From contig OZ038378.1 of the NCBI GenBank assembly GCA_964036045.1, positions 1,178,001-1,242,000 of the forward strand: a stretch of 64,000 nucleotides of DNA, given 5' to 3'. The position numbers and the translations under genes were made by a program. Positions within the stretch are counted from its first letter, which is position 1; every line of letters starts with the position of its first letter. This document shows positions 1-64,000 of the stretch, piece after piece. The DNA comes from Eutreptiella sp. 'Long Island Sound 2002'. Lineage: Eukaryota > Protista > Euglenida. The notes beneath the pieces were generated by a model that worked only from the letters and a program-made list of their open reading frames with translations, was not told where the DNA came from and made no database searches.

Positions 1-2199
1 ACCTTGCCTTACCTTACCCTTGTGCACACGCTGGTGTACAAAGAATGTTTTTCAGATGGTCCGGCCATAAGAGTGTGCACTGAGGACTGCACGGGCCGTG
101 TCTGGACCTGCGGTTCCCGTATTTCCTACAGCGAGGCACTAGGTGCTGCTTGTTGGAGGGAACCAAAGGTACGAAGCAAGGGGCAGGCCCCAGAGGGACA
201 ATGGCCAAGGGACGACCAGCGAAGCGCTGGGCACGATGGTCCTGAACAGGGGAGGGAATATCGGTCAGAAGAAGGGCCAAACCGATGTTTTGCCAAAAAC
301 ATACGTTTTGTTCCACAGTGCTTACTGTTTTTCTTGGGAAGAGCTGTACATGGACTGTCCGGAGATGTTTGACAGTACGAGACAGATTGAGAATTGGCTG
401 TCGTGCAGGGCAGGTGAGGGCAGGAATCACAAAACCGGCCGCCGATCGTCCGCACTGGATTTGTCACCAACGGCGGTGGACTGGTCAACCAACCGCCGTT
501 GGGGGTCGACCGACCGGATACGGTGCGGTTGTTTTGGGGGGGTGGGGGCGGGGGTTAGCCCACCGCTGAGGACCGCAGGGGGGCAGCGGCTGTTGTTGAT
601 GGCCGTTCCCAGGACCACGCCACCCTCTGGCGCACGCTCGATGAACGGCCGACCTACCGGTTCCGCTTGGCCTGACCTGCGTTCCGAGGCCCCTGGTCCA
701 GTGCATGGTCGCGGATTGGCTGTGGCTCGCAGCTTTGGACAGTTCGGATACGGGACTTGATGGTCAAACCAATCGACAAAACGAGGCCAGTAACCGCCAG
801 CAGTTGACGGGTAACCGCCTGCGCATGGCCAGGGGACGCAGGTAATTGCCCTGTGGCCTCCGATGATGTACACTCCAACAAAAAAAGAAAAAAGTAAAAT
901 ATGCTGCGGACGTCCTTGAGGCACGTTCTACTGCGAAGCAGACAGCCTCCAGCCCCCCCCTCCCCCCAACCTGGGCCCCTGGGCCAATGGAACATTTGCT
1001 GGCCAGTCGAACACGCAATGTACTGAGAAGGCGATGAAGGCCGTGTGAAGGCAGGCGCGGCTGGAGCACAGTGGCGGGTCCACACCTGACCTTTTGAGGC
1101 CCCCCAACTTCACCCGTCGTCCGGCAATCCCTGACTCCTGGCGCCAAAAAGACACAGCTTTTGGCGGCAGGGAAGGTGGACTGAGGGCTGCAGTTGAAGG
1201 GCGGGAGGGGGGCCCTTCCATCGGTGGTGACGGTAAGTTCCGCCCCAACGCCCTCTGTCCGCCCTCCACTGTCCTCCAGCCGTTCTGGAGGCTCGTTTCC
1301 CCTCCAAGCGCAGCCCTGCGGTGAGCCATCAAACCGTGCGGCTGCACGCGGTGTGTGGTCTGCGGCACAGGGTATTGGCTATGAGACTGATCATGCGCTG
1401 CGTGCACTCCCGCGGTTCTGATGTAAGGCGCCCAGTCTCTGACATGCCACAGGCCTCGATGTGCGTGTTGGGCTCTGGACAGTTCCCGGAGTCTATATCC
1501 AGCAGCGAATCGGGAGCAGCTGACGCGGTGCGCGTGCGGCGCGGCGATCTAACGACATCTATGGGCGCGGGGTTGTGTTGTCGTTTGGATTTGTCCTTTT
1601 TGTGCCGGGCACCTCTGCGGACGGTCTTACTTGTCACTGCAAAGGGCCACGAGAGGCCCATTTTGAGCATTATGAAAGTGGGTGCTGATTGTATTGTGCT
1701 CCTGATTGTGTTGTGTTTCATTCAATTTTTGTGGCCAAACTGTTTGCTCTCCCTCAGGGGCATTTTGGGAGGGGTTAACAATCAGGATGTTCCAGGCGCA
1801 CTCGCTGCAAAAGTAGCCCGTGGCGCAAGTACCCCAACCCCCGAAAAAAAATCAGCCGTGACAGCTGTGAAATTTGGGCCAGTGCCGCTGCCCCCTATGC
1901 AAACTGGACTCCGATGTGGTCCCATTCCGTGTCCGGGTACCGTCCTGTGCCAAGCAAAGCACTGTCCGTCACTCTCGCACAATTGCGGTGAACCCGCATC
2001 AGGCCATCAAACGTGAATCCGTCGCAGCTCTTCGTAGTTTGTCCGTAGGCGCCTTTGGGCGCCCCACGTATTCGCATGTGCCCTTGACCACACCCCCTTC
2101 CTGGCGTTGCATGGAGCCCTGCGGGTATCGCTGACGTGCGTGCTGAAGCCTGCCCCCTCAGAGCTATGTTGGCCGTCTCCCACCGCGCTACCCCCGACC

Positions 2200-2473
2200 C
2201 GCTGGCACCCACCTCTGCCGTCAGGAAGTCTCCATCCCAGTCCCCCTGCAAAACCTCGCGCTCAGTCGAACTCACATCGCTTGGAGTCAGCATTTCCTCC
2301 ACTGGTCCTTTTTGGTGCTGACCGCGAATCTCGATCCCCAGCTCTGCCATCTGATGGGCTCTGTGATTGCCCGCCACTCCCAAATGGGACGGTACCCAGC
2401 GAATGAGGACATCGTCCCCCGCTTGTTCGGACCCGTCCCCTGCGGAGTTGTCCGTCATAGCGACCGTCGCTGA
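2200..2473 (-). pseudogene. RNase H C-terminal remnant of a non-LTR retrotransposon
   Basis: Minus-strand translation contains IRWVPSHLGVAGNHRAHQMAELG (~2336-2408), resembling the LINE RNase H motif WVPSH-x-G-x-x-GNE-x-AD-x-LA. No RT motifs seen nearby; the hAT element is inserted immediately upstream. Confidence 0.55.
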
Positions 2474-2481
2474 ATTATGGC

Positions 2482-3464
2482 CGGGTTTCCCGTCCATTCG
2501 AACACGAATATTTACGAATATGTCCGAATATTTCCGAATCACAGGAGAACCAGTAATTCTGAACATTTCCGAACATTTCCAAATATTTCCGAACAGCGGG
2601 AATGCACCCCCCCCCCCCCCCACTCTGAATCGGGGCCGAATGGGCATTTTAGGTGCAGTTGGTGGGAAGTGCTTTTATGCATGTGCATCATTTTATCGAC
2701 GTCTCAGGGTGATCCCCGCAATATTCGCCACCTGGATGCTCTGTAGTCATTAGTTTTAGATTTGTTTAATGGAACCCAGCCCTGATGATGATGATTTGAA
2801 ACATAAGAAAGAGAAGGTCAATGCTGTTGGCCTCAGAGTGGGAGAGGTATATGCGGCTAAAGAGACACACAGTTCATGATCATCACACCATTGATACATT
2901 TTGTCAAGCATGTGGATCACTGATATGTGATGCAGTTGCACCATGCATATGGTTTCCAACGACTGCAGCTCCTTCATTGATGACAAAAAATAGGCCAAAG
3001 ATGAACTTGTGTTTGCGAGCGGTGCGAGCAAATAAAAGTTTTCGAATAGTATGTAATGTATTGTATTGTATTGTATTCAGTTGCAATTTGTTGCCGGACC
3101 ACCCAGGTCCAACAGGCCAGTTATGCCAGCCCGGACACAGACGAGACTGTACGGCGATTGCTGAAAACTCTGACAGGGCCACTGCTGTGGCAATGTTTTA
3201 TGAGGGTGGCGTGGAGCAAAGGTTTACCAAGCAATAGACTCGTGCACTTCCACTTATGAATTACCGATCCTGTGCCAGACCGTGCCCGTGTGCCATAGGG
3301 TGTTGTGCTTGGGTGCCAAGGAACGATTTTGCGCTTAGATATCCTACACCTATGTCCACCAGGAAACTGCTTTCTTGAATGACGAATATTTACGAATATT
3401 TACGAATACTTACCAATATTTCCGAATGAATATTGTCGCAAGTACGAATCAGTGGGAAACCCTG
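2482..3464 (+). mobile_element. Non-autonomous hAT-type DNA transposon (~983 bp)
   Basis: 8-bp TSD ATTATGGC at 2474-2481 and 3465-3472. Termini are CGGGTTTCCC and GGGAAACCCTG (reverse complement CAGGGTTTCCC, a typical hAT start). ~11-bp CGAATATTT(A/C)C subterminal repeats lie at both ends (~2509-2592 and ~3383-3433). Confidence 0.8.
2821..3005 (+). pseudogene. Remnant of hAT C-terminal dimerisation domain
   Basis: EWERYMRLK...IDTFCQA...AVAPCIWFPTTAA..SLMTKNRPKM loosely follows the hATC pattern (E-x-x-x-Y...W...A...P-x-S/T-S/T-A...T-x-x-R-x-x-L/M). It lies inside the TIR/TSD-bounded element. Confidence 0.5.
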
Positions 3465-3564
3465 ATTATGGCTAAGCATCGCCCTGTGGCAGCACTTTGC
3501 AACCCCCTCCCCCCACCTTGAACAGAGCCCTTTTACCCCCCCCCCCCCTTGCACAAGTACCGCC

Positions 3565-4093
3565 TTGTCTAAGCAAGGGGACCCGGTCTGACCGTCACTT
3601 TTACCGAATTTTCTGACCACGGTTTTTATGATCAGAAACTTGGCAAAGCGTGATGGTGTGCCAATTGTAGAGGGAAAGAGGGGCTGTGTCATGCTTGTGA
3701 TGAGTCCTCCTGCTCATAACAACATTCTGCTTGGTACTTCACCCCACTGCTCTTTGTTTTGGTGTGATTTTCCAAAAAAAACCCATTCCAAAGCCTGCTA
3801 CCAAGCCTGCCCGAAAGCCTGCCCCTAAGGGCAAGCATTTGCCATTGTTCAAGACCAGGCACAAGGTTGGAAAGGGCTTCTATTCCACAGCTCCTGATAC
3901 CCCTGATGGGCAGTGCGGACCTCCAGAACTTGCTGAAATTTGCCTGCACATTGTGTTCTAGTGCCCTGTTGTGACTATTGTGCTTAGGGTGAGGTATGGG
4001 CAGGTTTTCGGGACATGCGTTCTTTTGGTACCGCGTGTCGCGCACTAGCACTGCGTTGTCTAAGCACCGGAACCCGGTCTGACCGTCACTTTC
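3565..4093. repeat. Two direct copies of a ~38-bp motif (TTGTCTAAGCA...ACCCGGTCTGACCGTCACTTT)
   Basis: Copies at ~3565-3602 and ~4056-4093, flanked by poly-C and poly-G runs; probably subterminal repeats of an unidentified element. Confidence 0.5.
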
Positions 4094-7000
4094 CTGACTT
4101 TCCTGGTGCTTGCGCAAGGGGGGGGGGGGGGGTAGAGAGGATGGGGGGGCACTGTCATTTGGTGACAGTCTGCTCTGGCGGGGATGGGGGCATTGTCATG
4201 CATTGCTGGGGGACTATGCAGAGGGGGATGCAGGGGTAGGTTCAACTTCAGATTCTGGAGTTTGGTGGTCCCAGTGTTGGAATTTGCCCTTTTTTGTTGT
4301 CTTTGGCGCATCAGCCTCTGGATTCTGGCCCCTTTTGGGACAGTCCTTGTTCCAAGTTAGTCCGCCACACTAACTGGATCCACATCTGTGCCCGCAGCGC
4401 CGCGCATGCACCGTCTGGACCACAGACACATTGTACATCTGGCTGGCTGTGGTGGGACAGGCGCTTCGGCAGCTCAGGACATCATACTTCCGCATTGACA
4501 CCCCCTCCTACCGTCAGTGCCCCCCGGCGAACAGCCACCCCAGACATCAGGCTGCGGGACCCCTCGTTGAGACCTCAGGCCCTCCCTTGTCCATCATCCC
4601 CCTAAACCACCAACAGCGCCTCCAAGAGCGCCACCCCATATGATATGGCAGCGGGACCTTGCACAGATCCACGGAACGAGTTTTTGACGCAGGACACGAG
4701 CTCGTGTTGGTTTAGGGTCCCCAGTCTAATTTATCTGCAGGGACTCCTTGCCTCTGTCACATAGCTGTTCAACGGGCTTTAATGCTTTGGAACTCCTGAC
4801 CCAAGTCTTTATGGTGCTGCATGGGGTTGTATTGGGGTGGAGTGCAGGATCAGACACACCAGCACCATCCGGCAGAGACCCCAGTTTTCACTGATGATTT
4901 AGCTCCGTATTATTTCCTGCTCATTAACACCATCCTCTGCACATCCAGAAGTCAATAGAAACCGGCTGTCTGCAGTGCAGGGCTGAGTAGACCCCAGCTC
5001 TGCGGTGTCATGTCTGGCAGGGCTGAGTAGGCGGTGCAAACCAAGTCCAATGAATATGGGCAGCACTCTGCTGCATTGTGGTGCATGTATGGTACATTCT
5101 GGATTTGACTGAAGCATAAATGAATGACATTAAGAAAAGCATTACAAAGGAAAATGTGACATTTTGGGGTTGTTTTTACTTGATTTTGTGAAAATCAGGC
5201 AATTGGACTCAAAACTGGTCGCTGGCCTCGCTCCAAGGTGGACTCAAAACTGGTCATTTTACTTTATGCATGCTGCATATGGCTATTGGCCCATTGACCG
5301 ATTCAAAGGTCACATTTATAAATAGTGAATCACATGCATTGTGTGCAGCGCACAAGGTGCGAAAACTGTTCAATATGATAAATATTTACTGCAGCAAACA
5401 ATGCGTGGCTGCTGGCAGCCGGTATTTGTGTCTAGAGCACTGAAGGCATTGCTGTCGTCGCTCGAAATTTCCGAAGCCATAGGGGCATCACCGGTTGCTC
5501 CACTCGTTGCTGTCAGCCGTAGTCTAAGTGGTAGCGAGCACCTGTCGGATAGATTTGTTTAATAACAGAGGGCAATTTGTTCACACTGTGCGAAGCAAAA
5601 ATAGTAAGAGCTGATATTTTGTATGAGAGAGCAACCCACCCAAGTGCATAGGGTTGTGTATACAAACACAATGCTGTACAGTTCATCATTTTTTTTTTGC
5701 AACACGATGGATTTTTCCGTCTTTGTGGAACCATGGGGCCTGCAGCAACTTCGGCAACTTCGGCAACGGGTACATGCAATAGGGCTGAGAGGGAGCATAC
5801 TGGGTCCTGACAGATCGTTGGGGCGTTGCAGTGGTCGTTGTACGTCCCAGCAGTATCGTCGTCAGCCATACTTTGCAGCGGCTTTTTGATTTCTGCATTT
5901 GAATTCATACACTGCAAGACCAATAATTAAAAATGACCAAACAACAAAAAAAATAGTAAAAAAACACAAAGATTTTCTTGACTTTTTCAACAAACATGCC
6001 TGGTCCGGGTCTGCGGGCCTTTCCGTTGCCATTCGTGCGGTGCATTGTCAACAGGCGATATCACGATTTCACCAACATTGAGATTCTGAGTAAATTTAGA
6101 TACAAACTTCCATGTTTTATCTAAGCAGATGCACTGGTCCACGTGAAAATTCAAATCGCAGCCATTGCTCCAGTGCGTACAACGTTGGATACTTGTCAAA
6201 TTACCCCAATCCATGAAGTTTGGATATGTTATGTTTTCGAGTTGCCTTAAGTATTGACGGACGTTACCCTTTGAATTGATGAGCTTTATGACTCGTACTG
6301 CCTGTACAAAAATTGCCCGAGCACGTGCCCGAACTCGTGCCAAAATGATCATGCTAGACTCAAAGACAACTTAGTTCTGTGTAGTCGAACACGTTATATC
6401 CCTGGGAACAGGTAGTAGTCTACCTTCTAGCTACCATATTGAGCGCCTACACATTCAAATAGAGTGAATGCTGTGTCTCCATTTCGGGCGCCGCCCATTT
6501 GGCATCAATGTTGGCACCCTCGAATTCCAGCCCATCTTGAACGTCTGCAAATTAGCGGCCAGTGCGTTGTGCTCGAGTGTCAAAACTGCCGCCGTGGCAC
6601 GAAAGTGCTCATCTCTCCATTGCTGCTAGGACTCAATCGCTAGCGACGACTGCCCTAAGGCAACTATTCCTAATTTGACACGTTCAAATGGATAATAAAT
6701 TAGAGTGCGCACATCCAATGTGCCATATGCACACAAATCAATGATTCATCCACGACTGCTTGAAATAAGAATAGTATTATTGCTACTATTGAAATGAGCA
6801 ATTGTGCGGGGCCCGACACATGCCCGCCTTCAGGCGAGGCACCGCCTATAGGTCAAAGCGGCAACGCTGTTAGTCAAGCTACCCACGTTATTGGCCTGTC
6901 GCCTTTGCAGTACGCCTTAGACAAAGTATCACATCACTTCTAGGGTTCACGACAAACCAAAAGCGGAAAACATCATCATATTTGACAGCAAACAAACTCC

Positions 7001-8013
7001 ATTTTTTATTTTTTTGGCAATGAAAAAAGCACGGTTTCGACTTGGAAAAGACACTTCCGAATACTTTTACAATCTACGAACCCCAGTTTATTTAGACAAA
7101 AGGAAACGGACCCCATTAAAAGTGATTTTGTTAATTTCTCATAACAAACAATTCAATGCAGACACATCAAAAGGAGCGCCTGGTCGCGGATGGCCAGTGC
7201 TGACGTTTCACGGTTGACGTGCGTCAGCGCGGGCGGTGCGGCAGGAGGGCGGGAATGGACCCACTTGGGGGAAACGGGCTCGGGAAGGGACTGTGTAGGG
7301 GCGGCAATCGGCTATGGCGGTTTTTTGCGGTTAGAAATGCGGTTGGCGGGGGTTTGGGTTTGGGCGACTGCCGAGAGGGTGGTCGTGGATTGGGGGGGGG
7401 GGGGGGGGGTTGGCACGAGGCGCAATGAGCGTCTGCAGAGTGTGTGCTGATCAAGACGGGTTCAGGGTGTCAGTGCAAAGAAGTGCGCCAGTCCTGCGTC
7501 GGCTAGTCTGGGCTGCACCAAACTATTCCCGCCCTCCACCCACCAGTTGAGGCTTGCACAAGCCAACTTGGAAAATGTGAGTGGCCCACTTTTGAGTATT
7601 TTCACTTTCGTGCAACCTTGGCAGCCGGCTCTGCTAAAAATTTTCATCTCCCCAAAGGGATGCGAATGTACAAAGCAGGCTACTGCATTCATCAATTGCG
7701 CCGAATGCGCAGAAGAAAGAATTAGACCCCGACATTTTAGAGTGGCGCCGAGTTGTTAAAACAAGCCCTGCACGACGTACAACACACCCGGGCCCAACCA
7801 GCGCTCTTGCCACCAGGCGCTCTTGCCACCCGTGTCAGTGGCCGTCTTGGCCAGATGGTTCACGTGCCCCTTGCAAAGCTGGGCCATGGTGGCCGGTGGG
7901 CGGCCCCCTCTTCCCATCCGACCGGCACCACGCCGGCACGTACACGTTGTTGCTAGTCGGACCACTGCAGTGGTCTGCAAACTGCACGCAGAATACTAGA
8001 ATACTGCACACTT

Positions 8014-9580
8014 GTGCAAAATATTCGGGCAGCGCAGGATGACCCCAAGAAGATGTCCATGTGTGACAAGTGTCCGTTGCAATATTGTATGGATTGCACG
8101 GACACACATACATGTGACATGTTACAGTGCTTTGACAAGGGGTTGCGACCATTGCTGTTCATGGCTTTCCACATTTTGGATGATGTCTTATGTGGAGGAA
8201 CCCATCAATATCATCCACCAAATTTTCGGCCGATTCCGAAGCACCACAACAGAGGGTTGTGATTTTTGCCCATTTTGCGCGTGCTTGCTTGCTGCTTGCT
8301 GCTTGCTATTGCTTGCTGCCCAACTTGGTAGGTCCACCCTAGACACGAAAGAGGGATGTCAAACTACTACTGTTTTCACCAACTCGGTGCCCAACCCTAA
8401 CCCCAACACTCTCACTCAATGGTCACAGGATAGATCGGCAATGCAAGTATCGTCTTCCACAGATATTTATGATTTACTTTTTCCTTGACCTCCTTGACTA
8501 TTTTGTGTTTGAAGCGTGCAATAAAATCAAAGAGTGAGCAAAACCATGCGCACAAACGGAAACACGGTTGCTGTTGGTTGTTTTCTTCTCTTTTCTGTGG
8601 TTATGGTAGTTTATGCCACCATGTAGAGGTGATGTAACACAAAGCTACTCAAAGTAAAGGGTAGGGCACTCGGACAACACCGGGAAGGCGATGAAGTCAG
8701 ATGGCGGTTGCCAGACTTCGACATAGATTACGAGGACTCTGGAGGGAAACTTCACCCTAGAACGCCAAACACCAACTCCACCAAACCCCGGTTGAATGAT
8801 GTCGCAGTGTGGTACCACCTGGATCACCCAGAGCTAGGGGATACTGAGAGGAAGAGCATGTAGTTTGTACCATTGCCATATACACGAGCTCCGATGCGGG
8901 GCGAGGAAACAATACCCAAGGCCAAATGTGGCTAACATAACCTGACCGTAGCAGAGGTAGAGAACACCAAAGCACTGTTTTTGTTGCTTGCCTGTGACCA
9001 AGCACAACATTGGGACTACTGCAGAGGATGCCGGACGGCGTTTTTTTTTTGTTCTTTCTTGTCCGTTGCCTTTACAAAACTTCAAATCAAAAAGAAATGG
9101 CACACCTTTGGGATGATGATAATGATAGCCCACCTCCATCCCCCCGACTCCAAGCCCCAAGCACCGGCACAGTGCAACAGAAGAGGACCCGCCCGCCACA
9201 CCACCCCCAAAGGACACCAATATGTGGTGGTGCTCAAATGGGCTTGCACCAATACACCAAGGGCATGCCTGGTTGGGTCACTAAACCATGGTGATGCAGA
9301 GCATGCCATCATGGAGTACAGACTGACACAAGAACTGGCGCAATGTGAGGTCAATGTGTCCCAAAAGTGGAGTGCACTCATTCGGGTGGTCGACAAATCT
9401 CCCAAATCCCATTGTGCCTGCTGTCAGTCTGAATTTCACCCCTGAGTGCCTAGAATATGAGCAGCCAACCCGTGCACACATGAGTACCGAGGAAAAGTTG
9501 GCGGAAATCCGAACTAAACCTTTCCATGCACCACAAAAGCGTCCAGCATTGCACATGACCTGACTAGGAAGGGCGCTGCC
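8014..9580 (+). pseudogene. Decayed coding-like region with Cys-rich motifs, family unknown
   Basis: Protein-like stretches broken by stops and frameshifts: MSMCDKCPLQYCMDCTDTHTC (~8050), LLKVKGRALGQHREGDEVRWRLPDFDIDYED (~8645), CDQAQHWDYCRGC (~8990), and AIMEYRLTQELAQCEV followed after a frameshift by PECLEYEQPTRAHMSTEEKLAEIR. Confidence 0.25.
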
Positions 9581-11430
9581 CAAAAACCACCGTCAGGGAA
9601 GGGGGTTCTAGGACAGCGCGGGGTCTACTGGCTGGGTGGACGGGACGTCCCCCCATGCTCGAGGGTTGGCTGCTGCTGCTGGGTAAGTGGTCGTCGGTGT
9701 GTCCTCGCTGTGGTGTGTGTTGCCCATGTTGTTGTGTTGTTGTGTTTTGTTTGTTCGTGTGGTGTTTACATTTTTGGCCAACCAGCTAATATTCCCAGGT
9801 GTCTCAGGTGTCCTAAATTTCTTGGCACTGCGTTGCTTCACGGCCTTAGTGCTTCAGGGGTACAAAATGTAATGCAACCGCATAAGACATGGTTTTGGTG
9901 ACAAATCTGCCAATTACGTGGAGTCATGGACACATTTGTTGTGATGTTTGCCCACTTGAACCCACAGAGCTCTGTTTTTGAGAATACTTGTGCATTATCT
10001 TCCCCCTTTTGGTGGTGGCATGTGTGCCGGTAGCTGTATGTGTCGCGCGCAAGCTACGGCCTTGTCTAAGCTACAGTAGGCGTAGGGGCCGACTTAATTC
10101 CGTACTTTTGCGTAGCTTAGACAAGGGGGGCGGATACTTTGGCCTATACAAACCTTTAGGCCAAACAGATGAGACAAAAAAGGCCTGCCCTCAGAAAGCC
10201 TTGTTTTAGGCCTTGGTGTAGTTATGAAGAATTTTTTTGTGGCTTACACCATGAAAACATTGAACCGCTTCAATTACCAAAATCCAGTTGTCAGCTTGCC
10301 CTTATTATCACACAAACAAACGTGTGCACAACAAGCATATACAATGTGTCCATTGATCTTGCGATTTTGGGCCCAAATTGTCAGGTAGGCGGCACACAGG
10401 AGTCTTTCAACCATTTGGAGGTCTGTGCATCCCCAAAAGGGCCCTGAGACCTCCAAATTAAACATTTCATTTTTTCCAACCCATGGTCCATGTGAACTCT
10501 TCTGTTTTTTTTTTTTTTTTTGCAGTGGCTGACAATGTCAGATGTCCGAGGCGCTGGCAAGAATTACCTGGTACCTGGAAAAAAAAACAAGTGTGCTTAG
10601 CAGGAGATCTATTCCCACCAGTTGGCCAAGTCGAAAACAATGGACCAAACTTTCCCAGCCCCGAAATTTTCTCCTTGTACTGCGGTTTTTGTAACATACA
10701 CACCTCGCAGTGCGGCCATGGACAGTGAACGAGCATGGGCGATCAAGTGCCAGCAGTCAGTGCTCCCAGTAGCTGGCACGTTCAGTTCTCAATGGGATGC
10801 AGAAGCGTAGGTTAGTGAAAGCTGCCTCCACCAATAGGTAAACAAGTGGTGATTTGGACTATTGCCAAGCTGTTTGACCAAACTTGGCCAAAGAGTATCA
10901 TGCCTGTTGCATTGGAATGTCGGGGTCATTGGGGAATGCGTGTCATTCTCCAGTTTGCGGTCCTGTCAGTTCACTGTTCTACAAACTTGCAACTGTGCAC
11001 CGCCAGGCAAAGGGATGAATGCTGTGAAAAATGGGGGCCATGCAACTTCTAGACACCCCCCTGATTCGGGGTGCACCTGGTTTTGCTAAAACGTAGTGAG
11101 CCTCGTTTACGTTTCAGATTTTTGAGTATTTTCAGAGACCTCTGTGGCAGACAAATGCGCCTCAAGGAGGCGTCTGCACAATTTGTTTGGTCTAATTAGG
11201 CCAAAGTTCAGTTAGGCCTGATTAGGTAGGCCAAACTGACTTTTGGCAGAAACTGGCCAAACTCCTTTGATGAAAATGGGTTTCAACCAAATTTGAACGG
11301 TTAGGCCTCTCTCAGAATGCTGCTCTTTCAATTGTATGAGAGCCAACGCTCAGTGACATGTCCACAAACCGAACCTGACATTGGCACATCCACAGATTGA
11401 CAGATTGGGAAGACCGTAGATTTGGGATAA

Positions 11431-11616
11431 TTGCAAAGGGGTGTAGGTTGGCGATGCGGTGTAATGGTGTGCTTCTGCTGCACATTTGCATCGCAGTTCC
11501 CTCACTGTGCTACACTTCCACAGTTTTTAAGGGTGTATGTGAGGGTACCACACGTTCGGCCCATTTTCGTCAAGTAGCCTCCCACCGACGTTATGTCAAT
11601 CATCAGCGGCCGCAAT
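11431..11616 (+). repeat. Interspersed ~185-bp repeat, copy 1
   Basis: Aligns by eye with 20461-20642 (e.g. GTGCTACACTTCCAC, GTACCACACGTTCGGC, CAAGTAGCCTCCCACCGACGTT, GCGGCCGCAAT). Confidence 0.75.
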
Positions 11617-12472
11617 AACTGTGCGCCACCCAATTACCGTTTGCAACCTGCTAATGCGAATCAGACGCCCAACGTTGGTTGCTCGGCGATGGCAGCCTAC
11701 TGCCCATTCTGCCAAGACTCCTGGACCTCAACACTCAACAGTTGTGTGTCAATGCCCCAAAAGACACCATTGTGACATGGCTTTCTGTCTCCCAACAGGA
11801 CACAGCCTCGGACATGTGGGCGAATGCTTTTTTTGTCTTGTTATTGTTGGGGATCATCGTGTACACCGCTCATCCATCTGACGTGACATGTCAGGTATGA
11901 CCTGCACAGGGAAGGCAATAGAATCACCTCGCAGAGGTTGTTAGATCAAAGCCACACAAGCCCGTATATAAGGGAAACACCACATACCCCCCCTTTTGGG
12001 CCTTTTTGGGGCTATTCGCGTACCCTACCTCAAGGGGTTGAATTGTTTGTTTAATCCCTTGCAAAATCATTATTTTTTTTTCCAATAAACGCATCCCCCA
12101 ATGAGTTTTTGGTCCAGACCCCCCTAGACCCCCCCCCCCCACTTGAAACCCACTTTTTTGAGGTTTTGAGGGAGGGGGGTTGGGGGGTGGGGGTGGGTAG
12201 GGGGTCAAAAATGTCGAAAGAATGACCCCCCCTTTTTTTGGGTGGGCTGTTTTGGCGACCTCAGTGACCCCGTGCTACTCACTCTGAAGGGTGTGAGGGG
12301 GGATGTTGTGACAGTATATGCCTATTAGGATACGAAAGGACGCCTTTTTTTGCCGTCGGCCGCCTTGCCGAGGGCCGGTCAAAACCCGTGCCAAAGACGC
12401 AAATTGACTGTTTCCACCAATAATGGCTTACATGAATGAATGGGGCGGTGCACAACCTGCTTGTGCAGTTCA

Positions 12473-13090
12473 CTTTGGACAGCTCAAAAATCGAAGTTTT
12501 CGAAACTTACTTTTTTGATATTGTTATCACCTAAAATGACCATCCAAGGTATGGAAAGCATGGTTTAGACCGTATTTATGTGTTTTTCACCCTATTTGGG
12601 TATTGGGCGGGGGGGGGGCGGGGGGGGGGGGGGGGGCTCCCAAGGGATTGGTACACAACCTACTTATGCAATTTTTCACCCTGGACAACTCAAAAACCGA
12701 AGTTTTCGCAACTTATTTTTTTGATACCGTGATCACCTAAAATGACCATCCAAGATATGTAGAGCACGTTTTAGCACATATTTATGTATTTTTTACCCTA
12801 TTTTTGGTGTGTGTTGCTTGGGGTAGATTCTCTGCGAGGTGGACTTGCCGAAGGCAGTATAATATCCTATTTAAAGCATGTTTTAGACCCTATTCATGTG
12901 CTTTTCACCCTATTTGCGCGTCTAGACGGGGGCAAGGGGCTAGGGCACAACCTGCAATTTTCCACTCTCGGTAGCTCAACAATCGAAATTTTCAACACCG
13001 ATTTTTTTTTGGTGTTTTGACCATTCATAATGATCAAATATCCTACGTGAAGCGTGTTTTACACCCTCTATACATGTTTTTCACTGTATT
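12473..13090. repeat. Degenerate tandem repeat, about three units of 206-287 bp
   Basis: Anchor GG(A/T)(C/A)A(G/A)CTCAA-AATCGAA-TTTTC at ~12477, ~12683 and ~12970, each followed by variants of ATCACCTAAAATGACCATCCAAG and TTTTCACCCTATTT. Confidence 0.7.
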
Positions 13091-14045
13091 TGGGTGTTGG
13101 AGGCGGGATAGGGTGCTTGTGGATGACTTCGTGACTAGCTAAGTGATTGATTGACTGTGCACCCTCCCTCTTCGAGGTGTCTTGCCGATAGGCAATAGAA
13201 TTTTGCTCCGCCTTGCAACCTCCCTACCCCCCCCCCCCCCACCACCAACTGCTCTCATTTGTTTTTTGCTAGAGTGCAAGGATTTTTTGATTGGTGTGGG
13301 GAGCAAGATTGACCGTTGGTTTCATGTTGATGTGCAGCGGTCCCCCCGAGCTCCAAGTGGTGGAGCATTGTCTACCGAACTTTCCACTCTTGCTAAGCTT
13401 GCTGACAATGTGCTACTTCCCGATGGTTTGGCACGGACTACCACTTCACCCTTTGAAGCCCAAGCATGCCGCACTTGTAGACACAGTTAGGGCCAAAATT
13501 TTGCTAGGCACGGTTGCCACACTTGATCCGTGTACTGTTCAAGACATTCGTTGGAAGTTTAATTGTGATTGTGTAGCCATTACACCCGCACTGCAATTAG
13601 CACATATTATTGCCACTCCTTGTGATGTGCATGAAGTGTTGGGCAGCCTAGGGGTAGTGCAAATGCAACCAGTTGCGCCACCTAGGTTGCAAGTTCCCAT
13701 ATGGATACCACATGGAGCAACACATGAAAGTGGATGAAGACCACTCGAAACTTGATGACTCTCCCTTGGAGCAAGAAATGTGGCAGTGTTCCCTAGCTGA
13801 GCAACACACTTTGGAAGTCGGCAAAGCAGCCAACAATGCAACCCAAAAAGTAGCATGCGCTGCCAATGGACATGTACACAGTGGCAAGGAAACTGGAACT
13901 GCCGGATGGGAAGATTGACGTGTGGGGTCCACGGTAGACGTGGGGCACCTACTGAACGGCCATGATGGGGGATTGTACCCATGCGGGTCCACCAGTTGCT
14001 TGCCGGGGATCTCGCCCCATGCATTGTGCATGGGGACCGTAAACA

Positions 14046-14135
14046 CACAATGGAGATCCAAAGCCGTCCACACAATGGAGATCCAAGCCAGTTCACAAAT
14101 TGGAGATCCAAGCCAATTGACACAATGGATACCCA
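14046..14135. repeat. ~25-bp minisatellite (CACAATGGAGATCCAAGCC), about four units
   Basis: Units at ~14046, 14071, 14094 and 14121; one further copy at ~15259-15288. Confidence 0.7.
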
Positions 14136-14238
14136 AAGAGCTAGATGATGAGGACGTGCTGGAGCTTGAGTTGTACGAGTCGCCTAGCGGTTCCTCGGCA
14201 TCTTCTTGGCAAATAGTGCGGCCTAGTTTCGTGAAGTA

Positions 14239-15030
14239 TTGAGGTGTGCATGCCCACATGATGCCATGGTGTTGATGGCCATTGACGGTGATAGTCGCCG
14301 CGGCGGTCTTTTTGGTGCAATCTTGGGCCGCGGCATAAAGATTTATGGTGTTCACCTTAGTGCGGAAGCACTGCTATCCGTCGCCCATCATGTGGGCATT
14401 ACGATTGGTGACCATTTGCTAGCCCCCGATAACAAGCAAAAGTTCAAAACCATCAAAGACTTTTGGGCCACTTTGAAGACTGTTGCGGACGCAGTTGTGG
14501 CACATGCTACCCTACCTGAGAATTTGAAGTTGTTTTAGTGGGATTTGTACCTTCTTGGTACCCTAGTTGACATGTCCGTCCATGCCATCTTCGTTGTAGC
14601 ATTGGATGTCCGGGTGGCTCTTGGTCTAATACTCCAAGCTAGTATTGGGTTCATGGCAATTTTCATTGAGTCGTATGGACATGCGTTGAACAAACCGTAG
14701 TACACACACGTGCAACGTACCGAGCAAAGCTTCCTTGTCACTGGACATTGACATGGTGTATGACATTGGTCAAGGGGAGATACCATTTGGCCCAGCATGG
14801 CCATGTGGTTTTTGTGGGAACACTGATGGGTGTTGCCACCTTGTAATGAACAAGGTGACGGCCGCCAAAGCATAGTTTCGGCCAACCGTTGCATCTTGTG
14901 CCCATGGATGCTTCATGAAGCATGCATAATGTGGCATCATTGTATAAACCGGTTGTGCACAACGAGTCAACCAAGTGCCGCGTTTTGGGATGTGCCGACG
15001 GGGTGTACCGATTGCAATTTTGACTCATTG
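14239..15030 (+). pseudogene. Decayed homologue of the zinc-finger ORF at 46146-47009
   Basis: Collinear motifs across frames: WQFSL (vs WQLSL), HTCNVP (vs MPCPFP), PCGFCGNTDGCC (vs FCLWCGKTDGKC) and STKCRVLGC (vs PVRCKVLDC). Multiple stops and frameshifts. Confidence 0.45.
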
Positions 15031-15901
15031 CGGAGTTCTTTTACTTGTTTTCATGTCCTTCTGCCTTTTTACTCTATAGTGCTAGTTGGCGGACCCCGCA
15101 TGGTTCGGATGGTTCAACGGGTGCCCCATGTCCGTTGTGGACCCCACGACCCCCATCCTACCACCCGGCCGTTTCACTTTATACTATCACGCCATGGACA
15201 TGGCACAACCTTGGTGCCAATTAATGGCACCTGCCCCACAATGACCTGGTGAACTAACTTGGAGATCCAAGCCGGTCCACACAATGGGGATAATGCCGAC
15301 AAGAGGCTAGGGTGCGGTGCTGGCACAACACAATGCGTAGCCGAGAGTACTCGGGGGCCTTTGTGCCCTTAAACATAAATACTGCCCCCGTTGGCAATGC
15401 ATGTTGTTTGCTCAATCGTACCATTGTGCTGCGAAGCATGCTATGGGAAAGGGGCCACCAACGGCTACATGTCGCAAACGGGATGTTGGAGAGGCGAATA
15501 GCCGATTGGAGGCCAACCAGTGCCAAAGGCATGTTATGCAACGGGAACACCATGGTTATTTGTGTTAGGTGTAACATGGGAATACAATTTTTTTCTGTGG
15601 GACCAACCTTTTTTTTGCATCCCGCTCCCCCTAGTCATGAGCTGTGACCGGTCGCCTGTGACACAGGGGCATTCGGTAGCTGAGTATCCGCTGCTGCATG
15701 GGCCTAGGGGTGGTCCCCTCCGAAAAAATATATCCCACCCGGTATCGAAATTTTTTTTCTTCCGCCCCCCCTGCTCAGCCCCTGACCTGAAGTGCAGGTG
15801 TACCTCCAGGACTTAGGGGCCCCAACGTCCCTCCGCGTCCCACGCCTGAGGCATCAGCTGCGCACTGCTGTTGGTCTTTTACCCTCCCCCTTTTATCTCA
15901 G

Positions 15902-16201
15902 GAGGTGTTGTGCGCACATGAGACAGAGACGGCGACGGATATCTCCAACGCCCACGGGCCACCTCCTGCCTCGGGTCCCTGGCTTCCTTCGCAGGACCGG
16001 TATCGGGAGTCTCAGACCGGTGGGCCGCACCCGCCTCCACCGTCAACACCGCCGACACCGCGAACGCCGTCAACGCCTTCAACACCGTCAACGCCTGCGA
16101 CGCCAACAGGACCTCCCACGCCCCTGTTGCCCCATCCGCCACCACGTCCCGACAATGCAGGTCCTGCCCCCTCTGAAGCAGCCGCGGCCTTTGGGGTCTG
16201 A
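15902..16201 (+). CDS. Possible terminal exon encoding a Pro/Thr/Ser-rich peptide
   Basis: Pyrimidine-rich acceptor TTTATCTCAG ends at 15901; the open frame EVLCAH...PPPPSTPPTPRTPSTPSTPSTPATPT...AFGV* follows. No partner exon identified. Confidence 0.25.
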   Translation, partial: EVLCAHETETATDISNAHGPPPASGPWLPSQDRYRESQTGGPHPPPPSTPPTPRTPSTPSTPSTPATPTGPPTPLLPHPPPRPDNAGPAPSEAAAAFGV

Positions 16202-17026
16202 CTGTGAACAGCGTTGTACAAGTCACCGGAATACCCGGCTGCTCAACGCAACAGGGGCCAACAAGTGATTTTGCACGGAAACGGACATCGTGGGGTCTTA
16301 GTTTGATTGCACCCTTATCAGTTCTGCATGTCTTGTTTGTGTGTGGATCCTGCACTCCACCAACCTGCTCCCCCTCGCTTCCACCCCTCCCACAATCCCT
16401 GGGCAACACTTTGTAACGACAGGCAAAGAACACTGCGTGCGCACGGACGACTTGCATGGAGCACCCCAGAATGTCACTCCTCCCTGGACCATCTGGGCTC
16501 GTTCTCGGTGGATAATTCCGAATGGGTCATTCGCTATTCGGGTGGAGGTTGGGGTGAGTCGGTGGTGGAGGGTGTGGAGGGTGTGGAAGCTGGGGGGGGG
16601 GTGCGGTGATGGTTGCAGGGCGTGAGGACGCCAATGAGACTGCGTGTACGGTACCCCAGCATACATCCCCCAAAATGATCACCACAACACGCACATCATT
16701 GGAAGCCGTAGTACGGCGAAGGGTTCGGGGCGGGCCTTTGGCAGGTGAAAACTTTACTTGGGGGGGAGGGTTTTACTTTACTGAGATTTCATAAAGTAAA
16801 TCCCACATTGGTCGTCCCCCGGGTACACGTGGGTGTGAGTGGCACGCTGGAGCCCGTGACATTGACCAGATCTCGACCCCCAAATGCAGGGTCACACCAG
16901 AGACCCGGGACAGCGTTTGTGGGACACGCCCCCGTAGCGCGCACGCCATTCGGGGCGCCGTCCCAGTGGTGGGTACTCCACAGCTCCGCAGCCGGCGTTT
17001 GTCGTCACGCGACCGCATTTGTGCAG

Positions 17027-17332
17027 ATACGATCCGCCTTGTGGGAGGACCCAATGCATCGTCGGGTCGTGTGGAGGTGAGGTACGAGCGCGAATGGGGG
17101 ACGGTATGCGACGACTCGTGGGATGACGCCGATGCCGCGGTGGTGTGCCGGATGTTGGGGTATTCCGGGGGAGTGCGAATGCACTCCGGGTTTACGACGG
17201 GCGCCGGGAAAATCTGGTTGGACGACGTGGAGTGCGAGGGCACCGAATCCGATGTGGCGCAATGCAAGCACGGCGGCTGGGGCAAACACGATTGTCGTCA
17301 CAGCGAAGACGCAGCTGTGACTTGCAGTTCAG
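17027..17332 (+). CDS. SRCR domain exon 1 of a multi-SRCR gene
   Basis: RLVGG...GRVEV...WGTVCDDSW...AAVVCRMLG...[15 protein letters not shown]...[13 protein letters not shown] is a canonical SRCR pattern. Acceptor TTTGTGCAG, donor GTCAGA, 306 nt, phase 1-1. Confidence 0.92.
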
Positions 17333-18061
17333 GTCAGACTGTTGCTGTGGCTTTGGGGAAGACACGGGCAGAGCGAGGACGCAGGTCAGCCAAGGAAGCT
17401 CTTTCTGCATCGCAGTGCTCAGAGGGCCGCTTTGATGCGCAAAGAGTGAGGGAGGCCGCGACCCATTGGCGCGCCCCGCTCGTGCGTTTGGAGGTCTGCT
17501 TGGGTCTGAGTGCGACGTCCAACAACCGAATCGGCATTTCTTGACCCCCCCTTCCGCCTTCATCGCGCAGGATCTGCAGCCGTCCATGCCCCAGTGGAGC
17601 CCCCCCCCCCACGCCCCAAAATGCCTCCCCAGCCCACACCAAAGCCCCGTCCATGAGGACCATTTAGCAGCGCTAAGCACAGGCCGTTAACAGGCACATA
17701 AGTCACAGGGGCAGTTAAAAAGCGGTTGACCAGCGGTTGGCGACGAGCGGAGGGGCTTGGGGCTTGGGGCACTGTTCGGCTGTAGCCACTGATTCGAACG
17801 CGTGTTGACGAGCCGTGCCAGTCAATGCGAGTCAGATCCGATCCAAGCACCAGCCACGGTCCGCACGGAATTCAGAGGGTCGGACCCCCCACAACAGCTG
17901 TTACGTGCATGTTACTGCAGGTGCATGTCTGCGGGCCATTCATGTCACTTTTATAGGGCTGAACACGTGCTTGGCAAAGGAGCGTCATCGTTGTGTAGGC
18001 AGAGAGTTTGCTGCAGGGCGCAATACGTATTGCCATGGGTTCTGTCGTCCTTTTTGTGCAG

Positions 18062-18367
18062 ATACGATCCGACTTGTGGGAGGACCCAATGCATCGTCGG
18101 GTCGTGTGGAGGTGTGGTACGAGCGCGAATGGGGGACGGTATGCGACGACTCGTGGGATGACGCCGATGCCGCGGTGGTGTGCCGGATGTTGGGGTATTC
18201 CGGGGGAGTGCGAATGCACTCCGGGTCTACGGCGGGCGCCGGGAAAATCTGGTTGGACGACGTGGAGTGCGAGGGCACCGAATCCGATGTGGCGCAATGC
18301 AAGCACGGCGGCTGGGGCAATCACAACTGTGGTCACAGTGAGGACGCAGCTGTGATTTGCACCGCAG
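18062..18367 (+). CDS. SRCR domain exon 2
   Basis: Same SRCR motifs. Acceptor TTTTTGTGCAG, donor GTCAGA, 306 nt, phase 1-1. Confidence 0.92.
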
Positions 18368-18723
18368 GTCAGACCTCAGTGCGCGTTAGCAGGGGCATTG
18401 GTGGGATGGCAATAGGCATTCGACCAGGCCAAGCCACAGCTTGAGGATGCGGCCTTGCAACGCATTGCTAATGCTGTAGGGGGTTCTGTTGCTTGAACAC
18501 CGAAGTAGGCAGCGTCGGTTTAGGTCGTGAGCGTGGCCTGTTTTCAGGGTTGCTCGAGCCGTGGCGTACCGTTGGCGGCTGTTTTGTTGTGGTTGCATTT
18601 GCCAGTTGGGTGTGGCAGTGTTAGCGTCTCGACACGTCCTTGGCAACGGAGGGGCGTAGTTAAGTGGTTAGTATGCTGCAGGATACGTGATGCCATTGCT
18701 TTCCGGTGGTCGTATTTGTGCAG

Positions 18724-19029
18724 ATACGATCCGACTTGTGGGAGGACCCAATGCATCGTCGGGTCGTGTGGAGGTGTGGTACGAGCGCGAATGGGGGACG
18801 GTATGCGACGACTCGTGGGATGACGCCGATGCCGCGGTGGTGTGCCGGATGTTGGGGTATTCCGGGGGAGTGCGAATGCACTCCGGGTTTACGACGGGCG
18901 CCGGGAAAATCTGGTTGGACGACGTGGAGTGCGAGGGCACCGAATCCGATGTGGCGCAATGCAAGCACGGCGGCTGGGGCAAACACGATTGTCGTCACAG
19001 CGAAGACGCAGCTGTGACTTGCAGTTCAG
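18724..19029 (+). CDS. SRCR domain exon 3
   Basis: Same SRCR motifs. Acceptor ATTTGTGCAG, donor GTCAGA, 306 nt, phase 1-1. Confidence 0.92.
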
Positions 19030-19209
19030 GTCAGACTGTTGCTGTGGCTTTGGGGTATGGGCACGAATTAGGGCCGCCCCCCGGCGAGTGTAGGACTCAG
19101 ATACGATATGCACATGAAATGTCATGACCATCTGAAGTCGCTTGTCCACTTATGTGCGCACATACAAAAGCGGGTCCACGGGTCAGGCCATGGCAAAATC
19201 TTTTTGTAG

Positions 19210-19329
19210 AGGTCGAGCCGCGGCCAAGCCCCAGTCAAAGCCCCAGTCCAAGTCCCAGTCCAAGCCCGAGCCCCAGCCCCAGCCCCAGCCCCAGCCCCAG
19301 CCCCAGCCCCAGCCCCAGCCCAAGCTCAG
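19210..19329 (+). CDS. (Ser-Pro)n linker exon of the SRCR gene
   Basis: Acceptor TTTTTGTAG, 120 nt, phase 1-1; reads EVEPRPSPSQ(SP)n-SS; donor GTCTTC (weak). Confidence 0.75.
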
Positions 19330-20095
19330 GTCTTCTCCGAACACCCCCACATTTGCGACACATCTCCGAACCACCGTGACCTGAACTGCCACTACGTGGG
19401 GCTGCCTACTGAATGCCTCGTCCTCCCGCGGCACACGTCCGACGGTTCCCCAGGCTATGGCACAGGCAAGCCATTGCTCGGAGTCCCGGGCAGTGGTCTA
19501 CATCACTGCCTCCACTGTCCTTTGGTTTGGTAAGCGGGTGTCGCACACTGAGGGACAGTACACGAAGCGTGCAGCCAATCCGCACGTTGTCTCGGGGATC
19601 CGTGGGCCATCAAGGCCATGAAATGTTCTTTTGAGGGACTGGGCAGCCCCAAAAGACAATCGCCGCCCTTTCCTCATTCTCAAACCTGTGACCCGCCAAA
19701 ATGCAGGGGATCTCTCGGCGAAGGGGCAGTCTCACATTCCGGAGGGACGCGGGGTAGAGCCCGAAGCCACATACACAAACGGCCATACATTGAGCTGTCT
19801 GTCGGGGATGCAGTGCCGATGCTGCGGTGCTTGTGTTTCATAGTCGGCGGGTGCCTCGCTGCACGCCTGTATGCGGGCCTCCTTCCACATTCCTCTCCCC
19901 CCCGCCTGGAATGGGCTGCGCCCTTGAATAGTCCCCCAAAGGAGTGGGTACACCAAATGTCCATAGCGCTGCAGGTCCCGACGCAACGTTCAATCATTCC
20001 AGCGTAGTTCTGGTCTACGGCATAGCACACGCCTGTCGCTTGTGCTGTGGTGCACACGGATCTTGGGGTGTTTGTGTCTGCTTCTTGTGTCGCAG

Positions 20096-20407
20096 CCAAC
20101 ACACGCCTTGTGGGAGGGCCCGATGATCTGTCAGGTCGTGTGGAGGTGCGGCACAATGGCGTATGGGGCACAGTCTGTGACGATGGCTGGGACGACATGG
20201 ATGCCTCTGTGGTGTGCCAGTCACTGGGGTACTCGGGCGGGACAGCGCGTGAAGGAGGCGCGTTTGACAAAGGGCGTGGGCCGATCTGGCAGGCCTATGT
20301 GAACTGCGATGGCACGGAAACGGATTTGACCGAATGCCCACACGGCGGCTGGGGTGGGCATGACTGTGCGCACAAAGAAGATGCCGGAGTGGTTTGCAGT
20401 CCTGCAG
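20096..20407 (+). CDS. SRCR domain exon 4 (divergent)
   Basis: ANTRLVGGPDDLSGRVEVRHNGVWGTVCDDGW...VVCQSLG...IWQAYVNCDGTE..L.EC...WGGHDCAHKEDAGVVC. Acceptor GTCGCAG, donor GTGCTT, 312 nt, phase 1-1. Confidence 0.9.
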
Positions 20408-20460
20408 GTGCTTGTGCTGCCCCCCACCCTTCGTTGGTTGGGCCGTTGCTCTTTGGCAGA

Positions 20461-20642
20461 TTGCAAAGAGGTGGAGGTTGGCGATGCTATGTCATGATGC
20501 GGTTCTTGGCACATTTGCACCCAAGTTCCCTCCTTGTGCTACACTTCCACGGTTTTTAAGGGCTTACGTGAGTGTACCACACGTTCGGCGCGTTCTCTTC
20601 AAGTAGCCTCCCACCGACGTTCTGTCAATTGGCGGCCGCAAT
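20461..20642 (+). repeat. Interspersed ~185-bp repeat, copy 2 (just downstream of SRCR exon 4)
   Basis: Aligns with 11431-11616. Confidence 0.75.
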
Positions 20643-21316
20643 GTGGATTAGCACAGTGGGCTCCCGATGTGCATTTCTCCTGTTTTCTTTCGGACCCCAC
20701 TTGCAGCTGCCGTAGCATTCATAGCTTTTGGTGTCTTTCGGACTCGTTCCTGGGACATTTCGTTTTCGACGTTGTGGTGGGGCCGTTCTGCTCTTCCCCT
20801 CTGTGTCATCCCTGACACGTCTTTGATGCCTTGGTGAAAGACACACACAGTCTGCCGACTGTATAGAAGGGGGAAGATATATACATTCGAAGTTTATCAT
20901 ATGAGATGTTGCTAAGCCCTTCAAGGTCTTCGGTGTGCCCCATTTGTTTTGGCGACGGAAAGGTTTGTATTCATTTTCGTTTTGCTTGGGCGTCCGCGTG
21001 CCTCCGTTTCCAGGTTTGGCCGTTTCCCGTTGCGTATGTTTTACTTTTTTATCGGTATTTCCGCTGAGCAAACGCCGCCCTGTGCCCCTCGGTGGTTGTT
21101 GGCAATGTTGAAGGAGATGGGGCTCCAGCGCCAATGGCCTTCAGGCTGCTGTCCAAAATCAGTGTAGATTTAGGCCTGTGTTTGGGTTGTGGAGGCGTCC
21201 ATTTGCGTGCATTTTGCAATTTCGTTGGGGCTGGGGGGGGTCTCATCGTCTTTGTGCGCATTCCGTCGCTTCAGAAGGTACTATCGTGACCGCTCGAATC
21301 GATCGGCGGCAATAAT

Positions 21317-21350
21317 GACACAGCTGCTGTGATTTGCACCGCAGGTCATT
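21317..21350 (+). pseudogene. Orphan 3' end of an SRCR exon
   Basis: GCTGTGATTTGCACCGCAG|GTCA (AAVICTA plus donor) matches the end of SRCR exon 2; the upstream part of the domain is absent and the frame has a stop at 21287. Confidence 0.5.
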
Positions 21351-21769
21351 CTGCTGCCACGACTTTGGGGCATGGGCACTCGTTGCGGCCATTTCGTATT
21401 TCATATTGTGATACGTGGAGTCAATTGGGATGTAAGCGATATGACAAATTGATATTAGTCAATTTCAAAATTCAACGTGTTTATCCGTTTCTTTTGTTTA
21501 TTTGCCCATTCCCCCCCATTTTTTCTTCAATGTTTATTGACTGTTTACTTGTACCCGAAAATTAGGATTTTGTTGGCCTATTTGATTGATTATGTTGATG
21601 CTTCTGGGGCTCCCCATGCACGAAGCGTAGCCGGGTTGTTGACATCCGCCTTCAAAAGACTTAATGGCTTGTGTGGACGCTTTTTTTTGTGCCCCTCCTC
21701 TGTGGACCCCCACGATGGCTGGGCTCTGTATCCATTCAGGCCCTGTCAGGCGTACACGGCTTGAATGAC

Positions 21770-22530
21770 ACAAAGGTTTCGTTTTCGCCGTGATCGAAGT
21801 CGGGTGCATTTGGCTTGCTCAGACATGGGGGAGAAACTATTTTTGACTTGATAGGTCAAGGTGGGGTGTTCCCCGCGACATACCCAAATGGTGCCCAAAT
21901 GGCACTTAGGTGGCCCACTGGCCGGAACTGATTTTTTTAGCACAAGCGCGCACGGTACGGCCTGCAAAAGAGTTTCTGTTTTCCCCGTGAGCGAAGTTGC
22001 GTGGATTCGGCTTGCATAGAAATCGGGGGAAAGTAGATTTCAAATGATCAGTAAGGTGCGGTGTTCACTGCGATCTACCCAAGTAGTGCCAAAATGGCCC
22101 TTGGGTTGCCAACTGGCCCGAACTCATTTTTTTTGGCACGCATGCGCGCGATGCGTCCGGCAGAAAAGTTTTCTGCTTTTCCGGGGAGCAAAGTTGGGTT
22201 CATTTGGCTTGCTTAGAAATCGGGGAAAAAGTAGTTTTCAAATGATGGGTCAAGTTGGGGTGTGCCGTGCGACGTACCCAAATAGTGCCAAAATGGCCAC
22301 TTGGGTGGCCGAATGGCCGGAACTGATTTTTTCTGCCATTTGTGCAGGGCACGACGCACAAAAAAGTTTTGTGCTCGCGTAGAGCGAGGATGGGTGGATT
22401 CGCCTCGCTTAGAGAGGGGGTAAAAAGTACATTTCAAATGATTGGTCAAGGTGGGGTGTCAGCCGCGATATACCCAAATATTACCAACATGGCACTTGGG
22501 TGGCCATTCGGCTTGAACTGCTTTTTTCAA
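21770..22530. repeat. ~197-bp tandem repeat, four units
   Basis: Anchor GGCTTGC and variants at 21811, 22008, 22205 and 22401 (spacing 197, 197, 196), each followed by variants of TACCCAAAT-GTGCCAAAATGGC...GGCCGGAACTGATTTTT. Confidence 0.75.
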
Positions 22531-25500
22531 CATGTCGACGGCAAGGGTATGTAGCAAGTTGTGGTCTTGTCCACTTTTTGGGAACACCTAAGACGGAAAG
22601 TGTCAGAGAAGAATTTGTTCCGCATGTGAGCCCCCCAAAGGCACAGGTTTGTGGCCAATTTCGCTTCCTCCCTTCTTCAAGAGCCTTCTAGATGGGAGGG
22701 GTGATGTCGCCACGTTTCATTCTATTCCCGCTTCGGCGACCTCCAACATGGGTTATGTAGCCATTTGGCCCACATGTGAGCCCCCAAGGCGTCAGGGTTG
22801 TGTACCCACTTGTGGTTTGTCTCCCCTTTGCCCCCCCCCCCCCCTCAAAGACATCTTGTCGTAGCTAATAGCCCACATGTGCACCTCTAGAAACATTAGG
22901 GTTGCGTAGGCTCTTTTGATTCCGTCGATGCTTGCGGGACCCCCAAAACGGGAAGGGTTGGGTAGCCACGTTGTCCCCATCCGCCTTCCAAAGTCTGAAT
23001 GGATTTTGTTACCGCTTGTGTTGCGTCCCTAGTTTTGGGACTCTCAGATTGACAAGGGTTACGTAGCCATTTTATTCGGCCCTGTTTCAGGAGCCTTCAA
23101 GAAGGCAGAGGTTATACAACCACCTTTGGTTCCTTCCCCACATATTCCCCACATATTTCCATATGTGAGCCCCCCCCAGCGGCCGGCGTTATGTGGCCAT
23201 TTTTTGATGTGCTGTGCTTAAGGAGCCTTCAAGACGGCATGCATTGTTTAGCCAATTTTGATTACTTCCCCAATTTGGGCCCCCCAAGATAGCAGGGATT
23301 ATGTAGCCCACATCAGGGCGCATTTGGCCAACATGCACGCCCCCAAGACGGCAAGCCTTGGGTGGCCACTTTTGATTTCGTCCACATTTTGGGCATCCCC
23401 AACACGGCAGGGGTTATGCAACCAATTGCCCACATATGTGCCCCGAAAACGGTAGGGCTGCGTTGGCATATTGGATTTTGTCCTTGAATCGAGGGTCCCC
23501 AAGACACGAAGCGCTGGGTAGCCATGTTGTCCACACTTGCCTTCAAAAGATTGATTCGCTGTGTCGATGCTTTTTGTTTACGGATACTTTGTGGACCCGC
23601 AAAATGGGAGCTGCTATGTATCTCTTTAGCTCATAAGGGCCACATAGATGGCAAGGGTTAGCCTGCGTTACGTGGCCATCCATGGTTGCTCCATGCTTCA
23701 AGAGCCTCCAAGAGGGCAAGGGCTACAAAGCCATTTTCGATTCCGTTCCCATTTCGGGGACCCCCAAGACGGCAGGGGTTATGTAGCCAAATGTCCACAA
23801 GTGGGCCCCCAAAAGGACTAGGGTTGGGTAGGCTCTTTCGATTCCATCGCTGTTTCTAGGATCCCCAAGATAGGAAGGGTTTGGTAGACACGTTGCCCAC
23901 ATCCGCCGTCCAATGACTGAATGGCTTGTGTCGCTTGCGTTGTGTACCCAATTAGGTGACCCCCAAGACAACAAAGGTTACTTAGGCCATTTTTTTCAAG
24001 CTGTTGCAAAAGGCTACAAGAAGATTGGGGTTCTTTCGAACATTTGATTATGTCCCTAGTTTTGGCCCTCCCCAAGACGGCAGGGGTTTTGTAGCCATGG
24101 GTGACATGTGGGCCCTCAAGACGGCAAGGCTTGTGTAGCAACTTTTGATATTGTTCCCAATTGGGATGCCCAAGACGGCAGGTGTATTGACGCCATTTGT
24201 TCCACACTTGAGCAACAGGAGTTATGTGGCCATCTCGATTTCTACCGTTTTTCGAGAGCCTTCATGGAGGGAGGTATTACTGAGCCAATTGGATTCCTCC
24301 CCCACACCTGGGGACCGCAAAAAGGGCAGAGGTTATGTAGTCATTTTGCCCACATGTGGGCCCCCAAGATGGCACGGGTTATGTAGCCACCTTTGATTTT
24401 GTCTCCACTTTGGGAACCCCCAAGACAACAGGGGTTGTGCAGCCAATTGCCCACCTATAGGCACCAAAACGGTAGGGTTGTTGTGGCATCTTTCATTCCG
24501 TTGCCACCTTCGGGACCCAATACAAGAGGCGTTGGGTGGCCAGGTTGTCCACATCCACCTTCAAAAGACTGAATTGGTTGTGTTGACAGTTTTTTTTTTT
24601 GGGGGTTTCCACATTGGGGACCCCCAAGACGGCAACGGTTATGTATCCATTTATGTGGACGGCAAGGGTGATGTAGCAAATTTTGTCTTTTCCACAGTTC
24701 GGGGACCCGCAAGACACCGGATGTTATTGAACCTTTTTTTTTTTTTTCGCTTGGAGGTGTCATGCCGATCCGATTTGCAATCATGTTCCAACCTGTCAAC
24801 TAATGTGTTCCATGTTCAACAACATTGCTTTTCATGACATGAAAAGAGGGTGTTTGTTGCCACTCAGTTCTTGTATGATCTTCGGATGGTTAGTTCTTGA
24901 TTCCGGTTGAAGCGCATTGGCGGGGGCTAGTGGTGGGTCAAAGAATGCTTTAAAAGCCGCTGCTTAGGCCATAAGATGGCCCATTACCAAGTTTCGGAGT
25001 ACAAAGAGATCACTGAAGGGTTGCTTTTGCCTTGAAAGGCACGCCTTGTTTGGCACTATGAAAGGAATGGGCGCGGATTTATTCACCACCAAAAGGTCAA
25101 GTACCCCCTGTAATGGTAGAAGAACACACCCCTGGCGGCAAATGATAGCTGCCAGAAGCCATGTAATCATAAAATCAACCAATGTTTCTATGGTTTATGT
25201 CAAGCAGCATCACACAAAGGCCAACCTTAGAGCATGATCCATTCAAGGGTATTTCGGGGACAGTAGTTTTTCCCAACAAGTCAAAGTGGCGGGTCCCAAG
25301 TCCTCTTTTCTAGCTTCCGGGGTATCCTCAAGTGGTTGTATGAACTCGCACACACACATACACTAGTTGGAGCACTTTGTCATTTTGTGCCGCCTTGTGG
25401 TGGGACCGCCCCTCGAGCAATGGATGCTTCAAGCATTTAAACGACATATTGAAGGTCATGGATGGCTGTTTTCTGCTCATGTGCTAGCTCAAGCTTCCCA

Positions 25501-25810
25501 CGCTTTACCCGTCCATCGCCCTTCCTCTGATGGGCACAAATTGCTTCTCCGACGTGCTCTCGTGTCAACCGTTTTCCCTGTGAGCCGTTTTTCCCTCTTT
25601 ACGGGTGCAATTTACGGCTCATTTTCTTATACCTTTCCTTGCTCCCCATGCCGCCATGTGTCCTCTTCGTGCTCTTCAAGGTCACTCAAGTCTCCTTGTT
25701 CGTCAACCCAGTCCTCCTTGTCCACTTCATCCCCAAAAGGGCGGGCGTGATGTTGCCATGTTTGATTGCTCCGTTCTTCAACAACCTTTGAATTGGCAAA
25801 GGCCATGAAG

Positions 25811-27272
25811 TAAAACCAAAACCACTTTTGGAAATCCTTGAAGTCCTTTCTTGAATGTCCCGTGATTGTTTGCGAACACACCGGCAACGATAGTGAGAGC
25901 AAAAGCACAGACTCCAAAGACTCAATCCATCAATGGTAAAGTATGAACCATTGTTTCTGCAAAGAAATCAATAACATACATCAAAGCAACAAAATCAAAT
26001 AAATAGACACTCAGTAAATTACACAGCAAACAAAAACAGAGTTCTCAAATGCATGATCGCGATGTCGCGATGTCGCGATGGACTGGACAGATGTCGACGC
26101 GAATTCTGTGATTCCCAAATCCGATGTCGCTAATTCTGTCTCATTTTAATGCAATGTCGACATCCTTGTCCTGTTCTATTTCACTCCCCTCACAAGCTCA
26201 TGGCAGGGCCATGGGCTGAATAAAAATAGTAGAACAGGACACACATGCATCTGAGATTCAATAACATACTGATCCAGAAAAAACTGGCATGAGAACACAA
26301 AGCTCAAGCACAAAAAACCTGAAAACCTGAAATCTGCGCAGCAATTAAAATATCAGAGATAAGAGGGTAAAGGAGTGAGACTGCACGAAATGAATATCGC
26401 CAGTGTGTCCGGCATCCCCAAAATAGGGGGGGGTATGCAAAATTGTTTTTTTTTTTGCTGGAAAAAATTTTCCTGATCCCTGAAAAATTCTGCCCTGCAG
26501 TGCAGAACTGACTGACAACACTGTCAAACCACCTGAAGGCAGTGTCACCATTGTATCCGGCACCCTCAAATTAGGGGGGGTGGGGGTGGGTGACGTCATT
26601 TTTGGCCAATTTTCCCAAAAAGAGCAATTTCAGGGTGAAATTTTGGCTGATTTTTGCCAAATTTTGCCAAAAACTACCCTGCAGGACCCTGCTGCAGGCC
26701 ACCAGAGGTCATCTGGTGACAAATGAAGGTCGTCAGTGCGTCGGGGACCCTCAAAATAGGGGGGGTTGCAATAAAATGGACCCCCGTAGGGCCAAAAACT
26801 GACAAATACGGAATTTTTTACGAAAAAAATCGATTTTTGCCTGATGCCAACCAGAAATCAGAATCTGCAGTGGGCGGGGGGGGGGGGGGGGCACAGTGCC
26901 CCGTGGGTCCAAACGGATATCAAAATTGAATTTGGCATGTCCAAAATAGGGGGTTTACACCCTTCATTTGTCCAAACTGAGGTTAAAATGCAAAAACCCT
27001 ATTTTTGCCACCAAAATGTGGTGTGCCCGCTGATCAAGTGAAAATCTGTCAATCTGGACACCCTCTGGACCCCACAACGACGTGTGGTTGTCAATTGGTG
27101 AGAAACCAGCGCCACCGTTGCACTCAGCACCCTTAAAATAGGGGGGGTGGCACCCGGTATAACCCTCCCGGGTCCCAGAGGTGAAAAACACATGTTTCGG
27201 GGAGGGGGGGGGGGGGGGGGGGGGCTGTCAGCCAACGGGCTCGATCCCACTTTCGATACCGTCTCCACCTAG
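25811..27272. mobile_element. Composite insertion in the array, no TSD found
   Basis: The host unit stops after GGCCATGAAG (25810) and resumes at GGTATTCCCAATCTAGC (27273). Five copies of a CAAAATAGGGGGG-like motif occur at ~26420, 26567, 26752, 26942 and 27135. Confidence 0.45.
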
Positions 27273-30200
27273 GGTATTCCCAATCTAGCATGGGCAATGT
27301 AGCCATTTTCCCCGATGTGTTCCCCTAAGATGGCAGGGGTTGTATGGCCAAATTCGCTTTTGCCTATACTTCGGCGACCGCCAAAAGATCATGCAATGCT
27401 CAGCCAATTGCCCACACATGGACCTCCAAAAACTCTAGGGTTGTGTAGGCCTCTTTGATTTTGTCCCCGCTTCCGGGATCCCCAACATACGAAGGGGTGA
27501 GTCGCCACACTGTCCACATCGGCCTTCCAAAGACGGAATGTATTTTGACCCTTGTGTTGTGTCCCCCAGTTTGGGGGCCCCTAGGAGTGCAAGGGCGATG
27601 GAGCCCATTTCCTCTTGTACGGTGCCGCAAGAGGCTTCACGAAGATAAGGGTGATGTAGCCACGTTTGATTCCCTCCCCAGTTCCGGGACCCCCAAGATG
27701 GCAGGGGTTGTGTCGTCAAGTTGCCCACATGTGGACCCCCAAGACGGCAAGTCGTGCGTAGTAGCTGTTTGATTTTGTCATCCTTTAGGGGATGCCCAAG
27801 GGTTGCGTGGCCATTTCTTGTTCTACCCTGCCGCGGGACCTTTGGGAAGGCAAGGATTATTTCGTCAACTTTGCCTCTTTCCCCACTTCAGGCAACCGTA
27901 AATTGGTAGGGGCTTTGTAGCCACTTTTGATTTCGTGCCACTTTCGGGATTCCCAAGGTGGCAGTGGTTATGTAGCTAATTGCCCACATATGAGCACCCA
28001 AAACGGTAGGGTTGTCTTGGCATATTTGACCCCGTCGCAACCTTCAGCTTCAGGACCCAAGACAGTAAGCGCTTGGCACCCAAGTTGTTCACATCCCCCT
28101 TCAAAAGACCGAATGGGTTGTGTTTCGGCGCCTTTTTTTTTGTGTTCCCATGTTTGGGACCCCCAAGACGGCACGCATTATGTATCCATTTAGCCCTCGT
28201 AAGGGCCCCGTGGACGCATGGGTTATCTAGCAAATTTTTTCTCTTTTCCACAGTTCCGGGACCCGCAAGACGGCAGATGTTATGGACCCACAAGCTAGCC
28301 CACAAGACGGCAGATGTTATTGTGCCAATTTTTTCGGGTCATGTGTGGGGAGTGTCATGCTGATCAGATTCGCAATTCTGTTCGAACCTGCATACTATTG
28401 CATTCGATGTCCAACAACACCGCTTTTGACGACATTACCACAGGGTGTTGTTGCCGCGACTCAGCGCTTATATGATATTCCGATGGTTAGTTCTCGATTT
28501 GTGGTTGAATCGGATCGGACGGGGCTAGCAGTGGGTCAAGCCACGATGCTTTCCAAGCCACTGCTTACTCAATAAGGCTTGACATTACCAAGTTAGGGAC
28601 TGCAAACATAGGATTGAAGGGCTGCTTTTGCCATGAAAGGCACACCAAGTCTAGCACTATGAAAGGAAGGGACGGCGACACGGAATGCTTCACCCTCAAA
28701 AGGTCAAGTACCCCCTGTAATGATAGAAGGACACAGCCATTGCAGCAAATGATGGCTGTAACAAGCCATGTATTCATGAAATGAAGTGATATTTCTATGG
28801 ATTATGTCAAGCGGCATCACACAAATGCCAACATTACAACATGATCCATTCAAGGGTAGTTCGGGGACAGAGGTTTTCCCATTACCTCAAAGTGCCAGTG
28901 TACCAAGTCCTCTTTTCCACCTTCCGGGATCTCCTCAAGTGGTTGTATGAACTGGCGCGCACACATTCATTGGTTGAACCACTTTGTTGTTTTGCGCTGC
29001 CCGGTGGTAGGGAGCGGCCTTCTAGGAATGGATCCTCCAAGCATTCAAACGGCATCTTGAAGGTTTTGGCGGGCTGCTTTCTGGCTTAGGTTCGAGCTTA
29101 AGCTTCCTCCGCTTTACCCGTCTATCGCCCTCCCTACTACTAGCACGAATTGCGTTTGGATCGTGCTCTCCGGTCATCTTTTTTTCCTTTGAGGTGTGTT
29201 CTCCTCTTTCCGGGTGCAATTTTCGGCTCATTTTCTAGTTCCTGTTCTCGTTGTTGATTTGGACCTGCGTCCTCATCCTGCTCTTCACGGTCACTCAAGT
29301 CTTCTTGTCCGTCCACCCACTACTCCTTCTCCACTTTATGCCCCAAAGGGTCGGCTGGATGTGGTCATGGTCTGCTTCAAGGGCCTTCGAGATGGCAAGG
29401 GCTATGAAGCCACTTTCCATTCCGTCCCCATTTCGGGTATCCCCAATCTAGCATGCCCAACGTAGCCATTTTGTCCCGATGTGGGCCGCTAACGCAGTAG
29501 GGGTTACGTAGCCACTGTCGCCTTTGCCTATACTTAGGCAACCGCCAAATGGTCATGGGTTATTCATGTTGGCCTCCAAAAACACCAGCGTGGTGTAGGC
29601 CTGTCTTGCTTTTTTCGGTGCTTCCGGGATCCCCAAAATAGCAAGGGGTGGATAGCCACACTGTCCACATCCGCCTTCCAAAGATGGAATGGGTTGTGTT
29701 ACTTTTGTTGTGGCCCCAGCTTTTGGGCCCCCAAGACCGCAAGGGCGACGGAGCCCATTTCTTCTTGTACCGTGCTCGAAGTGCCTTCATGAAGATAGGG
29801 GTTATGTAGCCGCTTTTGATTCGCTCCCCACTTCCGGGACCCTCAAGATGGCAAGGTTGTGTCGGCATTTTGCCCACATGTGGGCCCCCAAGACGGCAAG
29901 GCGTGCATAGTAGCTGTTAACTTTGTCCCCATATAGAGGATGCCCAAGTGGTAAGGGTTATGTGGCCATTTCTTGTTCTACAATGTTTCGGCACCTTCGG
30001 CAAGGCAAGGATTATTTAGCCAACTTTGACTCCTTCCGCATTTGGGGCATCCCCAAGATCGCAGGGGCTATGTAGCGATTTTTGTTTTCGTGCCACTTTT
30101 GGGATGCCCAATGCGGCAGTGGTTATGTAGCCAATTCCCCACATATGGGCCCCCAAAACGATAGGGTTGTGTGGCATTTTTGACCCCGCTGCCACCCGAC

Positions 30201-33200
30201 CCAAGTTAGGATGCGCCGGGAATGCACGTTGTCCACATTCACCTTCAAAAGATTGAATAGGTTGTATCCGCACTCTTTTTTTTGTGTTCTCATGTTGGGG
30301 ACCCCGAAGACGGCAGCGGTTATATATCCATTTAGCCCCCGTAAGGGCCATGTAGAAGGTAAGGGTTATGTAGCACCTTTTGGTCTTTTCCATAGTTCGT
30401 TGACCCACAAAACGGCAGTCGTTATCGAACCATTTTTTTGAAATCATGAATTCAGATTTTCATGCCAATCGGATTTGCAATTCCGTTCCACCCTGCATAC
30501 TACTGTATTCGATGTCGAAGAACACCGCTTGTCAGGACAATACCAAGGGGTGTTGTTGCTGCGACTCAACGCTTGTATCATGTTCGGATGGTTAGTTCTT
30601 GATTTGTGCTTGAATCGGATTGGAGGGGGCCATTAGTTGGTCAAGCCACAATGCTTTACAAGCCAGTGCTTGGTCAATAAGCTTTGGCATTACCAAGTTG
30701 GGAGTGCAAACACAAGATTGAAGGGCTGCTTTTGCCATGAAAGGCACACCAAGTCTAGCACTATGAAAGGAACCGATGAGGACGCGGAATGGTTCACCCT
30801 CAAAAGGTCAAGTACCCCCTATAGTCTTAGAAGAACACACACATTGCATCAAATGACAGCCGCGAGAAGGCATGTATTCATGAAATCAAGTAATCTTTCT
30901 ATGGATTTTGTCAGGCGGCATCACAAAAAGGGCAATCCTAGAGTATGCTCCATTCAAGCGTAGTTAGGGCCCAATGGTTTTTTCCATTACCTCTAAGTGC
31001 TAGTATCCCAAGTCCGCTTTTCTAGCTTCCGGGATCTCATCAAGTGGTTGTATGAACTCACACACACTCACATACACGAGTTGAGCGACGTTGTTGTTTT
31101 GCGCCGCCCGGCGGTAGGGAGCGGCCTTCCAAGAATGGATCCTCCAAGCATTCAAACAACATCTTTAAGGTTACGGAGGGCTAATTTTTGGCTTAGGTTC
31201 TAGCTTAAGCTTCCTCCGCTTTACCCGTCCATTGCCCTCCCCGTGACTAGCACGAATTGTGTTTAGAGCTTGCTCTGAAGTGATCTTTTTTCCCTTTGAG
31301 CCGTCGTCCCCTTTTTCCGGGTGCAATTTTCGGCTCATTTTCTAGTTTCTCTTCTTTTTCTTGATTTGGACCTGCGTCCTCACCCTGCACTTCAAGGTCA
31401 CTCAAGTTTTCTTGTTTGTCAACCCAGTCCTCCTGCTCTATTACATCCCCCAAAGGGCCGGCGTGGTGTGGCGATACTTCAAGAGTCCTTGAGATGGCAA
31501 GGCCCATGAAGCCACTTTCGATTCCGTCCCCATTTACGGTACCCCCACTCCAGCAAGGGTAATGTTGCCATTTTGTCCCGATGTGGGCCGCTAAGACAGC
31601 AAGGGTTACGTAGCCACTTTGGCTTTTTCCTAGACTTCGGTAACCGCTAAAAGGGCATGGGTTTATTCAGGTAGACCTCCAAAAACACTAGCGTTGTGTA
31701 AGCCTTTCTGTTTCTTATTGCTGCCACTTGGATTCCCAAGATAGCAAGGGGCGGGCAGCCACGCTGTCCACATCCGCCTTCGAAAGACGGAATGGGTTGT
31801 GTCACTTCTGTTATGTCCCTTTTTTTGGGGCCCCCAAGACCGCAAGGGCGACGGAGCCCATTTCTTCTTGTCCCGTGCTGCCAAAGCATTCAAGGAGATA
31901 GGGGTTGTTCAGACACTTTTGATTCGTTCCCCACTACCGGTGAGCTGTTGATTTTGTGTCCATCCCGGGGATGCCCAAGCCGCAAGGGTTATGTGGCCCT
32001 TTCTTACTCTACCTTGCTTCGGGAGCTTCGAGAATGTAAGGATTATTCAAACCAACTTTGACTCCTTCCCCACTTCGGGTAGCCCCAAATATGGTAGAGG
32101 CTATGTAGCGATTTTGTTTTCATGCCACTTTCGGGATCCCCAAGGCGGCAGTGGTTATGTAGCTAATCGCCCACATATGGGCCCCCAAAATGATAGGGTT
32201 GACTGGCATATTGGACCTTGTTGCAACCTTCAATATCCAAGACAGTAAGCGCCGGGCAGCCAAGATGTCCACATCCACCTTCAAAAGACCGAATAGGTTG
32301 TGTCGGCGCTTTTTACTTTTTGTTCCCATGTTGGGGACCCCGAAGACGGTAGCTGCTATGCAGCATTTTGCTCTTTTCCAGAGTTCGCGGACCCGCAAAC
32401 AGAAAATGTCACGGAACCATTTTTTTTGGGTCGTGTGTGGGGAGTGTCATGCCGATGAGATTTGCAATTTTGTTCCAACCTGTATACTTCTGTATGCCAT
32501 TTCCAACAACACCGCTTTTGATGACATTACCACAGGGTGTTGTTGCCGCGACTCAACGCTTCTATGATATTCGGATGGTTAGTTCTCGATTTGTGGTTGA
32601 ATCGGATCGGAGGGTGCTAGTAGTGGATTAAGCCACAATGCTTTCCAAGCCACTTCTTACTTACTAAGGCTTGACATTACCAAGTTTGGGAGTGCAAACA
32701 CAGGATTGAAGGGCTCCTTTTGCCATGAAAGGCACACCACATTTGGCACTATGACTTAGGCGTCACAAGTTGCCCAACCTCTAGGACCCCGTATACGCGC
32801 GATTTGACAATATTCTACATTTCTACTTTGAGTATGTTATTTGGGGTATGTGACCAAAGTTGTTGGCAGAGCTGTGTGACACCCGTTGAAATACGTGTTG
32901 ATGTGTTAGCCTTGTGTATCCCCGTCTTCTAGTGTGTTGTATTTGACGCTTTTCTGAAGCTGGCCGAAATTTCGGCCAGGTTTTGGGTAACATTGCAAAC
33001 AAGTATGTGTATATGCGGTTTTTGACCCTTCTGGCCGAAATTTCGGCCAGCTTTTTGGTTTCCTGGTGAATAGGCATAGTTATTTTCATTTTTCCTAGGG
33101 CTGGCCGAAATTTTGGCCAGCTTTTTGGTCTGTTCACTATTCAAGCACTTATATTCTGGTTTTTGGGCGGTCTGGCCGAAATTTCGGCCAGCTTTTCCTA

Positions 33201-33286
33201 TTGTTGAACATTTAAGCAATTATTTCCCCTTTGAACACACCTGGCCGAAATTTCGGCCAGCTTGCAATTGTCGTTGTTCATGAGTA

Positions 33287-35543
33287 TTGCACCATACACT
33301 CCTACATAACTGCTTTCTTGTCTCAGCATTAATGTCTTCTGCTATTACTGTCAATGTTGTACATGCTGCAGTTACTGGTGCTTTTGCTACTACAGCCAAA
33401 GGGCTGTTGCGAAATGCATTACGTGGTGGGACTCTGCAAAAGCTTTTGCAATTCTGCCTCTTGTTGCGGAAGAATCGCAGGAGCCGGCACTCCCTGACAC
33501 AGTTGAAGGCCGCCGCCACTGAGAAGAAGCTTCCACGATGGTACATGACATTTTTGTCACAGTTCCATGCCCTATACTGCCTGCTGCGCCGTATGGCCCT
33601 CCCATACTCTAACTGTGGGTCTGGTTACAACTGGGGTATTATGTCCTGCCGCCAACGCCGTAAGGTAGGAGTCCTTGGTCAGTGTAACACTAAGCAGGAG
33701 TCCATTCACCATCGTGCTGGACTAGCAGCACACAACTTGTGGAACACCATGCACCGTAGGCAAGTTTGTATATGGTTTGATAACCTGAGGCGTTACAGGT
33801 CGGGAGCTGATCCCCATTCACCCGACTTAACCCTAGACTGTACAGCTGTTGCTGTTTTGCACACTACTGCCCTACCTGCATACCGGGGTCTGCAGGAGCT
33901 GGCCGAAATTGAGGCCAGGGTACCAAAGGTTGCTGATGACATCTTTCGCTCACATAGAGCATTGTTTGATCGTATTGATGTTGCCAACCAAGGTATTCAG
34001 AGAGTTTGGGTTCGTGCTCCTTTGGATATTGCCAGAAAAAATGTTCGTTCCCTCAACTGGAGACCCTTTTTCCTGTCTGAGCTCCGCTCCGGCACACACA
34101 AAGAGCTTTTGCAACTCGTGGTTGATTTGTCATGTGTGGAACACCGCACCAGACACTGTGTTCCGCTGCTTGTGGACATGAAAATACACTTTGCCCTACT
34201 TAAGCTGTGTTATGGTGCTGCTTATGTTCCCTGGAATGTACCACAATTACTGTTGGGTTTTCCTTTGGTGTACGGAGTATGGCATAGCTATAAGTATTGC
34301 GTTGAATTGATCTACAGGGCGTTCCTGCCGTTCATTAAGTTTTTGGAGCAGGGGAACAGCCTTCAGGTTGGGTCTATCCTCCCTCGCAAGGTCAAGGTCA
34401 TCCGTATGGAGAAGACGTTGCTTGGACTCATGCTAGCCACATCGTCCAATAGAGGCAGACTAGATGAGCGCGTCACTTCCCTGCTCGATAGCCAGCGGTA
34501 CTTGACACCCATTCAGCGCAAGGGTTTGCGTATGTTATTAGCCCTTAAGGCTTTGCTGTACACATACTGTCCAGCTGCTTTCAGCATTGGGACTTTGGTT
34601 CGTGAGTGCAACTGGGAGGGACGGGGGGCAGGTTCCGGTATTGTAGCTAAGCAGGCACTTGAGATGTCCCTACTGCTCATGCTGAACATCCTAAAGCCCG
34701 AGGAACAGCTAACCACGGAGTATGTGCAAACCACCGTTGTTGCTCTTTTGTTTTGGAGTCAGTGGCATTCCGCCTCCCTAGGGTGTATCCACTCTGAGGA
34801 GCTGGGTGAGGCACTTCTGAGTCGGTTCTCAGCCCACTGTCGCCGCAACACTGCCTGTACTAGTGTCCAACAGTCGTCTGATTTATTTCTGACACTTCCC
34901 CCTGTATAACCGGGAGAGAAAGTTTTGCGTGGTGTGCTGACTGAGAGATCCGTGGCAATGTTCTCTGCCAATCTTAAACAATTCATCTTGACAGCCCATA
35001 CACAGAGCCTGCCCATTTGTGTTCCCGTTCCGGACTATAAAGTTGAGGTGAGAAGACTGGATGCAGTTGAGGATTTGACATTCCCCGGTACCATGTCTAG
35101 GACACGAATCACCACAGACCGTTTAAAAGTGGTTCTGTTGCATGCAATGCAAAATCTGGTTGCGCGTACAAGGGTTCTTGAGGGTGTTGAGGATTTTTTA
35201 CAGACAAATGCACCTGCCCGCACTGCTGCCGAGCAAGGGGTGTTGCGTACTGCACATGCTTCTATTCGCGCTGCCAACCGTGCACCGCCTGCTGCTGCTG
35301 CTGCTGCTCCTGGTGGAATTGCCTTGCCCCCAAAGCCCCCCCCGAAGCCCCGAGCCAGAGGCCCCCCAGTACCCCCCCCGGCCCCCCCCCCGCCCAGTAC
35401 CCCCCCCCGCCCCTGATGATTCCATTGCTGTCGACTCTTGTGATAGTGACCAGGATATTGATTGTGATGCAGACAGCGTTGCCTCCTTTGAAGCCCTAGA
35501 TGAGGCGGAACACATCGGTGTGGATACCCACGACTGGGACTGA
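33287..35543 (+). pseudogene. ORF1: putative RNase H-fold DDE transposase, interrupted
   Basis: A 540-codon ORF continues in the same frame past a single TAA (34907-34909) to 35416; a probable poly-C frameshift then leads to an acidic tail ending at 35543. Candidate catalytic motifs: IWFDN (D 33779), LLVDMKIH (D 34175), YGVWH (H 34283) and HSEELGEALLS (~34796-34810). Family assignment is inference. The ATG may be at 33332. Confidence 0.65.
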
Positions 35544-35913
35544 TTTCTGTTTGCAGCTGTGTTTGTCACTGTGGTATGGGTTCTGCCACACATTGCCAGT
35601 GATTTTGGTGTGTCTATTTGCTGTTTCATGTTTTTTTGGCCGAAATTTCGGCCAGACTTGTTGTTTTGTCATATGGCTACCCCCAGAACACAAATGACTT
35701 AAGGTTCTGGCCGAAATTTCGGCCAGCCTCTCTGAATGGTATTTGTACACAGTGGTTTGACATGCAGAGCAGTGCTGGCCGAAATTTCGGCCAGGTTATC
35801 CGAATTTCCTGTCAGGCAGTCCGTTTTGGTCCTTTTTTGGTTGATCTGAGCTTGTTATTTGCTATCTCGGAACTCTCCCCTTCATGAAATGTTGCCCTGT
35901 AGCCCTTTATTTT

Positions 35914-38500
35914 ATGACTGAGCCTGGAGGGGTATCACAGGACATGGCTGTTTCGCCAGATGGTGAGCCTGCAGCAGACAATGGGCAATCTCAAGTGCAA
36001 TCCCAGTCTCAAGAGGACCAGGCGAGCACAGAGGGACTTCAAAAGAAGCCTAAGGCCGCACCAAAGAAAAATTCATCATCCTCCATCAAGTTATCCGACT
36101 GGGTTACGTCAACGACGAAAATAAAGGTTCGGTGGGATCAGATGATTATCGACCACGACCGAAAATTTGGGCAGGTCCGTAGGATTTCGGATGATCGCGT
36201 GCAACGCCGCTACGACGATCTGAAGGCAGCCCCGCCTGTGGATTACATCCAGGATCTTCTTTTTTATAAAGTCACTGGTATGTGTGTTGTGGTATTCTTC
36301 TCGATAGTACCGTTTTCGCGTCTGAATTTCGACCCTGCTGTTACGAATATTCCTGTTGCACAGCCACTCGCTGGGTTCTGTTGGGGGGTCAGCATGTTTA
36401 CACTGCTGCCCAAAAACACAAGACCGAATTTGAGATGAAAAATATGGAGACTCCGGATTGGACCCTGGTATTTGGTGGTTATGAAGTCAAACAGGACTGC
36501 CCCCTGCGGAATAGGCGCCGGCTTGCAGGCTTACATCAAATCCAGACCACTGCTGGCTCAGCCTCCACCACATCGGAGCGAATGTCCCTACTCCTGGATA
36601 GGCTTGAGGATGAGGATGCCAATGAGTACACCCTGTACCATCAGATTACTGTTATGCTTGAAGAATGTGGTGTTACTGCCGAGGAAGGCACTGTGGTGTG
36701 TTTCGTTTATTAATTCGGTTTTGTCGATCGACCTGGCCGAAATTTCGGCCAGCTTCTGTGTTCCACATGTTCTCCTGTGCAGAGTGCTATTGCCAAACGG
36801 TGGGGTGGCGTTGGGCGTTTGGTGAAATTTGTGGGTCTTCCTTCAGTAGACGCCATGGCAGCCATGGAAAAGCGTGGACTACATCCCGCATTGGGTACGT
36901 TCAAGGAAGTGGAAGGCATCACGCCTGACCGACTTCGCCAGATCGTAGGTTACAGGGATGGGACAAAAAGTACCCTACCTGGTCTCAAAAAAATTATAAA
37001 AGATGTTAAAAAGGCCCAGATGTGGTCCTGGCACATTCTTCATCCCGAGGCGGTTACCAATGGGCTTGTGAACAACACCAGAGGTATGTTTTGGTCAAAC
37101 AGGGGTTTGTATTCGAATAAATTGACCGACCTGGCCGAAATTTCGGCCAGCTTGTGTGTCGTTCAATTAATGCACAATAGGAGCCCACCCTGTGCTACCA
37201 CCTGTCTGCAGCTACACTTGGTACTATCGAGATGGCCAAAAGGCAGTGCGCTATTGCATCACACGTGAAGGTAGCCTATGGCAGTTGGACCTGGACTAAA
37301 GAAAACCCCTGGCCCCCGTGGTCAGCAGTAATTAAGGCCCCTCTTTGGAAGGAACCCAAATATGAGGGGTTGCGGGGATTGTTGCAGAAGCCTATTGCTA
37401 AGCCTGTTTGTGAAAAATCTGATACTGGTCTGGTCAGTATCTAGTGTGCTAGGGAGTCCCTCGTTGAGTCAAGCACAGGCAAACTCATTGCAGAGTCATG
37501 CCGTGTGGAACCGATGGCAATGCGTTGTGGAGTCCCTGTTCCCAGTATCATTAGTTCACTGCCCTTTGCTGCTTGTGTCATTGAGGTGCCCCGCCTCTAT
37601 ACAGCTGGTTTGCATAACCTGGTTGCGCAGCTGCCTTTGTCCGGTGTGCCTGTGTTCATTGCGGGTGAGTCTGCTGATGTGAAAGCCACTGTTGCTGCTT
37701 TGAAGGCCACTGTGGCTGAGGACATGTATCAGTGTGATGTTGCAATTTACAATTTGTCAAGCAAGACCCCGCTGTACACTTCTACGTCCCATCTTGTTTC
37801 CATTTGTTCTGCCACTGCCTTTGATAACAGGCTGCCCCGTTACGTGGCTTTTACTGAAGGACCCATGTCGTCGGTGATGCCTGTTGAAATATTCTTATTT
37901 CTTTTGAGCCTGGTTCCGGTCCCAGAACGGGCAGGCAACTGGTTTTTGCTGGGGACTCTGTCTGTGTATTTTGCAAGCATGATGTCTACCAGGTTTTCCA
38001 AGGACTGTAATGTTGTGTGTCCCCTTTTGGGTGAGGAGACTGTTGTGCCCGATGACTGTGTTCAGCTCATCAGAGCAGGTATCACCAACGCCGACACGTG
38101 CCCCCCCAAGTTATGGGAGGATGTGTACCACGACTTGGGGGCAGGTTTTCCTGTGGATTGTTCTGGGGTTAGGTATGCAGATGAGGATCCTGAGGAGCAA
38201 GATGGGGAGGCAGAGTCGCAACCAGAGACACACACTCCAAAGAAGAAACCCAAAACTGCCCCTGCCCCCTCACCCAGTGGCACGCAGTGCGCTCAGGCCA
38301 CCCCAGCTTCCTCCTCAGGCACTGTTGCCCCTAGTGGCAAAGGTATGAATACTTTTGTGAATCATTTTTCACCATCCCAGGGTGGAAACACACAGTCACA
38401 GAACTCTGCCACTGCCAAGTCTGGTGCTGCAGCCCCTGCCAAGCCTCCTGCTAACACAGGTGCTAAGAAGCCCCGTGCATCTGGTCTGCGCAAGCGCTAA
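35914..38500 (+). pseudogene. ORF2: spliced gene with ParB-like N-terminal domain and possible degenerate methyltransferase-like C-terminal region
   Basis: Exons 35914-36277, 36364-36695, 36783-37067 or 37083, and 37181-38500; introns 1 and 2 are GT-AG and phase-consistent, intron 3 phase is unresolved. Splicing assembles KFGQVRRISDDRVQRRYDDLK...ATRWVLLGGQHVYTAAQK. One in-frame TAG lies at 37442-37444; the C-terminus is Lys/Pro/Ala-rich. Confidence 0.6.
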
Positions 38501-40485
38501 TGCCAGTCCTGCTGCTTATATTGCCTGTTAGCATGAAGTCTGGCCGAAATTTCGGCCAGCATGTAGTCCTCAGCCTCTTCAGCCTTTTATTATTGTGTTT
38601 CCCCATAGGCACTGCAAAAGTCTGCTTTGATTCGTCAGGTGGCAAGTATTTGCTTGTAATTGAGTATATTATGTTGCACACCCTGTTCAAATGTCACTGC
38701 TCCTGTGTTCCTTGCTCATGTCTACTGTCTTAGGTACCCATTTCAGTGATCATATTCGGAGTTTCGATGGACCTGGCCGAAATTTCGGCCAGCTTAGGCT
38801 TGTCTGTCAAATAGGACCATGTGTTTGGACATTTTTCGAAGAGTTGGCCGAAATTTCGGCCAGGTTGGTTGAAATAGGAAATACAAGTACATGCTTTGGG
38901 ATAGTTTTCTGTGTGCTTCAATGTAAGGTATGTTTGGGGTTCCCTCATCTGTGGTGTATAGGGGGGTTCTGTGATCAACCTCGAACAAAGGGGAGAGAAA
39001 AATAGGCAGCCCCCCCCCCCCACACACACACTGGAATGCAGTGGTCTAAATGTGAAACAACACTATATTTTGGTGATTGAATGTCTTTATTTTGAAAATC
39101 TGTGTGTTTCCAGAAATGCAAATAATGGCATATATTTGAAATACACACCTTGTTTTTGCATGTTGCCACAGGGGGGTTAGGGTACCCAAAAAATAACACC
39201 CCTTTTCACATACTTTTCCCCTCATTACAACATGGACTTCCGTGGGCCATAGCGCCCGGTGGGGGGTGGGCAACTTGTGACGCCACAGTATGAAAGGAAG
39301 GGTTGAGGCCGCAGAATGGTTCACCCTGAAAAGGTCAAGTGCCCCTGCAATGGTACAAGAACACAGCCATTGCAGCAAATAACAGCGGGAAGAAGGCATG
39401 TATTCATGAAATCAGCAATATTTCTATGGATTACGTCGAGCTGCATCACAGAAAGGGCAGCCTTAGAGTATGAGCCATTGAAGGATAGTTAGGGGCCAGT
39501 AGTTTTTCCCATTACCTCAGAGAGTCCGTACCAAGTCCTCTTTTCTAGCTTCCGGGATGTCCTCAAGTAGTTGTCTGAATTGGCACACACACGTACGCTA
39601 CTTGAACCACTTTGCTGTTTTGAGCTGCCCGGCGTTAGGGAGCGGCCTTCGAGGAATGCATCCTCCAAGCATTTCAACGGCATCTTGCAGGTTGCGGAGG
39701 CTAAGACGGCAGGGATTATTTACCAATTTCGCTTTCGCCAATACTTCGGCGAACCCCAAAAGGTCATGGGTTATCTAGCTAGACCTACAAAAACACTAGC
39801 GTTGAGATAGCCTTTCTGATTTTCTTGCTATGGCTGGGATCCTCAAGATAGGAAGGGGTGGTTAGCCACGCTGTCCACCTTCCAAAGATGGAACAGGTTG
39901 TGTGACTTCTGTTGTGTCCCCCACTTTGGGCCCCCCAAGACCGCAAGGGCGACGGAGCCCATTTCTTCTTGTACCGTGTTGCAAGAGCCCCTAAGGAGAT
40001 AATGGTCATGTAGCCACTTTTGATTTGCTCCCCACTTCCGGCACCCGAAGACGGAAGGGGTTGTTTAGGCATTTTGCCCACATGTGGGCTCCCCAGACGG
40101 CAAGGCGCGGGTAGCAGTTTTGATTTTGTCCCCATGTAGGGGACACCCAAGATGGCAAGTCCACTACTGCTACGTTTTCCTCCCTTTATCCCCCTCGAAC
40201 CGCAAGCGTGTTGTGGCCATTTCTTACTCCATCCTCCTTGGGTGCCTTTGAGAAGGCAAGGATTGTTTGGCCAACTTTGATTGCTTCCCCACTTCGGGCA
40301 CCCCTAAGAGGGTAGGGGCTATGTAGCCATTTTCGATCATGTTCCACTTCGGGAACGCCAAGACGGTAGGAGCTATGTAGCCATTTTTGATTATGTTCCA
40401 CTTAGGGGACCCCCAAGTAGGTAGGGGTTATATAGCCTATTGCCCACATATGGTCTTTCAAAGGGGTAGGGTCGTCTTGTCATAT

Positions 40486-40993
40486 TGTAAGTGTTTCGGG
40501 GCGTTGATGAAGTTCCCTTTCTTATTATTATCTTCTGATTTCTGAAAATATGTCCTCATTATTGATATTGTCCACTGGAAAACCATCGAAGTTGAGCTGG
40601 TATGGCAAGGCAACAAGAACAGACACGAGAACTCAACACATACATGGCGTACTTGAAGTCATGCACCGGTCCGGAGTCGCAGAGCCAACTCAGGCTCTTA
40701 CATGCCCCTACATAACATGCAAGCATAACATGTACAATTGCACATACACTGGACCTATATTTACATAATCATTGAGCGCAAAAATTATTGTTCTGGTGCG
40801 TGATTTCTCTGCTGCGCGTGCGCGTGCTCTTTTCTCTGTGCGCGTGCGTTTTCTCTCTGTTCTCGCTCTCGGGTTTCTCTCTCGGTCGCTCTCTCTCTCA
40901 CTCAGTCTCACGTACAGTCACTCCTTTCCTTACCTCGCCCTCGCTCTCTCACTCGCTTCCTCACTCCTACCCTCGCTCGGCTCTGTCCTTACA
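40486..40993. mobile_element. Solo LTR (508 bp)
   Basis: Begins TGTAAG and ends CTTACA (perfect 6-bp inverted termini). 5-bp TSD CATAT at 40481-40485 and 40994-40998. Excision restores GTCATATATGATC as in the unit near 42770. Confidence 0.85.
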
Positions 40994-43900
40994 CATATAT
41001 GATCCTCTCGCAACCTTTGGGACCCAACACAAGAGGCTTTGGGTCGCCACGTTGTCCACTCCCACCTTCAAAAGACTCAATGGGTAGCGATGGGTTTTCT
41101 TTTGTGTTCGTGAAGGGGTGACCGCCAAGACGCGAGCCGTTATGTATCCATTTAGTCTCCGTAAAGGCCATGTAGACCGCAAGGGTTATGTACCAAATTG
41201 TGCTCTTATCCGCATTTCGAGGACCTGCATAACGGCAGATGTTATCAAACCAATTTTTTCCCCCGCGTGGGAGCCTCATGCCGATCTGATTTGCAATGTT
41301 GTTCCAACGTCTCTACTAATGTCTACCATGTCCCAGAACACTGGTTTTCATGACATTACTAGAGGGTATATGTCTCGACTCAACGATCGTATGATATTCG
41401 GATGGTTAGTTCTGGATTTGCTTTTGAAGCAGAATGGCGGTGACTAGCAGTGGGTCAAGGCACAATGCTTTCCAAGCCACTGCTTACGCAATAAGGCTTG
41501 ACATTACCAAGTTTCGGAGTACAAAGACATGATTGAAGGGCTGCTTTTGCCATGAAAGGAACACTAGGTCTAGCACTATGAAAGCAAGATGCGGAACGGT
41601 TGAACCTCAAAAGGTGAAGTACCCCCTATACTGGCAGAAGAACACGACCATTGCAGCAAATTGCAGCAAACAAGCCATGTATTCATGAAATGAAATGATA
41701 TTTCTATGGATTATGTCAAGCGGCATCACAAAAAGGTCAGCCTTAGAGCATGTATCATTCAAGGGTAGTTCGGGGACACTGGTTTTTCCCAATACCTCAA
41801 ACTGCTAGTGTACCAAGTCCTCTTTTCCACCTTCTGGGATCTCCTCAAGTGGTTGTATGAATTGGCACTCAGACATACACTACTTGCACCACTTTGTCGT
41901 TTTGAGCTGCCGGGCGTTAGGGAGCGGCCTCCGAGGAATGGATCAACCAAGAATTCAAACAGCATCTTGAAGGCTGCGGAGGCTAAGACGGCAGTGGTTC
42001 TTTAGCCACTTTCGCTTTCGCCGATACTTCGGCGAACCTCAAAAGTTCATGGGGTTTTCAGGTAGACCTCCAAAAACACTAGCGTTGTGAAGGCCCTTCT
42101 GATTTTCTTGCTATGGCTGGGATCTTCAAGATAGGAAGGGGTGGTTAGCCACGCTGTCCACATCCGCCTTCCAAAGATGGAATGGGTTGTGTGACTTCTG
42201 TTGTGTCCGCCACTTTGGGCCCCCCAAGACCGCAAGGGCGATGGAGCCCATTTCTTCTTGTATCGTGTTGCAAGAGCCCCTAAGGAGATAGGGGTCATGT
42301 AGCCACTTTTGATTCGCTCCCCACTTCTGGCACCTGAAGACGGCAGGGGTTGTGTAGGCATTTTGCCCACATAGGGCTCCCCAGACGGCAAGGCGTGGGT
42401 AGCAGCTGTTGTTTTTGTCCTCATGTAGGGGACACCCAAGATGGCAAGTCCACTACTGCCACGTTTTCCTGCTTTTTGTCCCCCCCAACTCGCAAGCGCG
42501 GTGTGGCCATTTCTTACCCGATCCTCCTTCGGTGCCTTCGAGAAGGCAAGGATTGTTTAGCCCATTTTGATTGCTTCCCCACTTCGGGCACCCCTAAGAT
42601 GGTACGGGCTATGTAGTCATTTTTGATCATGTTCCACTTTGGGGACCCGAAGACGGTGGGAGCTATGTAGCCATTTTTGATTATGTTCCACTTTGGGGAT
42701 CCCCAAGTAGGTGGGGGTTATATAGCCTATTGCCCAAATATGGCCTTTCGATAGGGTAGGGTCGTGTTGTCATATATGATCGTGCCGCAACCTTCGGGAC
42801 CCAACACATGAGGCGTTGGGTTGCCACGTTGTCCACAGCCATCTTCAAAACACTACATGGGTTGCGGCGGGTTTTTTTTTGTGTTTCCAAAGGGGTGACC
42901 CCCAAGACGCGAGCGGTTATGTATCCATTTAGTCTCCGTAAAGGACGCATAGACGGCAAGGGTTATGTAGCAAATTTTGCTCCTATCCACACTCCGAGGA
43001 CCCGCAAAACTGCAGCTCGAACCATCGTTTTTCGCTTGGGAGCCTCAAGCCGCTCTGATTTTGCAAAGTTGTCCCAACGTCCCTAATAATGTCTACCATA
43101 TCCCAGAACACCGGTTTTCATGACATTTCCAGAGGGTGTATGTCACGACTCAACGATCGTATGATTTTCGGATGGTTAGTTCTGGATTTGCTTTTGAAGT
43201 AGATTGGCGGTGACTAGCAGTGGGTCAAGGCACAATGCTTTCCAAGCCACTGCTTACGCAATAAGGCTTGACATTACCAAGTTTGGGCGTACAAAGACAT
43301 GATTGAAGGGCTGCTTTTGCCATGAAAGGAACACTAGGTATAGCACCATGAAAGGAAGAGCTCAAGATGCGGAACGGTTGAACCTCAAAAGGTGAAGTAC
43401 CCCCTACACTGGCAGAAGAACACACCCATTGCAGCAAATTGCAGCAAACAAGCCATGTATTCATGAAATGAAGTGATATTTCTATGGATTATGTCAAGCG
43501 GCATCACAAAAAGGTCAGCCTCAGAGCATGTATCATTCAAGGGTAGTTCGGGGACACTGGTTTTTCCCATTACCGCAAACTGCCAGTCTACCAAGTCCTC
43601 TTTTCCACCTTCTAGTATCTCCTCAAGTGGTTGTATGAATTGGCACACACACATACACTACTTGCACCACTTTGTTGTTTTGCGCTGCCTGGCGGTAGCG
43701 AGCGGCCTTCGAGGAATGGATCGTCCAAGAATTCAAACAACATTTTGAGGCTTATCGACGGTTTCTTTCTAGCACAAGTTTTAGCCAAAGCTTCCTCCGC
43801 TTTACCCGTATATCGCCCTTCAGGTGACTAGCACGGATTGCGTGTGGAGCTTCTTGTGCGTTGAATTGTTTTCCGTTTGAGCCGTCTTCCTCTCTTTCCA

Positions 43901-45263
43901 TGTCCAAGCTTTCGCTCATTTTCTACTTCCTCTTCTTGCAGCGTTGCGTCCTCATCCTGCTCTTTAAGGTCATTCAAGTCTTCTTGTTCTTAAGCTTGCG
44001 CTCCTTCTCCACTTCATGCCCCAAAGGGGAGGCGTGGTGTGGCCATGTTTCATTGCTCTGTGCTGCAAGACCCTTTGTAATGGCAAGGGCTGTGAAGCCA
44101 CGTTCGATTCCCCCCCCATTTACCATACCCCCATTCTAGCAAGCATAATGTAGCCATTTTGTCCGAATGGGGGCAACTAAGACGGCGGGGGTGATGTAGC
44201 CAGTTTCGCTTTTGCCTACATTTGGGTGACCCCCATAAGCTCATGGGTTATTCAGCCAATTGCCCACATTTGGACCCCAAAAAACACTAGCGTTGTCTAA
44301 GCTATTCTGATTTCGTTGCTCATTCCGGGGTTCCCAAGATACGAAGGGGTGCGTAGGCACGTTGTCCACATCCGCCCTCCAAAGACGGAATGGGTTGTGT
44401 CACTTTTGTTCTGTCTTGAGTTTGGGGTCCCCAAAGACCGCAAGGGCGAGGGAGCCCATTACTGCTCGTACCGTCCTGCAAGATCCTTCAAGGAGAAAGC
44501 ACTTATGTAGCCACTTTCGATACCCTTGCTTCCCTTGCTTTCGGTCTGCCGTTTGAGGCCTGGAATATCGATGAACGAATTTTTGCACTCTGCATCTCCG
44601 CAATCCCCGGGGTGTTGCGGGCGAGGAACTAATTGAGCCAAGTTGTTATCTTGAGCTGCCGCCGGCTAGGTCAGCTTAGGAGGAATACATTCTCCAAGAC
44701 TATCAATGGCATTGCACAAGCCATTGATAGCTGCTCTTTGGTTTGCCTCCTGCTCAAGCCTCTTCCGCTTTGCCCGTCAATCACTCTCCCTGTGGCTGCG
44801 ACAAATTGCGTCCCGAGCCTGCTCCCCAGTGTACTCCTTCCCTTTGCATAGCCTTCCTTTCTTTGGAGAAATATTTTGCGGCTGAGCCGGTTGTTCCTGC
44901 TCTTGCTCCTCTTCGTGCCCGTCATCCTCATTCTCTTTGTCAATTGCATGACAGGGTTTGTGTAGGCATTTTGCCCACATGTGCACCTAGGTAGATGGCA
45001 AGGATTTTGTGGCCACACTTCGGGGACCCGCAAGACCACGGGGGGCGCTCCTGGTCAGGTCCCGACCCCAGGGGGGGGGGGGGGGGGGGGGGGGGCTCTA
45101 CGGACCCCAAAATTGTCGCACGGAACAAGGTGCTTTGTCGGCGCCGGAGATTTTGTTTTAGGCTTACGGGAGGGGGAATTTTTCTTGTTCCACCCTATGT
45201 GTCTATACTCAAAATACTCACAATTTTGTGGAGAATTCAAAAATGACTAAAAAGAACAATGTC

Positions 45264-46064
45264 GCCACATTGCCCACGTTGTGGGCCACTTCTGATTTAG
45301 TCCCCCACTCTGAGGCGGAGGGGCTCCCTCAGACGGCAGGGGTTAAGTAGCCACATTGCCCACGTTGTGGGCCACTTCTGATTTAGTCCCCCCGCTCTGA
45401 GGCGGAGGGGCTTCCCGAGACGGCAGGGGTTAAGTAGCCACATTGCCCACGTTGTGGGCCACTTCTAATTTAGTCCCCCCGCTCTGAGGCGGAGGGGCTC
45501 CCCGAGACGGCAGGGGTTAAGTAGCCACATTGCCCACAAGTGGGCCACTTCTGATTTAGTCCCCCCGCTCTGAGGCGGAGGGGCTCCCCGAGACGGCAGG
45601 GGTTAAGTAGCCACATTGCCCACGTTGTGGGCCGCTTCTAATTTAGTCCCCCCGCTCTGAGGCGGAGGGGCTCCCCGAGACGGCAGGGGTTAAGTAGCCA
45701 CATTGCCCACGTTGTGGGCCGCTTCTAATTTAGTTCCCCCGCTCTGAGGCGGAGGGGCTCCCCGAGACGGCAGGGGTTAAGTAGCCACATTGCCCACAAG
45801 TGGGCCACTTCTGATTTAGTCCCCCGCTCTGAGGCGGAGGGGCTCCCCGAGACGGCACGGGTTAAGTAGCCACATTGCCCACGTTGTGGGCCACTTCTGA
45901 TTTAGCCCCCCCGCTCTGAGGCGGAGGGGCTCCCCGAGACGGCAGGGGTTAAGTAGCGACATTGCCCACGTTGTGGGCCACTTCTGATTTAGTCCCCCCG
46001 CTCTGAGGCGGAGGGGCTCCCCGAGACGGCAGGGGTTAAGTAGCCACCTCGCCCACGTTGTGGG
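45264..46064. repeat. Homogeneous 85-87-bp tandem array, nine full units plus a partial unit
   Basis: Unit starts at 45264, 45350, 45437, 45524, 45610, 45697, 45784, 45869, 45956 and 46043; units are nearly identical. Confidence 0.95.
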
Positions 46065-46145
46065 TTTCGTTGTGGGTTTCGTTGCACCAACTGCAACGGT
46101 GGAGAGGTTGTGGCAGCTCTCGCTGAACGACATTGAACAACTTTT

Positions 46146-47009
46146 TTGATGTATGTCCCCTTGCCAAAGGCAGTGCCGCTTGTGCCATATGCGGCGTTGG
46201 GTTGTGCTCAATACCGTGAGCAGCTGCGGAATGCTCCGGGAGCAAAGCGCATGCCTTGCCCTTTTCCGAATTGTGACCGATTTTTCATGCACGCTTCAAT
46301 GCGCCCGCATATTGCTGGGCATTTTTTGCGAGGCCATAGGTGGGCCGGCCAAGAGGGTGCGGATAAAGGCGCATTTTGCTTGTGGTGTGGCAAGACAGAT
46401 GGCAAGTGCAGCACAAGTGTGCACGGCAAGAAAATTGACAGCAATTGCAGTCTTGCGTACCATCGGCTACGGCTAAACAGCGCGGCAACCCCAACAGCGA
46501 TGAACCCTAGCACCAACTTGCCAGTTCGCTGCAAGGTGCTTGATTGCCGAAAATGCCATTGCACCTACGCCATGCCACACCACATGGCACAAGCGCACCC
46601 TGGTGTGTCCCATGACTATGCCGGGTGCAGCGAAGAGGAGAAAACAAAGGTGTTGCAAGCCTTTGACAATTTCCGGGCCCCATTGCCACCGAAGGCGAAG
46701 CCTCCTGCGCCGCCGGCTCTGCCCACTGTTCTCCCTGCTCTTCTCTCTGGGCCAAACCAAGGTAGTAGTAGCAGTGTCTGTAGTAGTAGCAGTAGCTCGT
46801 CCACCAATGCCTCCTCCAGTACGAGTGCATCATCTAGCAGTAGTGCCCCATCAGCCACTAGTGACTATGTGCCATCGGAATCCATGTCTGATGGGCCGGC
46901 AGCCTGCCGGGTCACAAGAGCACAAGCAGCCCGGCCAAAGAAGCGTGCTCGCCCCAAGAGTACCGGCAAGAGGGCACGCGACGAGTGGGAGGATGATTCC
47001 GATGCTTGA
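46146..47009 (+). CDS. Cys/His zinc-finger-like protein with Ser-rich and basic tail, probably 5'-truncated
   Basis: CPFPNC...MRPHIAGH, CLWCG..DGKC, NC, and TNLPVRCKVLDC...MPHHMAQAH. A frameshifted N-terminal extension (VERLWQLSLNDIEQLF) lies across the T-run at 46142-46147. No introns. Confidence 0.6.
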   Translation: MMYVPLPKAVPLVPYAALGCAQYREQLRNAPGAKRMPCPFPNCDRFFMHASMRPHIAGHFLRGHRWAGQEGADKGAFCLWCGKTDGKCSTSVHGKKIDSNCSLAYHRLRLNSAATPTAMNPSTNLPVRCKVLDCRKCHCTYAMPHHMAQAHPGVSHDYAGCSEEEKTKVLQAFDNFRAPLPPKAKPPAPPALPTVLPALLSGPNQGSSSSVCSSSSSSSTNASSSTSASSSSSAPSATSDYVPSESMSDGPAACRVTRAQAARPKKRARPKSTGKRARDEWEDDSDA

Positions 47010-47693
47010 GGCCCCTCCCCTCCCTTCGCTTCTCTATGTATATGTCTGTGGCTCCCTTTGCTTCTCTACATATATGTCTGTGGTTTGTGACAAGGGGAAG
47101 GAAAGGCCTTTGGGCGAACTCAAGGCAACATTCAATACTGCTCTAAAAGTGCTGCAAAACAATCACCATTCACAGTGCATCTTTTTAGCTTTGTGTGTTT
47201 GCGCGCTTGGACGGGGCTTGCCGGAAAAGGTGCTTGGTTTGGGTCAACGAAGGGGGGGGGGGGTGGGGTCCCCCCCCCTTCGGAGGGGGGTGGGGTCCCC
47301 CCCCCCTACAGCCCCCCAAACTGTCGAACACCCCTCGGGGTCACACATTGGCTGGCGGCCGCCCCCGTGCGCAAGACCGAAGATGTTATTGAACCATGTT
47401 TTTCCACTTGGGAGCCTCATATTGATCGAATTTGCAATGTTGTTCCAACGTCCCTACTAGTGTGTTCTATGTCCTGGAACACCGCTTTTCATAACATGAG
47501 CATAGGGTGTATCTCTCAACTCCACGATTGTATGACATTCGGTTGGTTAGTTCTTGATTTGCCGTTGAATCGGATCGGAGAGGGCTACTAGTGGGTGAAG
47601 GCACAATGCTCTCCGAGCCACTACTTACTCAGTAAGGCTTGCCACTGCCAAGTTTGGGAGTACAACGACATCGAGGGGTCCATTTCCGATCCT

Positions 47694-48749
47694 CTATTGC
47701 ACAACACCTTCGTACCAACCAACGTTGAACTTTACGTGAACAACTTGGCCTGGCACAAACTCAGTCGGTGGCCTATTGCCAATCCGTTCACAATCCGCCG
47801 CCGGCAACGGCTCAGAGCTAGGTTCATGGGCCAACAGTTGTTGGGTATTGAGCTCCTCGGACAATGAAGCAGGCTCACCACCACCACCACCACCTTCGCT
47901 TTCACTGACCGTCGATTGAAGCCCCGAACAAGCCTCCGCGGCTGCAGTTGCAACAGCACGCATGGTTTGGGCCTGCTCCACACGAGCACCGTCTTCCGCA
48001 GGGGGGGGCAAGGTTTGATGCAATTGCCCATGTTGCGGCGGAAAAGAACAGACACTACCTGCGGCGAGGGCCACAAGGGTGGTGTTGATTGAAAATTTCC
48101 GTCTTTGCTCGGCTAGCCATGCCGCAACCGATTGGGCGGCAAACATATTCCGAAATGACGGATGATGAAGCGGCTCCCGGCACGTGGGACCACGCTTCAT
48201 TCGCCGTGCTACAATTTGCTCTACTACCAAATGATGGCACCGGATACAACGCCAATCTTGCATTACTACAGGGTTCATTTCCAAATCCATTGGTTTTGCA
48301 GGCAGAGCCGTATTGCATTCCGGGACCAGGCAAAGGTTAACAGCCTCCAAAGGGAGACGGCCCTCACATTGCCGGCAGCATGTATGCCCATTGCCACAGC
48401 CCAGCATTACAGGACTATGGTCGCCCGTAAACAACTCGAAACATACTTTGCAAACAACCTGTTGTGGTGGTGTATCAATGCACCACTCAGGTACCCCGCC
48501 ATCAGGCCGTTGTGCCTCTTGAGGGACCTGTGCAGATGCGACTGGAGCATATTGAGGTGCTGCTGGCAGGACTGGTGGAATGGCAGCTGCAACATTTTGA
48601 GCTACCGTCGGCACCACTTGGGCAGCACGTTGTGGTGCCGCTGATGGAACTCTTGCAAGTGCAAGCCCAGCATTTTGAAGTGCGGCTGGCGGGAGCTGTG
48701 CAGTTTGAGCTGCAGTATGTTGTGAAGGAAGGGGCAGTAGCCGTTCCAT
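47694..48749 (-). CDS. Intronless RING-finger ORF ending in a Tudor-like motif, inserted in a repeat unit
   Basis: CKVC-x14-CGNGH-TCCRQC-x11-CLVPEC (48452-48312); a further GPTCREP; C-terminal FVPGQVVHVKFNVGWYEGVVQ*RIGNG. ATG at 48749 is at the junction with host repeat sequence. The insertion spans ~47672-48750 with no clear TSD. Confidence 0.6.
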   Translation of the reverse strand: MERLLPLPSQHTAAQTAQLPPAALQNAGLALARVPSAAPQRAAQVVPTVAQNVAAAIPPVLPAAPQYAPVASAQVPQEAQRPDGGVPEWCIDTPPQQVVCKVCFELFTGDHSPVMLGCGNGHTCCRQCEGRLPLEAVNLCLVPECNTALPAKPMDLEMNPVVMQDWRCIRCHHLVVEQIVARRMKRGPTCREPLHHPSFRNMFAAQSVAAWLAEQRRKFSINTTLVALAAGSVCSFPPQHGQLHQTLPPPAEDGARVEQAQTMRAVATAAAEACSGLQSTVSESEGGGGGGEPASLSEELNTQQLLAHEPSSEPLPAADCERIGNRPPTEFVPGQVVHVKFNVGWYEGVVQ

Positions 48750-49407
48750 GAATATACCATAAAAGCACACTAGGTTTTGCACTATGAAAGAAAGGGTCGA
48801 GCACGCGGAATCATTGACCCCCACAGGGTCAACCACCTCCTATAATATTAGAAGAACACACGCATTGTAGCAAATGACGGCTGCAAGAAACCATGTATTC
48901 ATGAAAGTAAGTAATATTTCTGCGGATTATGTCAAATGGCATCACACAACGGCAAGGTGTAGAGCATGATTCATTCAAGTGTAGTTAGGGGACAGTAGAT
49001 TTTCCCAATACCTCAAAGTGCCAGGTCCCAAGTCCTCTTTTTCAGCTTCCGGGATCTCCTCAAGTGGTTGTATGGACTCGCACAGCACATGCACATACAC
49101 TACTTGAACCACTTTGTTGTTTTGCGCTGCCCGGCGGTACGGAGCGCCCTTCCAGGATTGGATCCTCCAAGCTTTCAAACAACATCTTGAAGGTTAGGGA
49201 TGGGTGCTTTCGCCTCAGCTTGTACCTCAAGCGTCCTTCTCTTTATGTGTCTATCGCCCTCCCTATCACTTTCACTAATCGCGCCTTGAGCTTGCTCTCG
49301 GGTGAACTATTTTCTCCTTGAGGCGTCTTATCCTCTTTCGGGGTGCAATTTTCGGGTCTTTTTCTTCTTCCTCTTCTTGCTCATCATCCCACCTCGTGTC
49401 CTCGCTC

Positions 49408-50048
49408 AACCTCTCCCCCAAGCATAAAAGCTTTCATCCGTGCTTGCATTGATAGTTAATCGCTTAAACTCACCAATATCATTACCCATCTTGCTCGCCC
49501 TGCGATCCAGAAGCCGCTTAGGTACGTGAGCCAAGACCCGGGCTCCCTTGTTGCTCGTGCTTGCGTTAATAGTTATTCGTGCATCCAAAATAACACGGGA
49601 GAGGGAGGACGGTTATTCGCGCATCCGAAACAACAGGGCCAGAGGGAGGACGGCTATTCGCACATCCGAAACAGGAGGGAGGAGGGTGCACAAACGCCTT
49701 CTCAAGTGGACCTAGGTATCTTGTAGAATGCCACAGGGAAGTTGCCAAGCCCATCCCGGACGTTGTTGCTGCCCCATCTTTTCACGGGCATTCAGGTTCC
49801 CAAAGTGGGTCAGTTTCCTCGTCCTACAAATCTTCACGAATCCCCTCACTTCGGCAACCATAGTGTGGTAAGAAATAAACAAACCATGGTGGGTGTATCA
49901 CGAAAGCCCACCCCGAAGAAAGTAGGAAAATCCTACGAAAGAGTAACCTCTCGTACAAAAGGGTGTAAGGAAGGGGTACGAAAGGGTATTGAATGGACCC
50001 TTTTGTAGTCCTTTCGTAGCCCTTTCGGACAAGCACCACGACGAAGGG
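49408..50048. mobile_element. ~640-bp insertion with internal ~40-bp repeats
   Basis: Interrupts the host motif TCCTC...GCTCTTCAAGGTCACTC; possible 4-bp TSD GCTC (49404-49407 and 50049-50052). Three ~40-bp units at 49572, 49612 and 49653. No TIRs. Confidence 0.35.
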
Positions 50049-51378
50049 GCTCTTCAAGGTCACTCAAGTCTTCTTGTTCCGCAACTCAACCTCAAGCTCG
50101 TCCAGTTCACCCCCCTAAGGGCCGACGTGATGTGGCCGTGTTTGATTGCTCCGTGCTCCGAGAGCCTTTGAGATGGCAAAGGCTATGAAGCCAATTTTCA
50201 TTCCGCCACCATTTCGGGTACCTGCAATCTAGCGAGGGTAATGTAGCCATTTTGTGCCGATGTAGAACTCTAAGATGGCATGGGTTATGTAGCCACTTTC
50301 ACTTTTGCCTATACGTTGGTGACCCCCAAAAGGTCATGGGTTATTCAGCCCATTGCCCACATTAAGACCTCCAAAAAAACGAGCGTTGTGTAGGCCTTTC
50401 TGACTTTGTTGCTGATTCTGCGATCCCCAAGGTAGGAAGGGGTGGGTAGTCACGTTGTCCACATATGCCTTCCAAAGACGGAAAGGGTTATGTCACTTCT
50501 ATTGTTTCCTTAGTTTCTACCCCCCCCCCCCCCCCTAGACCGCAGCAGCGACTGACCAAATTTCCTCTTGTACCGTGCTGCAAGAGCCCTCAAGAAGATA
50601 GCCTTTATGTAGCCACTTTTGATTTCCGACCCACTTCGAGGAACCCGGTGACGGCAGGGGTTTTGTAGCCATTTTGCCCACATGTGGGCCCCTAAGACGG
50701 CGCATCATAGTTTGCTTCACCAAGCTCGACCTATCAAACATGTTTACATTTGTCCCCCCCGCCCCCCTCCCCGGCATATCCAGTGTAATAACGGTCCACA
50801 CTGGCAAGGGGTCATATGGGGGCGGCAAGCTGGGGGTAATTGGAGTTGGGACCTGGGATCCCCCTATATCTTTTTGAACCTCCTTTTGCATATCTCCACC
50901 AATTTTTCAGTCAGCCGTGGAACCCCATGGTCATCGAACCAAAACTACAGTGTGTGCAAAACAACACGTGAAGCCACCAGGCTACAATTATGCAAAGGCT
51001 CATGAAAAATGTCATGAGGATCTTGTATACAACGTAGCAATGGTGCACAGGGTCTACACTCATCCTCAAGTGAGTCTCACTGAACAACCTTGAAAACTTG
51101 AACTCTTCCATTCCTCTTTTGTTCCCACACATTTCAAGCATGCTATTTGGTCTCCTGGTCGCTGTCCATTGACTGATGCACGATATGCTTTCCAATCTAG
51201 CGGCCGCACAAGTCGCAGCTCATCACCAAGAAGCCCACCTGCCATAGCCCATTGGATTGCTCCCACGACATTTCCTCTTTCAAGGTTGCGGCGGAATTCA
51301 AAAGTACACTCACGACCCGCCAACGCCCAACTACAAGTTGTAGCTGCAAGGCGGTGGGTGCTTGTGTGGTGCATGCAC

Positions 51379-51785
51379 ACCATTCCACACATTTCATGCA
51401 CTGAGGGGAGCAGACACACACTCACCAAAAAGCAGTGTAATGGAAGATGAAAAAAGGCAATGCAGCAGTATACAGCCGCGGGGTAAAACTGCATTGAAAG
51501 AAGAGATGGGTATTTGGGTATTTCCAACCTCTGTGCCAAAGTGCCAAACCCATCGCAGACCATTCCACACATTTCATACAAGAAGAGGGGCAGGAATCAT
51601 GATGATTTTCTCGGGTTACAACATCCACTGCTTTGCGAGGAGTGTGTGTATGCTCCCCTCCTTCACAATTGAGAGGAACCAAATTTCCATCGCGCTTCAA
51701 TAGCGACGTACAATGGAAGAGGAAAAAGTCCAATGCAACAGCATGCCGCTGGGGTGTAAAACTGCATTGAAAGAGAGATTGTGGG
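51379..51785. repeat. Two related copies of a 130-225-bp motif
   Basis: ACCATTCCACACATTTCAT...AATGGAAGA-GAAAAA...GTAAAACTGCATTGAAAGA at ~51379 and ~51559. Confidence 0.6.
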
Positions 51786-53202
51786 CTTCCTTGCACCGCA
51801 TATCCCGCTCCAAGACCCAAACAGGGCACCATGACGGGCCGCCCCGCCCTGTGGACCACGTCCTTGAACGGGCAGATTCTGGGCCTCCCCCCCCCTCTCG
51901 TCCGCCATGTTCACCTCACGTAGTGGACCAGCTCCACCACCTCCTCGGCTCCCCACCCTTGGACCGTACCCTGCTCCCTCCTTTCCCCCTCCCATGCTCC
52001 CCCCCCCCCCCGCCTTGGGGGGGGGGGTATGGCTCTGGCTGTGCCCCCGCTGCTGTGCCTCCCTCGTGAAATGTCGAGGCAGCAGCATGGCCAACCCCCT
52101 GTCCGTCGGTGTGGGCTCGGGGCCGGGGTTGCGCTCGCTGCTCACACCCCTCTTTGTAGCCGTCGTGCCCGCACTTCGCCTCCCCCCCTCGTAGCGCCTC
52201 CTCCTCCTCGGGGGCTCGTCGCCGCCACTGGCTTCTCTGGCGCGCTTCGAGGGCGGCGATCTTCCCTCAACATATGTGGGGGGGGGGGGGTGCTCTCCTC
52301 CCGGTCTGGGACAACCCGCGGCCCCCTTTGGGCCGCCCTTGCCTCCTCTTCCCCACCTTGCGTTCCCGCGCACGCACCTCCCTTTCCCTCTCCTCCAGCC
52401 TCGCGGCTTTGCCCCTGATCCTCGCCCTAGCATCTCCTGTTCCGCCTCCGGCGGGACACTTGGCTGCCGGAACGGCTGCGCCGGGGGGCGTTCCGTAGCG
52501 CTGACCATTGACCTCTCCGCCCGCTGTTCTCGCCCTCTCACAGCCCTCTCCGCCTCTTCAACCCTCTCCCTCCGTGTCATGAGGCGTGCTCAGGCGTGCT
52601 GCAACTCGCATCATTACATCTCCATCTCATGTGGCTTGTTTCACGAATCACAAAGCCATGGCGTATAGGCACCCTCTACTCTTGATGTTTGGCAACACCT
52701 CCTCAAGACTCACACTCAACTCGTATGCTGTCAGCAAAAGAACAATTTGCTGTCATGGAATAGCACAAATTGCTGCAACTATTTTCTGGAAAACAGCCTG
52801 ATGCAATCTGCTGCCATCAAATTGGAATTACCGTGAATACCTTCGTCGAATTTCAGCAAAAGATGTGGCCTTATGAGCTGCCCATGCGTGGTGCAACTCG
52901 CCTATGGCTTGCGCCTCCCCCGCCTCCACCCCGGGCGTGCTCTGGGCGTAGGTCTGCGCCCCCGCTGCACCCTTCGCTCCCTCTCTCGTGCTGTCCTCCT
53001 CCTCTCCTACCTTCTCCCTCGCCCGTTGGAGCTCCTCCCCCTTCCCCCCTTGCGCATCCCGTGTTGCCTGCCATTCTGGCTGGCCGGTGTGGGGGCGGGG
53101 TACCAGTGGCACCCGCGGTAGAGTGCCTGGGTATGGCGGGGGGAGGTAAATGGGCAGTGCCGCATGCGCTCTTGACAAGAGGTCATTCATCATGAGCTCC
53201 AT
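51663..53202 (-). pseudogene. GC-rich, Gly/Arg/Pro-rich ORF remnants, possibly retroelement ORF1/gag-like
   Basis: ORFs 52828-53202 and 51663-52580 on the minus strand, low complexity; share AAHKATS(F/L)AEI with 59659-60057. No diagnostic domain recognised. Confidence 0.3.
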
Positions 53203-53516
53203 AATACGCAGGAAGCGATGGAGAGGAGTGAACAGAAAGATTCCTCCTCTTCACTTCTTGGAGGAACAAGAAGAGACCTCACTCTCAGTCCTTGGGCACA
53301 TGTGGGTAGCAGTTCCCTCCGTTTTCTCCAAAACGAGGGATCACGAACCATGGCCTTGCAGTGCTTGGGTAGCATCGCCCAATCATCTTGGTTGGCCTTC
53401 TTGCTCGGTTGAGCGTTAGTCATCACTACAACCAGAAAGTAGATAAATGGCTTTTTTTCGAAATCGAACACCAATGCATTCATCGAGCCACCAATTGAGC
53501 AATTGCTCGGGATCCC

Positions 53517-53590
53517 CATTAACATGTCAATCAAGGGAATTTATAATGAGGAGCATTAACATGTCAATCAAGGGAATTTATCATGAGGAG
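53517..53590. repeat. 37-bp tandem duplication
   Basis: CATTAACATGTCAATCAAGGGAATTTAT(A/C)ATGAGGAG at 53517 and 53554. Confidence 0.9.
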
Positions 53591-54049
53591 AAACAGAAAG
53601 CAGATAAATGTTTTTTTCCTAAAGCCCCACCGTACCCCGTTGAGCATTTTCTGTGAGTTTCTCGGTCGACTTTGTCCTAAGTGTTCGGTGTAGGTGGCGC
53701 AAGAAGCAAGCAATGAAACCCGGGGGGGGGGGGGGGGCAAAGGCTCAAGGCAGAGGATTGGAATCAAAAAGCAGAAAATACACCAAGGCTTTTTCTTAGA
53801 AACACAACACCACTCCATTCATCACGCCCCCCATCGGGCACTTGCTCAGGGTTCCTAGGAGTTTTGGACTGACAAATAATCAGAAACCCAATGACCCAAT
53901 ACCACTACATTCCTCTGGCCCCCCATTGAGCAATTGCTATGAGGCCCTAGCTCTATTGTATCCTAGGTGTTGGGTGTAGGAGGCACAGGAAGGAGGAATT
54001 GCATGCGTATTCAAAGGCACATTCTTTGGTGAAAAGGGATAGTATTATG

Positions 54050-54545
54050 TCAATAAATCAATCAAAGCAGTGGGTTGGATGTTTGGGGAGGGGGATACAA
54101 TCGAGGCACATAATTGATTGCAACGTGTTGGGTGCCCGCAAGGGGATTTCGGCTGACAGAAGCAGGGAAAGAAAATAATGGGCCGTGTAACCCTTGCTCT
54201 GTTGGCAGTCCCCATACTGAGAACAACACACGAGCAACACCACCCTTTCGGTTTGATGGAAGGCGGATGTTGACAACGTGGCCACCCAACCCTTCCTATC
54301 CTAGGCATCCTAGAAGCAGGGACACAATCACAAGGGCCTACAAAGCCCTAGTGTTTTCGGAGACCCACATCTAGGCAAGTAGCTACTGATATATAACCCT
54401 TGCTGTCGTGGGGGCCCACATGTGGGCAAAATAGACATATCACCCCTCCCAGCTCGCGGGTCTCCGAAATGGGGACATAATAGAAAGTGGCTTTGTAGCC
54501 CTTACTATCTTCAAGGAACTTAAGGCCAGCGCAACCTAAAATGGC
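54050..54545 (-). repeat. Inverted segment of the macrosatellite
   Basis: GGAAGGCGGATGTTGACAACGTGGCCACCCAACCCTTCCTATC (~54257) is the reverse complement of the host motif GATAGGAAGGG...CCACGTTGTCCACATCCGCCTTCC. Confidence 0.65.
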
Positions 54546-55751
54546 AACATGACGCCAGCGCTTTTCGGGGATCCCAAACAGGGAAAAATCGTCCCCTCCC
54601 AAGCATTCAAACAATATCTTGAAGGTTACGGAGGGCTGAGCTCCTTACTTTCCCAGAGTGTTGCCGCGACGGCACGCCCCGCACGTGTCCCTGCTTTTGT
54701 ACATCAACGGGGGCACCTGTATTGGCCACGGGCCTGTCCATGCCTCTGCACCTTTCGGTTGGCCGAACGCCCATCTTGGGTTCCGGATCAAGGCCTCTGG
54801 CCATACGAATGTGCACATGACGCTGTGGGGCCAAGGGTCGAGGCCGACACTAGCAAGCATCCCTTCTAGTGTGTTTTTAGCACAAACCCCCCATTGGATA
54901 TTCAAATGTAGCATCCCACAGTCTGCCTTGATTACACCCCCCTTGGCACATCCATTCTTCTGTACGGATTGCATGCCCTCTCCGAAGTTTCATTGCCTAC
55001 TTCTTGTGTCACCTACACCCACACCTAGGACACAACAGAGGTAGTTACGCAGAGCAAATGTTGAAAGGGGGACTTGACGAATGCAGTCATATAGGGTTTT
55101 GCAAGAAAAACCTTTCGTCTATTTTCTGTTTTTGGTCAGCAAGGATTTGCCATGATTTATTTCGGGACATATTAATATTACCCATCAAGAAAGAATTGAC
55201 ATTTCAATTTGCATGCATTTCCTTCCTACTGTTACAACTATTTTGGCCACATGTGGGATCTCAAGACGGCAAGGTTTAGATTGTGTCCCCAACTTGGGGA
55301 TGCCCAAGACGGCAATTGTAATGGGGCCATTCTTACGACACTTTAGCCCCCCAAGCGCCATGGGTTATGTGCTCATTTTCTGTTCCACCCTGCTTCGGCA
55401 GCCTCAAAAAGGCAGTCACCTTTTTGCCAATTTTGATTGTAGCCACTTTTGATATCATTTCCACTTTGAAGATCTCCAAGAAGGCAAGCCTTATGTCGCG
55501 ATACGCCACATGTGGGCTCCCAAGATGGCAACGCTTGTGTAGCCACTTTTGATCTCGTCCATTGAAATTGAAGCACAAGTCCCAATAGCCTCATCTTCCA
55601 CGCACCACCAAATTTTGGACGGTGGAACTCCCGCTAGTGTGGTTGGGAAAGATGCAACTCTCGTCACTAAGACTGTATGCATGAGTGTGCCTTGCCCTGG
55701 CAATGCATGGTGTTGGTCGTGGCCGTACCTAGTGTGCTCCCAAGTTACTCC

Positions 55752-56200
55752 TCACACCTTTGAGATGGGCATTGCAAGTGTATGGCACAAGAACTGTCCT
55801 CCTTGTTCCTTTGGCTGCAGCTTTCGCCCCTGCCCCCCCCTTGCATCGCCCGGCCCTCGGTCCCGAACAGAGTTGACAACAGAGGCGTACATCATCCGGG
55901 GGGGCTTCGCCGGGGCGGCACAGCTCGATAGGGGGGCACCAAGCCCCCCCCTCCCCTCTGGCGGGGCGCCGTGGGACGCCACGGGGGCGCTTGGGACCTC
56001 CACTACGGTGGCGGCGGCAGCTGCATGGGTGCTTGGGAGTTACATGGCGGGGCTTGCGGCGGCTGCGAAGGGGTTACGTGGGATCTCCACGGCGCTGGCG
56101 GCAATAGCTGCGGCCGTGCTTGGGACCTCCAATGCGGTGGCGGCGGTGCTGGTGGGCGCTTGGGGCCTCCACGGTGGTGGTGGCATTGGTGGTCGATGGG
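55752..56200 (-). pseudogene. Ala/Pro-rich ORF remnant, possibly LINE ORF1-like
   Basis: Repeated EVPS-x-AAAA units followed by PAKPPRMMYASVV, reminiscent of the SYASVV motif in LINE ORF1 proteins; one in-frame stop. Confidence 0.25.
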
Positions 56201-58269
56201 CCGCCTGGGTCCTACATTCTTTGTTTCACACAATCTATGTTGCCTTGACGAGCTGTTCTTGGTTGTTCAATGCATTCCTCTGTTTGCATTCAGGCTGTTT
56301 GTCTTGGGAGTCGCTTGCCTCGTGTGTGTTCCCTTGGGGCTAGAGGTTACATGAGGGTCGAAAGAAGGGTTACAACTTGTATTTTACATCATGTGGATGG
56401 ATTGCAAATAGCTTGCCAAAACTGGCATGCTCTAGGAGGTACATTCCCTGAAGCATAGCCCCGAGGAGCTTGAGGCTCGAATGTGGCATTGCCTTTTAAT
56501 CTTCCACGTCTGGGAATGCAACAATGGGTAAGACCCTGCAAAATTCGACACATTGCATGCATAATTTGCGGGTCGGAAGCGGCCGAGGGGAGAGGGCTAG
56601 TGCATGTGTCACAACTCTAGCATCATTTTTACTACCCATGTTGTCCAAAATGAAAGATAACCCATCTATTTTGTGGGCAAGCGGTGCTGCTTAGGGCTGC
56701 GTCCACAAGTCAACCACGTGGTGTAAAAGCGGCTCAACAAAATCCACATACCTGAGAGGGATTATCCCGCTTTCCCAACACCCTTCTTTGAAATCTTCCC
56801 CATGATGCTCCCCAAGATGGTCGCGGTTGTCTTATGATTATAGATTTGATGGTTGTCTCCTCGATGAATGTCACCAACAACACTTTCACTGGATCACATC
56901 CAACAAAGACTGCCAAGGAAAGGCCGGAGAGACTCACCAAACATGGCACATGTCTTCGGGCCCATGTAAGTTGCAAATGCAATTTCAATGGCCATGGGCC
57001 CTAGAGATTGAAGCAATAATAGCACTTAGCACGTTGCATGCATTGGACAGCCTCAAGTTCACTAGGGCCCCCCGTGCCTAGCGCGCAGGTGCCACGGTGG
57101 GTTTTATTACCTGCGCAAGACGCACCAAAGTGCCCTCCATGCACTGCTCCACCCAATGCACCGTTCTCACGTACGTGTAGATAGATGAACTCGGTGATGG
57201 AGTCCAGTCGGGGCATCCCGAACACCTCTTGGGGCAGCCGGTAACACCGCCCGCTCCACCGCGGTAGCCGCATACGTGGCCACCATCGGCGCATGCACCT
57301 CCGCCAGCATCAACGCCACGTTGTCGCCGGGTGCCCCTGTGCGCGACTCGACCCTCATCTCGAGATCTTGCTGATTACAATGGTGGGCATATTGGAAATG
57401 GAGGCAATTGAAATGTCTGATTGTTACATGCGCAACACCAAAAATGGCCTACTATGGGCAATTTTTCCATTGTGTGAAGTAGTTGAAAATCGTGCTTTCC
57501 ATCTACCAGGGTTGCAGCTGCCAAGCGGACGACATTGTTATTCTTCTAGGGACTAGGTGGACAACTTGTGCTTTTATAGACATGAGACATGCCAGCATAA
57601 TATTTTGTTCACCCGCACACAAGTTTCCAAACATTTGGCTACATCACCTTTGGACAGTGCAATGAATCAATCAGTCAATCACTGCAATCTCACCCAATCA
57701 AAAAGGTTTGGTGCAAATATAAGTTCACAACGTAAAAGTTTTTCCCAGTTATCTTCTCTCAAACAAAGCCAATGATATCATCGACTATGACGAGTGCCAG
57801 CGGCTGCGTTCGAAGTTTGTTGACACGATGATAGCGAACTTCGAAGGCGGCCGTGAAAATGGACCACAACACATAGCGGATGGTGTTTATTATGCCGTTG
57901 GATGCATTTTGCGCACTGTATTTCATCAAATGCTGGTTGGAGCGCAATAGGCAGCAATGAGTGCATTAGCCCATACTTCTTGCTTGTGGTGTGCTTGCGA
58001 ATGTTGAAACGAGTGCATCCACATTTGTGCTTTGTAAAGGAGTCTACAAGAGGACATGACAATGAATGAACAAACGGAGAGGATTGCTTTGATGTTTGGG
58101 CATTTGGCTCTGGAGAACCTTTGTCGTACACAAAGATGCAAAGCACCCCAAAAGACTTCGCACGCTCCTCAACGCCGTTCGACCAGAAGTCTAACCATCA
58201 CTTTCCTGACGTGGATGGCGTTTGCGCAAGGGGGGTGGGGTATCAGTGCGGGAAAACAGCCGACTTTTC

Positions 58270-58450
58270 ATGCCTTGGACTCGGGGTTTCATGGCAGCCC
58301 GACAACCAATGGACTCGAACTCCAATCCACCTGGCTATGAGCAACCCATGGAAGGGCAGCCCGACAATCTGCAGACTCGAGCTCCAATCCATTTGGCTAT
58401 GAGTCACCTATCCCCCTTCATCCTCAACAAAGGCAGGGTGGGTTTCTTCA
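58270..58450 (-). repeat. Dimeric tRNA-like/SINE-like repeat, copy 1
   Basis: Matches 62295-62477. On the minus strand each monomer has an A-box-like TAGCCA(A/G)(A/G)TGG followed closely by a B-box-like GAG(T/C)TCGAGTC. Confidence 0.5.
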
Positions 58451-58599
58451 TTTTCGTCGCTTTGGAGAACCGCTTGCAATGGGGATGCGATTCGGGCGTT
58501 CACACTCAAATTCGCTTGCTCTCCCGTTTCTTGTCAACATTGCCGTTTTTCTTAGGGTTGATCTAAATTGACCTTGCACCATTTTGATTACGGTTTTGT

Positions 58600-61200
58600 C
58601 CAATCTTGGTGATTGTGTTGTTCGATTTTCTTCCCCCTTTTTATCGCGCTCCCCGGGAGACCGTCACTTCCACTTGATCAAAAAGAAGAGCATTTGCACT
58701 GGGTATGATGCATCCCAGGTCAACAAACGAAACACCTCAAAAGGCTTTGAGAGTCGCATACACAATGGCCATCACCAAAAGAGACTTTGTCTTCATGATA
58801 GCCTCGGCGGCTCTTAATGCAGTATGTTGTTCTCCATCCATGCTTTTGCAACTAGCAAGATTTAGGAAACTAGACAAGTTTGCACAAAGAGTATGCATAG
58901 CGGAAGCTGTATTGCAAACGCCATCTACTTGTGTCCTCCAATGCGGCTACAAACTTCAAAACATCGAGTCTATGAAAATGAACGGAGACACAAGTGGTGC
59001 TGATTGCTTGTCATGTACCTCTGCAGGTCTCTTGTCACTTACCTCAGCCCGTATGATCCAACTTTGGAAAGAGTTATATTGTTCAAAACTTTCCTATACG
59101 AATACAAGTATGCTATGTCTCATGCATTACGTCTGAAGCCTATAAATCCTCTACCCATGATCATCTGTCACTGCATACTTGGCATTTGCCATGGTCCATT
59201 TTGAGCGACCATATTCGGCGGTGATTTGACATTCCAAGCCTTTTGTCAAACGTCTCAAAATTTCAACAAGATAGCGTGTGCGGAGGGGACATATGGTCAT
59301 GAGGTAATCCATCGTGGAAGGATCGCCGACGTGCAACCATCATTGCGGGTGTTCCATCTTTTCAACATCACCGCACCGCTATGTTGGAGACCATGAAATG
59401 ATCCAGACTTTGCAAAACGGAAGCCAAAGAGCAATTATCTCTTTAACCTATGCAAACCATTGGTCTTTGTGTTTCCACCTATTATAGACACCATGAGTTC
59501 ACCGTTCTGTTCGCGAAATCCAATTATTGAAAACCGCCATGTTCAGGACATAAAAAAAAAAACAAAGGATCCCTTACAAGTTTCGGGTCAGAAGTATGTC
59601 AATTACCACTTTTTAGTCGCATCATTACATCCCCATCTCATGTGGCTTGTTTGATGAATCACAAAGCCATTGCATATAGGCACCCTCTAGTGTTGATGAA
59701 TGGCAACACCTCTTCAAGACTCACACTCAATCCGTAGCTTCGTTGAATTTCAGCCAAAGATGTGGCCTTATGAGCTGCGTCATACTCTTCCTTTGAGCCA
59801 TACCAAAGACCGTCTGTCATGTCCGCTACCCTCTTTTTGATCAGCCTTGCTAGGGCAACTTGTGCATGCCAATGCTTGAGGTCCAATTTCTTCCACAAAT
59901 CCCAAGGTTCTTCCCAAATGGAATGAAAATAGTCCCGTCGAAGACAATTGGTTAAATATTTCTGGATACCTTCTGCACATTGAGTGAAAAAAAACCCTAC
60001 CTGGTGTGCAGCTCCACGAAACGGAAGATTCATGACGGAATTTGATGTTGCTTCCATTTATGCTAAGTATTGGAGGATAGGATAAGATAATGCAAGATCT
60101 TTCAATGTAAAAAATAGCAACGCAAGATAGTGCAGTACAACGCAACATAACCCAAGGTATTGCAAAATGGGGGGAAAACGCAAAACAAAATTCCATGAAA
60201 ATGAAAGGGTGTACAAAGGGGTAAATGTGACATCTTCAAAAAGGTATATAAAGGAATATAGCATGCCGAAAAGTTGTAACAACGGGGTTGTTGCAAAAGA
60301 TTGCACAACGTCTTGCAAAGTACAACAAGGAGCTACGAAGTCCCACAACTTGGAGCAAGGTCATCCAACATGGTGCGAGACGGGTTGATCAGTTCTGATG
60401 CTCCTTCTTATATGGGAGTGGGGCAAACTTGTTCCAAGGGATTCGAAGATTTGAAGGACATTTTTGCGGGGCTCACACAATGACTTCATTGCACCAGCAA
60501 GAACATCAGAAGGGACGGCCATTTTTACAAGCCAGAACTTCACTGCAACCAAGAAAAGTACACAAACCACATTGGCACTTCCGTTTGGGAGCAAGGGATT
60601 CGGACCAGGTGGTTATGCTCGTCAAGACATTAAGCATTGTTTGGTGCCCTAGGCTGCCTAGCCATGGTGATAAAAGGTCCTTGACGAAATGACTGCATCA
60701 CCTGCTGAAATATACTCTCACCCAGGTTTGCGTTCAAAGTCCTCCCCTATGTATACACCAGGAGTCCGAAGGCTAGGTCCATGAATCACTTTTAAGCTCT
60801 ACCACATGTGGTAGTTCCACATCAAGCAACCCCAAACAAAGAGCATCTTGATACCTCCCTTCTTGAAGAGGAAATGCAGCGAGAAGGACAATAGTGTCCT
60901 GCGACACTCACTAGCTATCTTCTTGTCCTTGCTCAAGCTTCCTGGAATCTTTTGATGTTCGGTCCCATTGTCATGTTTTACTTTACAATGGATCAAAGCA
61001 AGGGCATATTGTTGGCTGAAGCTGCTTCGCAAGCACCCGGCAAAACACCTATGTAGGTTGATCAGTTTCCATCCAGGGCATATGATTCATTCTTTGGGAC
61101 AATAAAACAAGGGTGGCAGACCCTGCATTCATTTTGTGGCCTAGCCTCATAACTGAGCCACCGGACTACTGTGAACTTGCTCCACATGTTCATTTGATAC
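58600..61200 (-). pseudogene. Long decayed coding-like region of unknown family
   Basis: Successive minus-strand peptides separated by stops (60361-60594, 60058-60348, 59659-60057, 59151-59336); 59620-59778 is homologous to 52609-52881. Confidence 0.3.
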
Positions 61201-62294
61201 GAGCACACCCTACCCGTTGAGCATTGCTGGATCCGAGGTTTTGTTTGTGTTATGAGACCATTGACGCCCCCAATGTGGACAAAAACGAGTGGTCGCAGCC
61301 CTTGCATTGTTTTACTACACCCTTGGAAGCGGCATTAGGGTCTTCATGGCTTGCTTCACAAGGTCATTACATCTCTACATGCGAGGGTACCTTTTGTTTC
61401 CAGTGACTCTCCAGAACTCCGTTGCACCTTTGTACAAGGGTGTACCCCCCCCCCCCCGCTCCTTGTTGTGCTCTTTTGCGGCTTGAACCTCATTGGTTGG
61501 CCCTTTGCGACCGTCAACAGCTGCCCCGAACGCTAATTTCATCGCTCATCTAACTTGTGGATCCTTTCCCTCCGTAGCAGCCGAGGAAATCTACGGCAAC
61601 ATCGGAGTTGCATTGATCATCACGGGTTGTTTTAACTGATAACGGCCGATCACTGTACACTATGCAATGCATGTGGACAACGAAACTTCCAGAATCGTAC
61701 CTGATACTTCCACTCTTCCTCATAACCAGCTTATCTACAAACGAAAGCGTTGGTACGTATGTTGTTTTTCCAAACCTTGGACAAGCACTACCTTTATCAA
61801 AAAGCAACGGGGCGGCAACAACAAGAAGAAGAACAACAAAACCGGTACCAAGATCAATCTACAGCTCAGCTTGGATACCACGCACATATCCGTGAGCACA
61901 AACATTCACCTACATTCTTAACATCACTGAGTTTTAGCCAAAGCTTGCTTGTGCAATTATTTTGTACCCCTTTTGTAATGATGAAAAGCTTTTCCCAAAA
62001 TGAATGATGGAGGCCCTTTTGTACTCCTTTTGTAATGATGAAAAGCTTTTTGCAACATGCATCCCCCAAAAAAAACCAAACACAATTTCCCCCCCTACCC
62101 TTCGGACCCGTGCCTGCTTCATTGGTGTTCCATTTTTATGTGACCTTTGTTGGGTCTGCTATATGGATCATGTTGGTCATTTCTTAAACACCCATTCGTC
62201 TCTATTTCTTGGTTCCGGACGATTCATAGCTTTGTGGCCTTTTCTTAATTTTTGTGGTCCGACAGCCACCGCTGCCGCTGTTTTCCTTTCCACA

Positions 62295-62477
62295 ATGCCT
62301 TGGACCGTGGGTTCCATGGCAGCCCGACAGCCAATGGACTCGAACTCCAATCCACCTGGCTATGAGCAACCCATGGAAGGGCACCCGGACAACCTGCAGA
62401 CTCGAGCTCCAATCCGTTTGGCTATGGGTCACCTATCCCCCTCCATCGTCAACAAAAGCAATGGGTGGGTTTTTTCA
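62295..62477 (-). repeat. Dimeric tRNA-like/SINE-like repeat, copy 2
   Basis: Matches 58270-58450. Confidence 0.5.
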
Positions 62478-62711
62478 GTTTTTGGTTTTGGCTTGTCTAT
62501 TGTCACATCCGGTTCAAATTAGGGGGGGGTTTCGTTCACGGAAAATGTCTGATCTTGCGGATCCCCTAGCACAATCCCCAGCAAACCGTCTCAAGAGGAG
62601 TCCGTTGGAAATGAGCATCACAGACTGCACACTCCGCTGAGCAGGAGGTGCCCTAGCGTTGCGAGGGAAATGAATCTCACAGATGTTGCACATACCTGCA
62701 GGGAAACGAAG

Positions 62712-62800
62712 CGAAAAGCGTGTTTGGCAGGACTCGAACCTCCCTCATGGGGTGCAGTGGCATATGGAACCAAGGTTTGTGTACAGGGCCAAACAACCGC
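62712..62800 (-). ncRNA. Degenerate tRNA-like / Pol III-type sequence
   Basis: Minus strand: TGTTTG...GGAGGTTCGAGTCCTGC-CAAACA-CGC-TTTT gives a 6-bp acceptor-like stem, a T-loop/B-box and a T4 terminator, but no recognisable D arm, A-box or anticodon arm. Confidence 0.25.
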
Positions 62801-63339
62801 TGTTAGTGTTGGTGCACTTCACTGGTCACAACAGAAGCACACATGAGGGGTGGGCAGATGTATGCCGCAGGTGGTCATTTCTAGAGATGCACCCCAGCCC
62901 TCGGGAGTTGCCAGACTCGCCATGCAGCGGCTCTCTCTCTCACAAGACTGGTCAGATATTTTGGTTTCGGGTGCACCCTGACCTATGGCACTTGCAGCAC
63001 TCACTGTAGCGCAGCTTCCCGTTTTTGCAGAGGGGTGGGATGGTACATGTCCCTGCACGGTTACGGCTGCATCAATTTCCTCTACTGGCACTTACCCCAT
63101 CTCGGTGTGGCGGCAGCACCTAACCCCTAATGCCCTCGGCAGAGGCGAATTCTTGAAGAGGACATGGAGGACCCGCTTTCGCTACAACCCTATACAGCAT
63201 GTGGCAATCAAACAATCCCATCAAACACTTGCATCTCAGCCCACCGATGCCAAGAAAGTCTGATGTAAGGCATGGCTTGCTATTTAGGCTTGAGGTGTTG
63301 TTGTCCGTGTCCTTGGTACCCCCCATTGGATACATCCAA

Positions 63340-63425
63340 CGCACAGAGCTGTTCGTGGCCGTGATATCCGGAACGCCGGCTGCAGTTGCGCAAGCCCTAC
63401 AATGTGGTGCGAACCCCCAAAGCGG
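63340..63425 (+). pseudogene. Possible single ankyrin-like repeat fragment
   Basis: TELFVAVISGTPAAVAQALQCGANP resembles T-x-L-x-x-A-x-x-x-G...V-x-x-LL-x-x-GA-x-P; one repeat only, with no exon boundaries established. Confidence 0.2.
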
Positions 63426-64000
63426 GTCCAGATCCAGTTCCCAAGACTATGGTTGGGGCAGTAGTCGCAGGCGTGCTATTGCCATCGCACTAGCGTCCAC
63501 CAGAGCTCATCAGAGATGGCACCAACATTTCCGCTGGCTCCAACTTGCTAGTGCGTGTGGGGGGGACCATTACACTTGAGCACATTCATCCCCTTTCCCC
63601 CCCACTCTCTGTAAGAGGATCGCCTCTCACCCCGTCAACGTATGATGTGGCATGGTCCCATACACCCAATCGGAAGTGGTTCTGTCATGATATGTCAACC
63701 CCACCCCTTTGGAACAATTTTTTTACTGCCATTTCATAACTTGCAAAAAAATGTGTAGCAGGAAGATCATGCTTGAAGAAACAGTGCAATGTATCCAACA
63801 AAATCCGAACATCCCAAAATCCCAGCCCAGGTTGGTGCACATTTCAGCTTGGTTTAAACCCCATGATTTTCACCAATACCTTCAGTTCCTCATCGCAATG
63901 GAATGTACATTGTACTCAAACCAAATACACTTCGTTCCAAACACCGCATCGCTTTTGAGCATACTGAACAACAAGCACATTGGTGTAACCTTTTTGTCTC

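Follow-up and report, generated by a model that had tools for sequence, protein, structure and literature searches.

A recently inserted, defective cut-and-paste DNA transposon of a euglenid genome carries a predicted DDE transposase gene, a spliced second gene and 14 copies of a palindrome

In the maize element En/Spm (CACTA) the transposase is accompanied by a second element-encoded DNA-binding protein (TnpA plus TnpD), which recognises short repeated motifs clustered in the subterminal parts and assists in bringing the two ends together. Both proteins originate from one alternatively spliced transcript, and the element has CACTA termini and 3-bp target site duplications (TSDs). Bacterial ParB/parS and Noc/NBS systems comprise multiple ~16-20-bp dyad sites confined to the encoding replicon or element, and the GERR arginine patch of ParB is needed for CTP binding. 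ParB-like accessory genes also occur in algal transposons: PAG3 of Plavaka elements in the red alga Bostrychia lies beside inverted-repeat arrays (bioRxiv 10.1101/2025.02.11.637652), and Sola1-1_Ec32 of Ectocarpus carries a ParB-methyltransferase accessory gene (PMC12477816), both papers proposing that the accessory protein binds its own element. As to transposases, the RNase H-type DDE core of hAT (Hermes), P element and Transib/RAG1 proteins is split by a large helical insertion that follows the second Asp and precedes the Glu, and 5-bp duplications are made by Transib and the hAT5 lineage (PMC12730594).

The window, i.e. the whole 64-kb stretch of DNA analysed here, contains a 6,534-bp insertion at positions 32755-39288, bounded by ~25-bp terminal inverted repeats (TIRs; 5'-CTTAGGCG...). 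It is a copy, recently inserted and by now defective, of a cut-and-paste DNA transposon family that is present in high copy number in this euglenid genome. The 22-bp inverted ends described in the original prediction are present, the left end reading CTTAGGCGTCACAAGTTGCCCA (32755-32776) and the reverse complement of the right end CTGTGGCGTCACAAGTTGCCCACC (to 39288), and within the 64 kb their 18-bp core is found at exactly two places, compared with 0.06 occurrences expected by chance. In intact copies elsewhere the repeat is a perfect 25-mer, CTTAGGCGTCACAAGTTGCCCACCC, so that the window copy has acquired one change in its left arm (CTTAGGCGTCACAAGTTGCCCAACC, 32755-32779, forward strand) and two substitutions at the tip of the right one (39264-39288, reverse strand; CTGTGG, family CTTAGG). 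The inverted ends of this family start CTTAGGC, and the termini CTTAGG..CCTAAG are found both in it and in a sister family that is 45% identical to it.

The element is flanked by TATGA on both sides (32750-32754 and 39289-39293), a sequence that is present once per neighbouring satellite unit. The insertion lies inside a satellite unit, and the predicted empty site could be restored, as four neighbouring ~2.1-kb satellite units read ...GCAC(T/C)ATGAAAG..., each having TATGA or CATGA only once; a fifth unit, at 47431, is divergent at the insertion spot. Perfect 5-bp duplications of differing sequence flank all eight complete copies (six of the own family, two of the sister family), among them a 3.3-kb deletion derivative with a duplication of its own. 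Copies of the family are ~97% identical and located at different sites, and the cluster of the closest ORF1 relative holds 267 member sequences, with many further clusters besides. The window copy itself is dead: ORF1 carries one frameshift as well as one stop, ORF2 has one stop, and the right end bears the two changes given above. Neither protein could be made from it, and it could only be mobile with proteins supplied by intact copies.

Both long same-strand genes anticipated from the sequence are present, although each had to be corrected. ORF1 (33332-35543, forward strand) is an intronless gene for a predicted DDE transposase of ~720-750 residues, broken in the window copy. The TAA that interrupts it (34907-34909) is a nonsense change private to the window copy, as CAA stands in the other copies and in all four further sequence runs compared, and an additional frameshift lies within a poly-C/proline tract (~35370-35400). 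The conserved residues comprise D150 (33779, in WFDN), D282 (34175, in LVDMK), GVWH (34274-34285) and SEELGEA (34793-34813), so that the proposed catalytic positions, including a Glu at ~34799/34808, all fall on conserved motifs. In an alignment of 50 sequences with 20-45% identity to the reference copy, D180, D291, W326 and H327 (numbering of copy P0002) are invariant, E498, E499 and E502 are conserved to at least 90%, and W326, H327, E369, G429, R433 and W437 are among the residues conserved between D291 and E498.

The confident structure model of ORF1 (pLDDT 81.9, pTM 0.77) revealed the predicted RNase H-type DDE fold. A helical insertion domain splits this fold, and model residues 17-169 form a large helical region at the N-terminus. 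In this model the first Asp lies on strand 1, the second after strand 4, and the Glu starts the helix following the insertion. The best matches among solved structures were the P element (VIA-align Z 10.2), Hermes (9.7), Transib (8.6), ISCth4 (7.6) and RAG1 (7.3), and nearly all of the top 33 entries were transposases or RAG1, although ORF1 has no detectable sequence similarity to hAT, P element or Transib/RAG1 proteins. The closest predicted structures were DUF6589 proteins of fungi, cnidarians and molluscs (AlphaFold DB probability 1.00, E 5e-9 to 1e-5; TM 0.56/0.58 over 540 residues), and DUF6589 was also nearest by language-model features (0.90, 182 of 256 shared). Nevertheless, the DUF6589 Pfam model (PF20231) did not match ORF1 or any of ten relatives scanned, even at E = 10.

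It is rather unlikely that the element is a divergent member of a named superfamily, Academ being the likeliest if DUF6589 is its catalytic domain, with a hAT of the 5-bp-duplication type (hAT5) or a relative of Transib as alternatives. The structural resemblance to DUF6589 proteins and the matches to Hermes, P element and Transib favour such a placement, and so do the 5-bp duplications that Transib and hAT5 make. Academ proteins, however, carry a nuclease or helicase, whereas Pfam yielded zero matches for ORF1 even at E = 10. KDZ was included in that scan, so that of the originally proposed Academ/KDZ-like character only the affinity to DUF6589 by shape and language-model features was retained. 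Moreover, Academ duplications are 3-4 bp (AcademX) or 9-10 bp (AcademH) long (PMC10045372) and not 5 bp as in all eight copies. Academ has been reported from animals and fungi (PMC10799480), and the identity of DUF6589 with its catalytic domain is a lead from this taxon overlap only; in the literature we found no paper that gives DUF6589 a transposon superfamily, termini or a duplication length. For Transib/CMCT the 5-bp TSD agrees with the 2-5 bp of that group, but the termini are CT..AG instead of 5'-CA..TG-3' (PMC12730594), and the 50-sequence alignment contains no conserved Cys or His pair of the C(2)C / H(3-4)H type between D291 and E498. With hAT, including hAT5, only the general fold is common, as ORF1 and its relatives have no dimerisation domain (PF05699), BED or THAP match in Pfam at E values up to 10; the termini are not hAT-like either, and the second, spliced gene sets the element apart from hAT, P element and Transib alike. 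Thus, judged by termini, TSD length and motifs, the element fits none of the superfamilies tested, Transib/CMC, hAT and Academ, which supports the original view, none of its refuting outcomes having been observed.

ORF2 follows on the same strand and consists of four exons and three GT-AG introns, the splicing model giving one frame of 771 codons with a single stop, which amends the original prediction. The product of exon 1 (35884-36277; start codon at 35884, 35914 or 35944) has a low-complexity N-terminus, followed by the first half of a putative ParB/sulfiredoxin-type domain (..GQVR..). Exon 2 (36364-36695) encodes its second half (WVLLGGQHVYTAAQ) and the following helices and is succeeded by exon 3 (36783-37083), and exon 4 (37212-38500) contains the conserved C-terminal half and a low-complexity basic tail, ending with a TAA at 38498-38500. 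Exon 4 also carries a private TAG (37442-37444), where copy L002 has CAG. Intron 1 (36278-36363) has 86 nt, or 87 nt in other sequence runs, and occupies the position of an intron that is spliced out in a related element, an RNA-type contig of which is devoid of two GT-AG introns, including the one at this site. Introns 2 (36696-36782, 87 nt) and 3 (37084-37211, 128 nt) harbour one palindrome each; splicing of the family's own ORF2 was not seen, the metatranscriptome contigs being unspliced through intron 2.

The N-terminal domain of ORF2 weakly but consistently resembles the ParB/sulfiredoxin-type fold, so that the predicted ParB-like character of the second gene stands at the level of the fold. 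Comparison with solved structures gave Myxococcus ParB (Z 6.5) and Noc (5.2), followed by the next entry at 2.6, and an unbiased comparison with 48,161 chains gave pNOB8 ParB-N, PadC and sulfiredoxin as the top three. ParB, Noc, PadC, pNOB8 ParB-N, KorB and sulfiredoxin were the only domain-length matches and headed both VIA-align passes (Z 4.1-6.5), ParB Z-scores of 5-6.5 being modest in absolute terms. As the underlying model is poor (pLDDT 60) and was built from a copy reading through intron 1, we regard the fold match as moderate evidence. Foldseek searches with this model gave no significant E-values, and ORF2 had no Pfam match even at E = 10; ParB_N (PF02195) matched neither the exons nor the read-through copies nor the spliced relative P0223, and the ParB_N cluster by language-model features reached only 0.91 with 118 shared. 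At the position of the ParB arginine patch all four families read GGQH(V/S/I)xxAA, which is nearer to the GGCHR of sulfiredoxin than to GERR and makes a CTP-clamp mechanism unlikely. ORF2 is thus unlikely to be a ParB proper, i.e. a CTP-dependent clamp on parS, as it has no GERRxRAA patch and neither a helix-turn-helix nor any other DNA-binding domain was identified. In contrast to bacterial systems no ParA partner was found, and in a nuclear transposon the function of ORF2 cannot be segregation in the bacterial sense. The C-terminal half had no Pfam, PDB-profile or language-model match.

The 20-bp palindrome CTGGCCGAAATTTCGGCCAG occurs 14 times inside the element and not once in the 57 kb of flanking sequence. 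Five copies ~70 bp apart form a 5' subterminal array (32960-33260; starts 32960, 33031, 33101, 33172 and 33241; 0.00 expected by chance), the positions of which recur in other copies of the element. Three lie between the genes (35636-35794; starts 35636, 35707 and 35775), one each in introns 2 (36733-36752) and 3 (37131-37150) of ORF2, and three at the 3' side (38540-38863; starts 38540, 38773 and 38844). A degenerate copy with two mismatches (33899-33918) is located within the ORF1 coding sequence (..ELAEIEA..), in a variable stretch that is absent from copy P0002 and coincides with a poorly modelled loop of the P0002 structure. The sister family has the same layout with the symmetric variant CTGGGCGAAATTTCGCCCAG; two families underlie this covariation, and the copies of the sister family are decayed. 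L003, a distant relative, has the palindromes of its own family inside the ORF1 coding sequence.

Subterminal and internal repeats bind transposase in Ac, En/Spm, P and Mutator elements. Accordingly, the palindromes might be sites for the ORF1 transposase itself, with an unrelated role of ORF2, e.g. in chromatin or DNA modification, an explanation that we consider rather unlikely. Eight of the 14 palindromes lie in arrays within ~500 bp of the ends with ~70-bp spacing, the classic layout of transposase-binding subterminal repeats, and the N-terminal helical region of ORF1 is large. However, five good palindromes are far from the ends (three intergenic, two in ORF2 introns), a perfect dyad suits a symmetric dimer such as those of ParB-type proteins, and in red-algal Plavaka the inverted-repeat arrays adjoin ParB-like genes (bioRxiv 10.1101/2025.02.11.637652). 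Less probable still is that the palindromes have no dedicated protein partner and act as DNA or RNA hairpins or cruciforms (terminators, insulators, silencing targets, splicing aids), or represent a minisatellite unit spreading in the element. Their occurrence in ~70-bp tandem units with diverged spacers, in two introns and in ORF1 coding sequence both here (the degenerate copy) and in L003 would agree with this, but the palindrome core stays exact while the spacers drift, and the layout is kept between the sister families despite the symmetric sequence change. Finally, although its C-terminal half has no recognisable function, it is highly improbable that ORF2 is a captured host gene without any part in the element's life (Pack-type cargo), as it is a spliced gene that keeps its place across at least four divergent families, with collinear homologues after the transposase gene on the same strand and a common intron 1 position in the own and the sister family as well as in L003 and L004, both distant relatives, and as all homologues found sit in such elements.

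Taken together, the stretch is probably best explained as a defective cut-and-paste element that combines a DDE transposase, ORF1, with a module of ORF2 and the palindromes. The ORF1 protein would bind the ends, excise the element, maybe through a hairpin by analogy with hAT, Transib and RAG1, and join it into a 5-bp staggered cut, with D150, D282 and a glutamate of SEELGEA as likely catalytic residues. We infer that the ORF2 protein binds the palindromes, and by analogy with ParB on parS it may do so as a dimer. Binding would mark or compact the DNA of the element itself, and palindrome-bound ORF2 could help the two ends to meet, or recruit an activity residing in its C-terminal half.

The element shares with the PAG3 and Sola1 elements the cut-and-paste mode and a second gene product starting with a ParB-type domain, and with Plavaka also the inverted-repeat arrays, here the 14 palindromes. 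Since algal transposons of other superfamilies are already known from the literature to pair ParB-like genes with nearby arrays, the novelty claimed in the original prediction has to be tempered. The transposase lineage, in contrast, differs from Plavaka/EnSpm and Sola1, the host is a euglenid, and the palindromes are also found in the introns of ORF2 and in both subtermini. PAG3 and Sola1 proteins, moreover, have a recognisable 2OG oxygenase or DNA methyltransferase (N6/N4) domain, whereas the C-terminal half of ORF2 matches nothing. The two-protein plan of En/Spm is alike, but its proteins are unrelated to ORF1 and ORF2.

As a tentative proposal going beyond this explanation, the family may belong to an undescribed superfamily-level lineage, characterised by a DDE transposase of the DUF6589 type, a 5-bp TSD and CTTAG termini, in which a ParB/sulfiredoxin-fold protein and family-specific palindromes serve as a private self-recognition module and change together when families diverge. 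Such a module would be a counterpart of ParB/parS borne by a nuclear transposon. DUF6589-type proteins occur widely in fungi and animals, and to our knowledge no role has been assigned to them. If the family stands outside the named superfamilies, they would gain a concrete context in a recently active transposon with defined ends and a 5-bp duplication. If true, the proposal would also extend the pairing of a ParB-like protein with inverted-repeat arrays from red, brown and green algae to euglenids and to a different transposase, and such a parallel suggests that recognising or marking their own DNA in this way may be general among transposons, for which the two sister families, with different palindromes at the same positions, would provide a clean test system.

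The element opens at 32755 with CTTAGGCGTCACAAGTTGCCCA and closes at 39288 with a right end whose reverse complement is CTGTGGCGTCACAAGTTGCCCACC, so that both termini lie where the original prediction had put them. An 18-bp core common to both ends occurs exactly twice in the 64-kb window (0.06 expected by chance), and both ends are flanked by TATGA. The host satellite consists of tandem units of ~2.1-2.3 kb, and alignment of the flanks showed that four of five neighbouring units carry ...GCAC(T/C)ATGAAAG... at the junction, where TATGA or CATGA is present only once, the fifth, at 47431, being divergent at this point. The empty site can therefore be restored and the duplication is exactly 5 bp, in line with the predicted target-site duplication TATGA and with the restorable site claimed for the neighbouring units. 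The satellite surrounding the element (22600-50700) contains many internal 55-100-bp subrepeats and has a unit-to-unit identity of ~60-97%, with the element inside one unit; at 45215-46167, 11 or more 87-bp units with 68-97% identity follow one another in tandem.

The 54 clusters retrieved with the ORF1 protein stem without exception from a single ENA genome assembly or environmental contigs. The closest of them has 267 member sequences, and 11 loci around ORF1-like proteins were fetched. The predicted duplication length recurs as a perfect 5-bp repeat in all eight complete copies, six from the window family and two from a sister family whose transposase is ~45% identical. In the window family these are the window copy (TATGA; 6,534 bp), L001 (TGACA; 6,947 bp), L002 (ATATG; full-length identity 97.6%), L007 (CTAGG), L008:6366-15013 (ACCTT; 8,648 bp) and L009:6507-9770 (TGACA), and in the sister family L006 (AACGT) and L010 (TGGTA). 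L009 is a 3,264-bp internal-deletion derivative that kept both ends; it may have been mobilised in trans as a non-autonomous copy, or it may have lost DNA once inserted. Intact copies of the window family share a perfect 25-bp terminal repeat, CTTAGGCGTCACAAGTTGCCCACCC, and the window copy therefore departs from it by two substitutions at the right tip and by one in the left arm; the terminal repeat of the sister family is CTTAGGCCACGCTAACTACCCGCCC. In the distant relative L003, a 6,637-bp metagenome scaffold, inverted ends (AT)CTATGGCGGCCCAAACCGACC span 6,527 bp, and the flanks GTAAG and GTATG form no clean duplication. No right end was detectable for the sister-family copy at L005:9847-14152. 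An ORF of 976 residues follows just downstream of ORF1 in L005; it matches MULE (PF10551) weakly, has inverted T-rich GCGTAAGTCGC repeats on either side and looks like a nested insertion. Between 13 and 65% of the sampled 31-mers of the element (33300-39288) were present in estuary, sediment and urban metagenomes and in estuary metatranscriptomes, so that the host or a close relative is common there.

ORF1, the transposase gene, is intronless, with its ATG at 33332 and its TGA at 35543. Its in-frame TAA at 34907-34909 is private to the window copy: the relatives P0001 and P0002 have Gln at this site, and all four sequencing runs covering the element read CC at 34906-34907, restoring CAA. As the TAA is a private C-to-T change, a tiny intron and programmed read-through were both dropped as readings of it. 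A frameshift in a poly-C, proline-rich tract (~35370-35400) splits the body of the protein from an acidic C-terminal tail that is in frame in P0002. No Pfam family matches ORF1 or ten of its relatives, even at E = 10, and a PDB-sequence profile search with the ORF1 alignment gave only noise. When 1.84 billion proteins were searched with a profile of twelve relatives, 1,433 cluster representatives scored E ≤ 0.001; the ten that were looked up are nameless or annotated as 'hypothetical protein', nearly all from short environmental contigs. We aligned 50 sequences with 20-45% identity to the reference copy and found D180, P239, D241, R244, D291, W326, H327, E369, G429 and R433 to be invariant and E498, E499 and E502 to be at least 90% conserved (P0002 numbering). 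The window counterparts of the conserved residues are WFDN (D at 33779), LVDMK (D at 34175), GVWH (34274-34285) and SEELGEA (34793-34813), and the catalytic positions named in the original prediction, the two aspartates and a glutamate within SEELGEA, are thereby recovered.

The RNase H-type fold anticipated for ORF1 was obtained in a confident AlphaFold model built from the 50-sequence alignment (pLDDT 81.9, pTM 0.77). In this model D180 lies on the first core strand and D291 just past the fourth; next comes a long helical insertion, and the glutamates open the helix behind it. The modelled layout is that of a canonical DDE transposase with an insertion domain. The best solved matches are transposases: Hermes, P element, ISCth4 and Transib took the top ranks in Foldseek against the PDB, and VIA-align gave Z scores of 10.2 for P element, 9.7 for Hermes, 8.6 for Transib, 7.6 for ISCth4, 7.3 for RAG1 and 5.6 for Mos1, with transposases or RAG1 making up nearly all of the first 33 rows. 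Predicted structures closest to the model belong either to uncharacterised proteins or to DUF6589 proteins from fungi, cnidarians and molluscs (AlphaFold DB, E down to 5e-9), the ESM Atlas gave TM scores of 0.56/0.58 over 540 residues, and language-model features matched DUF6589 at 0.90 (182/256 shared). In the literature searched, no paper explains DUF6589.

The original prediction had held that the element fits no superfamily, and this stands for those tested. Academ differs by duplication length, which is 3-4 or 9-10 bp there (PMC10045372) and 5 bp in the element. Transib/CMC shares the 5-bp duplication as its sole fit with the element, whose termini are CT..AG, against CA..TG in that superfamily (PMC12730594), and whose 50-sequence ORF1 alignment does not conserve its C(2)C and H(3-4)H motifs. 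hAT includes a lineage with 5-bp duplications, hAT5 (PMC12730594), but neither a hAT dimerisation domain nor a BED domain is detectable in ORF1. The family thus belongs to the DDE transposons with an insertion domain, comes closest to DUF6589 proteins and lies outside all superfamilies tested, in the case of Academ by duplication length only.

The second gene, ORF2, consists of four reading-frame pieces that are joined via three GT..AG introns (36278-36363, 36696-36782 and 37084-37211) into one 771-codon frame with a single stop; the internal stop TAG lies at 37442-37444, where L002 has CAG. A one-base difference after 36326, seen in all four sequencing runs, falls in intron 1, and a coding frameshift of ORF2 at this position was therefore dropped. 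Downstream of their transposase genes, the sister family and the distant relatives L003 and L004 have a conserved, collinear counterpart of the exon-encoded protein; the translation of intron 1 shows no conservation between the sister families. Direct evidence for splicing in the L004-type relative comes from L011, a 1,034-nt RNA-type JGI contig that is 99-100% identical to L004 minus two GT-AG segments of ~175 and ~80 nt, the first of which sits at the site of ORF2 intron 1, directly before the motif (W/F)V(L/I)(G/S)GQH. The match of L011:1-170 to L004:3078-3248 starts at the first base of the contig, ~17 nt past the annotated ORF1 end (L004:818-3061); no spliced-leader sequence was recognised at the 5' end of L011, where the contig may be partial. 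For the window family's own ORF2 we infer splicing, because no spliced joint was seen in that family, its metatranscriptome contigs reading through intron 2. Two metatranscriptome runs that cover the element were dropped as RNA proof of splicing since their contigs are unspliced through intron 2 and through non-coding DNA, and they may therefore hold DNA or pre-mRNA; the joints reported from them are repeat-collapse artefacts through palindromes. Apart from the exon structure of ORF2 and the nature of the ORF1 TAA, a private nonsense change, both of which it had wrong, the overall description in the original prediction held.

Neither the ORF2 pieces nor their relatives match any Pfam family, ParB included, at E up to 10, and PDB-sequence profile searches with the N-terminal and C-terminal alignments gave only noise. 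ParB proteins carry the boxes QPR and GERRxRAA, and sulfiredoxin the motif GGCHR; ORF2 has the conserved motifs GQ(V/I/T)R and GGQHxxxAA at the corresponding places. By language-model features the domain scores 0.96 against DUF3723 and unnamed eukaryotic clusters and 0.91 against a ParB_N cluster, and models of the nearest DUF3723 and unnamed clusters resemble ParB N-terminal domains. The N-terminal model of ORF2 itself, made from residues 45-251 of P0213, a copy read through intron 1 rather than a spliced sequence, is weak (pLDDT 60). Its Foldseek matches were not significant, although the leading AlphaFold DB rows include both ParB/sulfiredoxin and Chara ParB-methyltransferase proteins, and only VIA-align set ParB folds apart from the background (Z 6.5 and 6.3 for Myxococcus ParB, 5.2 and 4.8 for Noc, next row 2.6). 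A Foldseek-independent VIA-align pass over 48,161 chains ranked pNOB8 ParB-N (5.6), PadC (5.4) and sulfiredoxin (4.8) as the top three; further matches over most of the alpha/beta domain included KorB, human sulfiredoxin, Atu1540, free serine kinase and SbnI, the last three of which are ParB/sulfiredoxin-type folds too, and the remaining rows were mostly single-helix matches. A ParB/sulfiredoxin fold of the N-terminal domain is moderately well supported, so that the predicted ParB-like character of the second gene survives at the level of the fold (Z up to 6.5) and not at that of Pfam. A CTP clamp is unlikely, given that the arginine patch has been lost. Exon 4 encodes the C-terminal half, which is conserved across families and found no match by Pfam, PDB profile, language-model features (noise, 0.83) or homologue search, the last of which returned 224 relatives, with no Pfam domain in any of the 120 listed. 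These searches therefore lend no support to the idea that this half may be a degenerate methyltransferase.

The 20-bp palindrome CTGGCCGAAATTTCGGCCAG occurs 14 times in the window with up to two mismatches (0.00 expected by chance), each time inside the element. Five copies form a 5' subterminal array with ~70-bp spacing, three lie between ORF1 and ORF2, one each in ORF2 introns 2 and 3, and three after ORF2; a degenerate one at 33899-33918 falls in the ORF1 coding sequence, where it encodes ELAEIEA, a stretch deleted in P0002. The positions are found again in every copy, and the flanks of the copies contain no palindromes except at an orphan element end in L008. This orphan, at L008:947, is the right end of another copy. 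The spacing of palindromes and ORFs in L008 suggests three tandem copies of a ~1,067-bp 3' segment, each with three palindromes. Genome-wide introners or MITE-like elements were dropped as a reading of the palindromes, which within the window occur inside the element only. The sister family keeps the layout, with ~70-bp arrays at homologous positions, and its consensus CTGGGCGAAATTTCGCCCAG differs symmetrically, at positions 5 and 16, the individual copies being decayed. L003 has other, GC-rich dyads, some within its ORF1 coding sequence; those at L003:1853-1937 are translated as repeats of the peptide RAQARN, which form part of a variable loop in the insertion domain. Across these few families the sequences would fit a symmetric dimer whose recognition of the palindrome changes from family to family.

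ParB-like accessory genes have been described in algal transposons. PAG3 of the Plavaka element in the red alga Bostrychia combines a ParB-like N-terminus with a 2OG oxygenase domain, tandem inverted repeats adjoin its gene, and PAG3 is proposed to bind the element that encodes it (bioRxiv 10.1101/2025.02.11.637652); Sola1-1_Ec32 of Ectocarpus has a gene with ParB-like and DNA methyltransferase domains, and similar green and red algal cases are cited there (PMC12477816). The idea of a ParB accessory is therefore not new. No paper on the window transposon family was found in the literature searched, and what appears to be new is the transposase lineage with its termini and duplication length, the euglenid as host, an accessory protein without recognisable catalytic domain, and palindromes at both subtermini and in the introns of the accessory gene. 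The transposon identity of the element is secure: the window copy is real, well delimited and dead, and comes from a two-gene DNA transposon that was active recently, for which a partnership between the ParB-type protein and the palindromes, with putative binding of the one to the other, is a reasonable inference from the sequences.
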